Position numbers and translations under genes: made by a program. This document shows positions 1 to 64,000 of a stretch of DNA of 64,000 nucleotides, piece by piece. Position 1 is the first letter of the stretch, and each line of letters begins with the position of its first letter. The notes beneath the pieces are model-generated. The model had not been told where the DNA came from. It did not search any database and saw only the letters and a list, made by a program, of their open reading frames with translations. Origin of the DNA: an uncultured Spirochaetota bacterium (lineage in GTDB: Bacteria > Spirochaetota > Spirochaetia > SZUA-6 > Fen-1364); NCBI GenBank assembly GCA_963820525.1, contig CAWGAA010000001.1, positions 1,248,001 through 1,312,000 of the forward strand. The letters are read 5' to 3'.

Positions 1-520
1 GGTCTTTGAACCGACGTATCGATCGTTAACGGTGCGCAGACGGTTGGTTCAATCGCTGCAGCTTATCGGACACACCCGGAGCAGGCCACCCGTGCGACAG
101 TCTTCGTAAGATTCATTTCGCTCGAACAAGTGCCACCTGGCTTCTCTACCGAAGTCACGAGAGCGACGAATACGCAGAACCGGATCGAGCGACGAGATTT
201 TGTTTCTCTTGATACAGAGCAGGAGCGTCTTCGTACCGAACTTCAATTGGATGGAGTCGATTATGTCTATAAATCGGGCGAAAAAATTCCTCAACCAGAT
301 GTAGGTTTCGATCTCGCCGAAGCCACGGTAGCTTTGGCCTGTTCGTCGCCTGACGTATCGTTCGCAGTTCAGGCGAAACGCGAGATCGGCAAGTTGTGGG
401 AAGACATTTCACGCGCACCTTATCGCGCCCTATTCAACCCAACAGTCACGGGTCGTAAAGTGTGGCTCCTAGTTACACTACTGAGAGCTATCGAACAGCA
501 ACTGGCGGTTGAACGGGCCA
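1..520 (+). pseudogene. AIPR-family (abortive infection phage resistance) protein, 3' part, truncated at about 520
   Basis: Frame 1 from base 10 reads TDVSIVNGAQTVGSI...EVTRATNTQNRIERRDFVSLD, the AIPR IVNGxQT and TNxQN motifs. The gene runs in from the window edge with an apparent indel near base 9, and homology stops at about 520. Confidence 0.8.
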
Positions 521-521
521 G

Positions 522-638
522 CAGGATGCGGCAACGATACGCCTTACCCGGCGCATACGAGAACTGACACAACTTCGAGAGGCGAAGAAGCGCACGGTAC
601 TGAATATTCTCGACGATTTGATCCGTGCTAACTCATAG
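522..638 (+). pseudogene. C-terminal remnant of an XRE-type HTH regulator
   Basis: Reads QDAATIRLTRRIRELTQLREAKKRTVLNILDDLIRANS*, resembling the C-terminal helices of mobile-element XRE proteins. No N-terminus is present. Confidence 0.4.
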
Positions 639-642
639 AAAC

Positions 643-849
643 ATCGGTTTTGACGCTCCGGGCTTCCCTCGCCCCCCTTGCCGCCTCCCCCCTCCCCAGG
701 CCCACCCCCTCCGCTTACCCCCCATCTATGGTATCCTTTGGTCGTCTGGGAGGGGATGGCTCAAAAGGGGGGCTTCGGTCGCGGTACGCTCCTCCCTCGC
801 GGGCATCCTTGCCCGTTCACTCGTCGCTACCGCGAACCCCCTCCGCTGC
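643..849 (+). repeat. ~200-bp GC-rich structured repeat, copy A (inverted relative to copy B)
   Basis: TTGACGCTCCGGGCTTCCCTCGCCCCCCTTGCCGCCTCCCCC...TACCGCGA aligns with the reverse complement of 5843-6044. Internal hairpin TCGCGGTA...CGGGCA-TCCT-TGCCCG...TACCGCGA. Confidence 0.9.
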
Positions 850-883
850 AAGGGCTGTTTGGGCGCTGACGGGCTTCCGAGCG

Positions 884-1843
884 TCATATGCGGTTATTCA
901 TGGCCAATCTCCAATAGTACCGCCCGGAGGGGGTCAGCCGGCATGCCTTTGAGCGCATCGCAGCATCATACATATGCTGTGCATCGCAAGGCACGACGAG
1001 GTGAACTCGACTTAAGGTCTGAAGATCTCTGAAGATAGTCGTCTTGGCCGGGTCTGCAGTTGGCGAAGTAGGCTCATAGGAAGGATCAAGTAGAAGATCC
1101 TCGGCGGGCAACGGAAACAACGAGGGCAACTTGCGTAGAGTTTCTCGATCGACGGGGGGCGCGCATCGACGTAGCGGAATCAAACGAGAGACGTGCGACT
1201 TGAAAAGTGGTCGCTGATCCCACGCACCAAGTGCTGCATCGATATATGCGTACACACTCGGAGCTGTGACGGCGCCTAGGATGTCGGCCGCACCGCCAGT
1301 GAGAGCGTCTACTACCAGCGAAGTAAACAAACCACCGCCCCCGGTTTCAACGGAAGGCTGATCTCCTCGACTCGCGGTTAGTATGGAAAGCCCTTCTCGT
1401 AGAAGTGTCTTGGTATTGTCAACCGCAGGCGGGTTACCAAGTGCGCCAGAAAAGCAGCAATCTAGGAGAAGTACGACTTCCGCCGCTTTGGAGTCATTGG
1501 CCCACTTGAGGATATCGGCCATGGCGACACCCTCATCATATTTCTTGGCGTCTTGGGTTACTGGATAGCCATCGAGGTTATTGACGGTGCCGTGCCCAGA
1601 AAAATGTAATAGGGCGACATCTGCCTTATCTCGGAAAAGCTTCTCGATAGCTTCACGTAACGCCGCTCTTGTAATGAGATTGGGCGCGCCGCCAACAGGC
1701 GCGGTTAGAATCCGACAGTCGAAATTTGGTGATCCATCGTGATTCGTGGTAAGAACAGCAACAATTCTCTCCGCGTCGCTTACGCAGCCGCGAAGGGACC
1801 CGTCCGAATACTGATCGATTCCTACACAGAGTGCACGGCGCAT
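884..1843 (-). CDS. Caspase-family (peptidase C14) protease, type IV Thoeris-like effector
   Basis: RALCVGIDQY...LRGCVSDA N-terminus, catalytic His in HFSGHG and catalytic Cys in LLDCCFSG. Lies directly downstream of a TIR gene. Confidence 0.92.
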   Translation of the reverse strand: MRRALCVGIDQYSDGSLRGCVSDAERIVAVLTTNHDGSPNFDCRILTAPVGGAPNLITRAALREAIEKLFRDKADVALLHFSGHGTVNNLDGYPVTQDAKKYDEGVAMADILKWANDSKAAEVVLLLDCCFSGALGNPPAVDNTKTLLREGLSILTASRGDQPSVETGGGGLFTSLVVDALTGGAADILGAVTAPSVYAYIDAALGAWDQRPLFKSHVSRLIPLRRCAPPVDRETLRKLPSLFPLPAEDLLLDPSYEPTSPTADPAKTTIFRDLQTLSRVHLVVPCDAQHMYDAAMRSKACRLTPSGRYYWRLAMNNRI

Positions 1844-1866
1844 ATGCAATCCCCTGTTTTCCAGAG

Positions 1867-2256
1867 TCAGCGGGACCCGCCGATCAATGCCTTGAGATTA
1901 TCCCAAGTCCAATTGTAAATCTTGTCGCTATCTTTGGCGGCTTTTGGCTTCTTGCATGTCTTATTGGCCCGTCCCCAGAGTAAGAAGTAAGGTTTTCCCT
2001 CTTCTTGTGCAATCGTGAGTTCTGCGGACACCCCTGTGGCGGTGTCAGTGTATTCACCGCAGATCACCGCGACGATATCGACGCTACGAATTCGCGTTCG
2101 CACTTTGTCCTTCCAGTTACCCGTCATGGGCTCCTGCACTGACCAATCGGCTAGATCGAATGGAGAGTCGGGATGCTTCGCTTGGCCTACAAGAAGATTC
2201 CGTAGATCCTCGTCGTGATCGAAGTCGAAGCTAGTAAAAACGCGTTTCTTTGCCAT
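1867..2256 (-). CDS. TIR-domain protein (ThsB/DUF1863, MTH538-like)
   Basis: KKRVFTSFDFDHD start, RIRSVDIVAVICGE, catalytic Glu in GVSAELTIAQEEGKP. GGAGG RBS upstream. Confidence 0.9.
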   Translation of the reverse strand: MAKKRVFTSFDFDHDEDLRNLLVGQAKHPDSPFDLADWSVQEPMTGNWKDKVRTRIRSVDIVAVICGEYTDTATGVSAELTIAQEEGKPYFLLWGRANKTCKKPKAAKDSDKIYNWTWDNLKALIGGSR

Positions 2257-2324
2257 TTCACTCCCTCCTCTTCATCTTTGCGGCACTCAACGACTCCTGA
2301 CCGAGTTAAAAACGCGAAGCATCA

Positions 2325-3389
2325 TCAGCTCCAATCTGTTGTTAGCCGGCCTCTCGCACTGAACCACGTCACTTGCTGGATCCCGAAACTGTAATTGACG
2401 TCATACGATACGGGGATCGGGTAGACGAACCAAGAAGCATCTGGATATCGAGCTGATAACCATATAGCACAGGTAAAGATGACTGACTTCGGGCCGAATG
2501 GAAAAAGAAGAATCGGCGCCTTGCGAGGCTGAACCTCTTTTAGCAATTCATCCAGCACCATCTCAACTGTCATCGAATCGAGCACAGCTACACGTCTTCT
2601 TTCCCATTTCTGGGAGCGCATGCGACTCAGCTGCTGAAGCAGTCTCTGATTCCTTCGCAGCATGAGGTGCTTAAAATCTGGTCTTCCAGGATACTCTGGA
2701 ATCAAGATCCGACCACCCGCAGGTTCTATCTCACCAATTGCCACGACAAGACGTTGGGCCTCATGGCCAGGTATTATAATTCCGCGGCCATCAGTCTCGT
2801 AGAACAGACTAGCACCTTCCGCTAATGGGGCAATGATGATATCAGACCATGCTGTCGGACCCTCTAATCGCTCATCTAAGAATCCATAGTTCTCGGGGAT
2901 CACATATGCCACGATTGCGCCTCGGTCCGTCTCCAAAGCTAAAAAGGCACCAATGGCCATTGTGTGGATCTTCGTCAAGCAACTTACATCTAGAATCATG
3001 ACATCATATGGCTGCGCGTTACATACCGTCTCAAAGAGCCTCCTCACCTCGTCGAATGCATACGGCGACAGCTTTTCAACTCGCAAGGCATTCTGGAATA
3101 GTCCGCCCGCAAGTTCCATCAATCGTGACTTGTTAAGAGCGCGTTTAATCTCTCCTTCGGGCTGCGGGACAATGCCCGTATCATATTCGATAAGGATTCC
3201 ATCAGTTAGCCGTACGCCCATATTACGGAGTTGAATAAGCGTCCCTATGCATCTTTCCTCAAAGCTTAGCGCACCGATCCATACCGATCTCTCCGCGCTT
3301 CGCACAGCTGCTAGCACGTGCTCGTCAGAGAGGGACTTAACATACTGTGGTGTTATTCCCTGTTGCTGACCTACGCTTGGCCGCTTCAT
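2325..3389 (-). CDS. Conserved hypothetical protein, probable tandem CARF-like Rossmann protein of the type that accompanies ORC/CDC6-like ATPases
   Basis: 354 aa with SFEERC, ILDVSCLTK, YVIPENY, IIPGHEAQR, PFGPK and VYPIPVSY..YSFG motifs. Its start overlaps the stop of the upstream ATPase (TAATG). Confidence 0.55.
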   Translation of the reverse strand: MKRPSVGQQQGITPQYVKSLSDEHVLAAVRSAERSVWIGALSFEERCIGTLIQLRNMGVRLTDGILIEYDTGIVPQPEGEIKRALNKSRLMELAGGLFQNALRVEKLSPYAFDEVRRLFETVCNAQPYDVMILDVSCLTKIHTMAIGAFLALETDRGAIVAYVIPENYGFLDERLEGPTAWSDIIIAPLAEGASLFYETDGRGIIIPGHEAQRLVVAIGEIEPAGGRILIPEYPGRPDFKHLMLRRNQRLLQQLSRMRSQKWERRRVAVLDSMTVEMVLDELLKEVQPRKAPILLFPFGPKSVIFTCAIWLSARYPDASWFVYPIPVSYDVNYSFGIQQVTWFSARGRLTTDWS

Positions 3390-5609
3390 TACTTAGGCTG
3401 TTGCCTCCACTGCCGAAACCGCTCAAGGAAGAGTCTGGCCTCCTCACGTACGCTTGAAGGCTTCACTACGACTACGGTATCTTCGCATCGTGACAAGCCC
3501 TCCGCGGTATACTCTCTCTCCTTTGCGTCCGGAGGCTCAACGACGACGATTCTCCGGGAAAGCTTCTTCGCGCCGTAACCAGCGTCCGGACGAGCCACTA
3601 CAGCCCCGCACACATAGTGTGCGAAGGCGTCCCACTCTGTGCCATCAAGAGTAACGACTAGAAAACTTGCAAGAGTAGCTCTCTCCAGGATCTTAGCGGG
3701 GGGATCTTGGTCAGAATAGATTTCCGCATGTATATTCTCTCGTTGTGTGAGGGTTTGGAACTGCTTGGTGGCCTGACTGGTCCAATCGGTCGGTTTAATC
3801 CAAACGAGCAATGCAGGGAGCGGAGGTGGGTTTCCTCGCCGAGGTCTCAGGCTCGGATCTGCAAGATGAGCCTCAATGCTTGCCACGAGATCTCCCAGGT
3901 CCAGCCCGCTCTGGAACTCTCCAACTTGCCTTCGCCTCAGCCAGTATGGTAATTCGCTTCGCGCGCCCGCAGCGACTACAGGAAGGAGAGGTACACCGAG
4001 GCCATAAGCGAAGCCGAGTTCGAACACAACCTCGGGTCTCATCCCTGTGCAATCGCCTACGACAAGGCTCGAGGAACCAATCCGACGTCGAATCTCCTCG
4101 GCCCAATCCTCGGTTCCAACCGGCACCCACCCATTTTGCACTTTCACTGTCGCAAGGCGTGAATGCACCGAAAGTTCTTGTTCCAATGCCACACTAAATG
4201 CCTTGCTCTCTTCGGAATGCATCCTGTATGCGATGAAAACGCTTGGAACTGGCGATGGACCTCCACGCACTCTCCTGAAATCTTGTTCCCGTATCTTGAG
4301 AGGTTCTAAGCGTTCGGCATCAGCATACGACCACCTCGGATCTCCCGGCTGCCACATCAACAACGGCGGTACTTCGAGTAGTGTTGGGCAGTCGCCTGGT
4401 AGCCAAATTCGCCCATTAGGTATGCACAAAGCAGCTGATCGGAGAGCCGCCTCAATAAATAAGAATAGACGTGTCGGCTCGGGAATCAGGAGCGGCTCGT
4501 TCTCCGGTAAGATATTCAAAGTCACGGGACCGCGCACCTGACCGACCTTTTTAATGACCTCCTTTCGAAGCCACGAGATCGCCTCTCCGTAATCTTGATG
4601 GTGTGGTCGGAGCTTCGTCTTAACAGCCATAAAGTATAGTTCCCTGAGATCCACTAACGCTTCGATCAAATTCCCATCGATATTATCTTCTCGTGAAGGT
4701 GCCACTCGCGCAATGACTTCTAGGGCCAAGCGAATGGAGTCTCGAGATAGTGCGATCACCGCATCAAGCCGGTCTCTTCCGATTCGCTTCAGGAGCTCCT
4801 CTCCCACTTGAGCTGCCAGAGCGTCACTAACAAAGTCCGCCCATTCCTTCGTAAGCGGACTACGCCCAAGGTTGTACACGTCGTAGTGATCTCCCGGAGC
4901 GCTACTCTCGTCTAGACGTGTAACAATTCCACTGCCATGACCTGGTCTCGTTGCTACCAAAGCGGTATAGCCCGGCGACTGATCCATCAACTGCAGTACT
5001 GGGACTAGTGCCAACGGCGATACTAGATCAGCCCTATCCAGTAGCAATAATAACGACCCCTCCGCTCGCAATGATGCCTCTGCAGCTTCACGTCCAAACT
5101 CGACAAGCGGTCGCGTCATCGGAACTGATTCGAACACTGGCAGACTTGCCCGGGATACGCGAATTTTCGCTTCCCACAACCAGTCTCTGAGACTTCGAGG
5201 CATTCTACCCAATAGCGTACGTGGGATGCACTCCGCGACTGCATCTCGATTAACGCGTACCCGCTTTCGCAGCAGTCTACTCGCGATCGAAAGCGACAAG
5301 AGCGCCGATGCCTTGTTCCCGACGAAGTCGGAGCGTACACCGGACGCCTGACGAACGAGTGGTCCGAGAGCATCTTGACGTGCGAGGCTCGAAAGTTCGG
5401 TCGCCAGTGACAGATGAAGCGCTACGCCATCATGAATGGCTTTCTGGTAGCGAAGAAGCGTTGTCTTCCCAACTCCCTTGGACCCTGCAGATGAGCGCAC
5501 TTCTTGAAAACGACCCGGGTAACTCCGGCGGTCGCTGGAATATCCTTTCCACATCGTCGTCAGGTATTTTTTCCCCGTCAGTCCAAAGAGTTAATTGCCT
5601 GGATCCCAT
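3389..5609 (-). CDS. P-loop (STAND/ORC-CDC6-like) ATPase fused to a C-terminal nucleoside-deoxyribosyltransferase/TIR-like domain; apparent 1-nt indel near 5490
   Basis: Walker A GSKGVGKT and Walker B LLLLLDRAD. C-terminal VFIAYRM...IRRRIGSSSLVVGDCTGMRPEVVFELGFAYGLG. The ATG at 5609 (MGSRQLTLWTDGEKI...SALI) joins the Walker A frame if one base is removed. Confidence 0.75.
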
Positions 5610-5842
5610 ATCAAATGCCTTACCGCTACGTGAACTCGCGCTGCAATTTTCATCGCCGCCGGGCAGCTAACTTATCATTATAGCTGAAATACGGACTATA
5701 GGGAACTTGGAGCTAAACGAACTACAGGGTACCCCTTTATATATTGATAGGTGAGAAGCGAAGCCCGAAAAATGCATCTCTGTCGCCCCGTCAACCACCG
5801 CGCCTGTACTTGAGAAAGCTTCAAGCTGACCCCCCGCTACCA

Positions 5843-6044
5843 GCAGCGTAGGGCTCGCGGTAGCGACAAGCGAGCGGGCAAGGATGTCCGCGAGCGAGGA
5901 GCGTACCGCGATCGAAGCCCCCCTTTTGAGCCACCCCCTCCCAGACGACCACAGGATACCATAGCCGGGGGGGTAAGCGGAGGGGAGGGCCTGGGAGGGG
6001 GAGGCGGCAAGGGGGGCGAGGGAAGCCCGAAGCGTCAAGCCGAT
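5843..6044 (-). repeat. ~200-bp GC-rich structured repeat, copy B
   Basis: Reverse complement matches 643-849 with scattered substitutions, and the same hairpin is retained. Confidence 0.9.
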
Positions 6045-6378
6045 TCGAGCGGTCCCTCCGAGTATTCTGTAAGAGTGTTGCCACAGTCCGACGCAAAGTC
6101 ATCCACTTGTTAGTTTCCCTTTAATTATGGAGCGCAGCTTACTCTTCCAACCACTTGTGTGTAGCACTCTCTCGAAAGACTCACCGTACTTGCCCGAAAG
6201 GAGGTCAATGCGGCTCTTCTTGCTGAGCTCTTCCCATTCTTCAAACATAACGTAGACTGCATTGCCATATTCTATGTTCTCAAAAACAACAAGATCGTCT
6301 CGCATGAGTGCTCCGAAGTAGCGCCGGAATCCACTGGTTCCGAAAACTAGCTTCTGAGGCTCTAGGGTCATGAAGAAA

Positions 6379-7421
6379 AGGGGGATATTTACTTCGCGGC
6401 ACCTGAAGTGGTATCCTGACGCGTGGCTAATATTAGCTGTTTTGTTCCGCGCGCCGGAATAGACTACCCGAGGAACATTACCGAGTTCCATCAGTTATTT
6501 CCTGATGAGAATAGTTGCCGGCGCTACCTTCAAAACGTTAGATGGAGGGATGGCTTTGTTTGCCATGCATGCGGCAGAAACGGTGATCCTTGGCACGCCA
6601 TGCGCGACGTTTTGTTATGTCCGTACTGTCGCTCTAAAACAAGATTGACAGCAGGAACCGTTTTCGAGGGTACTCGCAAGCCTCTAAAGATGTGGTTTCT
6701 TGCGATGTGGGAGCTGACCAGCCAGAAGTATGGAGCCAACGCGCTTGGACTTCAGCGCGATCTCGGCCTGAGAAGCTACACAACCGCCTGGGCGTGGCTT
6801 CACAAGCTCCGGCGAGCGATGGTACGTCCAGGTCGGGATCGACTTCACGGTCATGTGGAAGTCGATGAGAGCTACATTGGAGGAGAAGAATCCAACGTCA
6901 AAGGCCGCCAGACGACCAAAAAGGCCATCGTTGCAATCGCGGTTGAACTTAACGATGGAAGAATGGGGCGTATACGCCTACGGCACGTAGCTGATATTAC
7001 GGCGAAAAGCCTTCAAAGTTTCGTTACAGACGTTGTAGAACACGGTAGTACCGTGAGAACAGACGGATTGTCGTCATATGTCGGGCTCGATACTCTCAAG
7101 TTCAAGCACGATGTGACCGTGCTTTCAGATTCACATGATCCTGCACACGTCCAGATGCCGAGCGTACATCGTATTGCTGCGCTTCTTAAGCGTTGGCTGC
7201 TGGGTACCCTTCAGGGTTCAGTTAGCACTGAACATCTGCCGTACTATCTTGATGAGTTTACCTTCCGGTTCAACAGGCGTACATCAAATTCCCGCGGGAT
7301 GTTGTTCTACCGACTTCTCGAGCAAGCGTTGCTGGTCGGCCATGTCAGCACAAGGCAGCTTTTCAAGAAAACCGGGCGGGGCGTGCGGCATTCATTAGGT
7401 GCCGTGAAGTAAATATCCCCC
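6379..7421 (+). mobile_element. IS1595-family insertion sequence
   Basis: Terminal inverted repeats GGGGGATATTTACTTC(G/A)CGGCACCT. 8-bp target duplication TGAAGAAA at 6371-6378 and 7422-7429. Confidence 0.93.
6423..7412 (+). CDS. IS1595-family transposase
   Basis: N-terminal Zn ribbon (CHAC...CPYC), VEVDESYIGG, RTDG, YLDEFTFRFNRR. Confidence 0.93.
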   Translation: MANISCFVPRAGIDYPRNITEFHQLFPDENSCRRYLQNVRWRDGFVCHACGRNGDPWHAMRDVLLCPYCRSKTRLTAGTVFEGTRKPLKMWFLAMWELTSQKYGANALGLQRDLGLRSYTTAWAWLHKLRRAMVRPGRDRLHGHVEVDESYIGGEESNVKGRQTTKKAIVAIAVELNDGRMGRIRLRHVADITAKSLQSFVTDVVEHGSTVRTDGLSSYVGLDTLKFKHDVTVLSDSHDPAHVQMPSVHRIAALLKRWLLGTLQGSVSTEHLPYYLDEFTFRFNRRTSNSRGMLFYRLLEQALLVGHVSTRQLFKKTGRGVRHSLGAVK

Positions 7422-8140
7422 TGAAGAAATCATACCTATTACCCGCAGAGTCCTTTTCCGCTTTTGAAGCGACCCGACCGCGGAAGAGCCTTTCGATTGC
7501 TTCCTTCCGGGTTCCAGGTGGCAGAATTTCCCAAGACAAATGAAGTGACTTGGTGTACTTCTCCAGCGGCGTCTGGGCGGCCTCCACGCTGCAGGCACCA
7601 ACGCTTTCTTGAAGGAGATTGAGGTTTTCAAAAAGACGTTGCTTAAATCCACGAGAGCCCTTTCTGAGGGTGTGGTTAACCTTGAATGATATTGCATATG
7701 CAGGCAAGCCAGGTTCGGTCGAGATCGGCTGGATAACTATTTCTGTTTCTTGTGGTGGCTTGAATTCCCGCTGGAAGCACTCGTGAGGCAAATCGACCGC
7801 GTGATATCCTTTGTAGGGATCGCCCCAGTTGGGCGTCTCCACGGTTGTATAATGGGTTACTTTCGGTAGACCTTTGCGAATAATCTCCTGGCCGTTGGCA
7901 TTTGCGCGTGAATACCGGCCACGGTCCGCCGGGGGCATTTTCGATGCTGGAGCAGTCAGGCCTTTTGGGCTCAGTCTGATGCCGAGATGTCGCAAGATTC
8001 CTTTGCGCAGCTGAGAAGAACTGAACTTAAGAGCGCAGGCTACCACGATGTCCTCTCCCTCAATTTGATTGAGCTTCTCGATGACCTGCCTGGGAATCTT
8101 GCGGATATTCCGTTTCATGGCCTATGTCTCCTTGTCAGTA

Positions 8141-9181
8141 TTAATGCCAACAGAAGCTTGGTGCGGCCGCGAGCCCAGTCCGAACGCCATCACTTCTCCT
8201 CCACATGGGGGGCAACCCTTTGCGACTCAGGACTTCCCAATGGTTCGTTTTGAGGCCCTTGATCAGTTTCTCAGTCTCCTCTAATGCTTGGAGCAGCTCT
8301 TGGTCGTTTTTCAGGTTTGCCAGCGTAGTCCAAGGATAGCCTTTGATGGTTTCAGCCAGTGCCTGGATGTCCCCGGCAAGACCCGGCCGTCTCTTCGTCT
8401 GAACGGGCCCGAGCTTCAGAAGAGCCGACTCGACTGAGCCGTCGTTCGATAGGAAGTCGTCTCGCGCCACGGGATCTGGCAATATCTGTCGCAGTTTTCT
8501 CACATCCTTGGAGTTCGTCATCTTCTGGTCGTTGACCTTCTTGATGACGGCGTTGAGCACATCTTGAGTTAGCAGTTTTCGGTTGAGGTTCTTGATTTCG
8601 CGGGCCCAAGTGATCGACGTCGATGGGTCAGGCAGATTCGTGAGCTTCTCCGAAAGCTGATAAATCTCCACCAGCTTGTCCAAGTCACGAACAGTGGTGC
8701 CGAGTATATTGGCGGCGCTGGCGCGGCCGACCAAATCGACCAACCGGTAGGCCACCATCTCTTTCTCTTTCGCGTCCCATTCCTTCCTCTGGCGGTGGAT
8801 GTATATCCACACCCTGAGCCGCTCGTCGTCGCTTAGAGTCCGGTCCGTAATTTCTGCGGGGAATGTGCGGTATTGCTCCTTTTTGTTAACCTCGACTAGG
8901 ATCTTCGAGTTGCTCCATCGGCGATCTCCGTCAATGATGCGGAACTTCCCAGGGTGGTCGGGATGGGGCTCAAGCAGGAGCGGCTCGAAGATCCCCTCGT
9001 TCGCTTCGATCTGCCGTTGGAGTTCGGGGTCTTCCTTCGGCCCTAATCGCGGCTGATTCGCGTTTGGTAACACGTCGTCCAAACCAACGGTAGCCCGACG
9101 CGTTCTCAGAATCGTTCGTTCAAGCCGCCTTTCATGCCAGGGACTACCTGGAGGTGCGTTCTCAAGGGATTCTTGGCTCAT
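8141..9181 (-). CDS. ParB/sulfiredoxin N-terminal-domain protein (true stop possibly about 8227 if a 1-nt indel is corrected)
   Basis: PNANQPR, GIFEPLLL and FRIIDGDRRW ParB box followed by an HTH-like region. No ParA nearby. Confidence 0.8.
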   Translation of the reverse strand: MSQESLENAPPGSPWHERRLERTILRTRRATVGLDDVLPNANQPRLGPKEDPELQRQIEANEGIFEPLLLEPHPDHPGKFRIIDGDRRWSNSKILVEVNKKEQYRTFPAEITDRTLSDDERLRVWIYIHRQRKEWDAKEKEMVAYRLVDLVGRASAANILGTTVRDLDKLVEIYQLSEKLTNLPDPSTSITWAREIKNLNRKLLTQDVLNAVIKKVNDQKMTNSKDVRKLRQILPDPVARDDFLSNDGSVESALLKLGPVQTKRRPGLAGDIQALAETIKGYPWTTLANLKNDQELLQALEETEKLIKGLKTNHWEVLSRKGLPPMWRRSDGVRTGLAAAPSFCWH

Positions 9182-9188
9182 CTGCCCC

Positions 9189-10397
9189 TCACTTCGTGCC
9201 TTCATGCGAAGAAGCCCGACCTTCAATTATCGCGCTAACTTCGGTATCGATCACCCCTACTGCGTTCCGCAGCCGAGTGGCCATCTTTCCTCTCTTCTCC
9301 CAGGTCTTGTCGTGGGTACGTTTCTCCTCAACATCGAGATCAAGTATCTCATTCGACAAGCGTGTGGCTTCGACCAAGTGCTGTCGGAAAACCTCTGAGG
9401 CGATGTATTTATAGAGTTGCTCTTTCTTGTTAGCCTTCTCGGTCTGGCTCAGCTTGAGAGCACTCATGCGGGTCATAGCCTCACGGAGCAGGCGGACGAT
9501 CTCCACCGCCCGAGCACGGTTGACTACGATTACCCCTGTCTCCTTGTCGACGTAAAGCTCCTTCTTTCCCCGGGGGTAGACCGTAGTGGCCAAGACCGCG
9601 TGCTCTGCCTTCTCCGCCATTTGATCTTCACGCAGCTTCGTCACGTACGAGTTCTGCCAGCTATTGCGGTTCTTTGAGTCGATGAGGATAGTCCCACACG
9701 ACTCGCCCCTGTAAATTACCTGGTGGCGTATATCTGCGCCTGGCTCGCCCCTCTTAACGCGCTTAATGTCGTCACGGGCGAATGCATCGCGCAGAGCATC
9801 AAAGACATCAATTTCTGCACCTTCTCCGAGCTCATCCGCGGTTTTGTGTTGCACCTGGCGCGTCAGGGCATCAATCTTCTGCTGGAGCTGCTCGCGCTCG
9901 CGATTGTTCTGGACCTGTACCTTGAGGACCTGCGAGTCGCGGTCCTTTTCCAGAACTGAGCGCTGCTGCTCCAGTTCCTTCTTGTTTGCGGTTTCGAGCT
10001 GCTTCAGCTTCGCAGTGGCCTCGTCCCTCTCTGCCGCGAGAGTGGATAGCTTGCCGCTCGCTTCTTCCTTGACTCGGGCCTCGGCCTGGGCCGCGGCTTG
10101 CTTGCGAACTGCTGCTTCGTTGTCTTGCAGTTCTTTGATTTTCGCGGCTGCCTTGTCCCGCTCGGCGGTTATCTCAGCGAGTTTCCCGTCGGCTTCCTTC
10201 CTTAGCCGCGCCTCCACCTTCTGCATCTTGGCGCTGAACTGCTGCTCCATCAGAGTCCGCTCTTCAGCCAGTTTCTGATGTTCCTCCTCTGCGATTTTGT
10301 TCTTGATCTCGATGAATTTCACCCGCGAAATCGTGGATCCACACCACGGGCACTTCTCTGTGGCTACCCGAGACCGAACAGCGACCTCTGTGCTCAT
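9189..10397 (-). CDS. DUF2130-like protein (CxxC Zn knuckle, long coiled coil, C-terminal PD-(D/E)xK-like domain)
   Basis: CPWCG, E/K/A-rich coiled coil, and GEGAE...GADIRHQV...CGTILIDSKN...W..KLREDQ. Confidence 0.8.
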   Translation of the reverse strand: MSTEVAVRSRVATEKCPWCGSTISRVKFIEIKNKIAEEEHQKLAEERTLMEQQFSAKMQKVEARLRKEADGKLAEITAERDKAAAKIKELQDNEAAVRKQAAAQAEARVKEEASGKLSTLAAERDEATAKLKQLETANKKELEQQRSVLEKDRDSQVLKVQVQNNREREQLQQKIDALTRQVQHKTADELGEGAEIDVFDALRDAFARDDIKRVKRGEPGADIRHQVIYRGESCGTILIDSKNRNSWQNSYVTKLREDQMAEKAEHAVLATTVYPRGKKELYVDKETGVIVVNRARAVEIVRLLREAMTRMSALKLSQTEKANKKEQLYKYIASEVFRQHLVEATRLSNEILDLDVEEKRTHDKTWEKRGKMATRLRNAVGVIDTEVSAIIEGRASSHEGTK

Positions 10398-10559
10398 AAG
10401 GCACCTCCCCTCTCCCTCCTTAGAAGGAGTCAAAAGGAGTATACTACTCCTTTTATGTCCTTGTCAAGTCTTTCTACAACGAAATCTCCGGGGTTCCTTT
10501 CGCCCGACGAAAAGCCAATTGACTGCAATGCCTTGATTGTATGACTATGCTCCATCACC

Positions 10560-11360
10560 ATGCCGGACCCATCGGCCACCAGCAATATCCACGAGAGGAT
10601 CAAAAAAGCCGCCTCCCTCATTCGCTCCGCGCGCTACCTCACCGCCTTCACGGGCGCGGGCATCTCCGTGGAGAGCGGCATCCCGCCCTTCCGCGGCCCC
10701 GGCGGGCTGTGGAACAAATACGACCCACGGATGCTGGAGATCGACTACTTCCTGGCCAACCCCGGGAAGGCATGGCCGGTGATCCGCGAGATCTTCTACG
10801 ACCACTTCGGCCGCGCGCGGCCCAACCGCGCTCACCAGGTGCTCGCCCGCCTGGAGAATGAGGGGTTGGCGCGCGATCCCGACGGCCCTGGCCGCCTCCA
10901 GGTCCTCATCACCCAGAACATCGACAACCTTCATTTTGAGGCCGGCTCGCGGAAGGTCGTCGAGTTTCACGGAAACTCACGGACCCTTGTCTGCATGGCT
11001 TGCCGAAAGAGCCGCCCCGCGGAGCCGAAGTTGCTGGAAGTCCTTCCTCCCCGCTGTCCCTGCGGCGGCATCTACAAGCCGGATTTCATTTTCTTTGGAG
11101 AAGGGATCCCGCCGCGCGCACTGGCGGAGTCGCAGGATGCCGCGCGGAAAACCGATGTCATGCTGGTGGTCGGCTCCACGGGAGAAGTGTATCCGGCCGC
11201 GGGCGTTCCGCGCCAGGCCAAGGACGGCGGCGCCAAAATCATAGAGATAAATCCCTCGATGTCGGAGTTCACAGTCTCCGTGACCGACCTCTTCATCCCG
11301 CTGGGGGCGGGAGAAGCCCTCGCGCTCATCGAGCAGGAGCTCACCGGCACGCAACCATGA
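10560..11360 (+). CDS. cobB: NAD-dependent deacylase (Sir2/CobB), copy 1
   Basis: [27 protein letters not shown], two CxxC-type Zn pairs, VGSTG. Confidence 0.92.
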
Positions 11361-11754
11361 AGGAGAACCTGAAGATGAAGCTCATCGACCTTCGAAGCGA
11401 TACCGTCACCCGGCCGTCGCCGGAGATGCGCAAGGCCATGTACGACGCCGAAGTGGGAGACGACGTGTACGGGGAAGACCCCACGGTGAACAGGCTCCAG
11501 GAGCTGTCGGCCGAAATCACGGGCAAGGAGGCGGCGCTGTTCGTGAGCTCCGGCTCCCATGGGCAACCTCATCCCCATTTACCTCAACTGCGGGCGTGGC
11601 AACGAGCTGCTGATCGATTCCCGCGGCCATGTCATCAACTATGAAATGGCATCTGTGGCAAACATCGCAGGAAGCCTGCCCGTCGCCATCCCCACGGAAA
11701 AGGGAATCCTCGCGGCGGAGCAGCTTGGGGAGCGCATCAGACCGGACATCTATT
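10902..11754 (+). repeat. ~850-bp direct repeat (cobB 3' half + ltaE 5' part), matches about 61419-62270
   Basis: Near-identical sequence from GTCCTCATCACCCAGAACATCGAC to CCGGACATCTATT, with scattered, mostly synonymous differences. Confidence 0.9.
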
Positions 11755-11756
11755 AA
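11357..11756 (+). pseudogene. ltaE: Low-specificity L-threonine aldolase, 5' fragment
   Basis: [12 protein letters not shown]...GDDVYGEDP. Frameshift near 11557, truncated at RPDIY*. Confidence 0.85.
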
Positions 11757-12257
11757 AATGGCTTGGAACGGCGGGGCGTCGCGAGCTTTTTTGCGAAACA
11801 GCGCGCCCGACTCATCGCCGTCTACAAGTTTGCCGAGGAACGCAATCTCCTTGTTTGCGGGAGCGCCCATAAATCCGAGGACTACGTCGGGCTCTACGTC
11901 AAATTCGGCGTCGACGACGCGGCGGACATCATGCCGCTCAAGTACCTTTACCGGACGCAAATTCTGCAACTTGCCGAACACTTAAACGTCCCTCCGGAAA
12001 TCAGGGCGAGGACGCCCAACCCAGATCTTGTCCCCGGCGTATCGGACAAATACCGCGACATCCTCCATCTCGAATCGGGGAAGCTGGATCTCCTGCTCTA
12101 CGGGATCGAGCGGGGAATGAAGACAAACTTGATCGCCGAGGCCTTAGACATTCCGCAAAAAAAGGTGCTTGAAATCGAGGAGCTCGTCAGGCTCACGGCG
12201 CATATGCGCAATCCGGTCATGGCGCCCGTATTGAACGGAAAATGCCGGATGGCCTGA
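11757..12257 (+). pseudogene. nadE: NAD+ synthetase, 3' fragment
   Basis: KQRARL...GSAHKSEDYVGLYVKFGVDDAADIMPL..LYRTQ..LAEHL. The N-terminal SGGxDS region is missing and the fragment is fused directly to ltaE'. Confidence 0.75.
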
Positions 12258-12509
12258 GTGCCTTGCTCGCGGGGCGGTCGGCTGAGCGCTGTTCGGCACG
12301 ACCCGGTTCCTTCATCCAAAGTGGCTTCTCATATCAATTTTAGTCTGTTACAATAAACGATGGATTTTGCCGTGTGACACAACGAATGGGGTGCAAAAAC
12401 TGTGTGAAGAAAGTTCATCAATTGAAAAAGATTCCATACCGGTTTTTGATTCCATCGTCCGCTCGCTGTCTCATCTGGTTTGCTCGAATATCGATCAAGG
12501 AGTGATACC

Positions 12510-13574
12510 GTGGCGAATGATGTGATTGATATCAACGGCGCGCCTGCGATTACCGGCTTGCTATTCCGCCGCTTCCGCGGCCCGAGCGACTTCCCCCTGA
12601 TGGCCGCAGTGTTCACGGCGAGCGCCGAGGCGGATCACGTGGAGCAGGTCACGTCTATCGAACAGATCGCCTTTAACTATGCCCATCTCGTCAACTCGGA
12701 TCCCGAACGCGACATGATTTTTGCCGAAAAAAACAAAGAGCTGATCGGATACGCGCGCTGCTGGTGGTACGAGGAGGCGAATGGCCCCCATCTGTACGGA
12801 TTCCTGCTGCATCTCCTTCCCGCTTGGCGTGGGAAGGGCATCGGCCGGTCGATGCTGCATTGGCTTGAAAACCGCCTGTGCGTGATCGCCGGCGGCCATC
12901 CCGTATGCTGCGCGAAATTCTTTCAAGCCGTTGCCTCGCAATACGAGAGGGATAAGACCGCGCTCTTGGAACGGGAAGGCTATCAGCCTGTCCGCTTTAG
13001 CTGGGAAATGGTGCGGCAATCGCTGGACGACATTCCCGACTTTCCCCTGCCCGCGGGCCTGGAAGTCCGCCCGTCGCTCCCCGAGCATTACCGGCCTATC
13101 TGGGAGGCCTCCAATGAAGCCTTTCGCGATCATTGGGGTTACGCGGAACCGACGGAAGATCATTACCAGGCTTGGCTCGCCGACAAAACTCTTTTTCAGC
13201 CGCATCTCTGGCAAATCGCCTGGGACATCGCGACGGATCAAGTGGCGGGGCAGGTACGCACATTCATCGACCATGCCCAGCACGAAAAATTCAAACGCAA
13301 ACGCAGCTACACGGAGAGCATCAGCGTGCGGCGTCCGTGGCGCAGACGCGGCCTCGCGCGCGCGCTCATCAGCTTAAGCCTCAGAGCGCAAAAGGAATAA
13401 GGCATGACCGAATCCGCCTTGGGCGTGGACAGCGAGAACCTCAGCGGCGCCACGCGCGTTTATGAGGACTGCGGTTTTCGCGTTGTCAAACAGAATACAA
13501 TTTATCGAAAACCGCTGCCGCTCTCAAATGGGGCCGGAGAATCTTTGGGACAGGCGCGCTGGACAGTACGTTGA
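12510..13574 (+). pseudogene. Tandem GNAT acetyltransferase with an internal TAA at 13398
   Basis: PAWRGKGIG and RPWRRRGLA motifs. The frame continues past the stop as GMTESALGVDSENLSGATRVYEDCGF. Confidence 0.8.
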
Positions 13575-13630
13575 AGCCGACGACGAATGTGCCGGCATGA
13601 ACGGGCGTCGAGACGATTTTAATGGTAGTA

Positions 13631-14285
13631 AATGGTAGTAACGACTATAGCTCGCGACGGGGGCTTCGAGGAGGTCCAGACAGGAGTTGGCCCCCCAGGA
13701 CAGCAGGGCGGATGCACCTGACGGCGCAGGAAGCGCTGGCGCGATGCGTCGTGCAGGCAGGGCGGGGTGCAGAAGGCGATCGGAGTTTGCGCAAGGGTCA
13801 GTCGGCTGGCGTGAGGACAAGAATCTGGCGCGCGTGGGAACGAGGGGAGAAGATTCAACCCAGGGACGCGGCTTCAAGGCCCGGGGGAGCCGCGCCGGTC
13901 TTGATGAGGTGGCGGAGGATTCTGAGGATCTGCGGGGGATCGGTGATGACGGCGAGGACCCGCATCGGGGAACCACAACGGCGGCAGCGCAGCGGGCTCT
14001 CGCTGTTTGCTGCGCAAACAGCTGCCGCCTATGAGATCGACCTCGTAGATCTTTGCAAGCAGCCGAGCCCAGCCGGAGCGGGACTCCGTGGCGGACACGG
14101 ACAGATTCGGCGTGTCCTGGGGGGGCTGGGCCGAGGTGCAGAGCAGGCCGGGACTGGTGGTCCTTCTTCCAGCCGTCGGGAGCCAGGCGGAGGAGGTGGG
14201 GCTTGCGGGACCATGTGCCACGCGATCGCGAGGAATACAGGCCGTAGCGGCGAATCAACCTGGCCCCCGTGTCCGGAAGGTGTTG
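13631..14285 (-). mobile_element. IS91-family element, partial copy 1 (downstream/ori end plus transposase 3' end)
   Basis: Near-identical to 52608-53222. Preceded by a tandem duplication of AATGGTAGTA and carries a 40-bp insertion at 13996-14035. Confidence 0.88.
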
Positions 14286-14400
14286 AGAAAGTATAGCTCC
14301 AAACCCTGCAAGAAAACTGCGGGGGTTAATCCTGCCGGTAGATGCATCGTGAAAGAAGATGATATATTCTTCAAGTTCGATTTTCTTTCCGAGGTACATC

Positions 14401-15441
14401 ATGAAAGCAGCCCAACTGACCGCCATCAGGCGATTCGAGATCCGGGAGGTCCCGGACCCGAACATCACAAATGACACCGACGTCCGTATCCGCGTCACCA
14501 CCGTCGGTGTGTGCGGCTCGGACATCCACTATTACACGGACGGCCGCATCGGGACGCAGGTGGTCGAGTTCCCGTTCACCATCGGGCACGAGGCGGCCGG
14601 AGTGGTCGAGCGCACAGGGAAGGCGGTAAAGCGCGTCAAGCCCGGCGACCGCATCGCCATCGACCCTGCTTGTTATTGCGGAATATGCGACCAATGCCGG
14701 GCCGGCCGGGAAAACACCTGCCGCCGGCTCAAGTTCCTGGGCTGTCCCAAGCAGCTCGACGGCTGCCTGAGCGAATACATCGTCGTGCACGAACACTGCT
14801 GTTTCCCGATTCCGCGGGGCATGACCTTCGAGCAGGCCGCGCTCTCCGAGCCCCTCGGCATCGCCGTGTATTCCGTGGAACGCACCTTTCCCGGCCGCGG
14901 CGCGACCGCGGGCATCCTCGGCCTCGGTCCTATTGGCCTGTCCGTGTTCCACGTGCTGCGCGATCACAAGGCCGGCGACGTCTTCGTCACGGACAAAATC
15001 CCCGGGCGCCTCGTCTTCGCGAAGGATCTCAAGCCGAAGTGGAGCGGCCGGCCGGACCAGACCGAGGTGGCGAAGGAGATCCTCGCACGGGAGCCTTTGG
15101 GCCTCGACCTCGTCTACGAGTGCTCAGGAGATCCGGCGGCCGTCGCCCAGGGCATCCGGCTGTGCAAACCGGGCGGCCGGCTCGTCATCATCGGCATCCC
15201 GGAAGTCGATGACATCGTCTTTCCCATCCACGAGCTGCGCCGGAACGAAATCACCGTCTACAACATCCGCCGCCAGGCGAACTGCACCCGGAAAGCCATC
15301 GACCTGATCGCGAAGAGACGGGTGAACCTGGATTCACTGGTAACGCACCGCTTTCCGCTCGAGCGGACGCAGGAGGCCTTCGACCTCGTCGCCGGCTACC
15401 GCGATGGAGTGATGAAGGCGATGATCACGATCGGGCAATGA
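14401..15441 (+). CDS. Zn-dependent alcohol/polyol dehydrogenase
   Basis: GVCGSD, GHEAAG, CGICDQC...C, GLGPIG. Confidence 0.9.
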   Translation: MKAAQLTAIRRFEIREVPDPNITNDTDVRIRVTTVGVCGSDIHYYTDGRIGTQVVEFPFTIGHEAAGVVERTGKAVKRVKPGDRIAIDPACYCGICDQCRAGRENTCRRLKFLGCPKQLDGCLSEYIVVHEHCCFPIPRGMTFEQAALSEPLGIAVYSVERTFPGRGATAGILGLGPIGLSVFHVLRDHKAGDVFVTDKIPGRLVFAKDLKPKWSGRPDQTEVAKEILAREPLGLDLVYECSGDPAAVAQGIRLCKPGGRLVIIGIPEVDDIVFPIHELRRNEITVYNIRRQANCTRKAIDLIAKRRVNLDSLVTHRFPLERTQEAFDLVAGYRDGVMKAMITIGQ

Positions 15442-16955
15442 TGAGCAGGCGATTCAAGACGGGCGCAGCCGGCCTGGTCATCGGCCTCGATGCCTCGACC
15501 ACGGGCGCCAAAGCGCTCGCCCTCGACCGGGACGGCCGGGTCGTCGCCCAGGCAACGCACCCCATTCCTCTCTCCTCCCCGCGGCCGAATCTCTACGAGC
15601 AGGACCCGGCGGACTGGTGGAAGGCGGCGCGCCTGACGCTCGGATCGGTGGCGCGCGCGGTCGGGGCGGAGCGCATCTCCGCCCTGGCGGTCTCGAACCA
15701 GCGGGAGACCTTCGTGCCCTTGGGACCGAACGGCCGGCCGCTCCGGCCCGCCATCATCTGGCTCGACGAGCGCTGCAAGGGCGAGGTCGAGCCCTTTTCC
15801 CGAAAAATCGGCAAGAGGAAAATCCTCGCGATCACGGGCAAGCCGGCGGACTACGCGCCGGTGGTCTACCGCCTCGCCTGGATGAAGCGCCACGAGCCGA
15901 GGCTCTTCGAGCGGACAGGCATGTTCTGCGACGTGCATGCATACCTTTCCGGGAAACTCACGGGCGGGTTCAGAACGAGCTGGGCAAGCGCCGATCCGCT
16001 CGGCCTCTTCGACCTCAGGAGCAAACGATGGTCCCCGGTCATTTTGAAGGCGCTCGGGCTCTCGCCAAACCGGCTGCCCGAAGCCCTCCGCCCGGGCGCG
16101 GTGCTCGGCGAAATAACCCCGGCGGCGGCGCGTGAGTGCGGCCTTGCGGCCGGCACGTCCGTGGTTGCCGGCGGAGGCGACGGCCAGGCGGCGGGCCTGG
16201 GCGTGAACGCGCTCTGCGGCGCGCGAGCCTACCTCAACCTGGGCACCGCGGTGGTGGCCGGCGTGTTCGGCGACGCCTGCCGGACGAGCACCGCCTTCCG
16301 CACGCTCATCGCCTGCGCCGACTCGGGTTTCTACTACGAATGCAGCCTGCGCTCCGGCTCCTTCGCGATTGACTGGCTCGTGAAAAACGTCCTCGGCCTC
16401 GACCCTAAAACAGACCCCGGCGTCTACAGCCGCCTGGAAGAAGGAGCGCGCCGGCTCGGGCCCGGCAGCGACGGCCTCTTCCACCTCCCGTACCTCTGCG
16501 GCGTCATGAACCCCTATTGGGACATGGACGCCCGCGGCGCCTTCACCGGCCTCTCCTCCTCGCACGGCCGATATCACCTCTACCGCGCGGTTCTCGAAGG
16601 CATCGCCTTTGAGCAGGCGCTCGCCTTGAGTGCCGTGGAGGGGGCCGTGGGCGAACCGGTGCGCGAGCTCGTCGCCATCGGCGGGGGGGCTTCGAACGCG
16701 CTCTGGCTCCGGATCCTGGCCGACGTGACCGGCAAATCCATCTGCCTTCCGGCCAACACCGAGGCGTCGGCCCTGGGCGCCGGGATCGCGGCCGCAGTGG
16801 GCGCGGGTTGGTTCGGGAGCTTTGCCGAAGCCGCCGCCGCCATGACCGTGGTGAAAAAAATCATCGAGCCGGATCCGAAGAACCGCAAGGTGTACCGGGA
16901 GCTTTTCGAAAAGTATCGACTGATTTATCCGAGTCTCAAAGGCGATAAAGGATAA
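15438..16955 (+). CDS. FGGY-family carbohydrate kinase (xylulokinase-like)
   Basis: IGLDASTT, SNQRET, IWLDER, GGGDG, GGGAS. ATGA overlap with the dehydrogenase. Confidence 0.9.
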   Translation: MMSRRFKTGAAGLVIGLDASTTGAKALALDRDGRVVAQATHPIPLSSPRPNLYEQDPADWWKAARLTLGSVARAVGAERISALAVSNQRETFVPLGPNGRPLRPAIIWLDERCKGEVEPFSRKIGKRKILAITGKPADYAPVVYRLAWMKRHEPRLFERTGMFCDVHAYLSGKLTGGFRTSWASADPLGLFDLRSKRWSPVILKALGLSPNRLPEALRPGAVLGEITPAAARECGLAAGTSVVAGGGDGQAAGLGVNALCGARAYLNLGTAVVAGVFGDACRTSTAFRTLIACADSGFYYECSLRSGSFAIDWLVKNVLGLDPKTDPGVYSRLEEGARRLGPGSDGLFHLPYLCGVMNPYWDMDARGAFTGLSSSHGRYHLYRAVLEGIAFEQALALSAVEGAVGEPVRELVAIGGGASNALWLRILADVTGKSICLPANTEASALGAGIAAAVGAGWFGSFAEAAAAMTVVKKIIEPDPKNRKVYRELFEKYRLIYPSLKGDKG

Positions 16956-17090
16956 CCGGTCCTCCTTCTCCCGCTCTACACCTCTTCACGTCGATGGGGA
17001 AGGCCCGCCGCCAGCCGCTCCGGGTCAGTTGAAGCTCAGATTCCGCATCACACCGAATGAGCGCCCGCCGCCAACTTCGCGCGAGTCTTC

Positions 17091-17861
17091 CTATCTCCGC
17101 ACCATTCGAATGAAGTCGAATGAGACACCTTCAAGCGTAAAGCAGCACGCCTTCTCTCCCTTCCGCTCGATGATAGAGAGGGTTTGCTCGTGGCGGTACC
17201 CGACCGGTACGACCATCCTCCCCTCCGCGGCTGACAGCTGGGCGGTCAGGTGCCAGATATTCGACAGGTGTGGGACCGAAGCGGCCACGATGATGCCGTC
17301 GAAGGGGCATTTCTCGACGAGTCCTTCCTGGCCGTTGCCCGCGAAAAGCTCGATGCGTCCCCGGTGAGGGAAGTGCCTCCGGATCGAGAGATACCGTCTC
17401 ACGCATTCCCTTTTGTTTTGCGCTCTCTTCAGCCTTTTATCGACCTTGTATCCGAGCCGCACGAGGATTCCGTTCGCGACATCCGCAACCGACCGGTCGA
17501 TCTCGATTGTGCATACGTTCACACTCATCTCCGCCAGGACTGCAGCCTGGTAGCCCGTGCCGGTTCCCATCTCGAGCAGCCTGTCGCCCTTGGATACTCC
17601 GGCGAGGGAAATCATCTGCGCGACGACGGAGGGAGCGGAAGTGGTCAATCCTCGGCAGGTTGGCAGGGCGTTATCCGTGTACGCAAGGGCTTTGTAGCCC
17701 TCATTGACGAACAGGTGTCTGGGGACGTTTCTTATGGCGGAAAGGATGGCGGGGTTTCTGTAGCTGTCCGGAAAGTTCTGCACGATCCGTTCTTCGAGAA
17801 GAGAGACATTCTCCCGGAAAAACCCGTACTCATCTTCGGAAAAGACGAACTCCCAGGACAT
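17091..17861 (-). CDS. pcm: Protein-L-isoaspartate O-methyltransferase
   Basis: VPRHLFV, AYTDNALP, LEMGTGTGYQAAVLAE, PFDGIIVAA. Confidence 0.82.
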   Translation of the reverse strand: MSWEFVFSEDEYGFFRENVSLLEERIVQNFPDSYRNPAILSAIRNVPRHLFVNEGYKALAYTDNALPTCRGLTTSAPSVVAQMISLAGVSKGDRLLEMGTGTGYQAAVLAEMSVNVCTIEIDRSVADVANGILVRLGYKVDKRLKRAQNKRECVRRYLSIRRHFPHRGRIELFAGNGQEGLVEKCPFDGIIVAASVPHLSNIWHLTAQLSAAEGRMVVPVGYRHEQTLSIIERKGEKACCFTLEGVSFDFIRMVRR

Positions 17862-17891
17862 TGCCGCCGGCTCCCGCCGCTTGATCGATTG

Positions 17892-18413
17892 TCATGCGTC
17901 ACGCCCGTCCCTGAGGATCACAGGCAAGAGAGCGGCCGCGAGACTTTCCCGATTGCCGGGATCCAATTCGAAGAGCGAAATATCCGGCCTCCGCTTGACG
18001 CGCTCGATGAATCCGGTGCCGCGGCGTGCGATCGTCGCGATGCATATCCTTTGCGAATCGAGGATTGCCGTGACGAGCCGCTGGAACTCCTTTGAAAGGC
18101 ATTCCATTTTCCCGATCTCGTCGATGACGACGTACTTCGTGGCCTGGTCCAGGAAGGGAAGGGAACCCAGGAATCGCTCGAATCCTTCCACGTCCACGCC
18201 GTACTTGCCGACTCGGAAAGAGCCGTGGATGTCGACGTGGGACAGCAATCCCGTCCTTCCGTCCAAGCTCACAAGCGTGAATCCCGTGCGCGCGCCTCCA
18301 TCGCGGATCTCTTCGGTGGTGAAACCTACGGGGTGAAAGGGTTGCAGCGTTCGGACGATTTCTCGGATAACAGTGGTTTTACCTATCCCCGGCATGCCCG
18401 TGATGAGATACAT
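17892..18413 (-). CDS. NTPase_1 family nucleoside triphosphatase
   Basis: ITGMPGIGKTT, GFTTEEIR, VGKYGVD, VIDEIGKME. Confidence 0.88.
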   Translation of the reverse strand: MYLITGMPGIGKTTVIREIVRTLQPFHPVGFTTEEIRDGGARTGFTLVSLDGRTGLLSHVDIHGSFRVGKYGVDVEGFERFLGSLPFLDQATKYVVIDEIGKMECLSKEFQRLVTAILDSQRICIATIARRGTGFIERVKRRPDISLFELDPGNRESLAAALLPVILRDGRDA

Positions 18414-18506
18414 GCTTCCGCTCCAGTCTCACCGTTGTCGATTCTTTCGTCAAGACGATTGGCAGCAGGACTGTGTTATAATCAGTGGCGGAATGCACAG
18501 GGGGAA

Positions 18507-19127
18507 ATGATCTCTTCGAACGGAAAACAGGTCATACAACTTCCTCCGCCTCAAAGGGAGAGTCCAACATCGATCGAGGAGGCTCTCCTCAGGAGAAGAT
18601 CGATTCGGGAGTATCGGCAGGAGACCCTGTCGCTCAAGGAGCTCGCACAGCTGCTTTGGGCGGCACAGGGAGTGACGGACCCGGGAGGGTACAGGACAGC
18701 GCCTTCGGCGGGAGCGCTCTTTCCTATCGAGCTCTTCGTCGCAGCCGGAAACGTGAACGAAGTTCCCGCGGGCGTCTACAAATACGTGCCTGACAGGCAT
18801 TGGCTCGTCATGGGACTCCACGGTGACAGGAGAAACAGCATTTATACGGCGGCGTTGATGCAGGACCCTATCAGGAGAGCCGAGGCTGTTCTCGTTTTCG
18901 CCGTCGTCTACGAGCGGACAACGAGGAAATACGGCGAGAGGGGGATACGGTACGCGCAGATCGATGTGGGTCACGCGGCGCAGAATGTCTACCTGCAGTG
19001 CGTCTCCCTGAACCTGGGGACGGTTGCCATCGGGGCCTTTTTCGATGTGGGGGTGAAAAAGGCCATTGGGGCGAAAGATGATGAAGTTCCCCTCTACATT
19101 ATGCCTATCGGGAGAGGGAGTCTCTGA
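18507..19127 (+). CDS. SagB/ThcOx-family nitroreductase-like dehydrogenase
   Basis: RRRSIREY, LLWAAQG, RTAPSAGALFP, GHAAQNVYL. Confidence 0.9.
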   Translation: MISSNGKQVIQLPPPQRESPTSIEEALLRRRSIREYRQETLSLKELAQLLWAAQGVTDPGGYRTAPSAGALFPIELFVAAGNVNEVPAGVYKYVPDRHWLVMGLHGDRRNSIYTAALMQDPIRRAEAVLVFAVVYERTTRKYGERGIRYAQIDVGHAAQNVYLQCVSLNLGTVAIGAFFDVGVKKAIGAKDDEVPLYIMPIGRGSL

Positions 19128-19142
19128 TTCCGGGAGGATACC

Positions 19143-19346
19143 ATGGCTGTTCAGATCTGCAAGTACTGTGCGAAAAGAATATCGGGCAAAATCCCCGGTT
19201 TCTGCTCGAGAAGCCCAAACAAGAACCACGAGCTCATCATCGAACAGGCCCAATACATCTGCAAGTATTGCGGCAAGAAGTCGACAGAACCGTTTGCAGG
19301 TCCCTGCAAGGCAAGTCCCCACAAGAACCATGAGATGGTCGGATGA
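19143..19346 (+). CDS. Small Cys/His-rich protein with two CKYC-x-C-x-SP-x-KNHE repeats
   Basis: GGAGG RBS and a clear internal duplication of a C2-C-H motif. Confidence 0.7.
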   Translation: MAVQICKYCAKRISGKIPGFCSRSPNKNHELIIEQAQYICKYCGKKSTEPFAGPCKASPHKNHEMVG

Positions 19347-19349
19347 TGC

Positions 19350-19720
19350 GGATCGAAGGCGGGGCTGCCGTGCGGCCTGTGCGCGAACGAGTGCCGCATG
19401 GATCCGGAACAACGGGGCTACTGCGGATTGATCACCCATGCGCTTCATGCCTCCCTCATCGCTCTCGAGGATGCCGGGGGGAGGATCCTGCGGATCTGCT
19501 GGGAGACCAACGGATCGATGGCCCCTGACCTGCTCGAGCAGGCGGCACTCCTGTCTCTTGGCTCCGGAGGCTGCATCAAGTTCGATCTAAAGGCCTGGAG
19601 CGAGGAGCTCAGCGTTGCCCTGTGCGGCGCGAGTAACAGGAGGACCCTCGAGAGCTTACGCTTCCTCGCCGGCCTTGCCGCGCGAAGACCTGATCCTCCA
19701 TTCCTTGTCGTGAGCCCCGT
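19350..19720 (+). pseudogene. Radical SAM (PFL-activase-like) remnant with an internal deletion
   Basis: CGLCANECRM...GYCGL joined directly to ICWETNG...IKFDLKAW; the CxxxCxxC core is missing. Confidence 0.65.
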
Positions 19721-19868
19721 GCGCTCCTCAGCGCATACTTGTCCAGGCGTGCCTGCTCCAATGTCCTCGGCTACAGGGCCCAAGCCGTGCCCCATGCTCT
19801 CGCGATTTGCCCATTGACGCCTTGATCAGCCCGGATATCATTGCGGTGAAAGATAACGGAGGAGAAAA

Positions 19869-20267
19869 ATGGCAAAGGCGAAGAAGGTGAAACAGTTGAG
19901 CCTTTTCCTTCCTGACAGGGTGGGTTTGCTCGCCGAGGTGAGCGCTCTGATCGCGAAAGCCAAGGTGAACATCAGCGCCATCTGCGCATACCAGTCCGAA
20001 GACAAAGCCCAGTTCCTGATCGTCGCCGAAAGCAACGCGAAGGCGAAAAAGGCGCTTGCCGCTCTCGGAGTCGAAGTCAAGGAAGAGGACGTGGTGTGCG
20101 TCGAGATGCCCAACAAGGCCGGCGAGCTTGCGAGAGTGGCGGGCAAGCTGGCTGACGCCGGCGTCAACATCAACTTCTCCTGGGCTACCGCCTTCGTGGG
20201 AAAGACATCCGCTTGGGTCATCAAGACATCGAACAACGCGAAGGCGATCACAGCGATTAACCGGTAG
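19869..20267 (+). CDS. Tandem ACT-domain protein
   Basis: KQLSLFLPDRVGLLAEV and EMPNKAGELARVAGKLADAGVNI. GGAGG RBS. Confidence 0.88.
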   Translation: MAKAKKVKQLSLFLPDRVGLLAEVSALIAKAKVNISAICAYQSEDKAQFLIVAESNAKAKKALAALGVEVKEEDVVCVEMPNKAGELARVAGKLADAGVNINFSWATAFVGKTSAWVIKTSNNAKAITAINR

Positions 20268-20339
20268 CGGCGGGTGCGGCACAACTTCCTTTTGTTTGAA
20301 GCTTCTCCCGATCGGCTCTGGCCCCGGGCGTCGGTACAG

Positions 20340-20530
20340 GCGGCGGAGCTTCGTCAGAGGAAACCGTGAACGCCGCGGAGCGGGCTTTCCTCCGTCAGAC
20401 TTTCGGGATTGTCGGGGTAGGCACCATAAGCAGTCGTGCTGCTTGCGACGATAAGCTTTTGCACACCGGCGCGCAAGGAGCATTCCAGGACGTTCTTGGT
20501 GCCGCGCACCTCGATATCGTGGGCGGCACG
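20340..20530 (-). pseudogene. NAD-dependent epimerase/dehydratase internal fragment
   Basis: HDIEVRGTKNVLE...KLIVASSTTAYGAYPDNP..LTEESPLRG. Confidence 0.65.
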
Positions 20531-20955
20531 GAGATTTCGCACGGGCGCTCCGGGCCTCCCAGTGAAGCGATCATCCGCATGGAAGGGATCGTTGTCATAT
20601 CGTATGAACCACGGGCCAGTTCCGCCACTTTCAGCGCGCTCTTCACATTCTCCGCCTCTGATAGCCGGCGTTGAAAGCTATAGCTGCTGTTCCCCACCCG
20701 CAACCACCCTAATGCACCTCGACGGCGTCAATATGTGGTTTCGCCCATGACATCCATTTCGCAGAGTACTCCGTACGGAACTTGGGAAGATCCACTTCAA
20801 CGCCGCCGCATTGGAAGCCGCTACCAAAGCCCTCACCATCGAGTGCTGGACCCTCGGGATCATCGTGGGCGGTGAGGATACTCGACGACGACGTGCTCAA
20901 TTTGTGGGAAACGCCGATTCTCTCCCGCACTCAACGTCAGGAAGCCATCCCGTCA

Positions 20956-21642
20956 TCAGTCCGAGCGGACGTGGATTCCCCGTCCGTCTATCACGTAGAG
21001 CTTTGCGCTGGTTGAGCCGTTATGGGGCTCCCGCGTTTCGAGGTACACGGGGCGGCCCCAGAGGGAGAAGATGTTCTCGAGGGTCTTGCGGCAGTACTCG
21101 TCGTCCAATGGAAGCCCCTCGTAGGCGTGGGAGAGGTAGAGCTGGATGCTGCCCTGGTAGTTGCCGTCCATCAACTGGACCCGCGGCACCCCCCAGTTCA
21201 TCATGCTCTGCACGAGGGTGCGTTTCACCTTCCTCCAATGCGTTTCCTCCACCACTGTTTTATAGTAGGTATCCTTGTCGTTCTCCACGTAGACGTAGAG
21301 CCCCAGCTTCTCGATGATCTCGCGGGTGAGAAACTCGTCGAGGAAGAACCAATCCATGTACGTCCTGCGGACGTCGAAGATCTTGCCCAGCCCCTGTCCG
21401 AGCCAGAGGTCCCAATTCTCCTTGGCCTGGAGGTTCCGCTCCCTCTCCCAATCCTGGCCGAAGCGCCCCTTGTTCCACCGGTCCTCGATGTCGCAGAACA
21501 TCGTGTAGCCCAGGAGATAGGGGTTGATCATCCGTGGATGATGAGCCTTGACGCGGGCGTTGTAGAGATTGTAGGCGCCGTGCTCCTCCGCGTCGAGGAA
21601 CTTGTCCGCAAAGAGCCTCTGCATGATCTTCTCGTGCCAGTA
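20956..21642 (-). pseudogene. SpoVR-family protein, 3' fragment abutting an IS91 end
   Basis: YWHEKIM...INPYLLG..MFCDIEDRWNKGRFG...LYLSHAYEGLPLD..LWGRPVYLET. The 5' part is replaced by the IS91 end. Confidence 0.85.
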
Positions 21643-22630
21643 AATGGTAGTAACGACTATAGCTCGCGACGGGAGCTTCGAGGAGGTCCAGACAGGAGTT
21701 TGGCCCCCCAGGACAGCAGGGCGGATGCACCTGACGGCGCAGGAAGCGCTGGCGCGATGCGTCGTGCAGGCAGGGCGGGGTGCAGAAGGCGATCGGAGTC
21801 TGCGCAAGGGTCAGTCGGCTGGCGTGAGGACAAGAATCTGGCGCGCGTGGGAACGAGGGGAGAAGATTCAACCCAGGGACGCGGCTTCAAGGCCCGGGGG
21901 AGCCGCGCCGGTCTTGATGAGGTGGCGGAGGATTCTGAGGATCTGCGGGGGATCGGTGATGACGGCCAGGACCCGCATCGGGGAACCACAACGGCGGCAG
22001 CGCAGCGGGCTCTCGCTGTTTGCTGCGCAAACAGCTGCCGCCTATGAGATCGACCTCGTAGATCTTTGCGAGCAGCCGAGCCCAGGCGGAGCGGGACTCC
22101 GTGGCGGACACGGACAGATTCGGCGTGTCCTGGGGGGCTGGGCCGAGGTGCAGAGCAGGCCGGGACTGGTGGTCCTTCTTCCAGCCGTCGGGAGCCAGGC
22201 GGAGGAGGTGGGGCTTGCGGGACCATGTGCCACGCGATCGCGAGGAATACAGGCCGTAGCGGCGAATGAACCTGGCCCCCGCGTCCGGAAGGTGTTGCAG
22301 GACCTCGACCAGGAACTCCGTCGCGGGGAACAGCTTGGAGTTTGTGCGGAAATAGGGATTGTACTCTGAGCGATACATGACGCTGCCAGCGTGTTCCTCC
22401 ACGAGCATCTTCTTCAGCGACACAGGCGGACGCGCTGTGTACTGCGCGAAGGCCTCCCGCGCCTTGGAGGAGGTGGCGGGGATCTTGACCGAGAGGTCCA
22501 CGCGGAACCCGCTGTGTGTCCAGTCCAGCATATTCCTAGCCAGCCGCTTGTTGAGCAGGGTATGTTTCAGGAAAAAGTCGACCATGCCGGCGCGGAAGTA
22601 CTGACTGAGCTTGGCCAGATCGAGGGAAGG
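21643..22630 (-). mobile_element. IS91-family element, partial copy 2
   Basis: Near-identical to 52608-53555. Same 40-bp insertion at 22009-22048 and truncated mid-transposase. Confidence 0.88.
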
Positions 22631-22922
22631 AAACGGATTTAATAGCAAAAAGTCGTCTCATATGGAGAACACTCTGAATGCGAAAGATGTCCAGGACCTT
22701 CTAGCAAAGAACATTCGGGCAGCCAGAAAGCGACTAGGCATCACCCAGAGCAGGCTCGCAAAGAAAGCCGACTTGTCAGTAGGTTACATGAACGATGTGG
22801 AACGTGCCCGCCGCTGGGTCGGTGCAGCAACTTTAGCCCGGCTTGCCAGCGTGCTTCATTTACAACCCTACCAGTTTTTTCTAGAAGATGGGGACGGGAA
22901 GATCGACATTCACAGGATGCTA

Positions 22923-24092
22923 GTGTGATGTCCCATAAATAACTTTACAGAAAGCGCCGTTTGTGCTACTCTCCCTGCCATACTATCCTAGAAGGGAGAA
23001 CGGTCTATGGCAGCGAGGAACGTGGCCAGACCCATCACTATGGACGCTGACACTCGTCAGCAAGTCGAAGCCTTCGCGCGATCCCGCAGTCTGCCCCATG
23101 CGCTGGTAGTTCGAGCGAAGGTCATCCTCATGGCCTGCGCGGGGATGAAGAGTATCGACATTGCCGCGAAGATTGGCCTCAGTCGTGTGAGCGTGGGCAA
23201 GTGGCGCACCCGGTTCGCTAAAGGCGGTTTGAACGGGTTGTATGAGGAGCTACGGCCCGGACGACCTCGACAAATTGAGGAAGAGCGGATTGCGGCTCTG
23301 ATCACCAAGACACTTCGTAGCACGCCACGGGGACAGACGCACTGGAGCTGTCGGACGATGTCGGAATCGGTCGGGTTGTCGAAATCCACGGTGCAACGAG
23401 TGTGGAACGCCTTTGGGGTCCAGCCGCACCGCCAGAGTCAGTTCAAGCTGTCCAACGATCCGTTTTTTGTGGAGAAGGTGCGGGATATCGTGGGGCTGTA
23501 CCTTCATCCTCCACAGCATGCGATGGTGTTGTGTGTTGACGAGAAGAGCCAGTGTCAGGCTTTGGAGCGGTCACAACCATCGCTTCCGCTAGGGCTGGGA
23601 TATGTGCAGGGTTACACGCACGATTACGTGCGCCATGGGACCACGACGTTGTTTGCGGCGCTAGATATCGCCAACGGGCAGGTATTGACGCAATGCCGGC
23701 CGCACCATCGGCATCAGGAGTTCCTCAGTTTTCTGCGGTTGATCGACCGCAATGTTCCCGAAGGACTTGAGGTCCATCTCGTTGTCGACAACTATAGCAG
23801 CCATAAGCATGCTGCGATCAAGGGTTGGCTTGCGCGTCACGAACGATTCCACTTTCATTTCACGCCCAATTACTCCTCATGGTTGAACCAGGTAGAGCGA
23901 TGGTTCTCCCTGATCACCCAGCGGGCTATTCGCCGGGGTTCATTCGGCAGCGTCAAGGAGCTGGTTGCAAAGATCGACGAGTTCGTGCAGGCCCACAACG
24001 AGGACTCCACGCCTTTCATCTGGCACGCCACCGCTGAGTCAATCCTGGAGAAACTGAGCCGGCTGTGCCAAGCTATTTCCGGGACAGGACAC
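22923..24092 (+). mobile_element. IS630-family insertion sequence
   Basis: TA duplicated at 22921-22922 and 24093-24094. Imperfect IRs GTGTGATGTCCC / GGGACAGGACAC. Confidence 0.9.
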
Positions 24093-24095
24093 TAG
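23007..24095 (+). CDS. IS630-family transposase
   Basis: CVDEKS, YVRHGTTTLFAAL, VVDNYSSH, SSWLNQVERWF. Confidence 0.95.
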   Translation: MAARNVARPITMDADTRQQVEAFARSRSLPHALVVRAKVILMACAGMKSIDIAAKIGLSRVSVGKWRTRFAKGGLNGLYEELRPGRPRQIEEERIAALITKTLRSTPRGQTHWSCRTMSESVGLSKSTVQRVWNAFGVQPHRQSQFKLSNDPFFVEKVRDIVGLYLHPPQHAMVLCVDEKSQCQALERSQPSLPLGLGYVQGYTHDYVRHGTTTLFAALDIANGQVLTQCRPHHRHQEFLSFLRLIDRNVPEGLEVHLVVDNYSSHKHAAIKGWLARHERFHFHFTPNYSSWLNQVERWFSLITQRAIRRGSFGSVKELVAKIDEFVQAHNEDSTPFIWHATAESILEKLSRLCQAISGTGH

Positions 24096-24488
24096 CTGAG
24101 ATTCTTGCCGAATTGCGAACCGCAATCGATTTGGGCATCGAGCGGATCATCATGGGGCACGCTGGCTTGAGGCATCGTAGTAAGAGAGATTCGGGGAGAT
24201 CTGCTCGATAGTGCATAGACTGCCTCTTATCATATGGACGCGAGGGCGACTGTCAAAGCAAAGCAAGGTCGGCTCAGGCATCGGTTTGGAGGGGTTCTCT
24301 TGCCCCAATTTCTAGATTATTCATCCTCTTTCCCTCTACATCAGGGTCGCGTTACGGGTGGCGTCGGGATGGGATCTTGCCCTGCGCCAACGGGACGTTT
24401 ATAGTAGGTTCTAGCGTTCAGGTGTCACCTCTCTGCTTTTTGACCGTGCTATTGGCACAGGCGAAATGTTACCCGTGGCGGAGGACAA

Positions 24489-27400
24489 GTGAGCCTACGA
24501 CAAACTTTTTCTAACCCATTCTTCGAGCACCCCGTTCTGAACTCCCCTTATGCGATTCCTACTCGGCATTGGGAACTTGATACAAATGGGCAACCTACCC
24601 AGCAAATCATTGAACGTCGGCGTCGGGCAGAGTTTATCACACCGATCCCGAAGCCGAAGAAGCACAAGAAGGCTGCCAAGCAGGATGAGTTCGTTTTCGA
24701 CGAAGGAAAGGGGCTTTCAACAAAGGAACAGCAATACGATCCCACTTCGATTATCAACGAAGTGCGCGGACACGTGGACGCTTGGCGTTCCTTGCCCCCT
24801 AATCACTGGCAAGTCACACCAGAAACGGCCCGTCTTCTTCAGCATTGGCGTTACCATGAGTTCAACAGTGTCCGTCCGTTTTTCTGCCAGGTCGAAGCGG
24901 CGGAAACCGTCATATGGCTTATTGAGGTCGCGCCCCAATTTAAAGATGGGAAGCGCTTGCTCGGTCATCTCGCTTCCGCGAACTCGGACGCCAACCCGGA
25001 GCTGATGCGACTTGCGCTGAAGCTTGCAACCGGTGCCGGTAAAACGACGGTGATGGCAATGATCATCGCATGGCAGACGGTCAACGCGGTGCGTCGGCCT
25101 GGCAGCGGGCATTTCACCCGCGGCTTTCTGGTTTGCACTCCTGGCTTGACGATCAAGGATAGGTTGCGAGTCCTTCAGCCATTCGACCCCGACTGTTACT
25201 ATGCAAGCCGGGAACTCGTTCCCAACGACATGCTCGACGATGTGAACAGGGCCAAAATCGTTATAACCAATTTCCATGCTTTCAAACTTAGAGAACGCGT
25301 GGAACTGTCCGCCGGTGGCCGCTCGCTTCTCCAAGGTCGTACCGGTGCCGAACTCAATACGTTGGAGACCGAGGGCCAGATGCTCCAACGCGTAATGCCC
25401 GATCTAATGGGAATAAAGAACATTCTCGTAATCAACGATGAAGCGCACCACTGCTACCGTGAGAAGCCGACCGCTGTTGACGCAGGCGATCTGAAAGGCG
25501 ACGAGAGAAGGGAGGCGGAGAAGAACAATGAAGCCGCCCGCGTTTGGATTTCCGGCCTCGAAGCAGTGAAACGCAAGCTTGGCGTCAATCGTGTCATTGA
25601 CCTATCTGCAACGCCGTTTTTTCTTCGCGGCTCGGGATACGCTGAGGGAACTCTGTTCCCATGGGCGATGAGCGATTTTTCGCTCATGGATTCAATCGAG
25701 TGCGGCATCGTCAAACTTCCGCGTGTCCCGGTTGCAGAGAATATTCCCGGCGACGAGATGCCAATGTTTCGCAATCTCTGGGAGAACATTCGCAAAGATA
25801 TGCCCAAGAAGGGACGCCGGCAAGGTGAGGAACTCGACCCGCTCAAGCTCCCGACTCGGTTGCAGACCGCGCTTCAGGCGCTGTACGGCCACTACGAGAA
25901 GACCTTCAAGCTTTGGGAAGAGAAGGGAATCAATGTTCCCCCGTGTTTTATTATTGTCTGCCAGAACACCTCCATCTCAAAGCTCGTCTATGACTACGTC
26001 TCCGGCTTCCAGCGAAAGAACGACGACGGCTCCACCACCTTGGAGAACGGGCGTCTTGCCTTGTTTCGCAATTTCGATGAAACTACGGGCAACCCACTTC
26101 CGCGTCCGAATACAATCCTCATCGACAGCGAGCAGCTCGAAGCAGGGGACGCTCTCGACGAGAACTTTCGCGCCATGGCTTCAGATGAGATTGAGCGGTT
26201 TCGCCGTGAGATCATCGAGCGCACCGGAGATTTGCGTGCCGGTGAAAATATCAGCGACCAGGAACTTCTGCGCGAGGTTATGAACACCGTCGGAAAGCCC
26301 GGCCAGCTTGGTGGTTCCATCCACTGTGTCGTTTCGGTTTCAATGCTCACCGAGGGCTGGGATGCCAATACCGTAACCCACGTCCTCGGCATCCGCGCCT
26401 TCGGCACCCAACTTCTGTGCGAGCAGGTGATTGGTCGGGCGTTGCGTCGCCAGTCTTACGATCTCAACGAAGAGGGACTCTTCAACGTTGAATATGCTGA
26501 TGTCTTTGGCGTTCCGTTCGACTTCACCGCCAAACCAGTCATCGCCCCACCGCAACCGCCGCGTGAGACGATTCAAGTTAAGGCAGTTAGCCCAGAACGC
26601 GACATCCTTGAAATCCGCTTTCCTCGCGTTGAAGGCTATCGCGTTGAGTTGCCGGAGGAACGTCTGAGCGCCAAGTTCAACGATGACTCCGTCCTCGTTC
26701 TTAGCCCTGAAATCGTAGGCCCGTCCATTACAAGAAACCAGGGCATCATTGGCAAGAGCGTAGACATGCGCCTCGATCATCTGGGCGACATGCGGCCCTC
26801 TTCGCTGGTGTTTTACGTTACCCAACGGCTGCTTTACACGAAATGGCGTGACCCCGGCGAGGAACCGAAGCTGCACCTTTTTGGTCAGCTCAAACGCATC
26901 ACAAAGCAATGGCTAGACACGTGCCTTGTGTGTAATGGAGGCACCTATCCAGCGCTTCTCATGTATCAGGAACTTGCCGACATGGCCTGCAACAGGATCA
27001 ACGCAGCCATCACCAGCCAGTTCCTTGGAGAGCGTCCTATCAAGGCGTTGCTCGATCCTTACAATCCCAGCGGCTCCACGATGCACGTTCGCTTTAATAC
27101 CTCCCGGAAAGAACTATGGGACACAAGTGGTCCGCCGCCAAAAAACCATGTTAACTGGGTAGTGCTTGATAGCGACTGGGAGGCTGAGTTTTGTCGGGTC
27201 GCTGAATCGCATCCCAAAGTGATTGCTTACACCAAGAATCAGAACCTGGGGTTTGAAGTTCCGTATCGCTACGGCTCCGAGACACGGAAGTATTTACCCG
27301 ACTTCATCGTGTTGGTCGATGACGGCCAGCGACCGGACGATCCGCTTCAGCTCGTAGTCGAAATCAAGGGCTACCGACGCGAGGACGCTAAGGAGAAGAA

Positions 27401-27566
27401 GTCAGCTATGGAGACCTACTGGGTGCCTGGCGTGAACCATCTTGGTAGCTATGGCCGCTGGGCATTCGCTGAGTTCACGGAGATCTATCAGATCGAGGCC
27501 GATTTCAAGACCAAGGTCGAAAGCGAGTTCAATAAGATGATTGAGTCTGTTGCGAATAAGCAATAA
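24489..27566 (+). CDS. res: Type III restriction endonuclease subunit (BPTD_3080-like)
   Basis: LATGAGKT, INDEAHH, SATP, MLTEGWD and C-terminal YLPDF...VEIKG nuclease. Confidence 0.9.
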   Translation: MSLRQTFSNPFFEHPVLNSPYAIPTRHWELDTNGQPTQQIIERRRRAEFITPIPKPKKHKKAAKQDEFVFDEGKGLSTKEQQYDPTSIINEVRGHVDAWRSLPPNHWQVTPETARLLQHWRYHEFNSVRPFFCQVEAAETVIWLIEVAPQFKDGKRLLGHLASANSDANPELMRLALKLATGAGKTTVMAMIIAWQTVNAVRRPGSGHFTRGFLVCTPGLTIKDRLRVLQPFDPDCYYASRELVPNDMLDDVNRAKIVITNFHAFKLRERVELSAGGRSLLQGRTGAELNTLETEGQMLQRVMPDLMGIKNILVINDEAHHCYREKPTAVDAGDLKGDERREAEKNNEAARVWISGLEAVKRKLGVNRVIDLSATPFFLRGSGYAEGTLFPWAMSDFSLMDSIECGIVKLPRVPVAENIPGDEMPMFRNLWENIRKDMPKKGRRQGEELDPLKLPTRLQTALQALYGHYEKTFKLWEEKGINVPPCFIIVCQNTSISKLVYDYVSGFQRKNDDGSTTLENGRLALFRNFDETTGNPLPRPNTILIDSEQLEAGDALDENFRAMASDEIERFRREIIERTGDLRAGENISDQELLREVMNTVGKPGQLGGSIHCVVSVSMLTEGWDANTVTHVLGIRAFGTQLLCEQVIGRALRRQSYDLNEEGLFNVEYADVFGVPFDFTAKPVIAPPQPPRETIQVKAVSPERDILEIRFPRVEGYRVELPEERLSAKFNDDSVLVLSPEIVGPSITRNQGIIGKSVDMRLDHLGDMRPSSLVFYVTQRLLYTKWRDPGEEPKLHLFGQLKRITKQWLDTCLVCNGGTYPALLMYQELADMACNRINAAITSQFLGERPIKALLDPYNPSGSTMHVRFNTSRKELWDTSGPPPKNHVNWVVLDSDWEAEFCRVAESHPKVIAYTKNQNLGFEVPYRYGSETRKYLPDFIVLVDDGQRPDDPLQLVVEIKGYRREDAKEKKSAMETYWVPGVNHLGSYGRWAFAEFTEIYQIEADFKTKVESEFNKMIESVANKQ

Positions 27567-27582
27567 TGGAGATCAAGTAGCA

Positions 27583-30354
27583 ATGGCCAAGAAATCCACC
27601 GCAAAGACAGTTGAAGCCTTCAAGCACGAGGCCGATAAGCGGAAGAACATCCCTACGGCTGAGTTTCAGTCCGTCCTCAAGCCAGACGAGCAGAAACCCG
27701 TGAAGGTGCGATACCCACGTAACACCGACCTGGACCCCCAGTTGGTCTGGCGCGGTAAGGATGAGCAGGACTGGAGCGATCTCGTTGTCCACGCGCCGCC
27801 TCTCTACATCCAAGAGAAGGTTCTACCCAAAGTGCTCATCGACGACCTGCTCCGCGATACGAGGGAACGCGAACATGAGGCCGGAATGACTACGCCTGAT
27901 CTGTTCGCAGACTTCAACGGCATCCCAAAGGGCGTTGACAAGACAGAGTTCTACCAGCACGACCAGAACTGGAGTAATCGGATGATTCTCGGTGACTCGC
28001 TCCAAGTCATGGCCAGCCTGGCAGAGCGTGAGGGCTTGCGTGGCAAGGTGCAGTGCATCTACATCGACCCGCCCTACGGAATCAAGTTCAACAGCAACTT
28101 TCAGTGGTCCACCACCAGCCGCGATGTGAAGGACGGCAAGGCAGACCATATCACCCGCGAGCCAGAGCAGGTTAAAGCTTTCCGCGACACTTGGCGTGAC
28201 GGCATCCACAGCTACTTGGCCTATCTTCGAGACCGCCTCACTGTCGCCCGCGATCTGCTCGCTGAGTCCGGTTCCATTTTCGTTCAGATCAGTGATGAGA
28301 ACGTGCATCGTGTTCGTGCGGTGATGGATGAAGTCCTTGGAGATGCCAATTTCTGTGCGGTTATCTCCTTCGCCAAGACGACGGGACAAACCACAAAGGT
28401 GCTTTCGCAGACGGCAGACTCGATCCTGTGGTATGCCAAACAAGGCTCGGCGGTGAAGCACAGGGCCTATTCGACTCTCGAAAGCCCATAGAAAATCCAA
28501 ACGAACGCTATGTGTGCGTCGAAACGGCGGATGGCCGGATTATCGACCTAAGTGTCAGGCAAAAAACTGGCGAAATGCCCATTCCAAAGGGAAGAATTCT
28601 TCGTCTAGACAATCTAACATCACAAACGGGAGGGGACTCTAGGCAGGTTTACCGTTGCGTTCCAGTCAGGCGACTACGTGCCCTACACCAATCGTGGTTG
28701 GTCAACCAGCCGCACAGGCATAGAGCGCCTAAGGCGAGCCGACTTTCTCGTTGCAGTGGGCAAGTCTCTGCTCTGGAAAAGTTACCGGGATGTGTTCTTG
28801 TTCAAGCCTATCACGACCGATTGGCAAGCTCTGAAACCCTCTGGCTTCGGCGACGAGAAGGTCTATGTTGTTCAAACGACTCCGGAGGTTATTGCGCGCT
28901 GCATCCTAATGACGACTGATCCGGGGGACTTAGTTCTAGACCCCACCTGCGGTGGTGGCACCACAGCCTATGTAGCCGAGCAATGGGGACGCCGCTGGAT
29001 CACGATAGACACCTCGCGAGTGGCGCTGGCGCTGGCCCGTGCCCGTATTATGGGTGCGCGCTATCCATTTTATCTTTTGGCCGACTCCCGTGAAGGCCAG
29101 TTCAAGGAAGCCGAGATCACTAGCAGCGCGCCATCTTCGCAGCCGACGCACGGAAACGTCCGGCACGGCTTCATCTATGAGCGTGTTCCGCACGTCACCC
29201 TCAAGTCAATCGCTAACAATGCAGAGATCGATGTCATCTCGGACAAATGGAATGTCGTGCTTGAGCCGTTGCGTGAGAGGTTGAGCGCCGCACTCAAGGA
29301 GCAGTGGCAGGAGTGGGAGATTCCGCGTGAAGCGGACAAAGCCTGGTCAGAGCCAGTGAAGAAACTGCACGCCGATTGGTGGCAGGCCCGCATCGCCCGA
29401 CAGAGGGAGATCGACAAGTCAATCGCCGCCAAAGCGGAGTTTGAATACCTCTACGACAGGCCCTATGAGGATAAGAAAAAGGTCCGCGTGGCCGGTCCCT
29501 TCACCGTGGAGAGCCTCAGCCCTCATCGGGTTTTGGGTGTGGATGAGAACGACGAACTGCTCGGTGTAGTGCGGGAAGACGACGCCAAAGGTTCTTTCCC
29601 CCAGATGATCCTTGAGAACCTCAAGACCGCGGGCGTTCAACAGGCGCACAAGGATGACCGGATCACATTCACAGCCCTTACTCCATGGCCTGGGGAGTTG
29701 ATCTGCGCTGAAGGTCGTTACATGGAGGGCGAGACCGAGAAACGGGCCGCAATCTTCATTGGTCCAGAGTTTGGCACAGTCCAGCGCGCCGACCTCGTTG
29801 CCGCTGCCCGTGAAGCGGGGGATGCCGGGTTCGATGTTCTCATTGCTTGCGCCTTTAATTACGAGGCGCACACTACAGAGTTCACCAAACTGGGTCGCAT
29901 TCCAGTGCTCAAGGCCCGCATGAACGCCGACCTCCACATGGCGGAGGACCTCAAGAATACGGGCAAGGGGAACCTCTTCGTCATCTTTGGCGAGCCGGAC
30001 ATCACCCTAATCAATGAGAAGGACGGCAAACTATGTGTGAAGGTGAACGGCGTGGATGTATTCAAACCTCAAACCGGAGAGGTTATCAGTGACAATGCTG
30101 ACGGCATTGCTTGCTGGTTCATCGACACCGACTACAACGGAGAAAGTTTTTTCGTTCGTCATGCCTATTTCCTAGGTACTAACGATCCCTACAACTCCTT
30201 GAAAACGACGCTGAAGGCGGAAATCGATCCGGAAGCCTGGGCAAGCCTAAATAGCGACATCTCACGGCCTTTTGAACGGCCAAAGAACGGCCGCATTGCT
30301 GTGAAGGTAATCAACCATCTTGGTGACGAGGTGATGAAAATCTTCAAAGTGTGA
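27583..30354 (+). CDS. mod: Type III DNA methyltransferase subunit with two apparent frameshifts (about 28463 and 28642)
   Basis: YIDPPYG (motif IV), LDPTCGGGTT (motif I), IAVKVINHLGDE terminus. Three consecutive frames splice into one protein. Confidence 0.85.
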
Positions 30355-30358
30355 TGCC

Positions 30359-32443
30359 ATGGATTTTCTCATCGCCGACACGTTCACTGACAGCCTCGCC
30401 CGTTTGACAGAAGAGGAAAAAAAGGCAGTCAAGACAACGGCGTTTGACCTGCAACTGAATCCTGCCAATCCTGGCATGAGCTTCCACAAACTTGATAGGG
30501 CGAAGGACAAGAACTTCTGGTCGGTGCGGGTTAGTAATGACATTCGGCTGATCGTTCACAAGAGCGACAAAAGCCTTTTGCTTTGCTACGTCGGTCATCA
30601 CGACAAAGCTTACGAATGGGCCGAACGACGCAAAGTGGAGACGCACCCGAAAACTGGCGCGGCACAGTTGGTTGAGATACGGGAGACGGTGAAGGAGGTT
30701 GTTGTCCCATTCTACGGACAAGCGGAACTTGCTGATTCGACCAAGCCCGTGGCGGAGAAGAAACCTATTTTCGCCGAGGTGTCCGATGACGAACTCCTGA
30801 GCTATGGCGTGCCAGCCGAATGGGTTAACGACGTCAAGAAGGCTACTGACGATACCCTGCTAGCGTTGAGTGACCACCTACCCGCTGAGGCCGCGGAGGC
30901 GTTGCTGGAACTTGCGACTGGTGGCAAGCCGCGTGCCTTCCAACCCGCAGCGCAGGCGAATCCTTTCGATCATCCCGATGCCCAGCGACGCTTCCGCGTG
31001 ATGACGAATGTGGAAGAGTTGAAGCGCGCCCTTGAGTTCCCGTGGGATAGGTGGACTATTTTCCTTCACCCCGAACAGAGGGAGTTGGTAGAACGTGAAT
31101 ACACTGGTCCAGCCCGCGTCTCTGGTTCAGCGGGGACAGGCAAGACTATCGTAGCGCTACATCGGGCTGCCCATTTGGCGCGGAAGGAGCCCGAGGCTCG
31201 GGTACTGTTGACGACATTCTCCGATACCCTCGCGAATACGCTACAAACGATGCTGAAGCGACTGCTAAGCAGCGAACCGAGCCTTGCGGAGCGGATTGAT
31301 GTTTATTCGTTGAATGCCATTGGTCTTCGGCTTTACAAAGCGCAACTCGGAGAGGTAACCATCGCCAGCCAAGAAGAGTTGAGCGAATTGATGAAAGACG
31401 CCGCGACCGCCGTGAAGGGTCATAAGTTCAACTTCCATTTCCTCCTAGCAGAATGGGAGCAGGTGGTGGATGCCTGGCAGTTGGAGAACTGGGAGGCGTA
31501 TCGCGATATCGTTCGCCTTGGCAGGAAGACCCGGCTCCCGGAGGCGCAGCGAAAGGTGCTGTGGTCCATCTTTGAGCGCGTTCTTTCCGGACTGAAAGAT
31601 CGAAAGCTAATCACATATGCAGAGTTGTTCACTAGGCTGGCAGCCACGATCTCGAAAAACAATAAGATAGTGTTCGACTTCGTGGTCGTGGATGAGGCCC
31701 AGGACATTAGTATCGCCAATCTTCAATTCATAGCCGCCTTGGGCGGAGGTCGGCCCAGGGCTCTCTTCTTCGCTGGCGATCTGGGCCAGCGCATCTTTCA
31801 GCAGCCCTTCTCCTGGAAAGCACTCGGAGTGGACATTCGAGGGCGCTCCCGAACCCTGCGTGTCAACTATCGCACCTCGCATCAGATACGAACCCAAGCT
31901 GACCTTCTGCTCGGCCCCGTGGTGACCGATGTAGATGGCAGCAGCGAGGACCGGAGCGATACGATTTCGGTGTTCAACGGCCAGCCTCCGACGATTCGCT
32001 CGCTTCAAACCGAAGATGAGGAGGTCAAGGCGGTCGGCAATTGGATCACGGAACATGCAAGGGCAGGTGTTCTGCCGCATGAGTTCGGCGTATTCGTCCG
32101 ATCCGCCATGCAACTGGATCGAGCAAAGGCTGCCGTAAACAAAGCGAGGATGGCTTTCAAAGTTCTTGATGAGCGCGTCGAAACCACAAGTGGCTTCGTC
32201 TCAATCTGCACCATGCACCTCGCCAAAGGTCTAGAGTTCCGCGCAGTGGCGGTAATGGCCTGTGACGATGAAATTATTCCCCTGCAAGAGCGCATCGAGA
32301 CCGTCGGGGACGACGCCGATTTGAGGGAAATCTACGACACCGAGCGCCACCTACTTTATGTCGCCTGTACACGGGCAAGAGATAATTTGCTGGTCACGAG
32401 CGTCGAACCGGCGTCGGAATTTCTAGATGACCTACTGGCTTGA
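30359..32443 (+). CDS. UvrD/SF1 helicase with an N-terminal RelE/ParE-like domain
   Basis: N-terminus FTDSLARL...FWSVRVSNDIRLIV..YVGHHD, then GSAGTGKT, VVDEAQD, NYRT, AKGLEF, YVACTRA. Confidence 0.88.
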   Translation: MDFLIADTFTDSLARLTEEEKKAVKTTAFDLQLNPANPGMSFHKLDRAKDKNFWSVRVSNDIRLIVHKSDKSLLLCYVGHHDKAYEWAERRKVETHPKTGAAQLVEIRETVKEVVVPFYGQAELADSTKPVAEKKPIFAEVSDDELLSYGVPAEWVNDVKKATDDTLLALSDHLPAEAAEALLELATGGKPRAFQPAAQANPFDHPDAQRRFRVMTNVEELKRALEFPWDRWTIFLHPEQRELVEREYTGPARVSGSAGTGKTIVALHRAAHLARKEPEARVLLTTFSDTLANTLQTMLKRLLSSEPSLAERIDVYSLNAIGLRLYKAQLGEVTIASQEELSELMKDAATAVKGHKFNFHFLLAEWEQVVDAWQLENWEAYRDIVRLGRKTRLPEAQRKVLWSIFERVLSGLKDRKLITYAELFTRLAATISKNNKIVFDFVVVDEAQDISIANLQFIAALGGGRPRALFFAGDLGQRIFQQPFSWKALGVDIRGRSRTLRVNYRTSHQIRTQADLLLGPVVTDVDGSSEDRSDTISVFNGQPPTIRSLQTEDEEVKAVGNWITEHARAGVLPHEFGVFVRSAMQLDRAKAAVNKARMAFKVLDERVETTSGFVSICTMHLAKGLEFRAVAVMACDDEIIPLQERIETVGDDADLREIYDTERHLLYVACTRARDNLLVTSVEPASEFLDDLLA

Positions 32444-32460
32444 TAGGGGCGGCCGGAAAT

Positions 32461-32625
32461 CTACTTCGACTCCTCCCACAGCAGTTCCCACTCCTTTGCG
32501 TAGACCGTCGCGATCTGCGGAACATTCCAGAGCACAAGGGCATCCTCCACTTTGTGCATGATCGCTGCGGTTGTGCAGTTGAAACTTCTCGTCTGGGAGA
32601 ATCGCCGGATGACCTTTGAGGACTG
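32461..32625 (-). pseudogene. Phospholipase D-family (Nuc-like) nuclease, C-terminal remnant
   Basis: TRSFNCTTAA...EDALVLWNVPQIATVYAKEWELLWEES resembles the GSxN...N.E tail of PLD nucleases. The HKD motif is degenerate. Confidence 0.5.
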
Positions 32626-32633
32626 TATGCATT

Positions 32634-34973
32634 TTAGTGCCTGATGTTCTGGATTTCTATGAGCTTGATATCCTTGCCTCTGATATCCGGGGATAGGCAG
32701 TCTTTGACCTCGCCCTTCGCAGAAAAATAGATTATCTGCCACCCCATGCTGGATATCTTCTTGAGGATTTCCATCTGTTTTTCAAGCCTACTGGGATCGG
32801 CCTTAATGAAAGGGTCGTCCATGATGAAAAAGCCCTTCTTCCCTTTGAGCAGCTTGTCGCCAAGCGCGAGCCGGATGGAAAGGTAAAGCTGGTCATATGC
32901 CCCACCTGAAAGCTTGCTCGCGTCCTGTGACTTGCCATCGTTTAGCTTAACGACAATCTTCCCTTCTTCGGGAAGGAAGTCTACTTCCACATAGCGGTTA
33001 TCCGTGATTTCGCTGAAGTAACCTGAGACCAAGCTACCCTCGCCGAAGAGGGACTGGATCTTCTGTTCCTCCTCGCGCTCTACCTCCTCAAGAATCCCTA
33101 TGACTTTCTGAGTTTTCTTTGCATTTTGCCCCTGTTCGGATATGAAGCTTTCCAGCTTCCTCTTTATGGCGTCAAGGTCAACGCAAGTATTGCAGGGCAG
33201 CCTCCCTTCACCGGGTGGTTGCAATATCTTGTTCGTGCTGTTCTCGATGTCATAGAGTTGCCTCTTGAATGTGTTCATGACGGAAAGCAACTCGGACCTC
33301 TTGCTATCCAGCTCATGCTTTCCGGATTTGAGTCTGGCAACCTGTGTTTCATCGTACTCGATGCCTTTACCTTTTCCCCGATACTCCTCCAGCTTTTCGA
33401 TTTCCTTCTGCCACCTCCGCATGTTTTCGTCAGGCTTTTGTACTACGCCGAAAAACGCTTTCAATGTTGCGGCCTGTTCATCCCTTGAGCCTTCGGCTTG
33501 CTGTTTTAGCGCCAGATTCTTTTTGTAGTCACCAAGTGACTTGACTCCCGATTCGCTTTTCAACCCATCTATTGTTTGCTCGCTGCTCTCGATGTTTTCC
33601 TCAACGGCGGGAAGCTCCTTGTCTTTAAGCTTCTTGATTTCCTTTTCCCTCAGTTCTACGTCATTTGATTGGTCATTGGTTTCCTTATTTTTCAGTTCAA
33701 AACTTTCTTCAAAACCCTGAATTTGAGTGACTATATCCTCTATAGAGTCAACTTTGAAACCGAATCGTGCAACATTGAGCCTAATTCTCTCGAAGTCGGA
33801 ATCAATCATAGAACTCTTGATTGCGAAAAAAATTTTCAGAGCCCATAATGCAAGAACCACGGCGGCAAATACTACAGTGAGGATGATAAGCACAGGAATA
33901 GTCGCGAATATGAGGCTCAGCGCCAGCAGCGCGAAGAATATGCTAGCTCCATAGGTCGGGAGCTTAAGGTATTGGTCTCGGGTTGTGAGAGCTGCGAGAG
34001 ATTGCCTAGATTTCTCATGAGTTTTCAGGTCTAGCTTTACTTCGTCGTCTATTTTCTTTTTCTTTTGCTGGAGCGAATCGAACTCCTTGTTCAGCCTTTT
34101 CCACTTCTCCTTTTCCGTTTTTAGCTCGCGTTCTTTTGTCTCAAGCTCGGCGATAATCCCTTGTTTCTTTTCATTATCAGCCTTCAAATCTCTCTCAGCA
34201 TCCCTCCATCTCTGTTCGTCATCCCTGTTAAAGGCAGCCAATTCCTTTATTTTTTGCAACGATTTCTTGAAATACTCCACGGCTGCCGACGCTTTTTCAT
34301 ATTTGAGCCGCTTTTCGGCATACTCCATCTCGCCTAGCTTCCGGTCAATTTCTTGGATTTCCTCGCTGGCCTGAGAGAGCTGCTCGTCGATCTTCTCGTA
34401 GCCCTCCTCTGTGAACGCTGCCAGCTTCTCTTGTATGTCCTCAATGAGTGTTTGAGCGTCTTTTACCCTCCCGGCAATCTTCCCATACTTCTGGTCATTT
34501 GAGAGTACAGAAGAACTCTCAGGCTTGGTGAGCTTCCCGATTTCCTGGAGCTTCTGCTTTAGTTTGAAAATCTCCTCTGTCCTGAGCCCCGTAAGACCAT
34601 CAGTCACATTCTTATAGGCCTCTCCTTCATTGGCTATTGAGAGATCGCTGTTCCTGATTATGAACAGGTTTGCGCAGTCCAGAGAACTGAGATTCGCAAT
34701 CTTTGAGATATCGCCTGCCTCCGGAAGCTTCACTTCCTTGCTATTATCATCTTCGATGACAAGGTACCCCTCAGGGCTTTCCTCAACCCTTTCCAGCTTC
34801 TCAAATTTCTTCAGGTCAGCCTTCTTGTTGAAAAGCATTTTCACGATAGCGTCGATTGAGAGCGACTTGCCTTCTTCATTGTTGCCGAACAGGAGGTTGA
34901 ACTTGGCGAGAGTAACGTGGCCCGTATTGGCCAGAGGACCGTACCGTTCTATGAAATATTCCTTTATCTGCAT
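32634..34973 (-). CDS. Rad50/SbcC-like (YhaN/AAA_27) ATPase with coiled coil and two TM helices
   Basis: Walker A GNNEEGKS, signature LSGGAYDQLYLSIRL, Walker B FIMDDPF, central hydrophobic pair. Confidence 0.88.
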   Translation of the reverse strand: MQIKEYFIERYGPLANTGHVTLAKFNLLFGNNEEGKSLSIDAIVKMLFNKKADLKKFEKLERVEESPEGYLVIEDDNSKEVKLPEAGDISKIANLSSLDCANLFIIRNSDLSIANEGEAYKNVTDGLTGLRTEEIFKLKQKLQEIGKLTKPESSSVLSNDQKYGKIAGRVKDAQTLIEDIQEKLAAFTEEGYEKIDEQLSQASEEIQEIDRKLGEMEYAEKRLKYEKASAAVEYFKKSLQKIKELAAFNRDDEQRWRDAERDLKADNEKKQGIIAELETKERELKTEKEKWKRLNKEFDSLQQKKKKIDDEVKLDLKTHEKSRQSLAALTTRDQYLKLPTYGASIFFALLALSLIFATIPVLIILTVVFAAVVLALWALKIFFAIKSSMIDSDFERIRLNVARFGFKVDSIEDIVTQIQGFEESFELKNKETNDQSNDVELREKEIKKLKDKELPAVEENIESSEQTIDGLKSESGVKSLGDYKKNLALKQQAEGSRDEQAATLKAFFGVVQKPDENMRRWQKEIEKLEEYRGKGKGIEYDETQVARLKSGKHELDSKRSELLSVMNTFKRQLYDIENSTNKILQPPGEGRLPCNTCVDLDAIKRKLESFISEQGQNAKKTQKVIGILEEVEREEEQKIQSLFGEGSLVSGYFSEITDNRYVEVDFLPEEGKIVVKLNDGKSQDASKLSGGAYDQLYLSIRLALGDKLLKGKKGFFIMDDPFIKADPSRLEKQMEILKKISSMGWQIIYFSAKGEVKDCLSPDIRGKDIKLIEIQNIRH

Positions 34974-36025
34974 ATGCCTGCCTCCGTGAAAGCCCTTATG
35001 GCGATGTCCCTCAATTCCTTCGTCTGGCCTGGCGGGCATCCGGACTGTTCCAGCTTTCTCATGAAGCTCTTGAACAAGTCGTCCTCGACTATCCTCTGCA
35101 CATCCATGAACTCATAACGCGCCTCTACCTGCTTTCCCTTGATCAGTTCCTTGATAGCGGATACGAGCTGGGCTTCGGTTGTGCTCAATTTTCTTCCGTC
35201 CAGACATCCGCCAATCCTCAATAAAAGGGTGGCCTTCGGATGCAGCTTCCTGATCTCTTCGCTAACCCTTTCCAGAGGCTTCTCCCCAGAGAAGGGGTCC
35301 AGGATGATCTCCCGCTCCTCGAAGTGGGGGGTATCAAGCCTGCACGGCTTCGGGTCCTTCCCGACCTCGAACAGGTTGGCCTGCCTCTGGCCTGTCTCCC
35401 TCTTCGTCACGGATATAGGAGATCCGGGGTAGACGAAATACCGGCCAGGCTCAATGAGCCTCACATCGAACCTGGTATGGAAATGGCCGGCGAGAACATA
35501 GTCGATGTTCAGTTCCTTGAAGTATGAAAGTCTGGCCGGCATGTAGCGTGCCTCTCCCTCATCCCCGAAATCGGTCCTTTTGAAGAACGTATCGAGGAGT
35601 TCGCCGTGGTAAAGAAGGATGTTTTTCTTGTCGCTTTTCAGACAATCCCTGAGCGACCTTATTCTGCTTACGAGCTTTTCTCCTTCAATGGCCTCGAAAG
35701 GGAGGCCGACAAACCGAACATTCTTGTGCTCAAAAGGTTCCTCACCCAGAACTATAGTGTCTCCTCCAAAATACAGCTCCTCCCCGAATGAGGCGGAGTC
35801 GTGGTTGCCGGGAATGATCAGAATCTTGAAATCGTTGTTGGAGAATAGTTCCCGTATCTGGGTCCTGAGGCTCTCCGCGTTCACATCCTTATCAAACAGG
35901 TCACCGCTTATGGAGAGCGCCTCTATCTTCGCTTTTTTGCCGATTTCAAGCAGCTCTTCCAGCGTCTTCCACCTTTCATCCCCGTATTCCCTCAGATGGA
36001 GGTCAGCAGTGTGGAGTATTTTCAT
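34964..36025 (-). CDS. Mre11/SbcD-like metallophosphoesterase nuclease
   Basis: HTADLH, SGDLFD, PGNHD, LAGHFH, YPGSP. Stop overlaps the start of the ATPase. Confidence 0.9.
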   Translation of the reverse strand: MKILHTADLHLREYGDERWKTLEELLEIGKKAKIEALSISGDLFDKDVNAESLRTQIRELFSNNDFKILIIPGNHDSASFGEELYFGGDTIVLGEEPFEHKNVRFVGLPFEAIEGEKLVSRIRSLRDCLKSDKKNILLYHGELLDTFFKRTDFGDEGEARYMPARLSYFKELNIDYVLAGHFHTRFDVRLIEPGRYFVYPGSPISVTKRETGQRQANLFEVGKDPKPCRLDTPHFEEREIILDPFSGEKPLERVSEEIRKLHPKATLLLRIGGCLDGRKLSTTEAQLVSAIKELIKGKQVEARYEFMDVQRIVEDDLFKSFMRKLEQSGCPPGQTKELRDIAIRAFTEAGICR

Positions 36026-36146
36026 CCCGTTATCCCTCAGAGGCTCCAAGAAGCTGTGCTCGTGGCCTCTTCACGTTAAGATATTCTATTCCAGCTATAA
36101 AAGCGTTTCCGCAATCTGCCGAATCTCTAGAGTGCCAAGCCTCCTT

Positions 36147-36616
36147 CTAAAGAAACCAAGGTGTTCTTTCCAGCCGCGGATGGAGCTTGAACTCTCCCGA
36201 ACCAACAAGGAAAACGTTCATCAAATAGGCTATCTCCCCTGCGAACTTTAGCGTAATGGGCTCCCTGCAGAAATCCTTGGTGGAGGCCCAATTAAGTCTC
36301 GTGAGGCTAAGGATGTGCTGGGCGTAGACGCGCAGATCGAGCTTACCTTTGGAATGCACGCGGTTGATTGTGACATCTAGAGGCTTTGGTGTCCCTATGC
36401 CCTGTTGGCCCATATCATTTCTGCCCGTGGTTGCTATGTAGAATCGGTTAGGAGCAACGGGCAGATACATTCCTCGTGCCACACTTCCATCGCCTGCAGC
36501 CTCCCTATCGTAGAGCCGGGAAAGGCTATGCTCATTTATGTGAACGAACGATATCTCTGCTTCGGGGACATTCCTTCAATACTACAGTGGCCATTTCATC
36601 CCGGTCGACTCTTGCC
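36147..36616 (-). pseudogene. Prokaryotic Argonaute, PIWI C-terminal fragment truncated by IS3
   Basis: ISFVHINEH..RLYD...RGMYL...GTPKPL...QHILSLTRLNWAS...EPITLKFAGEIA...PWFL is the typical PIWI C-terminus. Confidence 0.85.
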
Positions 36617-36761
36617 TGGAGTTCCCCCGATTTCGTGGACACCCTGAATTGCACCTGCGTCTCGGTTTCGGGGGGGTATCCAAACACCACCTGCCTTCCG
36701 AAAACGCAACCAAGGCCCTCTACGCGCAAGGCTTTTTCCTCACTCTGGCTTGGATCGTCAA

Positions 36762-37631
36762 TCATGCCGTCTTCCGCTCCTCGAGCTCCTCATATTCGGT
36801 CGGTGTGAGGTAGCCGAGGTACGAGTGAAGCCGCTTGCGATTATAGAAGATCTCCACGTATTCGAATATTGCTCTCCTGGCCTCCTCTCTGCTTCGGTAG
36901 ATCTTGTCCCGAATCAACTCTGCTCTCAAGGTCTTGAAAAACGTCTCCGCGCACGCGTTGTCCCAACAGTCGCCCTTACGGCTCATGCTTTGAATGAATC
37001 CGTGCCCTTTGGCAAACTTTTCAAACTGACCGCTGGTATACTGCACACCGCGATCGGAATGAAACAACAGTCCCCGCGGCGGGCGGCGACGAATCGCGGC
37101 CATGACTACCGCCGTCAGCACCAGCTCGGCACTCAGCTCGCAGCTCAGCGACCAGCCCGCCACTCGACGTGAGTACAGATCCAGTACGATGCATAAATAC
37201 ATCCACCCTTCGGCTGTCGCAACGTAGGTTATGTCGGACACCCACACGCGATTCGCCGCGGAGGCTTCGAAGTTCCTGTTCACTATGTTTTCGGCCACTT
37301 CCTGGCCGTCTTTCGAGTGCGTGGTCACTACAAACCGCCTCTTCGGCTGCGGCCCAAGGGCATTCTCTCTCATGATTCGGGCAACTCGGTTCTTCCCCAC
37401 ATGCCGCCCACGCCTCAGCAGTTCTTCCCGCATGCGCGGGCTTCCGTAGCTGTGACGCACCTCGCCCTGGATCTTCCGGATCTGCTCGATCAGCTCCTTC
37501 TCCTCGAGTGCTCGTGCACTCTCTTTACCGTCGAGCCAGGCATAGTACCCACTGCGCGCTACTCCCAATACTTCCGCCATCTTCTCCACGCCGTGGGTTC
37601 CCCGCTGTTTACTCATGACCTGGTACTTCAT
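36762..37631 (-). CDS. IS3 OrfB (DDE integrase core)
   Basis: WVSDITY, HSDRGVQY, DNACAETFF, FYNRKRLHSYLGY. Confidence 0.93.
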   Translation of the reverse strand: MKYQVMSKQRGTHGVEKMAEVLGVARSGYYAWLDGKESARALEEKELIEQIRKIQGEVRHSYGSPRMREELLRRGRHVGKNRVARIMRENALGPQPKRRFVVTTHSKDGQEVAENIVNRNFEASAANRVWVSDITYVATAEGWMYLCIVLDLYSRRVAGWSLSCELSAELVLTAVVMAAIRRRPPRGLLFHSDRGVQYTSGQFEKFAKGHGFIQSMSRKGDCWDNACAETFFKTLRAELIRDKIYRSREEARRAIFEYVEIFYNRKRLHSYLGYLTPTEYEELEERKTA

Positions 37632-37918
37632 CTCGGGGGTCTGGAGAAGATGGCTGTTGCTTTTCTTAAAATGTCCCGTTCCTCGCGCAACTCCTTGTTC
37701 TCTTTGCGCAAGGCGGCCAATTCCTCGTCACGGGACCTGCCGTTGCCTGGGAAAGCTCGTGTCCCGTCCTCACTGAATTGCTTCCTCCAGCGGTAGATCT
37801 GTCCGCTGCCGATTCCCAGATCCCGTTCAATCTCATGTCCCGGCTTTGTCCCTGACTCCAGGAGCCGGATAGCATCGAGCTTGAACTCTTTGGTGTATTT
37901 CTTCCTCGTATCTGCCAT
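37628..37918 (-). CDS. IS3 OrfA
   Basis: RKKYTKEFKLDAIRL HTH, leucine zipper, ATGA overlap with OrfB. Confidence 0.9.
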   Translation of the reverse strand: MADTRKKYTKEFKLDAIRLLESGTKPGHEIERDLGIGSGQIYRWRKQFSEDGTRAFPGNGRSRDEELAALRKENKELREERDILRKATAIFSRPPR

Positions 37919-37935
37919 TATCTTTCCTTACCCCT

Positions 37936-38500
37936 CTAAACCACCCCCGACTTAAGTCGGGGGGTTTGCGCTTGTCGGCTAAAGCCGACTGGGGCCGACA
38001 TCACGGTTCTACTTTGAAGTCGGCATCTTGGTCCCGCTCTGTGTCCTGCTGATTCTCGATGTAGCGGGCGATCATCTCTTCGGTCACGTTCCCTGTGCTC
38101 GCCACGAAATACCCGCGGGCCCAAAGATGCCTGCCCCAGAATGTTTTGTTCAACCCTTTGTTTTCCATGAGCAGCTTCCGTGATGTCAGCCCCTTCATGC
38201 GCTGCACGAGCCTGGATACCGATAGAGTCGGCGGCACGCTCAGCAGCAGATGCACGTGATCGCGGCTGATGTTCCCTTTCACGATCTCTACGTCCAGGCT
38301 CGCGCAAATCATTCGTATCAGATCTCTTACGCGGGTTCCTATCTCTTTCCCCAACACTGGCTTGCGGTACTTGGTGATCCACACTATATGATACTTCAAA
38401 TCATAGACGCAGTGCGACGCTTTTCGATACTGCTTCATCGTACCGCAAGCCTACTAAAGTCTTCGTCTAAAGACGAGGGGGTTTCTCCCCGTAGGAGACT
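37936..38500 (-). mobile_element. IS200/IS605-family element (tnpA only)
   Basis: Subterminal hairpins CCCCCGACTTAAGTCGGGGG and CTTCGTCTAAAGACGAGG. TTAG at both junctions on the minus strand. Inserted between the IS3 left IR and orfA. Confidence 0.88.
38001..38438 (-). CDS. tnpA: IS200 TnpA (Y1 HUH transposase)
   Basis: YHIVWITKYR, DHVHL, LWARGYF, YIENQ. Confidence 0.95.
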   Translation of the reverse strand: MKQYRKASHCVYDLKYHIVWITKYRKPVLGKEIGTRVRDLIRMICASLDVEIVKGNISRDHVHLLLSVPPTLSVSRLVQRMKGLTSRKLLMENKGLNKTFWGRHLWARGYFVASTGNVTEEMIARYIENQQDTERDQDADFKVEP

Positions 38501-38546
38501 CTAAAATACTGCTTAACCATGTGTCTATTAAATCGGGGTAGGCCCA

Positions 38547-38914
38547 GCCCATGTACTCCCTCGCAGCACACTCGCACATCCTCTTTGCCCTCGAGGTATT
38601 GCTCAAGCATTCGAAATTGCTCGAGGGTGTTGCCGATCTCAAGGGCTTTGATCTTTTCGCTCTGTTCATCGAGGATGCAAACAGAATGCTTCTGCGATCC
38701 CATGTCGATTCCGACAAACTGCTTCATGACGATCCTCCCGGTATTACAAATGCCCTCCTGCCGCGCCCCTCATATGAGGACAACCACCCCACTACAAGCG
38801 GTCAGAAGGAAGGCAGGGAAGCACGGGTGCTCTCAGCTTCTCCAGTGCAGAGCATGAGTAGGACTTAGCTTTCCCTTCCTTTTCCATCATACCCTTTCGT
38901 TTGGTTATCATATG
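38547..38914 (-). mobile_element. IS110-family 5' remnant (non-coding left end plus transposase start at 38727)
   Basis: MKQFVGIDMGSQKHSVCILD...VCCEG RuvC-like N-terminus. ~190-bp non-coding leader. Inserted at a CT in the IS91 transposase. Confidence 0.8.
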
Positions 38915-39493
38915 AGGAGGGGCAGAGGTAGAACACCTTGCAGCTGAAGGGTCGAAAGTAGTCGGCTTTACAGTCGGGATTGGTGCATTGGATCCTCGCG
39001 ATGCCCTTCGAGTAGTCCCCGCAGTACAGGAATCGTTCGACGGCCGAGCTGATCCGCTGCAGGCGGAACCGTCCCAGGCGGGCAGCGTACGTGGTTTCGT
39101 ATCCTGCGCAGAGCTCCGGGAAGTGGGTGCGGAACAACCTCTGCAGGGAGCTGGTACCCCGTTGGCGGTAGGTGCTGGGGAACGTCGCATCCAGGGACAG
39201 GGCCAATTGGTCGGCCACAATGGGAAAGACGACCCCAAAGAGCACGCTGCATCCCCCCGGCGGCCCGTCTCCGAACACGCGGCCGGGCGGCCCGCCTGCG
39301 CGCCCAGCACGCCCGGGAGGGACTCACTGTACCGCCGATCGCCGTTTTCAGTATCGCAAATCGGTGCAACTTTCCCTTTAAGGGTGGACAGAAAGGTGAG
39401 ATACAGTAAAGAATTTTGAAATCTTGACATTCCATCAGCCTTCCCTCCACTGTTATCGCTTGATGGGCATTAATGGGCTGACTGAAAAAACCA
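38915..39493 (-). mobile_element. IS91-family element, partial copy (upstream/ter end plus transposase 5' part)
   Basis: Near-identical to 53876-54456, with the shared terminus ...CTGAAAAAACCA. Confidence 0.88.
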
Positions 39494-39512
39494 CGGTATA
39501 CTGGCCAGGAGG

Positions 39513-40377
39513 TTGAGCGTGGTAGACATAAGTCCAACGGAAGTCGTCGGCATCAGAGACGCGGGCTTCGACGAATACTGGCTGCGCGATCGAATCTACG
39601 ACGATCCAAGCATCATCGGACTCGGTGAATTGCAGGCCGTCATGAAAGAAAAGACGCAGTCACAGGGCGGGCGCCTTGATCTCTTGCTCAAAGATCCTGC
39701 AGACGACGCAATGTTCGAAGTGGAAATCCAACTGGGATCTACGGATGAATCCCACATCATCCGCACTATCGAGTACTGGGACAATGAAAAGCGGAAGTGG
39801 CCGAACCGCAGTCATACCGCAGTGCTCGTCGCTGAAGAGATCACAAGCAGGTTCTTCAATGTTGTCCACCTTCTGAGCCAAGCGGTTCCCATCATTGGGA
39901 TCCAAGTAAGCATTGTAAAGATCGGTGCAGCGGTTGGATTGCATTTTACAAAGATCATAGATTCGTTCGAGGAGCCAGAGGATCAGGAGACACCGCAGCA
40001 ATCTTTCACTGAAAAGCACTGGATCGATAAGTACCCTGGAGTTTTTGAATGTGCGAAGTGGTGCAGAGAAGTACTGCTGACCAAGTACCCCGAAGTGAAT
40101 GCAAGGTATTTTGAGGATTATATTTCTTTGACGGTCCGCGGAATTGCCAGAGTATGGCTCAACAGACGCAAGAACGATAGGGTGCTGATTGAGGTGAAGT
40201 GCCTTGAGGAGAACCTTCCAAGACTCATTGAGGTCCATCAATACTGAGGGCATTTCCTTTGGAACTCGGAGCAATAAGAATCTCACGTTCAACGTAAATC
40301 TATCGCAACTGAAACAAAAGCAAGCTATGCATGAGCTTTTAGCAGAACTGATAGGTACCGCTTCGAAAGGCTCTTGA
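39513..40377 (+). CDS. NucS/EndoMS-like PD-(D/E)xK endonuclease; apparent indel near 40232
   Basis: GRLDLLL...FEVEIQLGSTDESHIIRTIEYW...AVLVAEEITSRF. The alternative frame continues to TGA at 40377. Confidence 0.65.
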
Positions 40378-40414
40378 GTTCACTCGATAGGATTCCGGGT
40401 AGAGATAGTCTCAT

Positions 40415-40852
40415 TCAGTCGGCCAACGCCGGGGCGGGCACGTACTTCCTGATGTAGCGTTCAACGTATTCGATTGGCAGTCGAGCGTCGTGTATACCTC
40501 TGTTGATTCTCGTGATGTACTCTGCCTTAGGAATTCCTTCCTGGTCCACGGGGTCAATATAGACAAGGCATTCGTGGCTCTCGTTGCCCATCACTACTCG
40601 CAGATTCTCCTTGCGGTAAAGGCCACGATGCACGCCTTCATATTTGTCCAAGGATTTCTCATCTGATTGAGAAATATCAAACACCAATCCTAACACGTAG
40701 TCGTCTACAGAACTGACGATATTGGCGTACCCTCGGGAGGAGATAAACCAGCGACAGTCCTGGATTCTTCCAAGTCCGAGGGCCCTAGATTCCGGACATC
40801 GGAGAGCCATTTGCTCCAACCAAAGATTTGATCCATAGCCGAAGTATTTCAT
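40415..40852 (-). CDS. Gamma-glutamylcyclotransferase (AIG2-like)
   Basis: YFGYGSNL, GYANIV, LDKYEGV. Confidence 0.88.
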   Translation of the reverse strand: MKYFGYGSNLWLEQMALRCPESRALGLGRIQDCRWFISSRGYANIVSSVDDYVLGLVFDISQSDEKSLDKYEGVHRGLYRKENLRVVMGNESHECLVYIDPVDQEGIPKAEYITRINRGIHDARLPIEYVERYIRKYVPAPALAD

Positions 40853-40938
40853 AGCTCTTCAATCTACGCCCCAAGACCCACTAAACGCAACCTGTAAGAG
40901 ATACGAAAGCGAACAGTCGGAAGGGGCATGATATAATA

Positions 40939-42801
40939 GTGGTCGGGACAATAGTCAGAATGGAAAACGGAACTCTCCCGGCAGGTTCGACAAAGTGGCT
41001 CTCGAAGTCCGACTTCTTGGTGGCACGAAGCTGCCCAGGAAAGCTCTACTTCAAGAAACACGCGTTCCCAAGCGTAGTTGAGCAAGACGACTACATGGAG
41101 ATGCTCGCTGACGGCGGCTTCATGATCGAGAAGATGGCCCAACTCTGCTACCCCGAAGGAATCGAGATCGGCGGGACCAATGAGGAAGCCCTCAAGGAGA
41201 CCGAACAACTCCTACAGCGAGACTCCGTGACTATGTTTCAGCCTGCCTTTTTCTCCAAGGGCAAGTTTGTCCGCATCGACATCCTTAGAAAGAATGGAAC
41301 AAAACTCGAACTGATTGAGGTCAAATCAAAATCCTTTGACTCTGCCAAGTTTGACGAATATGGCAGGGATGCGGCGAGGTACTTCGAGAAGAGTGAATGG
41401 ACCGCCTACATCGAGGACGTGGCGTTCCAGAAGCATGTCCTAAAAGAAGGGTTTCCGGAGGCTCAAATCGAGGCATATCTCCTTCTACCTGACAAGGCCA
41501 AGAAGACAGCGGTAGAGGGAATGATCGGCTGGTTCAAGCTGTTCAAGGATGCTGGCGCTTCGGGATCTTGGAGACCAAAGGTCGAGTTTACCGGCGATTC
41601 TGACCTGGTGCGTAAGAACAGCTTTCTCACCCTTGTTGATGTAGATGAGATCGTTGACCGAACGATCTCACTGATTCTTGATGACATCGATCTCTACGCC
41701 TCAGCCATCTCAAGTGACGAGCGACTGAAGGCTGCCGTATCGATCAAGTGCCGAGACTGCGAGTACAAGGACGTCGATGAAGAACATCCGAAGAGCGGTT
41801 TCGCGCTGTGCTGGGGAAATCGCGCCGAGGTGTCTCCCCATATCTTGGCGCTCGGTCAGCTTGGCAACATCAACAAGAGCAAGGATTGCATCAACAAGCT
41901 CATCGCGGAGGGCAAATCGAGCGTCTACGACGTTCCGCAGAGCCTGGTGAGAGACAAGTACAACAACAGACCCTTCTACCAGGTTGCCAAGAAGGATGAG
42001 TTCTTGCTGCCCGAGTTTGGCGAGATCCTCAAGAGCATCGAGTACCCACTGCATTTCGTTGATTTCGAGACCTCTCAGATGGCGATGCCGTACCACGCAG
42101 GGATGCGACCATACCAGCGCGTGCTCTTCCAGTGGAGTTGCCACACCATCGATGAACCAGGCAAGACGCCGACGCACGCCGAGTGGATCAACACAAGGGA
42201 CGTCTGCCCCAACGTGGAGTTTGGAGACAGCCTTGTTCGTTGTCTTGGAGATCGAGGATCGATCCTAACGTGGAGTCCTTACGAGAACACTCAACTCCGT
42301 TACCTACTCGACTTCATCGAGGAGAACGGAATAGACAATCCAGGACTGCTTGGTTGGCTGCAGGCGACAGTTGCGACCAAAGAAAACGACCCCGGACGAA
42401 TCGTCGATTTGAACAAGGTGGCCATCAAGTGCTACTTCCATCCCCTGATGGGCGCCAGGACTTCAATCAAGGTCACCTTGCCCGCCGTCCTGAGTTCAGC
42501 GAAATCTGAAAGGATCAAAGACCTCCTGAGACCCGAGAGTCTCCTGCAACTCGACGAGAGCGGCGGGCTACAAGATCCCTATTCACTCTTGCCACCGTTT
42601 GAGATTTATGGGCAATCAGAGAACGTGCAAAATGGCACCGGCGCAATGAGAGCGTACCAAGAGATGCTCTACGGGGATGTCAGTTCGGATCAGGCCGCAA
42701 GGCTTGAGTATGAAAATGCACTCCTTCGGTACTGCAGGGTTGATACGCTCGCAATGGTTCTCATTTGGGAGCACTGGCTGCATTTGCACAACGCCGCCTG
42801 A
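40939..42801 (+). CDS. DUF2779-domain protein (PD-(D/E)xK/Cas4-like N-terminus plus RNase H-like exonuclease domain)
   Basis: LSKSDF..ARSCP.KLY, RIDIL...LIEVKSK, CRDCEY, HFVDFET, FQWSCH, SIKVTLP, LLRYCRVDTLAMV. Confidence 0.85.
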   Translation: MVGTIVRMENGTLPAGSTKWLSKSDFLVARSCPGKLYFKKHAFPSVVEQDDYMEMLADGGFMIEKMAQLCYPEGIEIGGTNEEALKETEQLLQRDSVTMFQPAFFSKGKFVRIDILRKNGTKLELIEVKSKSFDSAKFDEYGRDAARYFEKSEWTAYIEDVAFQKHVLKEGFPEAQIEAYLLLPDKAKKTAVEGMIGWFKLFKDAGASGSWRPKVEFTGDSDLVRKNSFLTLVDVDEIVDRTISLILDDIDLYASAISSDERLKAAVSIKCRDCEYKDVDEEHPKSGFALCWGNRAEVSPHILALGQLGNINKSKDCINKLIAEGKSSVYDVPQSLVRDKYNNRPFYQVAKKDEFLLPEFGEILKSIEYPLHFVDFETSQMAMPYHAGMRPYQRVLFQWSCHTIDEPGKTPTHAEWINTRDVCPNVEFGDSLVRCLGDRGSILTWSPYENTQLRYLLDFIEENGIDNPGLLGWLQATVATKENDPGRIVDLNKVAIKCYFHPLMGARTSIKVTLPAVLSSAKSERIKDLLRPESLLQLDESGGLQDPYSLLPPFEIYGQSENVQNGTGAMRAYQEMLYGDVSSDQAARLEYENALLRYCRVDTLAMVLIWEHWLHLHNAA

Positions 42802-43328
42802 ATAGAGCGCTTTTGGGGCGACTGCACCGACGCCTCTTGCGCCTGGCATGCCCTTTCTCCGCAAAAGTGAGGACGTTTATGTCGTTGGGAAGATGGTCGT
42901 GGGTCATTAGAATAGGATTCTTTAACTTCATAAAAAGAGTTCGTGTTCTGCTGATAAAGTACATCAAGTACCAAACGGTTTATCTAAAGAAACCTGACTA
43001 TGAACGGGCAAAGGGAACCCCACAGTTTCTTGCTGCTCTTCAGCTAGGAAGGATCGTCAATTCAATTAGTTCGTGTCAGAGGACGTATCTCAAAGTCATT
43101 GATAAGGGCAAACTAACCCAAACCAAAGATCAGATGGAACAACTATTTACCCTTGCTTCCTACGTGTATGAAGGCGTAAAGGAGTTCTTTCGAAGAGAGA
43201 AGGATCTGGCGCACCTACGAGCTTGGAGAGGTCACAGAGCCGAAATTAGGTTTCTCAAGAAGGAAAGTAACCGTCAAATAAACCCCACCCCTGAATTCGG
43301 ACGCCGAGGGGGTGCGCTCCTGCTTTAT

Positions 43329-44975
43329 TCAGAACAAATGACCGGAATCAAAGTTCAGCAGAGACTCGCGTGGAACATTCCAGGGAAGCAGCTCACGATA
43401 ATCCTCAGGGTTGTCGCTCTCAGGAAGCCGCGAGAGAATGTAGCGAAGATATAGGTAGGGCTCCACGCCGTTCAGTTTGGCCGTCTCGATGATACTGTAC
43501 CACCCCGCACTGGCTTCGGCGCCCGCGGGGCTCCCAGATAGCATCCAATTTTTTCTTCCCACCACAAACGGCCGTATCGCCTGCTCGACCGCGTTATTAC
43601 TCGGACCCAAATCGGGACTGTCCAGGTACCGAATCATCTTGGGCCACTGCTCGATGGTGTAGGCGATCGCTTTGCCCAGAAGCAGAGACGGGGGAACCTG
43701 CCCCTGACGCTTGTGAAGCCACGCCTTGAGCTTTTCCAACACGGGTTCGGCCTGCTCTCGCCGTTGGCGGACGAACTCCTGCGGTGAAAGCTCTTGAGCT
43801 CTTAAGGTCCGCTCGATCCTGAACAGAGCATCGATTCGTGCCAGGGCCTCATCGACACTTCCCGCCTGCTTGGATGCCTCCTTGGCCTCGAAGAACTTTC
43901 TACGCGAGTGCGCCCAACAGGTCGCGTGAATGACTCCGGGTTGGCTTCCCACTTCGTTATATCCGTCATAGCCATCAGTCTGGATGAAGCCGTTGTAACC
44001 CCGCAGAGCCTCAAGGGGAACCTTACCGGATCGTGTGGGATGATACTGAAACTCAACCACGGGTCTTTTCGGACTGCCTCCCAGGAACACCCACATATAC
44101 GACTTTGAAGTATTGGGGCGATCCGGCTCCCCCATCACCTGAAGGGTCGTCTCGTCGATTCCTACATGCGGGCCTCTTCGAATCTCTGCTCGAAGTAGCT
44201 CGATAACCGGCGCAAGCCTATGGAATACCGCGATGCTCCAGTTGGCCATGTCCTGGCGGCTGATATCTACTCCGATGCGCTGAAACTGCTTCTCTTGGCG
44301 GTAGAACGGCAGGGCGTCGCAGAACTTCGCCGTCATTATGTAGGCCACCAGTGCCGGTGAGGCGATGCTCTTGGGAAGAAGCTGCCTCACCGCCGGGGCG
44401 ATCCGCACCGCGGGACGGTCCTCATCCCCGGAGCCTTCGCAGGCCTTGCAGGCGTACTGGGGTCTCAGGTGCCGCCGTACCCGTATCTGGGGCGGGATGA
44501 CCTCAAGTTTCTCGAGGCTTTCCTCTCCGATACGTGTAAGCTCCTGTCCGCAGGCACATTTCTTGTCTTCTTCACTTATGTCGTGGACCATCTCCACACG
44601 GGGAAGCTCAGGCGGCAGCGGCTTTCTGCCCCGCTTCACCCGCGTGTGCGCCCTTACCTCAATGCGCTCCTCGGCGGCAGGCTCCTGTTGTTGGCTGAAT
44701 ACGATATCCTCCGCCTCGTTGAAAAGAAGAAGCTGCTTTTGCTCCTCCTCGGATAGCTTCTCGGCGCTGCGGCCAAAGAGCTTGCGCCGCAGAAGCTGCA
44801 GCTCTTCGAAATGCTCTATGGCCTTGTTTTGGTGCTCGATTCGTTCGCTGCGCTCCTTCTCCAACTCGGCCTGCAGTCGAGCGAGCTCTTCATCGTGCTC
44901 CCTGACAATCCGTCGAACCAGCTCGTGCAGCTGTTCGACGTTGTTCGGTAGTTCTCCCAGTTTTTCGTTCACCAC
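43329..44975 (-). CDS. tnpC: IS66 transposase TnpC
   Basis: LFGRSAEK, Zn finger, IDETT, QTDGY, CWAHSRRKF, NNAVEQAIR. Confidence 0.95.
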   Translation of the reverse strand: MVNEKLGELPNNVEQLHELVRRIVREHDEELARLQAELEKERSERIEHQNKAIEHFEELQLLRRKLFGRSAEKLSEEEQKQLLLFNEAEDIVFSQQQEPAAEERIEVRAHTRVKRGRKPLPPELPRVEMVHDISEEDKKCACGQELTRIGEESLEKLEVIPPQIRVRRHLRPQYACKACEGSGDEDRPAVRIAPAVRQLLPKSIASPALVAYIMTAKFCDALPFYRQEKQFQRIGVDISRQDMANWSIAVFHRLAPVIELLRAEIRRGPHVGIDETTLQVMGEPDRPNTSKSYMWVFLGGSPKRPVVEFQYHPTRSGKVPLEALRGYNGFIQTDGYDGYNEVGSQPGVIHATCWAHSRRKFFEAKEASKQAGSVDEALARIDALFRIERTLRAQELSPQEFVRQRREQAEPVLEKLKAWLHKRQGQVPPSLLLGKAIAYTIEQWPKMIRYLDSPDLGPSNNAVEQAIRPFVVGRKNWMLSGSPAGAEASAGWYSIIETAKLNGVEPYLYLRYILSRLPESDNPEDYRELLPWNVPRESLLNFDSGHLF

Positions 44976-45003
44976 ATGAGAATACCATGATGGGGCCTTA
45001 AAA

Positions 45004-45363
45004 TCTAGATGTTTTTATACGACCGCGGTATACGCGAGGCTCTGGTGCGCGTTCCAGAAGTCGATTCCCGAAAGCAGCATCCGAAGCTGCTCCAAGCTGA
45101 TCTCCCGCGCTGCCTCTTCCGTTCTTGGCCAGGGGAAGCGATCCCGCTCCAGCCTTTTCTGCCACATGCAGAACCCGTTTCGATCCCAGTACAGGCACCT
45201 TCAGGAGACGTTTCTCATGATTGCTGAAAAGGTAGAGGTGTCCGGAAAGCGGATCTTTGCCCATCGCCGTCTGTACCAGGATGGCCAGTCCGTTTATCTG
45301 TTTTCTCAAATCCGTCGCGCCCGGACGAACAAATATCTTGACGTTGCTCCATTCAATGAACAT
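45004..45363 (-). CDS. tnpB: IS66 accessory protein TnpB (apparent frameshift near 45195)
   Basis: TDLRKQINGL...LYLFSN; the YWDRNGF..KRLE motif lies in the shifted frame. Confidence 0.8.
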
Positions 45364-45694
45364 CAGCCGTCTCCCGCATCACGCGCAGCACTCTGCGCAG
45401 AAGCTCCTCGCCGATGTTTCCATACAGTTCAATATCTCCATCTCTGCTTACTCTCACGCGCGCCTGCTCCGCAGCATCCAGGGCTTGGGATGTGTCGCGG
45501 ATTCCTACAAATGACAATCCGTCGGCGGAGCCGCGCAATCGCTTCACCCATCGCCTCAGGGATTCGTAGGGTATCCCTTGTTCCTGGCACCATGCCTTTC
45601 TCGTCTTCCCGCTTGATCGCCACGCGGTGATGAGCTCGCTCCATTTCTCTGCGTTTCTGCGTGGTTGTTTTCGATTCTCCTGTCTTGACTCCAT
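45353..45694 (-). CDS. tnpA: IS66 accessory protein TnpA
   Basis: W..LITAWRSSGKTRKAWCQEQGI...LRRW HTH. Confidence 0.85.
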   Translation of the reverse strand: MESRQENRKQPRRNAEKWSELITAWRSSGKTRKAWCQEQGIPYESLRRWVKRLRGSADGLSFVGIRDTSQALDAAEQARVRVSRDGDIELYGNIGEELLRRVLRVMRETADVH

Positions 45695-46178
45695 CTACGG
45701 CCTCCTGATTCCCTGAATTGAGTGGGCTCAGGATCGCGGCTTTTTATGCCGGCCGCAAGGTGGGGTTTATTTGACGGTTACGAAGGAAAAGGATCAGGGT
45801 AGGGCCTATTGGGTGATGTTGAATAACATCAGAAACCAAGTAATGTTCCACTTCCTGCCACAGGCAATAGAAACAACCATAGAGGCCATGGTTGTCGGTG
45901 AAGAGATCAAATTTGCCGTTGGACGAACGGCGAAGAGAGAGGACACCGTTTATATGTTTGGAGATGATATTCTGCTTAAATATGTATTTGACCGACAGGG
46001 TATAGATGGGGTGACGATAGACGAGAAGATCAATGGACTAATGAACTATGTCCTTCTACTGTCAAATACACTCAGAGGGATAATTAACTCACTACTTCTT
46101 GAAATGCTCAAGTCCTTCAGGGCAAATCTCAAACGAGCAGCACTTGAATAGGAAATAGTAGGACTCAAGAGAGAGGAC

Positions 46179-47105
46179 GTGAAGGTGGAGACTGCATATC
46201 CGTATCAGAAAGTAGGTTCACTGGAGGACTTCATCAAGTACGTCTCGCTCTATGCGGAGATGTGGGGAGGTTCCCGTGGCCTAATAAGACCTTGGTTCCG
46301 AGGCCAGCCAAACCAAGGGGACGATCCAATTCCAAAGATATTCCGACCTTACACCAAGGGCGGCTTGCTAAGGTACTCCCTAAATGACGAGTTCTGGATG
46401 GTTACTTCGTTTAGAAATAAAGCCCCGTCGATAGAAGTAACCCCGGAAACGGATAGGCTCGACAAATGGCTCTTTCTCATGCAGCATCATGGCCTACCGA
46501 CGCGACTACTGGATTGGACCGAGAGTTCACTAATAGCCCTGTATTTTGCGGTTCGAGGGCCCTCTGATGCCGACGCAGGACTGTGGATGCTGCATCCGAT
46601 AAAGTTGAATGTGATGACCACTTGGGGACAAAGCGTGGCAGAGCGGGAAGAGATTTTTGTCGTGGATAACTACCCAAACACATGGGCTACCGGAAAGGTC
46701 GGTTCAGCGAACTTTGAGTACTGTTTCAATGGGATAAGCGTCGAGCAGATCATATATGGCAAGAAGCAAAAGGGAAATACCTGGTATAGGTTCAATGCAG
46801 AGGGAAAGGATCAGGTGTTTATAACGACCTTCCCGCTGGCCATACAACCAAGCTACATTCATCGAAGAATGATAGCGCAGAGAAGTGTGTTTACGATCCA
46901 TGGCGCCCTTGAAAAAGGCTTTGAGGCGATATTCAGCGAGGGCGGTCCTAAGACGATGGACTTCTTGCGGAAAATAGTAATTCCCAATGCGGCAAGAAGA
47001 GCTATCTTGAGTCAACTAAGAACCAGCGGATTTGTGCCAACTGCTCTATTTCCGGATTTGGACAGGCTGTCGGAGGAAGTCGCTGGCGACTTTCGAGCGG
47101 AGTAG
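46179..47105 (+). CDS. FRG-domain protein
   Basis: WFRGQ, MQHHGLPTRLLDWT...ALYFA, RMIAQRSVFTIHG, LFPDLD. Confidence 0.93.
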   Translation: MKVETAYPYQKVGSLEDFIKYVSLYAEMWGGSRGLIRPWFRGQPNQGDDPIPKIFRPYTKGGLLRYSLNDEFWMVTSFRNKAPSIEVTPETDRLDKWLFLMQHHGLPTRLLDWTESSLIALYFAVRGPSDADAGLWMLHPIKLNVMTTWGQSVAEREEIFVVDNYPNTWATGKVGSANFEYCFNGISVEQIIYGKKQKGNTWYRFNAEGKDQVFITTFPLAIQPSYIHRRMIAQRSVFTIHGALEKGFEAIFSEGGPKTMDFLRKIVIPNAARRAILSQLRTSGFVPTALFPDLDRLSEEVAGDFRAE

Positions 47106-47356
47106 GAACTTCGCATGAACGACCTTACCCGGACTGCTGCACCCGAACGAAGTTGCTAGCCGCTATCGTTTTCATTCTCGCAGATTGCTTCAGGTGGTGG
47201 CGCGGTTAAGAGTCACTGGCATTCCCTTATCTGGTTGCGAAGCCGCGCAGATAGACAACTTCTCCCAACCAAGGTAATGGTGAAGGGAAGGTTAGGCGAT
47301 GACCAGTCATCGAACAGTGGGAGAGAGCTTCTCGGAGGTTGGGTGAAGCACTGAGC

Positions 47357-47731
47357 ATGAGCATAGAAACGCTGCGAGTAGAAATTGAGGCCATTCTGAA
47401 GGCGGAGGGAATCACCGTCCTCTATGATGTCGTACAATCTAAGCCGGGTGAGTTCGCCGAGGGGGAGTACCGACCGGGCACAAAGACAGTGGTCATCGAT
47501 CAGGACCTCGCAGGCTATCCGGACGAGCCTCTCACAATTGCACACGAGATCGGCCATCATTTCGACCTTCTTCAGGACGGAATCCATCGACACCCGCAGA
47601 CGAACGAGAGCGGCGAGCGGATGCGTTCATGGTTCGCCTCGCCGAAAAGCACAAACTCGGAGAGCACGCCAAGAGGATTGCCAACTATCACCGTCCGGGG
47701 TCCTATCCCGACAGATAGACGACGGGAGTGA
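47357..47731 (+). CDS. ImmA/IrrE-like metallopeptidase domain protein (possibly frameshifted or truncated)
   Basis: GEYRPGTKTVVID...TIAHEIGHH (HExxH). Confidence 0.55.
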   Translation: MSIETLRVEIEAILKAEGITVLYDVVQSKPGEFAEGEYRPGTKTVVIDQDLAGYPDEPLTIAHEIGHHFDLLQDGIHRHPQTNESGERMRSWFASPKSTNSESTPRGLPTITVRGPIPTDRRRE

Positions 47732-47834
47732 CAAGGACAGGTGGCGACCCGCCAGTTCAGATGCGCCAAATGTGCCGACATTGGGAGAGGAGTGCCTGCA
47801 TAGGAACGAGAATCCAGCATGGTCGAGGCAATCA

Positions 47835-48929
47835 ATGAAAAATGACTTTCATGATGTTCCTTTCAGCGAATCTACCAAGGTGAAGCTTGCTCTCTTCAAA
47901 GGGTACTTCACAGAGTGGCTACCGACTTTTCTCCATCGAAGACCTCAGCCCTCCAAGATCAACGTCGTAGATTTCTTTTCAGGCCCTGGCGAAGACGTTG
48001 AACACGCTCCGGGAAGTCCCCAACTAATACTGGAGCAGATGAGAATATTTAAGAATCAGATGGGAGCATGGAAAGGCAAGCTGCATGTGCTCTTCAACGA
48101 CTCGCATCGAAGTAAAGTCGAGAAGCTGAGAGAACTGTTGGACCGGCGTTTTTCGGATGTCCTGAGCTATGTTGACGTCGAAATCCGCAACGAGGAATTC
48201 GAAGACCTCTTTGACGAACTGCGACCAAAATTCGCCGAAACAGATGCGGCAAACCTTCTCTTCGTCGACCAGTCTGGACTCAGCGAAATGCCAATAAAGA
48301 CTTTCCTGAGTATCGTGGCTCTTGATAGGACCGACCTCCTGTTCTTCATTTCCTCTTCAACAGTTGTCCGATTCCACGACCTCGAAGAGATCAAGAGGCT
48401 TCTGCCGATTCCTGAAGGGCTGATACATACAACAGAGTACTGCCGGATCCACAAGCTCGTGAGAGCGTACTATCAATCACAAGTACCTGCTGGCAGAGAA
48501 TACTACATGTCCGATTTCTCCCTCAAGAAAGATGCCAACATCTATGGGGTGATATTCGGCTCGAACCACCTGCGTGGGTTGGACAAGTTTGTCAGAACAT
48601 GTTGGAAATTAGATGAAAAAACAGGCCAGGCAAACTACGATATCGACCGGGAGAACATTGACGATTCTGTCCCGTACTTGATCCAACCGGTCCCGAAAAA
48701 GGTATCGCTCTACCAAGATGCTCTCGCTTTGCTGATCAAAAATGGGACTCTACACTCAAACAGAGACGTCATAGTGCATTATCTAACGAACGGGATGTTG
48801 TGCTCGCACGCAAAACCTGTTCTCGCCAAACTCAGAGCAGAAGGTGTCATTGAAAAAGCTGTTCCGATTTCATACACTTTGGCAGCAGGCAAAAGCGATC
48901 GGCAAGCAATAGTACTCAAGAAGGGATAG
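47835..48929 (+). CDS. tcmP: Three-Cys-motif partner protein (methyltransferase-like)
   Basis: TKVKL..F.GY..EW, VVDFFSGPG, GSP, LLFVDQSG. Immediately upstream of DUF5131. Confidence 0.85.
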   Translation: MKNDFHDVPFSESTKVKLALFKGYFTEWLPTFLHRRPQPSKINVVDFFSGPGEDVEHAPGSPQLILEQMRIFKNQMGAWKGKLHVLFNDSHRSKVEKLRELLDRRFSDVLSYVDVEIRNEEFEDLFDELRPKFAETDAANLLFVDQSGLSEMPIKTFLSIVALDRTDLLFFISSSTVVRFHDLEEIKRLLPIPEGLIHTTEYCRIHKLVRAYYQSQVPAGREYYMSDFSLKKDANIYGVIFGSNHLRGLDKFVRTCWKLDEKTGQANYDIDRENIDDSVPYLIQPVPKKVSLYQDALALLIKNGTLHSNRDVIVHYLTNGMLCSHAKPVLAKLRAEGVIEKAVPISYTLAAGKSDRQAIVLKKG

Positions 48930-48932
48930 GAC

Positions 48933-49670
48933 ATGAATCGGACGAAGATCGAGTGGACCGAGTCGACCTGGAATCCGATTACCGGTTGTGATCGCATCTC
49001 CAACGGTTGCGACCACTGCTATGCTGAGAGAATGGCGGCCAGGTTGAAGGCAATGGGCAGCAACCGGTACCGCAATGGATTTGACTTGACGATTCACGAA
49101 GATCTCTTCGATGCCCCACTGCACTGGAAACAACCTCGGGTGATCTTCGTCAACTCTATGTCCGACCTTTTCCACGAGTCCATTCCACCAGCGGCTGTCA
49201 TGAAGATCTTCGCCACCATGAACAAGGCGTTATGGCACACTTTTCAGATTCTCACAAAACGTCCGATGCACACGCTGAGCCTGCTCGACAGCCTGGTCTG
49301 GACGCCGAACATCTGGATGGGCGTGAGTGTGGAGTCCTATCGATACACGCACAGGATCGAGGCGTTACGCAGGATCCCCGCCGAAGTTCGTTTCGTTTCT
49401 TTCGAACCCTTGCTATCAGCAATACCCGCAAATACATCGCTTGAACGCATTCAATGGGCGATCATTGGTGGTGAGTCTGGACCTGGCGCAAGGCCAATGC
49501 AGCCCGAGTGGGCGACAGAGTTGCGGAAGCTTTGCAGGCAGTACGGAACGGCGTTCTTCTTCAAGCAGTGGGGTGGCGTCAACAAGAAGGCAGCGGGTCG
49601 CATCCTCGAAGGCAGAACCTGGGACGAGATGCCGACGAATCTTGACAGGGTACAACAGCTCGCGCTGTAG
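48933..49670 (+). CDS. DUF5131 / phage Gp37-Gp68 family protein
   Basis: TKIEWTESTWNPITGCDRISNGCDHCYA, FVNSMSDLFH, QILTKR, FFFKQWGG. Confidence 0.93.
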   Translation: MNRTKIEWTESTWNPITGCDRISNGCDHCYAERMAARLKAMGSNRYRNGFDLTIHEDLFDAPLHWKQPRVIFVNSMSDLFHESIPPAAVMKIFATMNKALWHTFQILTKRPMHTLSLLDSLVWTPNIWMGVSVESYRYTHRIEALRRIPAEVRFVSFEPLLSAIPANTSLERIQWAIIGGESGPGARPMQPEWATELRKLCRQYGTAFFFKQWGGVNKKAAGRILEGRTWDEMPTNLDRVQQLAL

Positions 49671-49765
49671 GGCTGCTCTTGAGCGCCGAATTCTTTCGTT
49701 CCGTGTTTCGCCGCTCTCGGCTACTGCCCTTTCCAAGTCTACTTCGCGGAGGCCAAAAGTCAAAA

Positions 49766-50344
49766 TCAATCGCGAACGACTTCGCTAAGCCAAGCCTTCA
49801 CTGGATCGCCTTCCTGGTTCGTTTCTAAAATCGCAGCCCGAATGTCTTGGACTTGCCATCCTCTGTTGAACGCCTGGCGTATCTCGGCCTTGCTGACCCT
49901 TCGTGGACCGAGGTCCCCAGGCTGTAGGTCGCTGAAACACAAAAGCACTAGCTTGTTGCCTGACTTCGTCACCGAGGTGAGACTCGATACATAACGTTCC
50001 CTGTCAGGATCGGAAAACACATGGAAAAGCCCGCAATCGATCACGGTATCGAATGTGCGTTCGAGACCTCCGAGGTCCAAGGCGTCGACTGCCAAGAACT
50101 TGACCGCGATGCCTCTGTCCTTCGCCTTGGCTTCTGCCTTGCGAATAGCGTTTGGCGAGGCATCGATGCCCCACACCTTGTAACCCCGGCTAGCGAGGTA
50201 CAGAGCATTCTCCCCCGTGCCACAGCCGCAGTCCAGGACAGAGCCGCTAAAGGCGCCCATCTGTTCCAACCGAACGATCTCTTCTTGAGGCTTGCCAATG
50301 TCCCAGGGAGGAATGCTGAGATAAGCGGAATCGAATCCCTTCAT
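49766..50344 (-). CDS. Class I SAM-dependent methyltransferase
   Basis: PPWDIGKPQ, VLDCGCGTGENA, FDTVIDCGLFH. Confidence 0.9.
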   Translation of the reverse strand: MKGFDSAYLSIPPWDIGKPQEEIVRLEQMGAFSGSVLDCGCGTGENALYLASRGYKVWGIDASPNAIRKAEAKAKDRGIAVKFLAVDALDLGGLERTFDTVIDCGLFHVFSDPDRERYVSSLTSVTKSGNKLVLLCFSDLQPGDLGPRRVSKAEIRQAFNRGWQVQDIRAAILETNQEGDPVKAWLSEVVRD

Positions 50345-50413
50345 AGCGTCAATGTCTACATGAGGGGATGCCGGGGGCAACCATCGCATTCAGTTTGGAG
50401 GTCATTTTGCTCG

Positions 50414-51907
50414 CTAACGCCAGTTGGGGTCTTTGCAATTGTTGCTTGCCTTGAAACATGACTCGACTCGTTCTTTTCCCCAGATCTTGTTACCCGCTCG
50501 TCGTGGATTTTTTTTGAAAGCTTCATTTCTAGCTGCAATGTGCAGATCAATCGCTTCCTTGCACTCGTCCACGCTGTCGTAGTCGCTATTATGGATGACA
50601 GCTTTCGCCATGCCGCTAAATACTGATTCGATGACGTTCAGAAACTGGGCAGAGGCTGGAAGTGGTGCGAGCATCACTATGGGGTGTCCGATTTTTCCAG
50701 CGTCCAAAGCAGTATTCATCTCAAAAACGTATTCTGCGAGCTTTCCTGAAACGTGCCAAGACGCCGCATCCCACGAGAGGTAGAGACGATACTGATTAGA
50801 ATATTGCCGCAAAAGGATGTCCAGGAGTTTTATCATCTCTTCAGTATTCTTCTTTTCCGAGTAGAAATGAGTCACTTGATTTGTGGACAGTTCCAACGCT
50901 GCGGTAACGATTAGGCGCCCTTTGTTTCGCTGCCATTGAGGTACAAGTCGTGTCGTTCCTTGCTTGGTCAACGCACGGCCACCTTGCATCTTCACAGAGA
51001 AAGGACCAAACTCGTCTACCGAGAAAAACTTCTCATTCTCTAGCAGATTTGACAGTATCTTGGTAATTTCCTGTAACTTCTCACGGTAATCTGGGTCAGG
51101 GCTGGAGAGTACGCGCCGCGCCTTCCTGAAAGTGTAATGTTCAGCCCTAACGTATTCCGAAATCGTGCTCTTCCCTATCGACTCGGTGTACTGACGTTCA
51201 TACGCTCGCGCAAGAGTCCCCAAACTCCACGAAGCCCTATTGATTCCATGAAGGCGTGGAGATTCATGAAGAACTTCGATAATTCGATCTCGCTTCGTGT
51301 CCCTTTCCTTTACCTTATCGGGGTTCACGTTTCTTATTTTATTCCTTCGAAGACCAGCCATGCCGTCCTGCTTGAAGGCAATAAGCCATCTTTTCAAAAG
51401 GCGAGTAGACCTTTCCACCTTGGCGCATAGGCTCTTCAACTCGGCTCCCCTTTGTGAATCGAGCACTACCACCGCCTTGGCCCAGTTTGTTCTGTTATTC
51501 GAGCGTCGCCATTTTTCTAATTCGACCAGATCCTCCTCACAGACGTGAGTAATGCGCCACGTCGTGCGTACCGGGTGAGGGCGCATATTCGCCGCCAGGG
51601 AATACAGGGCGCTCTTGCCGCCTTTATAGCCATCCAGCCGCGCCAGCCGCAGGACTTCCACCGACATCATCTGTGGTTCCTCCCGTAGCAGCTTCTCTAT
51701 TTGCGCTCTGAACCGCTCTGTGATCTTGGGTCGCCCGATTCGGCGACAAAACCGTTTCCCAAGGTCTTCCACCTGCTGAATAGCTGGCTCGCTAGCGACT
51801 CGTTGCACTGTATTGAGCGACACCGCAGCAATACGCGCGGCGTCTTCCTTCGTATGGTGGGCCTTCAGCAGAATTTGGATTTCATAACGCTTCATCTGTG
51901 GGATCAT
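50414..51907 (-). CDS. IS630-family transposase with an IS21 IstA-like N-terminal extension
   Basis: C-terminal SVDEFG, SWDAASWH, FLNVIESVF DDE core. N-terminal KRYEIQILL...ARLDGYKGGKSALY resembles IstA. Confidence 0.8.
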   Translation of the reverse strand: MIPQMKRYEIQILLKAHHTKEDAARIAAVSLNTVQRVASEPAIQQVEDLGKRFCRRIGRPKITERFRAQIEKLLREEPQMMSVEVLRLARLDGYKGGKSALYSLAANMRPHPVRTTWRITHVCEEDLVELEKWRRSNNRTNWAKAVVVLDSQRGAELKSLCAKVERSTRLLKRWLIAFKQDGMAGLRRNKIRNVNPDKVKERDTKRDRIIEVLHESPRLHGINRASWSLGTLARAYERQYTESIGKSTISEYVRAEHYTFRKARRVLSSPDPDYREKLQEITKILSNLLENEKFFSVDEFGPFSVKMQGGRALTKQGTTRLVPQWQRNKGRLIVTAALELSTNQVTHFYSEKKNTEEMIKLLDILLRQYSNQYRLYLSWDAASWHVSGKLAEYVFEMNTALDAGKIGHPIVMLAPLPASAQFLNVIESVFSGMAKAVIHNSDYDSVDECKEAIDLHIAARNEAFKKNPRRAGNKIWGKERVESCFKASNNCKDPNWR

Positions 51908-51992
51908 TGAGGCTCCTCGCGTCAAAAGTGGATTTCTGACGCCAAGCATGACGTAGATACTGCTTGCGCGTCCCCTGCGACTGCAATCTATT

Positions 51993-52155
51993 CTACGAGT
52001 AGAAGCTCGTGCTGCGGGCGGTTGCAAACACCTCAATCCCGCAGGCTTCCATTGACGGTCGCGCCCGATCCGGATGCAGCCTTCCTCTGGGCAGGATTCG
52101 CACAGCATGCAGGGACCGGCACCGAAAGCGAATGCCCTGTAGTAGCCTTGTCAGC
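51993..52155 (-). pseudogene. DUF2284 metal-binding protein fragment
   Basis: GYYRAFAFGAGPCMLCESC followed, after a frameshift, by HPDRARPSMEACGIEVFATAR. Confidence 0.65.
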
Positions 52156-52306
52156 ATAGGCGATGTCAAGGGCAATCTCCATGGGCGTCGCCGGGGCAAG
52201 CCCTTCCCATACGATCGGATGATTTCAAGCAGCGCAGACGCCAGAGGATACGACTTCGGCTTGCCCCACCGAATCAGGGTTCGTATTCTTCAAGCAAGGA
52301 GTTGCC

Positions 52307-52609
52307 ATGAAGATCGCGATCATAGGGACGGGCAACGTAGGCGGCGCTTTGGCCAGGGCATGGGCACGAGCCGGGCACCGTATCTTTCTCGGGGTACGCA
52401 ATCTCCAAGACCAGAAGGTCCTTGCACTGACAGCGGAGGGACCGCTGATCTCCGCCCATTCGCCTGCCGAGGCGGTGAACGATGCGGAGACCGTGTTGTT
52501 CGCCATACCCCCGAATGCTCTTCAGCAGGTTCTGGACAACCTCGGGGACTTGAAGGGCAAGGTGCTCATCGACGCGACCAACTCTGTGCGGACCAGGGCT
52601 GGGGATTAA
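52307..52609 (+). pseudogene. NADPH-dependent F420 reductase-like protein, 5' fragment cut by IS91
   Basis: MKIAIIGTGNVGGALA...GKVLIDATN, then the IS91 end. AAGGAG RBS. Confidence 0.8.
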
Positions 52610-54456
52610 TGGTAGTAACGACTATAGCTCGAGACGGGGGCTTCGAGGAGGTCCAGACAGGAGTTTGGCCCCCCAGGACAGCAGGGAGGATGCACCTGAC
52701 GGCGCAGGAAGCGCTGGCGCGATGCGTCGTGCAGGCAGGGCGGGGTGCAGAAGGCGATCGGAGTCTGCGCAAGGGTCAGTCGGCTGGCGTGAGGACAAGA
52801 ATCTGGCGCGCGTGGGAACGAGGGGAGAAGATTCAACCCAGGGACGCGGCTTCAAGGCCCGGGGGAGCCGCGCCGGTCTTGATGAGGTGGCGGAGGATTC
52901 TGAGGATCTGCGGGGGATCGGTGATGACGGCGAGGACCCGCATCGGGGAACCACAACGGCGGCAGCGGAGGGGATCAACCTCGTAGATCTTTGCGAGCAG
53001 CCGAGCCCAGGCGGAGCGGGACTCCGTGGCGGACACGGACAGATTCGGCGTGTCCTGGGGGGCTGGGCCGAGGTGCAGAGCAGGCCGGGACTGGTGGTCC
53101 TTCTTCCAGCCGTCGGGAGCCAGGCGGAGCAGATGGGGCTTGCGGGACCATGTGCCACGCGATCGCGAGGAATACAGGCCGTAGCGGCGAATGAACCTGG
53201 CCCCCGCGTCCGGAAGGTGTTGCAGGACCTCGACCAGGAACTCCGTCGCGGGGAACAGCTTGGAGTTTGTGCGGAAGTAGGGATTGTACTCTGAGCGATA
53301 CATGACGCTGCCAGCGTGTTCCTCCACGAGCATCTTCTTCAGCGACACAGGCGGACGCGCTGTGTACTGCGCGAGGGCCTCCCGCGCCTTGGAGGAAGTG
53401 GCGGGGATCTTGACCGAGAGGTCCACGCTGAACCCGCTGTGTGTCCAGTCCAGCATATTCCTAGCCAGCCGCTTGTTGAGCAGGGTATGTTTCAGGATAA
53501 AGTCGACCATGCCGGCGCGGAAGTACTGACTGAGCTTGGCCAGATCGAGGGAAGGCACATGGACAAACCTCCCCTCCCTGTCGAATCCGCCTTCGAGGAA
53601 GATGGCGTGTAGGTGGGGATTCCACCGCGCGAACTCACCCGCGGAGGCGTAGGCGATCACGGCGGCGCTCTGAATCCTCCTGCATGCCGCCGCGTTGTAG
53701 AAGCTCTGGATCATGCGGTAGACCAGCTTGGTGATCTCCCCGTAGAGCCTCCTGTCGTGGCGGAAGAACACACGGAGCACCTTGGGAAATGTGAAGACCA
53801 TCTGGCGGTGGGGCAGCAGGAGCAGGAGGTGCTCGTTCATGTACTCACCGAAAAGGAGCGTGCGCTTCTGGGAACAGGAGGGGCAGAGGTAGAACACCTT
53901 GCAGCTGAAGGGTCGAAAGTAGTCGGCTTTACAGTCGGGATTGGTGCATTGGATCCTCGCGATGCCCTTCGAGTAGTCCCCGCAGTACAGGAATCGTTCG
54001 ACGGCCGAGCTGATCCGCTGCAGGCGGAACCGTCCCAGGCGGGCAGCGTACGTGGTTTCGTATCCTGCGCAGAACTCCGGGAAGTGGGTGCGGAACAACC
54101 TCTGCAGCGAGCTGGTACCCCGTTGGCGGTAGGTGCTGGGGAGCGTCGCATCCAAGGACAGGGCCAATTGGTCGGCCACAATGGGAAAGACGACCCCAAA
54201 GAGCACGCTGCATCTCCCCCCGGCGGCCCGTCTCCGAACACGCGGCCGGGCGGCCCGCCTGCGCGCCCAGCACGCCCAGGAGGGACTCACTGTACCGCCG
54301 ATCGCCATTTTCAGTATCGCAAATCGGTGCAACTTTCCCTTCAAGGGTGGATAGAAAGGTGAGATACAGTAAAAAATTTTGAAATCTTGACATTCCATCA
54401 GCCTTCCCTCCACTGTTATCGCTTGATGGGCAATAATGGGCTGACTGAAAAAACCA
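52608..54456 (-). mobile_element. IS91-family (rolling-circle) element, full-length copy
   Basis: Both ends are defined by identity with the three partial copies. No IRs or target duplication. Confidence 0.9.
52833..54179 (-). CDS. IS91-family Y2/HUH transposase
   Basis: Zn motif CTNPDC...SCKVFYLCPSC, HRQMVFT, NPHLH (HUH), QYTAR, IRRYGLYS, DPLRCRRCG. Confidence 0.9.
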   Translation of the reverse strand: MADQLALSLDATLPSTYRQRGTSSLQRLFRTHFPEFCAGYETTYAARLGRFRLQRISSAVERFLYCGDYSKGIARIQCTNPDCKADYFRPFSCKVFYLCPSCSQKRTLLFGEYMNEHLLLLLPHRQMVFTFPKVLRVFFRHDRRLYGEITKLVYRMIQSFYNAAACRRIQSAAVIAYASAGEFARWNPHLHAIFLEGGFDREGRFVHVPSLDLAKLSQYFRAGMVDFILKHTLLNKRLARNMLDWTHSGFSVDLSVKIPATSSKAREALAQYTARPPVSLKKMLVEEHAGSVMYRSEYNPYFRTNSKLFPATEFLVEVLQHLPDAGARFIRRYGLYSSRSRGTWSRKPHLLRLAPDGWKKDHQSRPALHLGPAPQDTPNLSVSATESRSAWARLLAKIYEVDPLRCRRCGSPMRVLAVITDPPQILRILRHLIKTGAAPPGLEAASLG

Positions 54457-54890
54457 AATCCGCGATCAGCTCTGCCGTCTCCCTCATCCGAGGCGCCCGT
54501 TACCTCACCGCCTTCACCGGCGCGGGGATCAGCGTGGAAAGCGGCATCCCGCCCTTTCGCGGCCCCGGCGGCTTGTGGAGCCAGTACGACCCCCGCATGT
54601 TGGAACTCGACTACTTCCTGGCCCACCCAGACAAGTCATGGCCTATCCTCCGGGAGATCTTCTACGACCACTTCGGCAAGGCGCGGCCCAATAAGGCGCA
54701 CGAAGTCCTGGCGCGCCTGGAGAACGAGGGGTGGCCGCGCGAAAGCGCGGCCCGCGGCGAAGCCGATGGGGGGCATGCGCCGGGCAGCACGAGCGGCCCA
54801 GATGCCCGCGGCCGCCTCCAGGTCCTCAACACACAGAACATCGACAACCTCTGCTTCGAGACAGGCTCCCGCAACGTCATTGAGTCCCAT
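54457..54890 (+). pseudogene. cobB: Third cobB copy, 5' half only
   Basis: [15 protein letters not shown]...TQNIDNL, truncated at VIESH. Its start is replaced by the IS91 end. Confidence 0.8.
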
Positions 54891-55036
54891 ACGGCGGATT
54901 CGCGGAAGCAATGCGCGGAGTTGACTCCCTCCGGGAGCCGTTTTACAATGCGCGTCGTGCTTTGTTACCTTTGAAAAAGTCGGGCGTCTCCATGCCTCAC
55001 AGCCCGCGCATTGAGGCGCTGCGGGAGGAAAAGCGT

Positions 55037-57808
55037 ATGGCCGAATGGCATCTCAAGAGCATCGAGGAGACCATCCTTCTCCTGCATACTTCGCCGACAG
55101 GGCTTTCCAGCTTTGAAGCGGCCGCCCGCCTGGCGCGGTCAGGTGCCAATGAGCTTGCGGGCAGAAGCGGGCGCGGCCCCTGGCGAATCCTTGCCGGGCA
55201 AGCCGCTTCCGTCATGGTGATCATCCTCGCCGCCGCCGCAGTGCTGTCCGGGTTTCTGGGCAAGTGGCTGGAAGCGGGATCGATTCTGGCCATCGTCATC
55301 CTCTTCATTGTCCTGGGATTCATCCAGGAATACCGGGCGGAACGCGGCGTGGCTTCCCTGCGCCGGCTAGCCGCGCCAAGGGTCCGCGTCTTTCGTGACG
55401 GCGCGCTGGTGGAGATGGCCTCTCGGGATCTCGTGCCGGGGGATCGAATCCTGCTGGAATCGGGCAACATGGTGCCGGCGGACGTCCGGTTTCAGCAGTG
55501 CGTGAACCTGCGGATCCAGGAGGCCGCCCTCACCGGGGAGTCAGAGCCCATTGAGAAGACGGCGGAAACCCTGCGGGAGAAAGGCCTCCCGCTGGGAGAC
55601 CGCCTCAACCTCGGCTTCATGGGCACAATCGTGACCTACGGCCGTGGATCGGCAATCGTCGTGACAACCGGTATGCGGACTGAGCTGGGCACGGTGGCCG
55701 CCCTCATCAGGGAAGCCTCCCCCGAGCGCACGCCTCTCCAGAAAAACCTGGATCGACTGGGCAGGACTTTGGCCGTGGTGGGGAGCGCCGCCGCGGCCTT
55801 GGTATTCGCGGCGGGCCTGGCCCTCGGCGAATCCGTCAAGGATATGCTGATCACCGCCGTGAGCGTCGCGGTAGCCGTCATACCGGAGGGGCTGCCCGCA
55901 GTCGCGACCGTCGCCCTTGCCCTCGGCGCCCGCCGCATGCTGCGCCGCAATGCCCTCATCCGCCGCCTGCCCGCCGTGGAGACCCTCGGATCCGTTACTG
56001 TGATCTGCTCCGACAAGACGGGGACCCTCACGGAGAACCGGATGACGGTCATGGTCATCGATGTGGCAGGGCACCGCCGGGAAATCACCGAGACGATCCG
56101 GCACCGGGTTCCACACCTTGCGCCGCGAGGGGCGGGGGAAGAGCCCGTCCGTGAAAGCGGGAGTATCCTGCTCATGCTGGCCGGCGGCGCGCTCTGCAGC
56201 GATGCCATGCTTTCCCGCGGTGACGCGGATGGCTCCCTCCACGCCATAGGCGACCCCACGGAGGGCGCTCTCGTGCTGGCGGCGGCGCGCTTCGGTCTGG
56301 ACAAGGAGAGGCTGGAGGCGGCCATGCCCCGCCGCGGCGAGATTCCTTTCGATTCGCAGCGCAAACGCATGACTACGATCCATGAACGGCCGTCCGGCGC
56401 CTCTCTGCCGTCCGGGCTTTCGGCGGCATGGGGGCTGCCGTCTTCCGCCGCGGCTCCGACGGGGGACAACTGGTCCACGCTCGTCGCGGTGACAAAGGGC
56501 TCCGTGGACGGCCTTCTGGAGATCAGCAGCGGGGTGTGGAACGAGGGGCGGGCTATGCCCCTTGATGATGAGTGGGAGAAACGCATTCGCGCCACGTCAG
56601 AGGAGTTGGCTGGTGCGGGAATGCGCATCTTGGGCGTCGGGTTCCGCGCCATCGACGGACCCGCCCTGGGCCGGCCTCAGGATGTGGAACGGGACCTCGT
56701 GTTCGTCGGCTTGTTCGGGATCATGGACCCGCCCCGGCGGGAGGTCCGCCGTGCGGTGGTGGTCTGCCGTGAGGCGGGGATCCGCCCCGTGATGATCACG
56801 GGGGACCACCCGTTGACCGCCAGGGCAATCGCCGATGAGCTGGGCATGACCGGCGGGCCGGTTGCCGGCGCAGCGGAGCTGGATGCCGCCGGGCAGGACG
56901 CCCTGGAGGACATGGTGGCCGAAGTGTCCGTATTCGCCCGGGTGAGCCCGGAGCACAAGCTGCGCATTGTCCGGGCTCTCCAGAATAGGGGGGAGGTGGT
57001 CGCGATGACGGGAGACGGGGTGAACGACGCGCCTGCCCTGAGGAAAGCGGACATCGGGATCGCAATGGGGGTGACCGGCACGGACGTGGCCAAGGACGCG
57101 GCGGACATGATCCTGCTGGATGACAACTTTGCCTCGATTGTCGCCGCGGTCGGGGAAGGGCGGACGGTGGTGGAGAACCTCAGGCACTTCATCAGCTTCT
57201 CGCTGGCGGGAAACCTCGGCAAGGTGCTGATCATGCTGCTTGGGCCCCTGTTCGGAATCCCCGTCGCCCTGTTCCCCATTCAGCTTTTATGGCTCAACCT
57301 GCTCACGGACGGCCTGCTCGGTCTCGGCATGGGATTCGAGCCGGAAGGTCCCGACACGATGCGGCATCCGCCCTCCCGCGCGCAGATCCTCTCCATGGGA
57401 ATGGGCCTCCACGTGGGCTGGGTGGGCGCCGTCATCTGCGCGCTCGCCCTCGGGATGGGAGCGGCGGCGTTCCGCAGGAGCATCGGGCAGTGGCAGACCA
57501 TGATTTTTGCCGGTCTCGCTTTCCTGCAGGTCTGGGAAGCCTTTGGCCTGCGCTCCGAGCGGGAGTCCGCCTTCCGCCAGCGGCTTCAGGCGAACCCCGT
57601 CCTTCTCTTCGCGGGTGCCTTGGGGATCTCATTCCAGCTCTGCGTCCTCTTCATCCCCTTTCTCCGCGGAGTCTTCCTGGTGCAGCCTCTTTCCGCGGGG
57701 CAGCTTGCGCTGTGCGCCGGAATCGGGGGAGTGCTTTTCCTGCTCGGTGAATCTGAAAAGCTGGTCCTGCGCCGTCGGGCACAGCGAGGGGGGCACGCGG
57801 TCGTTTGA
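55037..57808 (+). CDS. Cation-translocating P-type ATPase (type IIA, Ca2+-like)
   Basis: TGES, PEGL, DKTGT, TGD, GDGVND and TM segments. GGAGG RBS. Confidence 0.93.
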   Translation: MAEWHLKSIEETILLLHTSPTGLSSFEAAARLARSGANELAGRSGRGPWRILAGQAASVMVIILAAAAVLSGFLGKWLEAGSILAIVILFIVLGFIQEYRAERGVASLRRLAAPRVRVFRDGALVEMASRDLVPGDRILLESGNMVPADVRFQQCVNLRIQEAALTGESEPIEKTAETLREKGLPLGDRLNLGFMGTIVTYGRGSAIVVTTGMRTELGTVAALIREASPERTPLQKNLDRLGRTLAVVGSAAAALVFAAGLALGESVKDMLITAVSVAVAVIPEGLPAVATVALALGARRMLRRNALIRRLPAVETLGSVTVICSDKTGTLTENRMTVMVIDVAGHRREITETIRHRVPHLAPRGAGEEPVRESGSILLMLAGGALCSDAMLSRGDADGSLHAIGDPTEGALVLAAARFGLDKERLEAAMPRRGEIPFDSQRKRMTTIHERPSGASLPSGLSAAWGLPSSAAAPTGDNWSTLVAVTKGSVDGLLEISSGVWNEGRAMPLDDEWEKRIRATSEELAGAGMRILGVGFRAIDGPALGRPQDVERDLVFVGLFGIMDPPRREVRRAVVVCREAGIRPVMITGDHPLTARAIADELGMTGGPVAGAAELDAAGQDALEDMVAEVSVFARVSPEHKLRIVRALQNRGEVVAMTGDGVNDAPALRKADIGIAMGVTGTDVAKDAADMILLDDNFASIVAAVGEGRTVVENLRHFISFSLAGNLGKVLIMLLGPLFGIPVALFPIQLLWLNLLTDGLLGLGMGFEPEGPDTMRHPPSRAQILSMGMGLHVGWVGAVICALALGMGAAAFRRSIGQWQTMIFAGLAFLQVWEAFGLRSERESAFRQRLQANPVLLFAGALGISFQLCVLFIPFLRGVFLVQPLSAGQLALCAGIGGVLFLLGESEKLVLRRRAQRGGHAVV

Positions 57809-58029
57809 CCCCCGCTGGGCCTCTCGCTATTTTTGCCGTGTGTGTCCCTCCGGCTGAATTGGAGAACGCCCGGGCGCGCTTTCCAAGGCGGCGCCCAGGA
57901 TCTCATCGACGGCTTCAGGATTGGCGGAATTGGCGCCTGCCCGGGCGAAGCCGAGCGCTTCCGGGTCAGCGTGCTCAGCCGGGAGAAAAATGATATGCTC
58001 GGATCCGGGGCGTCAACGTGAGGTGAACC

Positions 58030-58443
58030 GTGGAAAGAAGGTTCGCAGACAATACCTACCGTCGAAGCAGGCAAAGAGACAGGATTTTGGAGCTCTTGCG
58101 CGGGACGGCATCGCATCCGACGGCAAATTGGCTCTATGGCAAGCTTCGAAAAGAGTTCCCCGATTTGAGCATGGGGACCGTGTACCGCAATCTCGGAATC
58201 CTGGCCGAGCAGGGGCTCATCACGAGGATCGATTTCGGAAGCACTTTTGACCGATTTGACGCCCACACGGAGGACCACTACCACTTCGTCTGTGAGAGGT
58301 GCGGGGCGATTATCGATCTTGAGCTTGCAGTGGACAACTCCCTGAACGAGCAGGTGAATCGAACCTCGACGCACAGGGCTCAACGGCACGACATCCAGTT
58401 TCACGGGACGTGCGTAGCATGTTCCTCCAGGAAAAAGAAGTGA
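58030..58443 (+). CDS. Fur/PerR-family regulator
   Basis: HPTA, TVYRNL, HYHFVCERCG, CVAC. Confidence 0.9.
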   Translation: MERRFADNTYRRSRQRDRILELLRGTASHPTANWLYGKLRKEFPDLSMGTVYRNLGILAEQGLITRIDFGSTFDRFDAHTEDHYHFVCERCGAIIDLELAVDNSLNEQVNRTSTHRAQRHDIQFHGTCVACSSRKKK

Positions 58444-58457
58444 TAAAAATCTTGTCA

Positions 58458-58477
58458 GTAATCGTTCCGAATATTAC
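58458..58477. promoter_or_regulatory. Candidate Fur/PerR operator
   Basis: AT-rich imperfect palindrome GTAATCGTTCCGAATATTAC between the regulator and the ferritin-like genes. Confidence 0.45.
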
Positions 58478-58535
58478 ATTTAGAAAGACATGATGCGTTG
58501 CGTCATTCAAAAATCTTTTTCCGGGGGGGCAGCGT

Positions 58536-59087
58536 ATGGCAAGAGTGGCACGGGAAATGGTGGAGAAGGCCGGAGTGAACGTTGACCAGCTCGTAGAGCT
58601 TCTGGTCAAGAACTCCTCCGCCGAGCTTACAACCTACTACTATTATACCATCCTCAGGGTCAACCTCATCGGACTGGAGGGTGAGGGAATCAAGGAGATC
58701 GCGGAAACCGCCCGCATCGAGGACAGGAACCACTTCGAAGCGCTGGTTCCGCGTATCTATGAGCTGGGAGGGAGGCTACCGGGGAGCATGAAGGACTTCC
58801 ACGATGTTTCGGCTTGTCCGCCGGCAGGCTTGCCAAAGGATCCCACAAAGACATTGGATATGCTCAAGGTGCTGGTGGACGCGGAGAGATGCGCCGTGCG
58901 GGGCTACACGCAGATCTGCAACATGACGGCGGGCAAGGATCATCGCACCTATGACCTGTCTCTCGCCATTCTGAACGAGGAGGTCGAGCACGAGTCCTGG
59001 TTCTCTGAGTTCCTGGGTGAAGGACCGTCGGGCCATTTCATGAGACGGGGGGAAACGTCCCCGTTCGTTGGAAAGTTCCTGAGGTAG
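58536..59087 (+). CDS. DPS-like (DPSL) ferritin-family protein
   Basis: AELTTYYYYTILR, EDRNHFE, AERCAVRGY, EEVEHESWF, GPSGHF. Confidence 0.9.
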   Translation: MARVAREMVEKAGVNVDQLVELLVKNSSAELTTYYYYTILRVNLIGLEGEGIKEIAETARIEDRNHFEALVPRIYELGGRLPGSMKDFHDVSACPPAGLPKDPTKTLDMLKVLVDAERCAVRGYTQICNMTAGKDHRTYDLSLAILNEEVEHESWFSEFLGEGPSGHFMRRGETSPFVGKFLR

Positions 59088-59158
59088 CTCCGCGTCCTTG
59101 AAGGGAGAACCTCGCGTTGAGGAGGCTTCTCCCTTCATCCGGATGGAAGAGAACCTGC

Positions 59159-59431
59159 ATGAGGGCCTTCCTAGAAAAAGAGCTGTCACTCTACGACGGC
59201 CGGGAAGGGCATTCGGCCTACATCGCATTCGGAGGGCGGGTCTACGATGTGACGAACAGCTTTCTCTGGAAGGGGGGAAAGCACCAGGTCCTTCACAGCG
59301 CCGGAAGGGACCTGACCAGGGAGATGGAAACCGCCCCTCACGGGGCGGACCTCCTGGAGAGAGTGCCTCTGGTGGGATACCTGAAACAGGTCTTCTACGA
59401 CAAAGAGAAACGGGAAGGGAGCGTCATATGA
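59159..59431 (+). CDS. Cytochrome b5-like heme/steroid-binding protein
   Basis: ELSLYDG...VYDVT...W.GGKH..HSAGRDLT...APHG. Confidence 0.85.
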   Translation: MRAFLEKELSLYDGREGHSAYIAFGGRVYDVTNSFLWKGGKHQVLHSAGRDLTREMETAPHGADLLERVPLVGYLKQVFYDKEKREGSVI

Positions 59432-59958
59432 TTTCACGAAAAATGGCGGATCGAATCAACGAACAGATCAACAGGGAAATGTACTCGGCATATCTCTATA
59501 TGTCCATGTCGGCCCGAATGACTGAGGCCGGCTACAAGGGCGCAGGAAAGTGGCTCATGCTGCAGTACCACGAGGAGTTGTACCACGCCATGAAGTTCTT
59601 CACCTACCTCCAGGACCAGGGCGTCCCCGTGCAGCTCAAATCCATTGAGGCGCCTGACGTCAAGGACGCCACGATCAAGGGGATCTTTCAGCACGTCCTG
59701 GAGCACGAAAAAGTGGTAACGAAGAGCATTCACGAGATCATGACTTTGGCAGTCGAAGAAAAGGACTATGCCACGCAGGCCCTCGATCAATGGTATGTCA
59801 GCGAGCAGATCGAGGAGGAGAAGAACGCCGCCGAGATACTTCAGGCCATCGACCTCGTGGGCGGCTCAGCCCAGGGCCTGTACATGCTCAGCGTCGAGCT
59901 CGGGAACCGCAAGCTCGGTGTACCGAGCGACTTCACGGTGCTGGGCGCAAACGACTGA
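59428..59958 (+). CDS. ftnA: Non-heme ferritin
   Basis: NEQINREMYSAYLY, EELYHAMK, HEKVVT, WYVSEQIEEE. Confidence 0.92.
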   Translation: MISRKMADRINEQINREMYSAYLYMSMSARMTEAGYKGAGKWLMLQYHEELYHAMKFFTYLQDQGVPVQLKSIEAPDVKDATIKGIFQHVLEHEKVVTKSIHEIMTLAVEEKDYATQALDQWYVSEQIEEEKNAAEILQAIDLVGGSAQGLYMLSVELGNRKLGVPSDFTVLGAND

Positions 59959-60343
59959 GGCACGTGCTGATCCGTGGCAAGGAGCGCGCAAGGCCGCGCT
60001 GGGCAAACCCTGCTCCGAGATCTTCCTGGCGAGTACGTGAGGTCGCCGAGTTCCGATCGGGGTTTCCACGCCTTCGACGACCCGCCCTTTCGCGTGGCGA
60101 AGGACCGCCGCCGAAACGGGCCTTGTGGAATAGTTGCGAAAGCAGTTCGAAGGCCGCCGCAAAATGTGAGATCGCGTCAGCCGGAGTCTTGGCATTATGA
60201 GCCATGAATGCGGAATTTGTTGGCAAACGCAGTCCATTACTTATACTGGGCTAGACATGTCCAAAGACGCTACCTATTCTATGCAACGGAATTGAAGCTT
60301 AGCATTCTCGCCTTCCAGAAAGGAAAGGCCTTCGCTCATCTCC

Positions 60344-60571
60344 CTATAAGTTCTCTAAGAACTCTTCCTCGCTAACCTGGGCTAACTTGAGGATGTTATG
60401 CAAAGTCCCCACCGCCACTTCCCTGTGTAACGGGACAACACAGCCAATGTCGCCCCCCGCGAGTTTCTTCCTGAGAACAACGTGACTACCGCGTTGCCTG
60501 ACTTGAATAAATCCAAGCCGTTCAAGCGCCGCTATCGTCTCCTTGCCGGAAACACGGCGCAGCCTAGACAC
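60344..60571 (-). CDS. hicA: HicA toxin
   Basis: LERLGF..VRQRGSH...VVPLH..GTL..IL. Confidence 0.9.
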   Translation of the reverse strand: MSRLRRVSGKETIAALERLGFIQVRQRGSHVVLRKKLAGGDIGCVVPLHREVAVGTLHNILKLAQVSEEEFLENL

Positions 60572-60773
60572 TCTGAACCTCGAATGTCGTCACCAAAGAC
60601 CGACTGACTTCAGGAGTAGGGAACTCCTCCAGGTAGAGCTCAGTTGCCTCACGCAGATTTGCGACTGCCTCGTCGATACTGGTTCCCTGGCTCGAAGTGC
60701 CTACCTCAGGACAAAGCGCGACCCACAGGTCGTCTTCTCGATGAACGACAGCGGTAAAAGACCTCATTGCCAT
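60564..60773 (-). CDS. hicB: HicB antitoxin
   Basis: WVALCPEVGTSSQGTSIDEAVANLREATELYLE. Confidence 0.9.
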   Translation of the reverse strand: MAMRSFTAVVHREDDLWVALCPEVGTSSQGTSIDEAVANLREATELYLEEFPTPEVSRSLVTTFEVQSV

Positions 60774-61103
60774 TGCGGATCCCTCCGGAGCCTTCCCAAC
60801 ACGACTATTGTTACCTAAATCTACCCAAATTTGAAGCCCAAGAATAAGCCTTTCAATTTCATTGATCTTTCATCCCATGTGGATGCACTCGTTTGATAAC
60901 TTGCTTCAAGTCCTCAACGAAGACGCGGGTAAGCCTCTTACGAGTGATCCGCTCGCAGCCTAGGATCGCCTTGGAGCAACGGGCTAATCTTTCTCGCTGC
61001 ACTTTTAGTTGGTAAACAATTATCGCGCCAACTTATTCAGGAGCGCTGATCTCAGGTAGGTATTGACCCCTCCCCCCCCTTGCAGGCACCATGCTGTCAA
61101 CCG

Positions 61104-61877
61104 ATGAGAAGCTCCGAGCCTTTCACCAATGCCCATGAGGCCGTCCGTGAAGCGGCCGCACTCATCCGCTCCGCCCATTACCTCACCGCCTTCACGGGCG
61201 CGGGGATCAGCGTGGAGAGCGGCATCCCGCCCTTCCGCGGGGAGGGCGGCCTGTGGAACAAGTACGACCCCCGGTTGCTCGAGCTTGACTACTTCCTGAG
61301 GCATCCTGAAGTCTCCTGGCCCATCCTCCGGGAGATCTTCTACGAGCACTTCGGCAAGGCGCGGCCCAACAGGGCCCACGAAGTGCTTGCAGCTTGGGAG
61401 GCGCGCGGCCTGCTGAAAGTCCTCATCACCCAGAACATCGACAACCTTCACTTCGAGGCCGGCTCGCGGAACGTCGTCGAGTTTCACGGAAACTCACGGA
61501 CCCTTGTCTGCATGGCTTGCCGAAAGAGCCGCCCCGCGGAGCCGAAGCTGCTGGAAGTCCTTCCTCCCCGCTGTCCCTGCGGCGGCATCTACAAGCCGGA
61601 TTTCATCTTCTTTGGAGAGGGGATCCCGCCGCGCGCCCTGGCGGAATCTCAGGATGCCGCGCGGAAAACCGATGTCATGCTGGTGGTCGGCTCCACGGGA
61701 GAGGTGTACCCGGCCGCGGCCGTTCCGCGCCAAGCCAAGGACGGCGGCGCAAAAATCATAGAGATAAATCCCTCGATGTCGGAGTTCACAATCTCCGTAA
61801 CCGACCTCTTCATCCCGCTTCAGGCGGGAGAAGCCCTTGCGCTCATCGAGCGGGAGCTCACCGGCACGCAACCATGA
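61104..61877 (+). CDS. cobB: NAD-dependent deacylase (Sir2/CobB), copy 2
   Basis: Same motifs as copy 1; 3' half near-identical, 5' half divergent. Confidence 0.92.
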
Positions 61878-62270
61878 AGGAGAATCTGAAGATGAAGCTC
61901 ATAGACCTTCGAAGCGATACCGTCACCCGGCCGTCGCCGGAGATGCGCAAGGCCATGTACGACGCCGAAGTGGGAGACGACGTGTACGGAGAAGACCCCG
62001 CGGTGAACAGGCTCCAAGAGCTGTCGGCCGAGATCACGGGCAAGGAGGCGGCGCTGTTCGTGAGCTCCGGTTCCATGGGGAACCTCATCCCCATCTACCT
62101 CAACTGCGGGCGCGGCAACGAGCTGCTGATCGATTCCCGCGGTCATGTCATCAATTACGAGATGGCATCGATGGCAAACATCGCGGGAAGCCTGCCCGTC
62201 GCCATCCCCACGGAAAAGGGAATCCTCGCGGCGGAGCAGCTTGGGGAGCGCATCAGACCGGACATCTATT
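61419..62270 (+). repeat. Second copy of the ~850-bp cobB-ltaE direct repeat
   Basis: Matches 10902-11754. Confidence 0.9.
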
Positions 62271-62914
62271 ACCTTCCCCATACGCGCATGGTGATACTGG
62301 AAAATACCCACAACCTGGCGGGCGGAACCCTCTATCCCCCTTTCGGTCCTCAAAGAGATCCGCTCCTTCACGCGTGAGAAAGGCTTGAGCGTCCACATGG
62401 ATGGGGCCAGGATGTTCAACGCGGCGGTCGCCTCGGGAGCCTCCCCTCGCGAGATCGCGGCCCAGACCGACACGGTGACCTTCTGCCTGTCCAAGGGCCT
62501 GGGTGCCCCGGTGGGCGCCCTGCTCTGCGGAGAGCGGCCGTTCATCCAGGAGGCCAGAAGGGTGAGAAAGATGCTTGGAGGGGGAATGCGGCAGGTGGGG
62601 GTGCTTGCCGCCGCAGGGATCTACGCCCTCAGGCACAACGTCGAGCGCCTGGCCGAAGACCACCAGAACGCGAAGGCCATCGCGCACGCGCTTTCGGTCA
62701 CGAAATGGGCCTCCGTGAATCAGGAGGATGTCGAGACGAACATCGTCTTCGCCCAGACCCTCGGCCCCGCTGACGCAGTTGTAGCGGCCTTGAAGGAGCG
62801 GGGAGGCTGTGCAGCGCCATGGGGAAAAACGCCGTGCGCCTCGTCACGCACCTCGATGTTCCGGCCAAAGACATCGCCGAGGCCGTGAAGATCATCCAGT
62901 CGGTCCGGCTGTAG
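61874..62914 (+). CDS. ltaE: Low-specificity L-threonine aldolase, full length with apparent homopolymer frameshifts (about 62340 and 62805)
   Basis: [41 protein letters not shown]. Confidence 0.85.
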
Positions 62915-62984
62915 AGTGCCCCGTGCGCCGCCCTTTGACTTCCGCGGCGCGCGGGGGTACCTTTTCTTCGAGAGGAGCATTACC

Positions 62985-63194
62985 ATGTACGTAGGGCCCG
63001 CGAACACATATAGCCTGAACCGAGTCAATGATATATTTGGCACCCAGCCCATGCAGGCACAGGAAGGAGTTCGGCCGGACAACGATGCCGATGACGTGGC
63101 GCGGAGGGCTGCCGCGGCCAATACCACGGCCGACCAGACGCGGACTCTGGAAAACCAGGCCGGCCTCGGAAACAGGATAGATACTCTCGCATAA
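62985..63194 (+). CDS. Small hypothetical protein ending in GLGNRIDTLA
   Basis: GAGGAG RBS; C-terminus resembles YjfB-like G-x-x-I-D-x-x-A tails. Confidence 0.55.
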   Translation: MYVGPANTYSLNRVNDIFGTQPMQAQEGVRPDNDADDVARRAAAANTTADQTRTLENQAGLGNRIDTLA

Positions 63195-63259
63195 GCCGGC
63201 GGCCGGACCGCTTGAAAGGCAGGCGGCCACGCCTCGCTCAGAAGGCCGCGCCCCGACGC

Positions 63260-63826
63260 TCAACCGTAGATTCTCGCTACGATCAGGCTCACCACCTGCA
63301 CCACGATAAAAGAGAGCGCTGTGCCGAGGATGAGCCCCACCGCTACATCGAATACATAGTGGATGCCGATGGCGATGCGAGACAGGACCATGATGGGGCT
63401 CCACACGACGATGGCGATGAACGCAGCGAAAGGACCGGTGATCCAGAAAAGGATCGACAGCATCGAAGCCCGCGCCGCGTGCCCCGAGGGGAAGGAGTAG
63501 GGGTCGGTTCTCCTGTAGATGGCGCCGGAAGTGCCGGGAGGGCGTTTCCTTCTCACCGACATCTTGATGATGACGGTGAGGACCTCGGCCGCAAGCAGTC
63601 CAACCACGATCATGATGACGCGAGCTTTCCATTGGGGCCCGCCGGCCAGCCATGCGCAGACCAGAAGCACGGCCAGCACTACCGCGTCTCCGGAATGAGC
63701 CACGGTCAGGGCGAGCGCGCGAAGAACCTTCCTGTCCTCAGGGATCTGCAGCGGACGGGTGATCGTCTCGTCGAGGGAGCGAAGCTCACGGATAAAGACG
63801 GCGATCCTGCCTTCCGGTTTCTCCAT
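63260..63826 (-). CDS. PAP2-family phosphatase
   Basis: K...RRKRP, SFPSGH, SRIAIGIHYVFD and TM helices. Confidence 0.9.
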   Translation of the reverse strand: MEKPEGRIAVFIRELRSLDETITRPLQIPEDRKVLRALALTVAHSGDAVVLAVLLVCAWLAGGPQWKARVIMIVVGLLAAEVLTVIIKMSVRRKRPPGTSGAIYRRTDPYSFPSGHAARASMLSILFWITGPFAAFIAIVVWSPIMVLSRIAIGIHYVFDVAVGLILGTALSFIVVQVVSLIVARIYG

Positions 63827-63879
63827 GGCGAGTTGTGTACCCGATTTGCTTGACTTTGGCTACCCCCGTGAATAGCATC

Positions 63880-64000
63880 GAATCATCGAACGAGACGCCT
63901 CCCGTCAAAAAGGCCTTTTCCCCGCAAACCCGCAAACCACGATAGAAGGGACCCTCGAGCGCATCCGCTATACGAGCGACGACGATTCCTGGAGCGTCGT
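63880..64000 (+). CDS. Probable RecD2-like helicase, N-terminus running off the window (start uncertain)
   Basis: TIEGTLERIRYTSDDDSWSV resembles the RecD2 N-terminal motif. Confidence 0.45.

Follow-up and report, generated by a model that had tools for sequence, protein, structure and literature searches.

Two neighbouring gene pairs, a TIR–caspase pair and an ATPase–tandem-CARF pair, within one inverted-repeat cassette of a Spirochaetota genome

Four neighbouring genes (g1 to g4) in a 64,000-nucleotide stretch of DNA from an uncultured Spirochaetota bacterium, here called the window, raise the question of whether they form one immune system or two systems lying side by side. The evidence makes it probable that they are two autonomous two-gene anti-phage modules, module A (g1 and g2) and module B (g3 and g4), which are adjacent, probably co-transcribed and contained in one inverted-repeat-bounded cassette. 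An optional coupling between them may exist.

ORF calling in the window placed all four genes on the minus strand. The long ORF of g1 (3389..5554; 721 aa from ATG 5554) overlaps g2 (2325..3389; 354 aa) by 1 nt, g2 is separated from g3 (1867..2256; 129 aa) by 68 bp, and 23 bp lie between g3 and the ATG of g4. The latter gene (884..1849) encodes 321 aa from TTG 1849 or 319 aa from ATG 1843, the start chosen in the database copy P0017. These coordinates bear out the co-orientation and tight spacing claimed by the first-pass annotation, and its domain calls (an ORC/STAND-like ATPase-NDT/TIR protein, a CARF-like protein, and a TIR and a caspase in type IV Thoeris layout) were essentially right. As homologues exist for g1, g2, g3 and g4, none of them is a chance ORF. 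The genes are bracketed by a structured, G+C-rich inverted repeat of ~200 nt, with a left arm (645..850, plus strand) and a ~90% identical right arm (5843..6038, minus strand), which sits upstream of g1, 233 nt from its ancestral start.

The g3 protein is a short ThsB-type TIR. It matched PF08937 (1.2e-5; 26.1 bits with a cut-off of 21.2) and the PADLOC ThsB models, and its candidate catalytic residue E79 was invariant in 9/9 aligned TIRs. The caspase-like protease g4 matched Peptidase_C14 (3.2e-13) and the PADLOC caspase model (6.7e-19); H86 and C132 (TTG numbering) were invariant in 9/9 aligned caspases, and the dyad aligned to the yeast metacaspase motifs SGHG and DSCHSG. The TIR glutamate and caspase His/Cys described as intact in the first-pass annotation are therefore present. 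Many invariant residues in the C-terminal ~130 aa of g4 are common to the caspases of L006, an Acidobacteriota MAG locus, and of G225, a genome of the same class as the window organism; a structure search with g4 matched no solved structure beyond metacaspases. Relatives of g3 numbered 4439, and the matches listed included 119 clusters at 76-92% identity; for g4, 119 clusters at 71-86% identity were among the matches listed.

According to the available text of Rousset et al. (10.1101/2024.10.24.620036), type IV Thoeris consists of a ThsB TIR and a ThsE caspase-like protease with PsTIR E79 and PsCaspase C129 as catalytic residues, two genes suffice, and the system is uncommon, with 'hundreds' in about 38,000 genomes. 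We found it in 3 of 401 genomes of the window's phylum. The g3–g4 pair resembles it in its short TIR and caspase-like protease on the same strand 23 bp apart, in its TIR Glu and caspase Cys/His and in its defence-island setting, but differs in that its operon-like block contains two further genes. We regard g3–g4 as type IV Thoeris-like and as an ordinary new addition to that family, in which E79 of g3 and C132 of g4 are presumed to be equivalent to PsTIR E79 and PsCaspase C129. If module B works like the published system, g3 would sense infection and make an NAD-derived cyclic ADP-ribose signal, this signal would activate g4 via its C-terminal domain, and broad proteolysis by g4 would abort the infection.

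The long ORF of g1 encodes an ORC/Cdc6-like P-loop ATPase with Walker A at aa 24-31 and Walker B (LLLLD) at aa 169-173. After a helical region come two flavodoxin-like domains, of which the first (aa 435-573) has the NDT/TIR fold and the second spans aa 579-720. E512 in the motif FELGFAYG, invariant in 14/14 sequences (alignment A1), is the predicted catalytic Glu, judged from the motif. In the structure model of g1 (pLDDT 76.8), the NDT/TIR domain matched MilB (4ohr; Z 13.7, 132 aa aligned) and four NDTs (Z 11.7-12.5), and also the TIR domains of SfSTING (Z 12.9) and MAL (Z 12.2); the Cat1 structure 9mud gave Z 9.8. Pfam assigned ORC-CDC6-like and AAA_22 to 13/14 family members each and AAA_16 to 12/14, and gave weak matches to Nuc_deoxyrib_tr (5/14; best E 0.0088) and TIR_2 (1/14). 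A weak match to the PADLOC TIR effector model (3e-6) was also obtained for g1. No STAND-type C-terminal repeat sensor (TPR, WD40, LRR) was found in the Pfam scan, the C-terminal half being the two flavodoxin-like domains. Among the look-alikes in the protein atlas are TIR_2+AAA_22 clusters, a cluster of Sll1717-family P-loop ATPases (0.93) and one of DUF4062 proteins (0.90).

Of the 14 family members, only the g1 copy in the window lacked an ATPase Pfam match (0 hits), which is attributable to a frameshift ahead of the P-loop. The first-pass annotation had taken g1 to be intact from 5609 and missed this break. The ancestral 5' end lies in another frame (5487..5609, minus strand): from ATG 5609 it encodes the conserved N-terminal 40 residues of the family (MGSRQLTLWTDGEKIPDD...SRSALI) and reaches a stop after 59 codons. 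One extra base at ~5486-5490, directly 5' of Walker A (GSKGVGKT) and between strand beta-1 and the P-loop, parts this frame from the long ORF. The N-terminal peptide aligned to P0002, P0004, P0005 and P0007, and the read-through product with an X at the break has 740 aa, the length of P0002, the closest full-length relative. With that base set aside, both g1 and g2 have their full length and retain every residue that is invariant in the family. Since the source genome is a metagenome assembly and positions 5433-5541 are outside the coverage of the public short-read contigs compared, the extra base is either a real mutation or an assembly error. Owing to the frameshift, module A may be dead here, unless the base is such an error. 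Within g1, one contig of run X2 carries a 17-nt deletion.

The partner g2 is a stand-alone, SAVED-like tandem-CARF protein with no effector domain. Its structure model (pLDDT 84.5, pTM 0.88) matched best to Can1 (6sce; Z 15.2 over 239 residues), followed by Card1 (11.8), Can2 (11.5 and 11.2), Csm6 and the SAVED domains of Cap4/Cap5 (9-10), and the PADLOC CARF6 model matched aa 32-337 (7e-12). The CARF Rossmann-like fold occurs twice in the chain, which places g2 in the CARF/SAVED sensor superfamily, and the motifs GALSFEERC, D(I/V)(T/S)CxTKxH and FP(F/Y)GPK are kept in the family (alignment A2). Homologues comprise 452 representatives, with lengths of 126-390 aa among the 150 matches listed. 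No cyclic-oligonucleotide synthase (Cas10, CD-NTase) was among the scanned neighbours of g1–g2 loci. In four g1–g2 host genomes (G000, G401, G402, G486), Cas10 (Csm1 model) was above cut-off in none, and SMODS was found in two, but on other contigs and not adjacent to g1–g2.

Do the two pairs travel together? Apart from the window, g2 directly follows g1 in all 14 loci in which the contig runs past an intact g1 3' end (L006, L007, L009, L010, L012, L013, L015, L017, L018, L020, L023, L026, L029 and L041). Neighbours were surveyed with phmmer (E<=1e-3) and by Pfam/PADLOC scans of 73, 30 and 8 neighbouring ORFs; the g1 clade of the window (P0002, P0004-P0007, P0010, P0011/L008) contributes no sequence downstream of g2 to these counts. 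A TIR or caspase adjoins g1–g2 in 1/26 other loci, namely L006, where all four genes form one tight operon (gaps of 18 bp and 27 bp, overlap of 4 nt). The first-pass annotation had held that its four-gene idea would be refuted if homologues of the ATPase pair 'never' neighbour TIR–caspase; with all four genes in L006, this is not the case. Gene order in L006 is permuted relative to the window and the TIRs of the two loci share no BLASTP similarity. The NDT/TIR region of L006 g1 showed weak similarity to g3 (27.5% over 80 aa, E 0.023). The two g1 copies beside TIR–caspase are not sisters in a quick ML tree, which placed g1 of the window in an 8-row clade with 100% support and L006 g1 outside a 96% clade.

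The pairs also dissociate both ways. Beyond the other 25 of the 26 g1–g2 loci, which have no adjoining TIR or caspase, G486 carries g1–g2 but no g4 match in its genome, and G402 carries g1–g2 but no g4-type caspase, the sole weak match (1.2e-6) being a 748-aa protein encoded at another site. Conversely, neither g1 nor g2 was found in G225, although its g3-like TIR and caspases (51% and 45% identity) are the closest TIR–caspase within the class. More than 100 TIR–caspase relatives share 71-92% identity with the window proteins, whereas only two of the 15 g1 relatives exceed 60%. As an indirect proxy for 'same contig', the TIR and caspase lists have 23 'longest contig' lengths in common (six at >=10 kb), and none of these recurs in the g1 list. 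These dissociations leave the idea of one obligate four-gene system, put forward in the first-pass annotation, unsupported.

With its two genes strictly linked, the g1–g2 pair is rare and mobile. Its neighbours include DndC/D and HNH at L007 and L041 and a type II REase at L013; Tn7-like TnsB/TniQ at L041, a relaxase/TraG and an integrase at L017 and IS elements at L023 and L027/28 place it in mobile contexts. The window copy lies near an AIPR fragment and IS1595. Copies of g1 at L020, L022, L027/28 and L030 are split or truncated. In related genomes the inverted repeat brackets different defence systems, and the cassettes mostly hold what seems a single system.

This last point bears against the two-module reading, since by analogy it favours the four genes as one unit. 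Such a unit would wire g1 and g2 to the TIR–caspase pair via a shared nucleotide signal. For example, g2 might respond to an ADPR derivative from the TIR (or from the NDT domain) and thereby control a second effector, or g1 might serve as another sensor feeding the caspase. We think this unlikely, but several observations argue for it. Both gene sets lie within one cassette in the window, and a tight four-gene operon exists in two distant genomes that differ in gene order and whose TIRs are unrelated, a pattern more suggestive of repeated assembly than of common ancestry. Given that type IV Thoeris is uncommon, one adjacency in 26 loci is more than expected for unrelated systems. TIR and NDT domains have the same fold and a catalytic Glu in common, g3 is weakly similar to the NDT/TIR region of L006 g1, and the available text on type III CRISPR describes CARF/SAVED sensors that control caspase-family proteases (10.1101/2023.06.23.546230). 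Against integration, the window was picked for having all four genes, so that only 1 of the 26 independent loci counts as evidence, each pair mostly occurs without the other, the >100 close TIR–caspase relatives have no matching close g1, two genes suffice for type IV Thoeris as far as the available report goes (10.1101/2024.10.24.620036), and the window's g1 is frameshifted. Rather doubtful, too, is a two-effector Thoeris, assembled independently in two phyla and moved as one inverted-repeat cassette, in which g2 would read a TIR- or NDT-made ADPR-type signal and gate a nucleotide-degrading effector beside the caspase.

The frameshift directly 5' of Walker A, together with the loss of the ATPase Pfam match in this one of 14 copies, could also mean that only the TIR–caspase pair is functional here and that g1–g2 is a decaying remnant or a non-defence module, for example one for mobile-element maintenance or addiction or for nucleotide signalling. 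The deletion in run X2, the split or truncated g1 copies and the Tn7-like, integrase and IS contexts point the same way. Yet the break falls in a metagenome assembly at a site uncovered by independent reads and may be an error, the pair is otherwise complete, and the neighbours of its homologues are mostly defence genes. We consider this explanation quite improbable. Two adjacent modules remain the preferred reading.

Under two adjacent modules, g1–g2 would be an undescribed pair of an ATPase-glycosidase and a sensor. The tandem-CARF/SAVED-like g2 might bind a nucleotide-type signal, whereupon ATP-dependent assembly of g1 would unleash its NDT/TIR-fold N-glycosidase domain (E512) and deplete NAD+ or nucleotides, comparable to TIR-SAVED, Cat1 and Swarozyc, with the functions split over two proteins and no adjacent cyclase. 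Without an identifiable signal synthase this mechanism is incomplete. TIR-SAVED and Cat1 (CARF-TIR) likewise combine a CARF/SAVED-type sensor with a TIR-fold N-glycosidase with a catalytic Glu, and the cognate cyclase can be absent; the accessible part of one report (10.1101/2025.06.19.660554) deals with a stand-alone TIR-SAVED sensing a host signal. In g1–g2, however, sensor and enzyme are separate, translationally coupled proteins, and the enzyme domain, which resembles NDT/MilB more closely than canonical TIR, is joined in one chain with an ORC/Cdc6-like ATPase and a further flavodoxin-like domain. Can1, a tandem-CARF nuclease, has two CARF domains in one chain as in g2, but g2 lacks a nuclease or other effector domain and is not beside CRISPR-Cas. 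Swarozyc, DUF4062 TIR-like NADases and TIR-ATPase fusions, as far as covered by the available text (10.64898/2026.05.01.722283), carry auxiliary or ATPase domains attached to a TIR/NDT-like domain that has a catalytic Glu, and they act in defence islands; g1 differs in having no DUF4062 Pfam match, in always having a CARF partner and in carrying its enzyme domain C-terminal to the ATPase.

Should module A prove to act in defence, it would do so without a cyclase, by combining a CARF/SAVED sensor with an NDT-fold glycosidase that an ORC-like ATPase drives. It would then represent a new combination of known immune parts and offer a route to the signal read by an orphan CARF protein. The L006 operon, as an intact four-gene version, suits a direct test of cross-talk between Thoeris signalling and the CARF sensor. 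The inverted repeat could be the hallmark of a new type of carrier or docking site for defence cassettes.

The four genes lie on the minus strand in the order g1 (3389..5554, 721 aa), encoding an ATPase with an NDT/TIR-fold domain, g2 (2325..3389, 354 aa), encoding a CARF-like partner, g3 (1867..2256, 129 aa), a TIR gene, and g4 (884..1849), a caspase gene of 321 aa from a TTG or 319 aa from the ATG at 1843, which is the start of the database copy P0017. g1 and g2 overlap by 1 nt, and gaps of 68 bp and 23 bp separate g2 from g3 and g3 from g4, which confirms the co-orientation and spacing reported in the first-pass annotation. Since homologues of g1, g2, g3 and g4 are known elsewhere, we regard all of them as real genes. 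A promoter and terminator scan stayed at chance level (2 promoter-like sites, 2.6 expected; 5 terminator-like sites, 4.7 expected) and gave nothing more than a weak hairpin at the g2 stop.

The earlier description of g1 as intact up to 5609 did not hold. The ATG at 5609 is that of the ancestral start, and its frame codes for the conserved N-terminus of the family, up to ...SRSALI, and ends after 59 codons. The long ORF starts from the ATG at 5554 in another frame. The two frames are split by a single additional base at ~5486-5490, which falls after strand beta-1 and before the Walker A motif GSKGVGKT, and the X-bridged product has 740 aa, as in the nearest full-length relative P0002. Among 14 g1 family members, the window copy alone lacks the ATPase Pfam match. 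Assembled contigs of three public runs end short of 5433-5541, with bin depths wholly accounted for by pieces ending at 5378, 5432 and 5373; because no contig spans this interval, the extra base may be a mutation or an assembly error. Two low-depth contigs of the public run X2 each carry a gap of their own: one has a 17-nt deletion at 3611, which breaks the frame within g1, and the other lacks 66 nt at 1747-1814 in the 5' part of g4 and stays in frame. Both gaps may be strain variants or assembly noise.

Pfam, PADLOC and structure matches showed that the first domain assignments were essentially right. g3 matches ThsB_TIR (PF08937, 1.2e-5, above cut-off) and the PADLOC ThsB models, and g4 matches Peptidase_C14 (3.2e-13) and the PADLOC caspase model (6.7e-19). 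The catalytic residues proposed to be intact are so: the TIR glutamate E79 is invariant in 9/9 aligned TIRs, two distant ones included, and H86 and C132 of g4, which line up with the metacaspase dyad motifs, are invariant in 9/9 sequences. The C-terminal ~130 aa of g4 are also conserved.

g2 has no Pfam family and matches the PADLOC CARF6 model (7e-12). Its structure model shows two CARF domains with a confident fold (pLDDT 84.5, pTM 0.88) and no effector domain; Can1 ranks first among the structural matches (Z 15.2 over 239 residues), ahead of Card1, Can2, Csm6 and the SAVED domains of Cap4 and Cap5. The 150 g2 relatives listed, out of 452 representatives, are all 126-390 aa long. One g2 homologue, in locus L023 (4509-5992), carries a C-terminal extension of ~140 aa, absent elsewhere and reaching the contig end, which is the sole sign of a fused g2 form that we saw.

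In the g1 family, ORC-CDC6-like, AAA_22 and AAA_16 were matched in 12-13 of the 14 members, and the sole NCBIfam match was a sub-threshold Sll1717-family ATPase in the copies of loci L006 and L007. In the g1 model (pLDDT 76.8), residues 435-573 match MilB (Z 13.7), several nucleoside 2-deoxyribosyltransferases (Z 11.7-12.5) and the TIR domains of SfSTING (12.9) and MAL (12.2); E512, inside the motif FELGFAYG, is invariant, and residues 579-720 form a further flavodoxin-like domain. With the full g1 model as query, Foldseek found nothing beyond generic tandem-Rossmann structures, e.g. EngA, and no useful match came from searching PDB sequences with the profiles of g1 and g2. For g1 (aa 236-721) together with g2, complex prediction scored 0.15 against a mark of 0.32, which speaks neither for nor against binding.

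The two gene pairs differ widely in abundance. A word-indexed search of 5.8 billion clusters found only 15 g1 relatives, two of them above 60% identity (P0002 at 69%, and P0003 at 76%, the latter across 62% of the query). g3 has 4439 relatives and g4 at least 2396 (76-92% and 71-86% identity, respectively, among the 119 matches listed for each). The TIR and caspase lists have 23 'longest contig' values in common, six of them of at least 10 kb, and the pair therefore appears to travel together, although these values are an indirect proxy, each being the length of the longest contig in a 90% cluster; none of them recurs in the g1 list. Of 401 sampled genomes from the window's phylum, 3 had g4-type caspases and one, the window's own, had g2.

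Profile-guided scans for g1-g2 gave 2 genome loci and 23 metagenome loci, and a profile search of 401 genomes from the phylum of L006 added the genome G486; scans of viral contigs with both profiles found no relatives. g2 follows g1 directly, usually overlapping it, in all 14 loci whose contig runs past an intact g1 end. The neighbours of the pair are defence or mobile genes, including DndC/DndD and HNH genes at L007 (identical to L011) and likewise near L041, a type II restriction enzyme at L013, TnsB with two TniQ genes of a Tn7-like element at L041, relaxase/TraG and integrase genes at L017, and IstB or Mutator transposases at L023 and L027/28. At L014 (2-3825), four small ORFs, including a DUF695 one, and then another g1 homologue come after the 3' end of a g2 homologue, which suggests two tandem g1-g2 modules or a rearrangement.

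The first-pass annotation had read the four genes as one extended type IV Thoeris-like operon, and the neighbourhood survey found this combination at a single other locus. Apart from the window locus, excluded from the count because it was chosen for having four genes, TIR and caspase genes stand beside g1-g2 in 1 of 26 loci, L006 of an Acidobacteriota MAG, and 25 are without them. The L006 genes run TIR, caspase, g1, g2; their successive spacings are 18 bp, 27 bp and a 4-nt overlap. Because type IV Thoeris is uncommon, with 'hundreds' in about 38,000 genomes according to its description (10.1101/2024.10.24.620036), even one tight adjacency in 26 loci is more than usual for unrelated systems. 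At least 0.5 kb of sequence downstream of g2 is available in six loci (L006, L007, L012, L013, L017 and L029), none of them from the window's own g1 clade. Identity between window and L006 is 38% for g1, 38.5% for g2 and 42.5% for the caspase, and BLASTP found no similarity between the two TIRs. A quick ML tree of 27 g1 sequences with SH-aLRT support only (partial P0003 and P0015, duplicates L009 and L011, split L020 and L022, and fragments left out) grouped the window copy into an 8-row clade with 100% support and left L006 outside a 96% clade; by these positions the two TIR-caspase-associated copies are not sisters. The modules are separable both ways. In G402, the host of L007, the caspase search found just a weak match to an unrelated 748-aa caspase-domain protein, and G486 gave no g4 match (completeness is unstated for both assemblies), whereas the 99%-complete G225 has a g3-like TIR, caspases of 51% and 45% identity and a membrane protein, and no g1 or g2. 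Two autonomous modules side by side is thus the reading that we prefer with some confidence, and a four-gene 'extended Thoeris' seems rather unlikely. G225 is a relative from the same class as the window's organism, and its locus (L035, G225:C147, 2501-6396) may be an expanded type IV Thoeris variant. In a one-strand block it has genes for a TIR protein and a caspase, then a gap containing small ORFs, then a further caspase paralogue (45% identity to g4) and a predicted membrane protein of 265 aa.

The four genes sit in one exchangeable cassette, bracketed by a G+C-rich inverted repeat of ~200 nt (left arm 645-850, plus strand; right arm 6038-5843, minus strand, ~90% identical). This mildly argues for the four genes as a unit; it also fits two systems picked up together. 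Of 41 related genomes, 11 contain the repeat element, often in inverted pairs that enclose other defence cargo (copies at the window arms, L003, L004 and L054-L061): a type ISP-like methylase/specificity pair in G820, RadC, a type III-like methylase with helicase and an inserted IS in G817, and a DUF4357 protein with two unknown proteins in G823. One pair is 'empty', its arms only ~250 nt apart, and g1-g4 homologues were found in none of these related-genome cargoes. Flanks differ from locus to locus; the element mostly starts 20-90 nt past the stop codon of the outer flanking gene, and its outer edge is sharply defined at GACGCTNCGGGCTTCCC. A secondary structure with 45 predicted pairs is conserved among 13 copies of the element; at 10 of these pairs, changes on both sides preserve the pairing, and one hairpin exists in three sequence versions. 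No Rfam family reached gathering score in the window, and the element gave chance-level matches only. Our first reading of the repeats as composite-transposon ends was dropped, no target-site duplication being found by eye; they may be the termini of a non-autonomous element that carries cargo, serve as a docking or recombination site, or represent a 3'-end RNA.

An AIPR (abortive-infection) fragment (130-567) borders the cassette on the left, and a 130-aa ORF and an IS1595-family transposase (6099-7412) border it on the right; next, at 8141-10433, come genes for a ParB_N-like protein and for a DUF2130 protein that gives a weak LmuB-like match. A SIR2-family gene (10560-11360) and the start of the next gene (to 11755) have a 90% identical second copy ~50 kb off (G000:C1:1309150-1310271, window ~61150-62271) and a 5' fragment at G000:C1:1302474-1302885 (window ~54474-54885). 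Such 5' fragments also adjoin the inverted-repeat element in relatives, e.g. G820:C18:157757-158013. These duplications resemble an insertion hotspot that has been used repeatedly, or the edges of a large island.

In type IV Thoeris, the TIR protein makes a cyclic ADPR isomer that switches on the caspase-like protease, leading to broad protein cleavage (10.1101/2024.10.24.620036), and g3-g4 would by family membership act likewise. For g1-g2, the tandem-CARF protein g2 would bind a nucleotide-type ligand and control g1, ATPase-driven assembly of which would activate the NDT/TIR-fold glycosidase and deplete NAD+ or nucleotides. Cat1 is a precedent, as are TIR-SAVED, including a cyclase-independent case (10.1101/2025.06.19.660554), and Swarozyc (10.64898/2026.05.01.722283). 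No linked cyclase was found; none of 4 host genomes had Cas10 above the cut-off, and 2 of the 4 carried SMODS, in each case on a different contig. Alternatively, the NDT/TIR-fold domain itself could make the signal read by g2, but this leaves no apparent effector.

The TIR-caspase pair is a new member of the already known type IV Thoeris. We found no description of the g1-g2 pair in the literature accessible to us, subscription journals and supplements being outside its scope. Because its parts are known and its split, ATPase-driven layout is new, we rank g1-g2 as a variant and not as a new kind of system.
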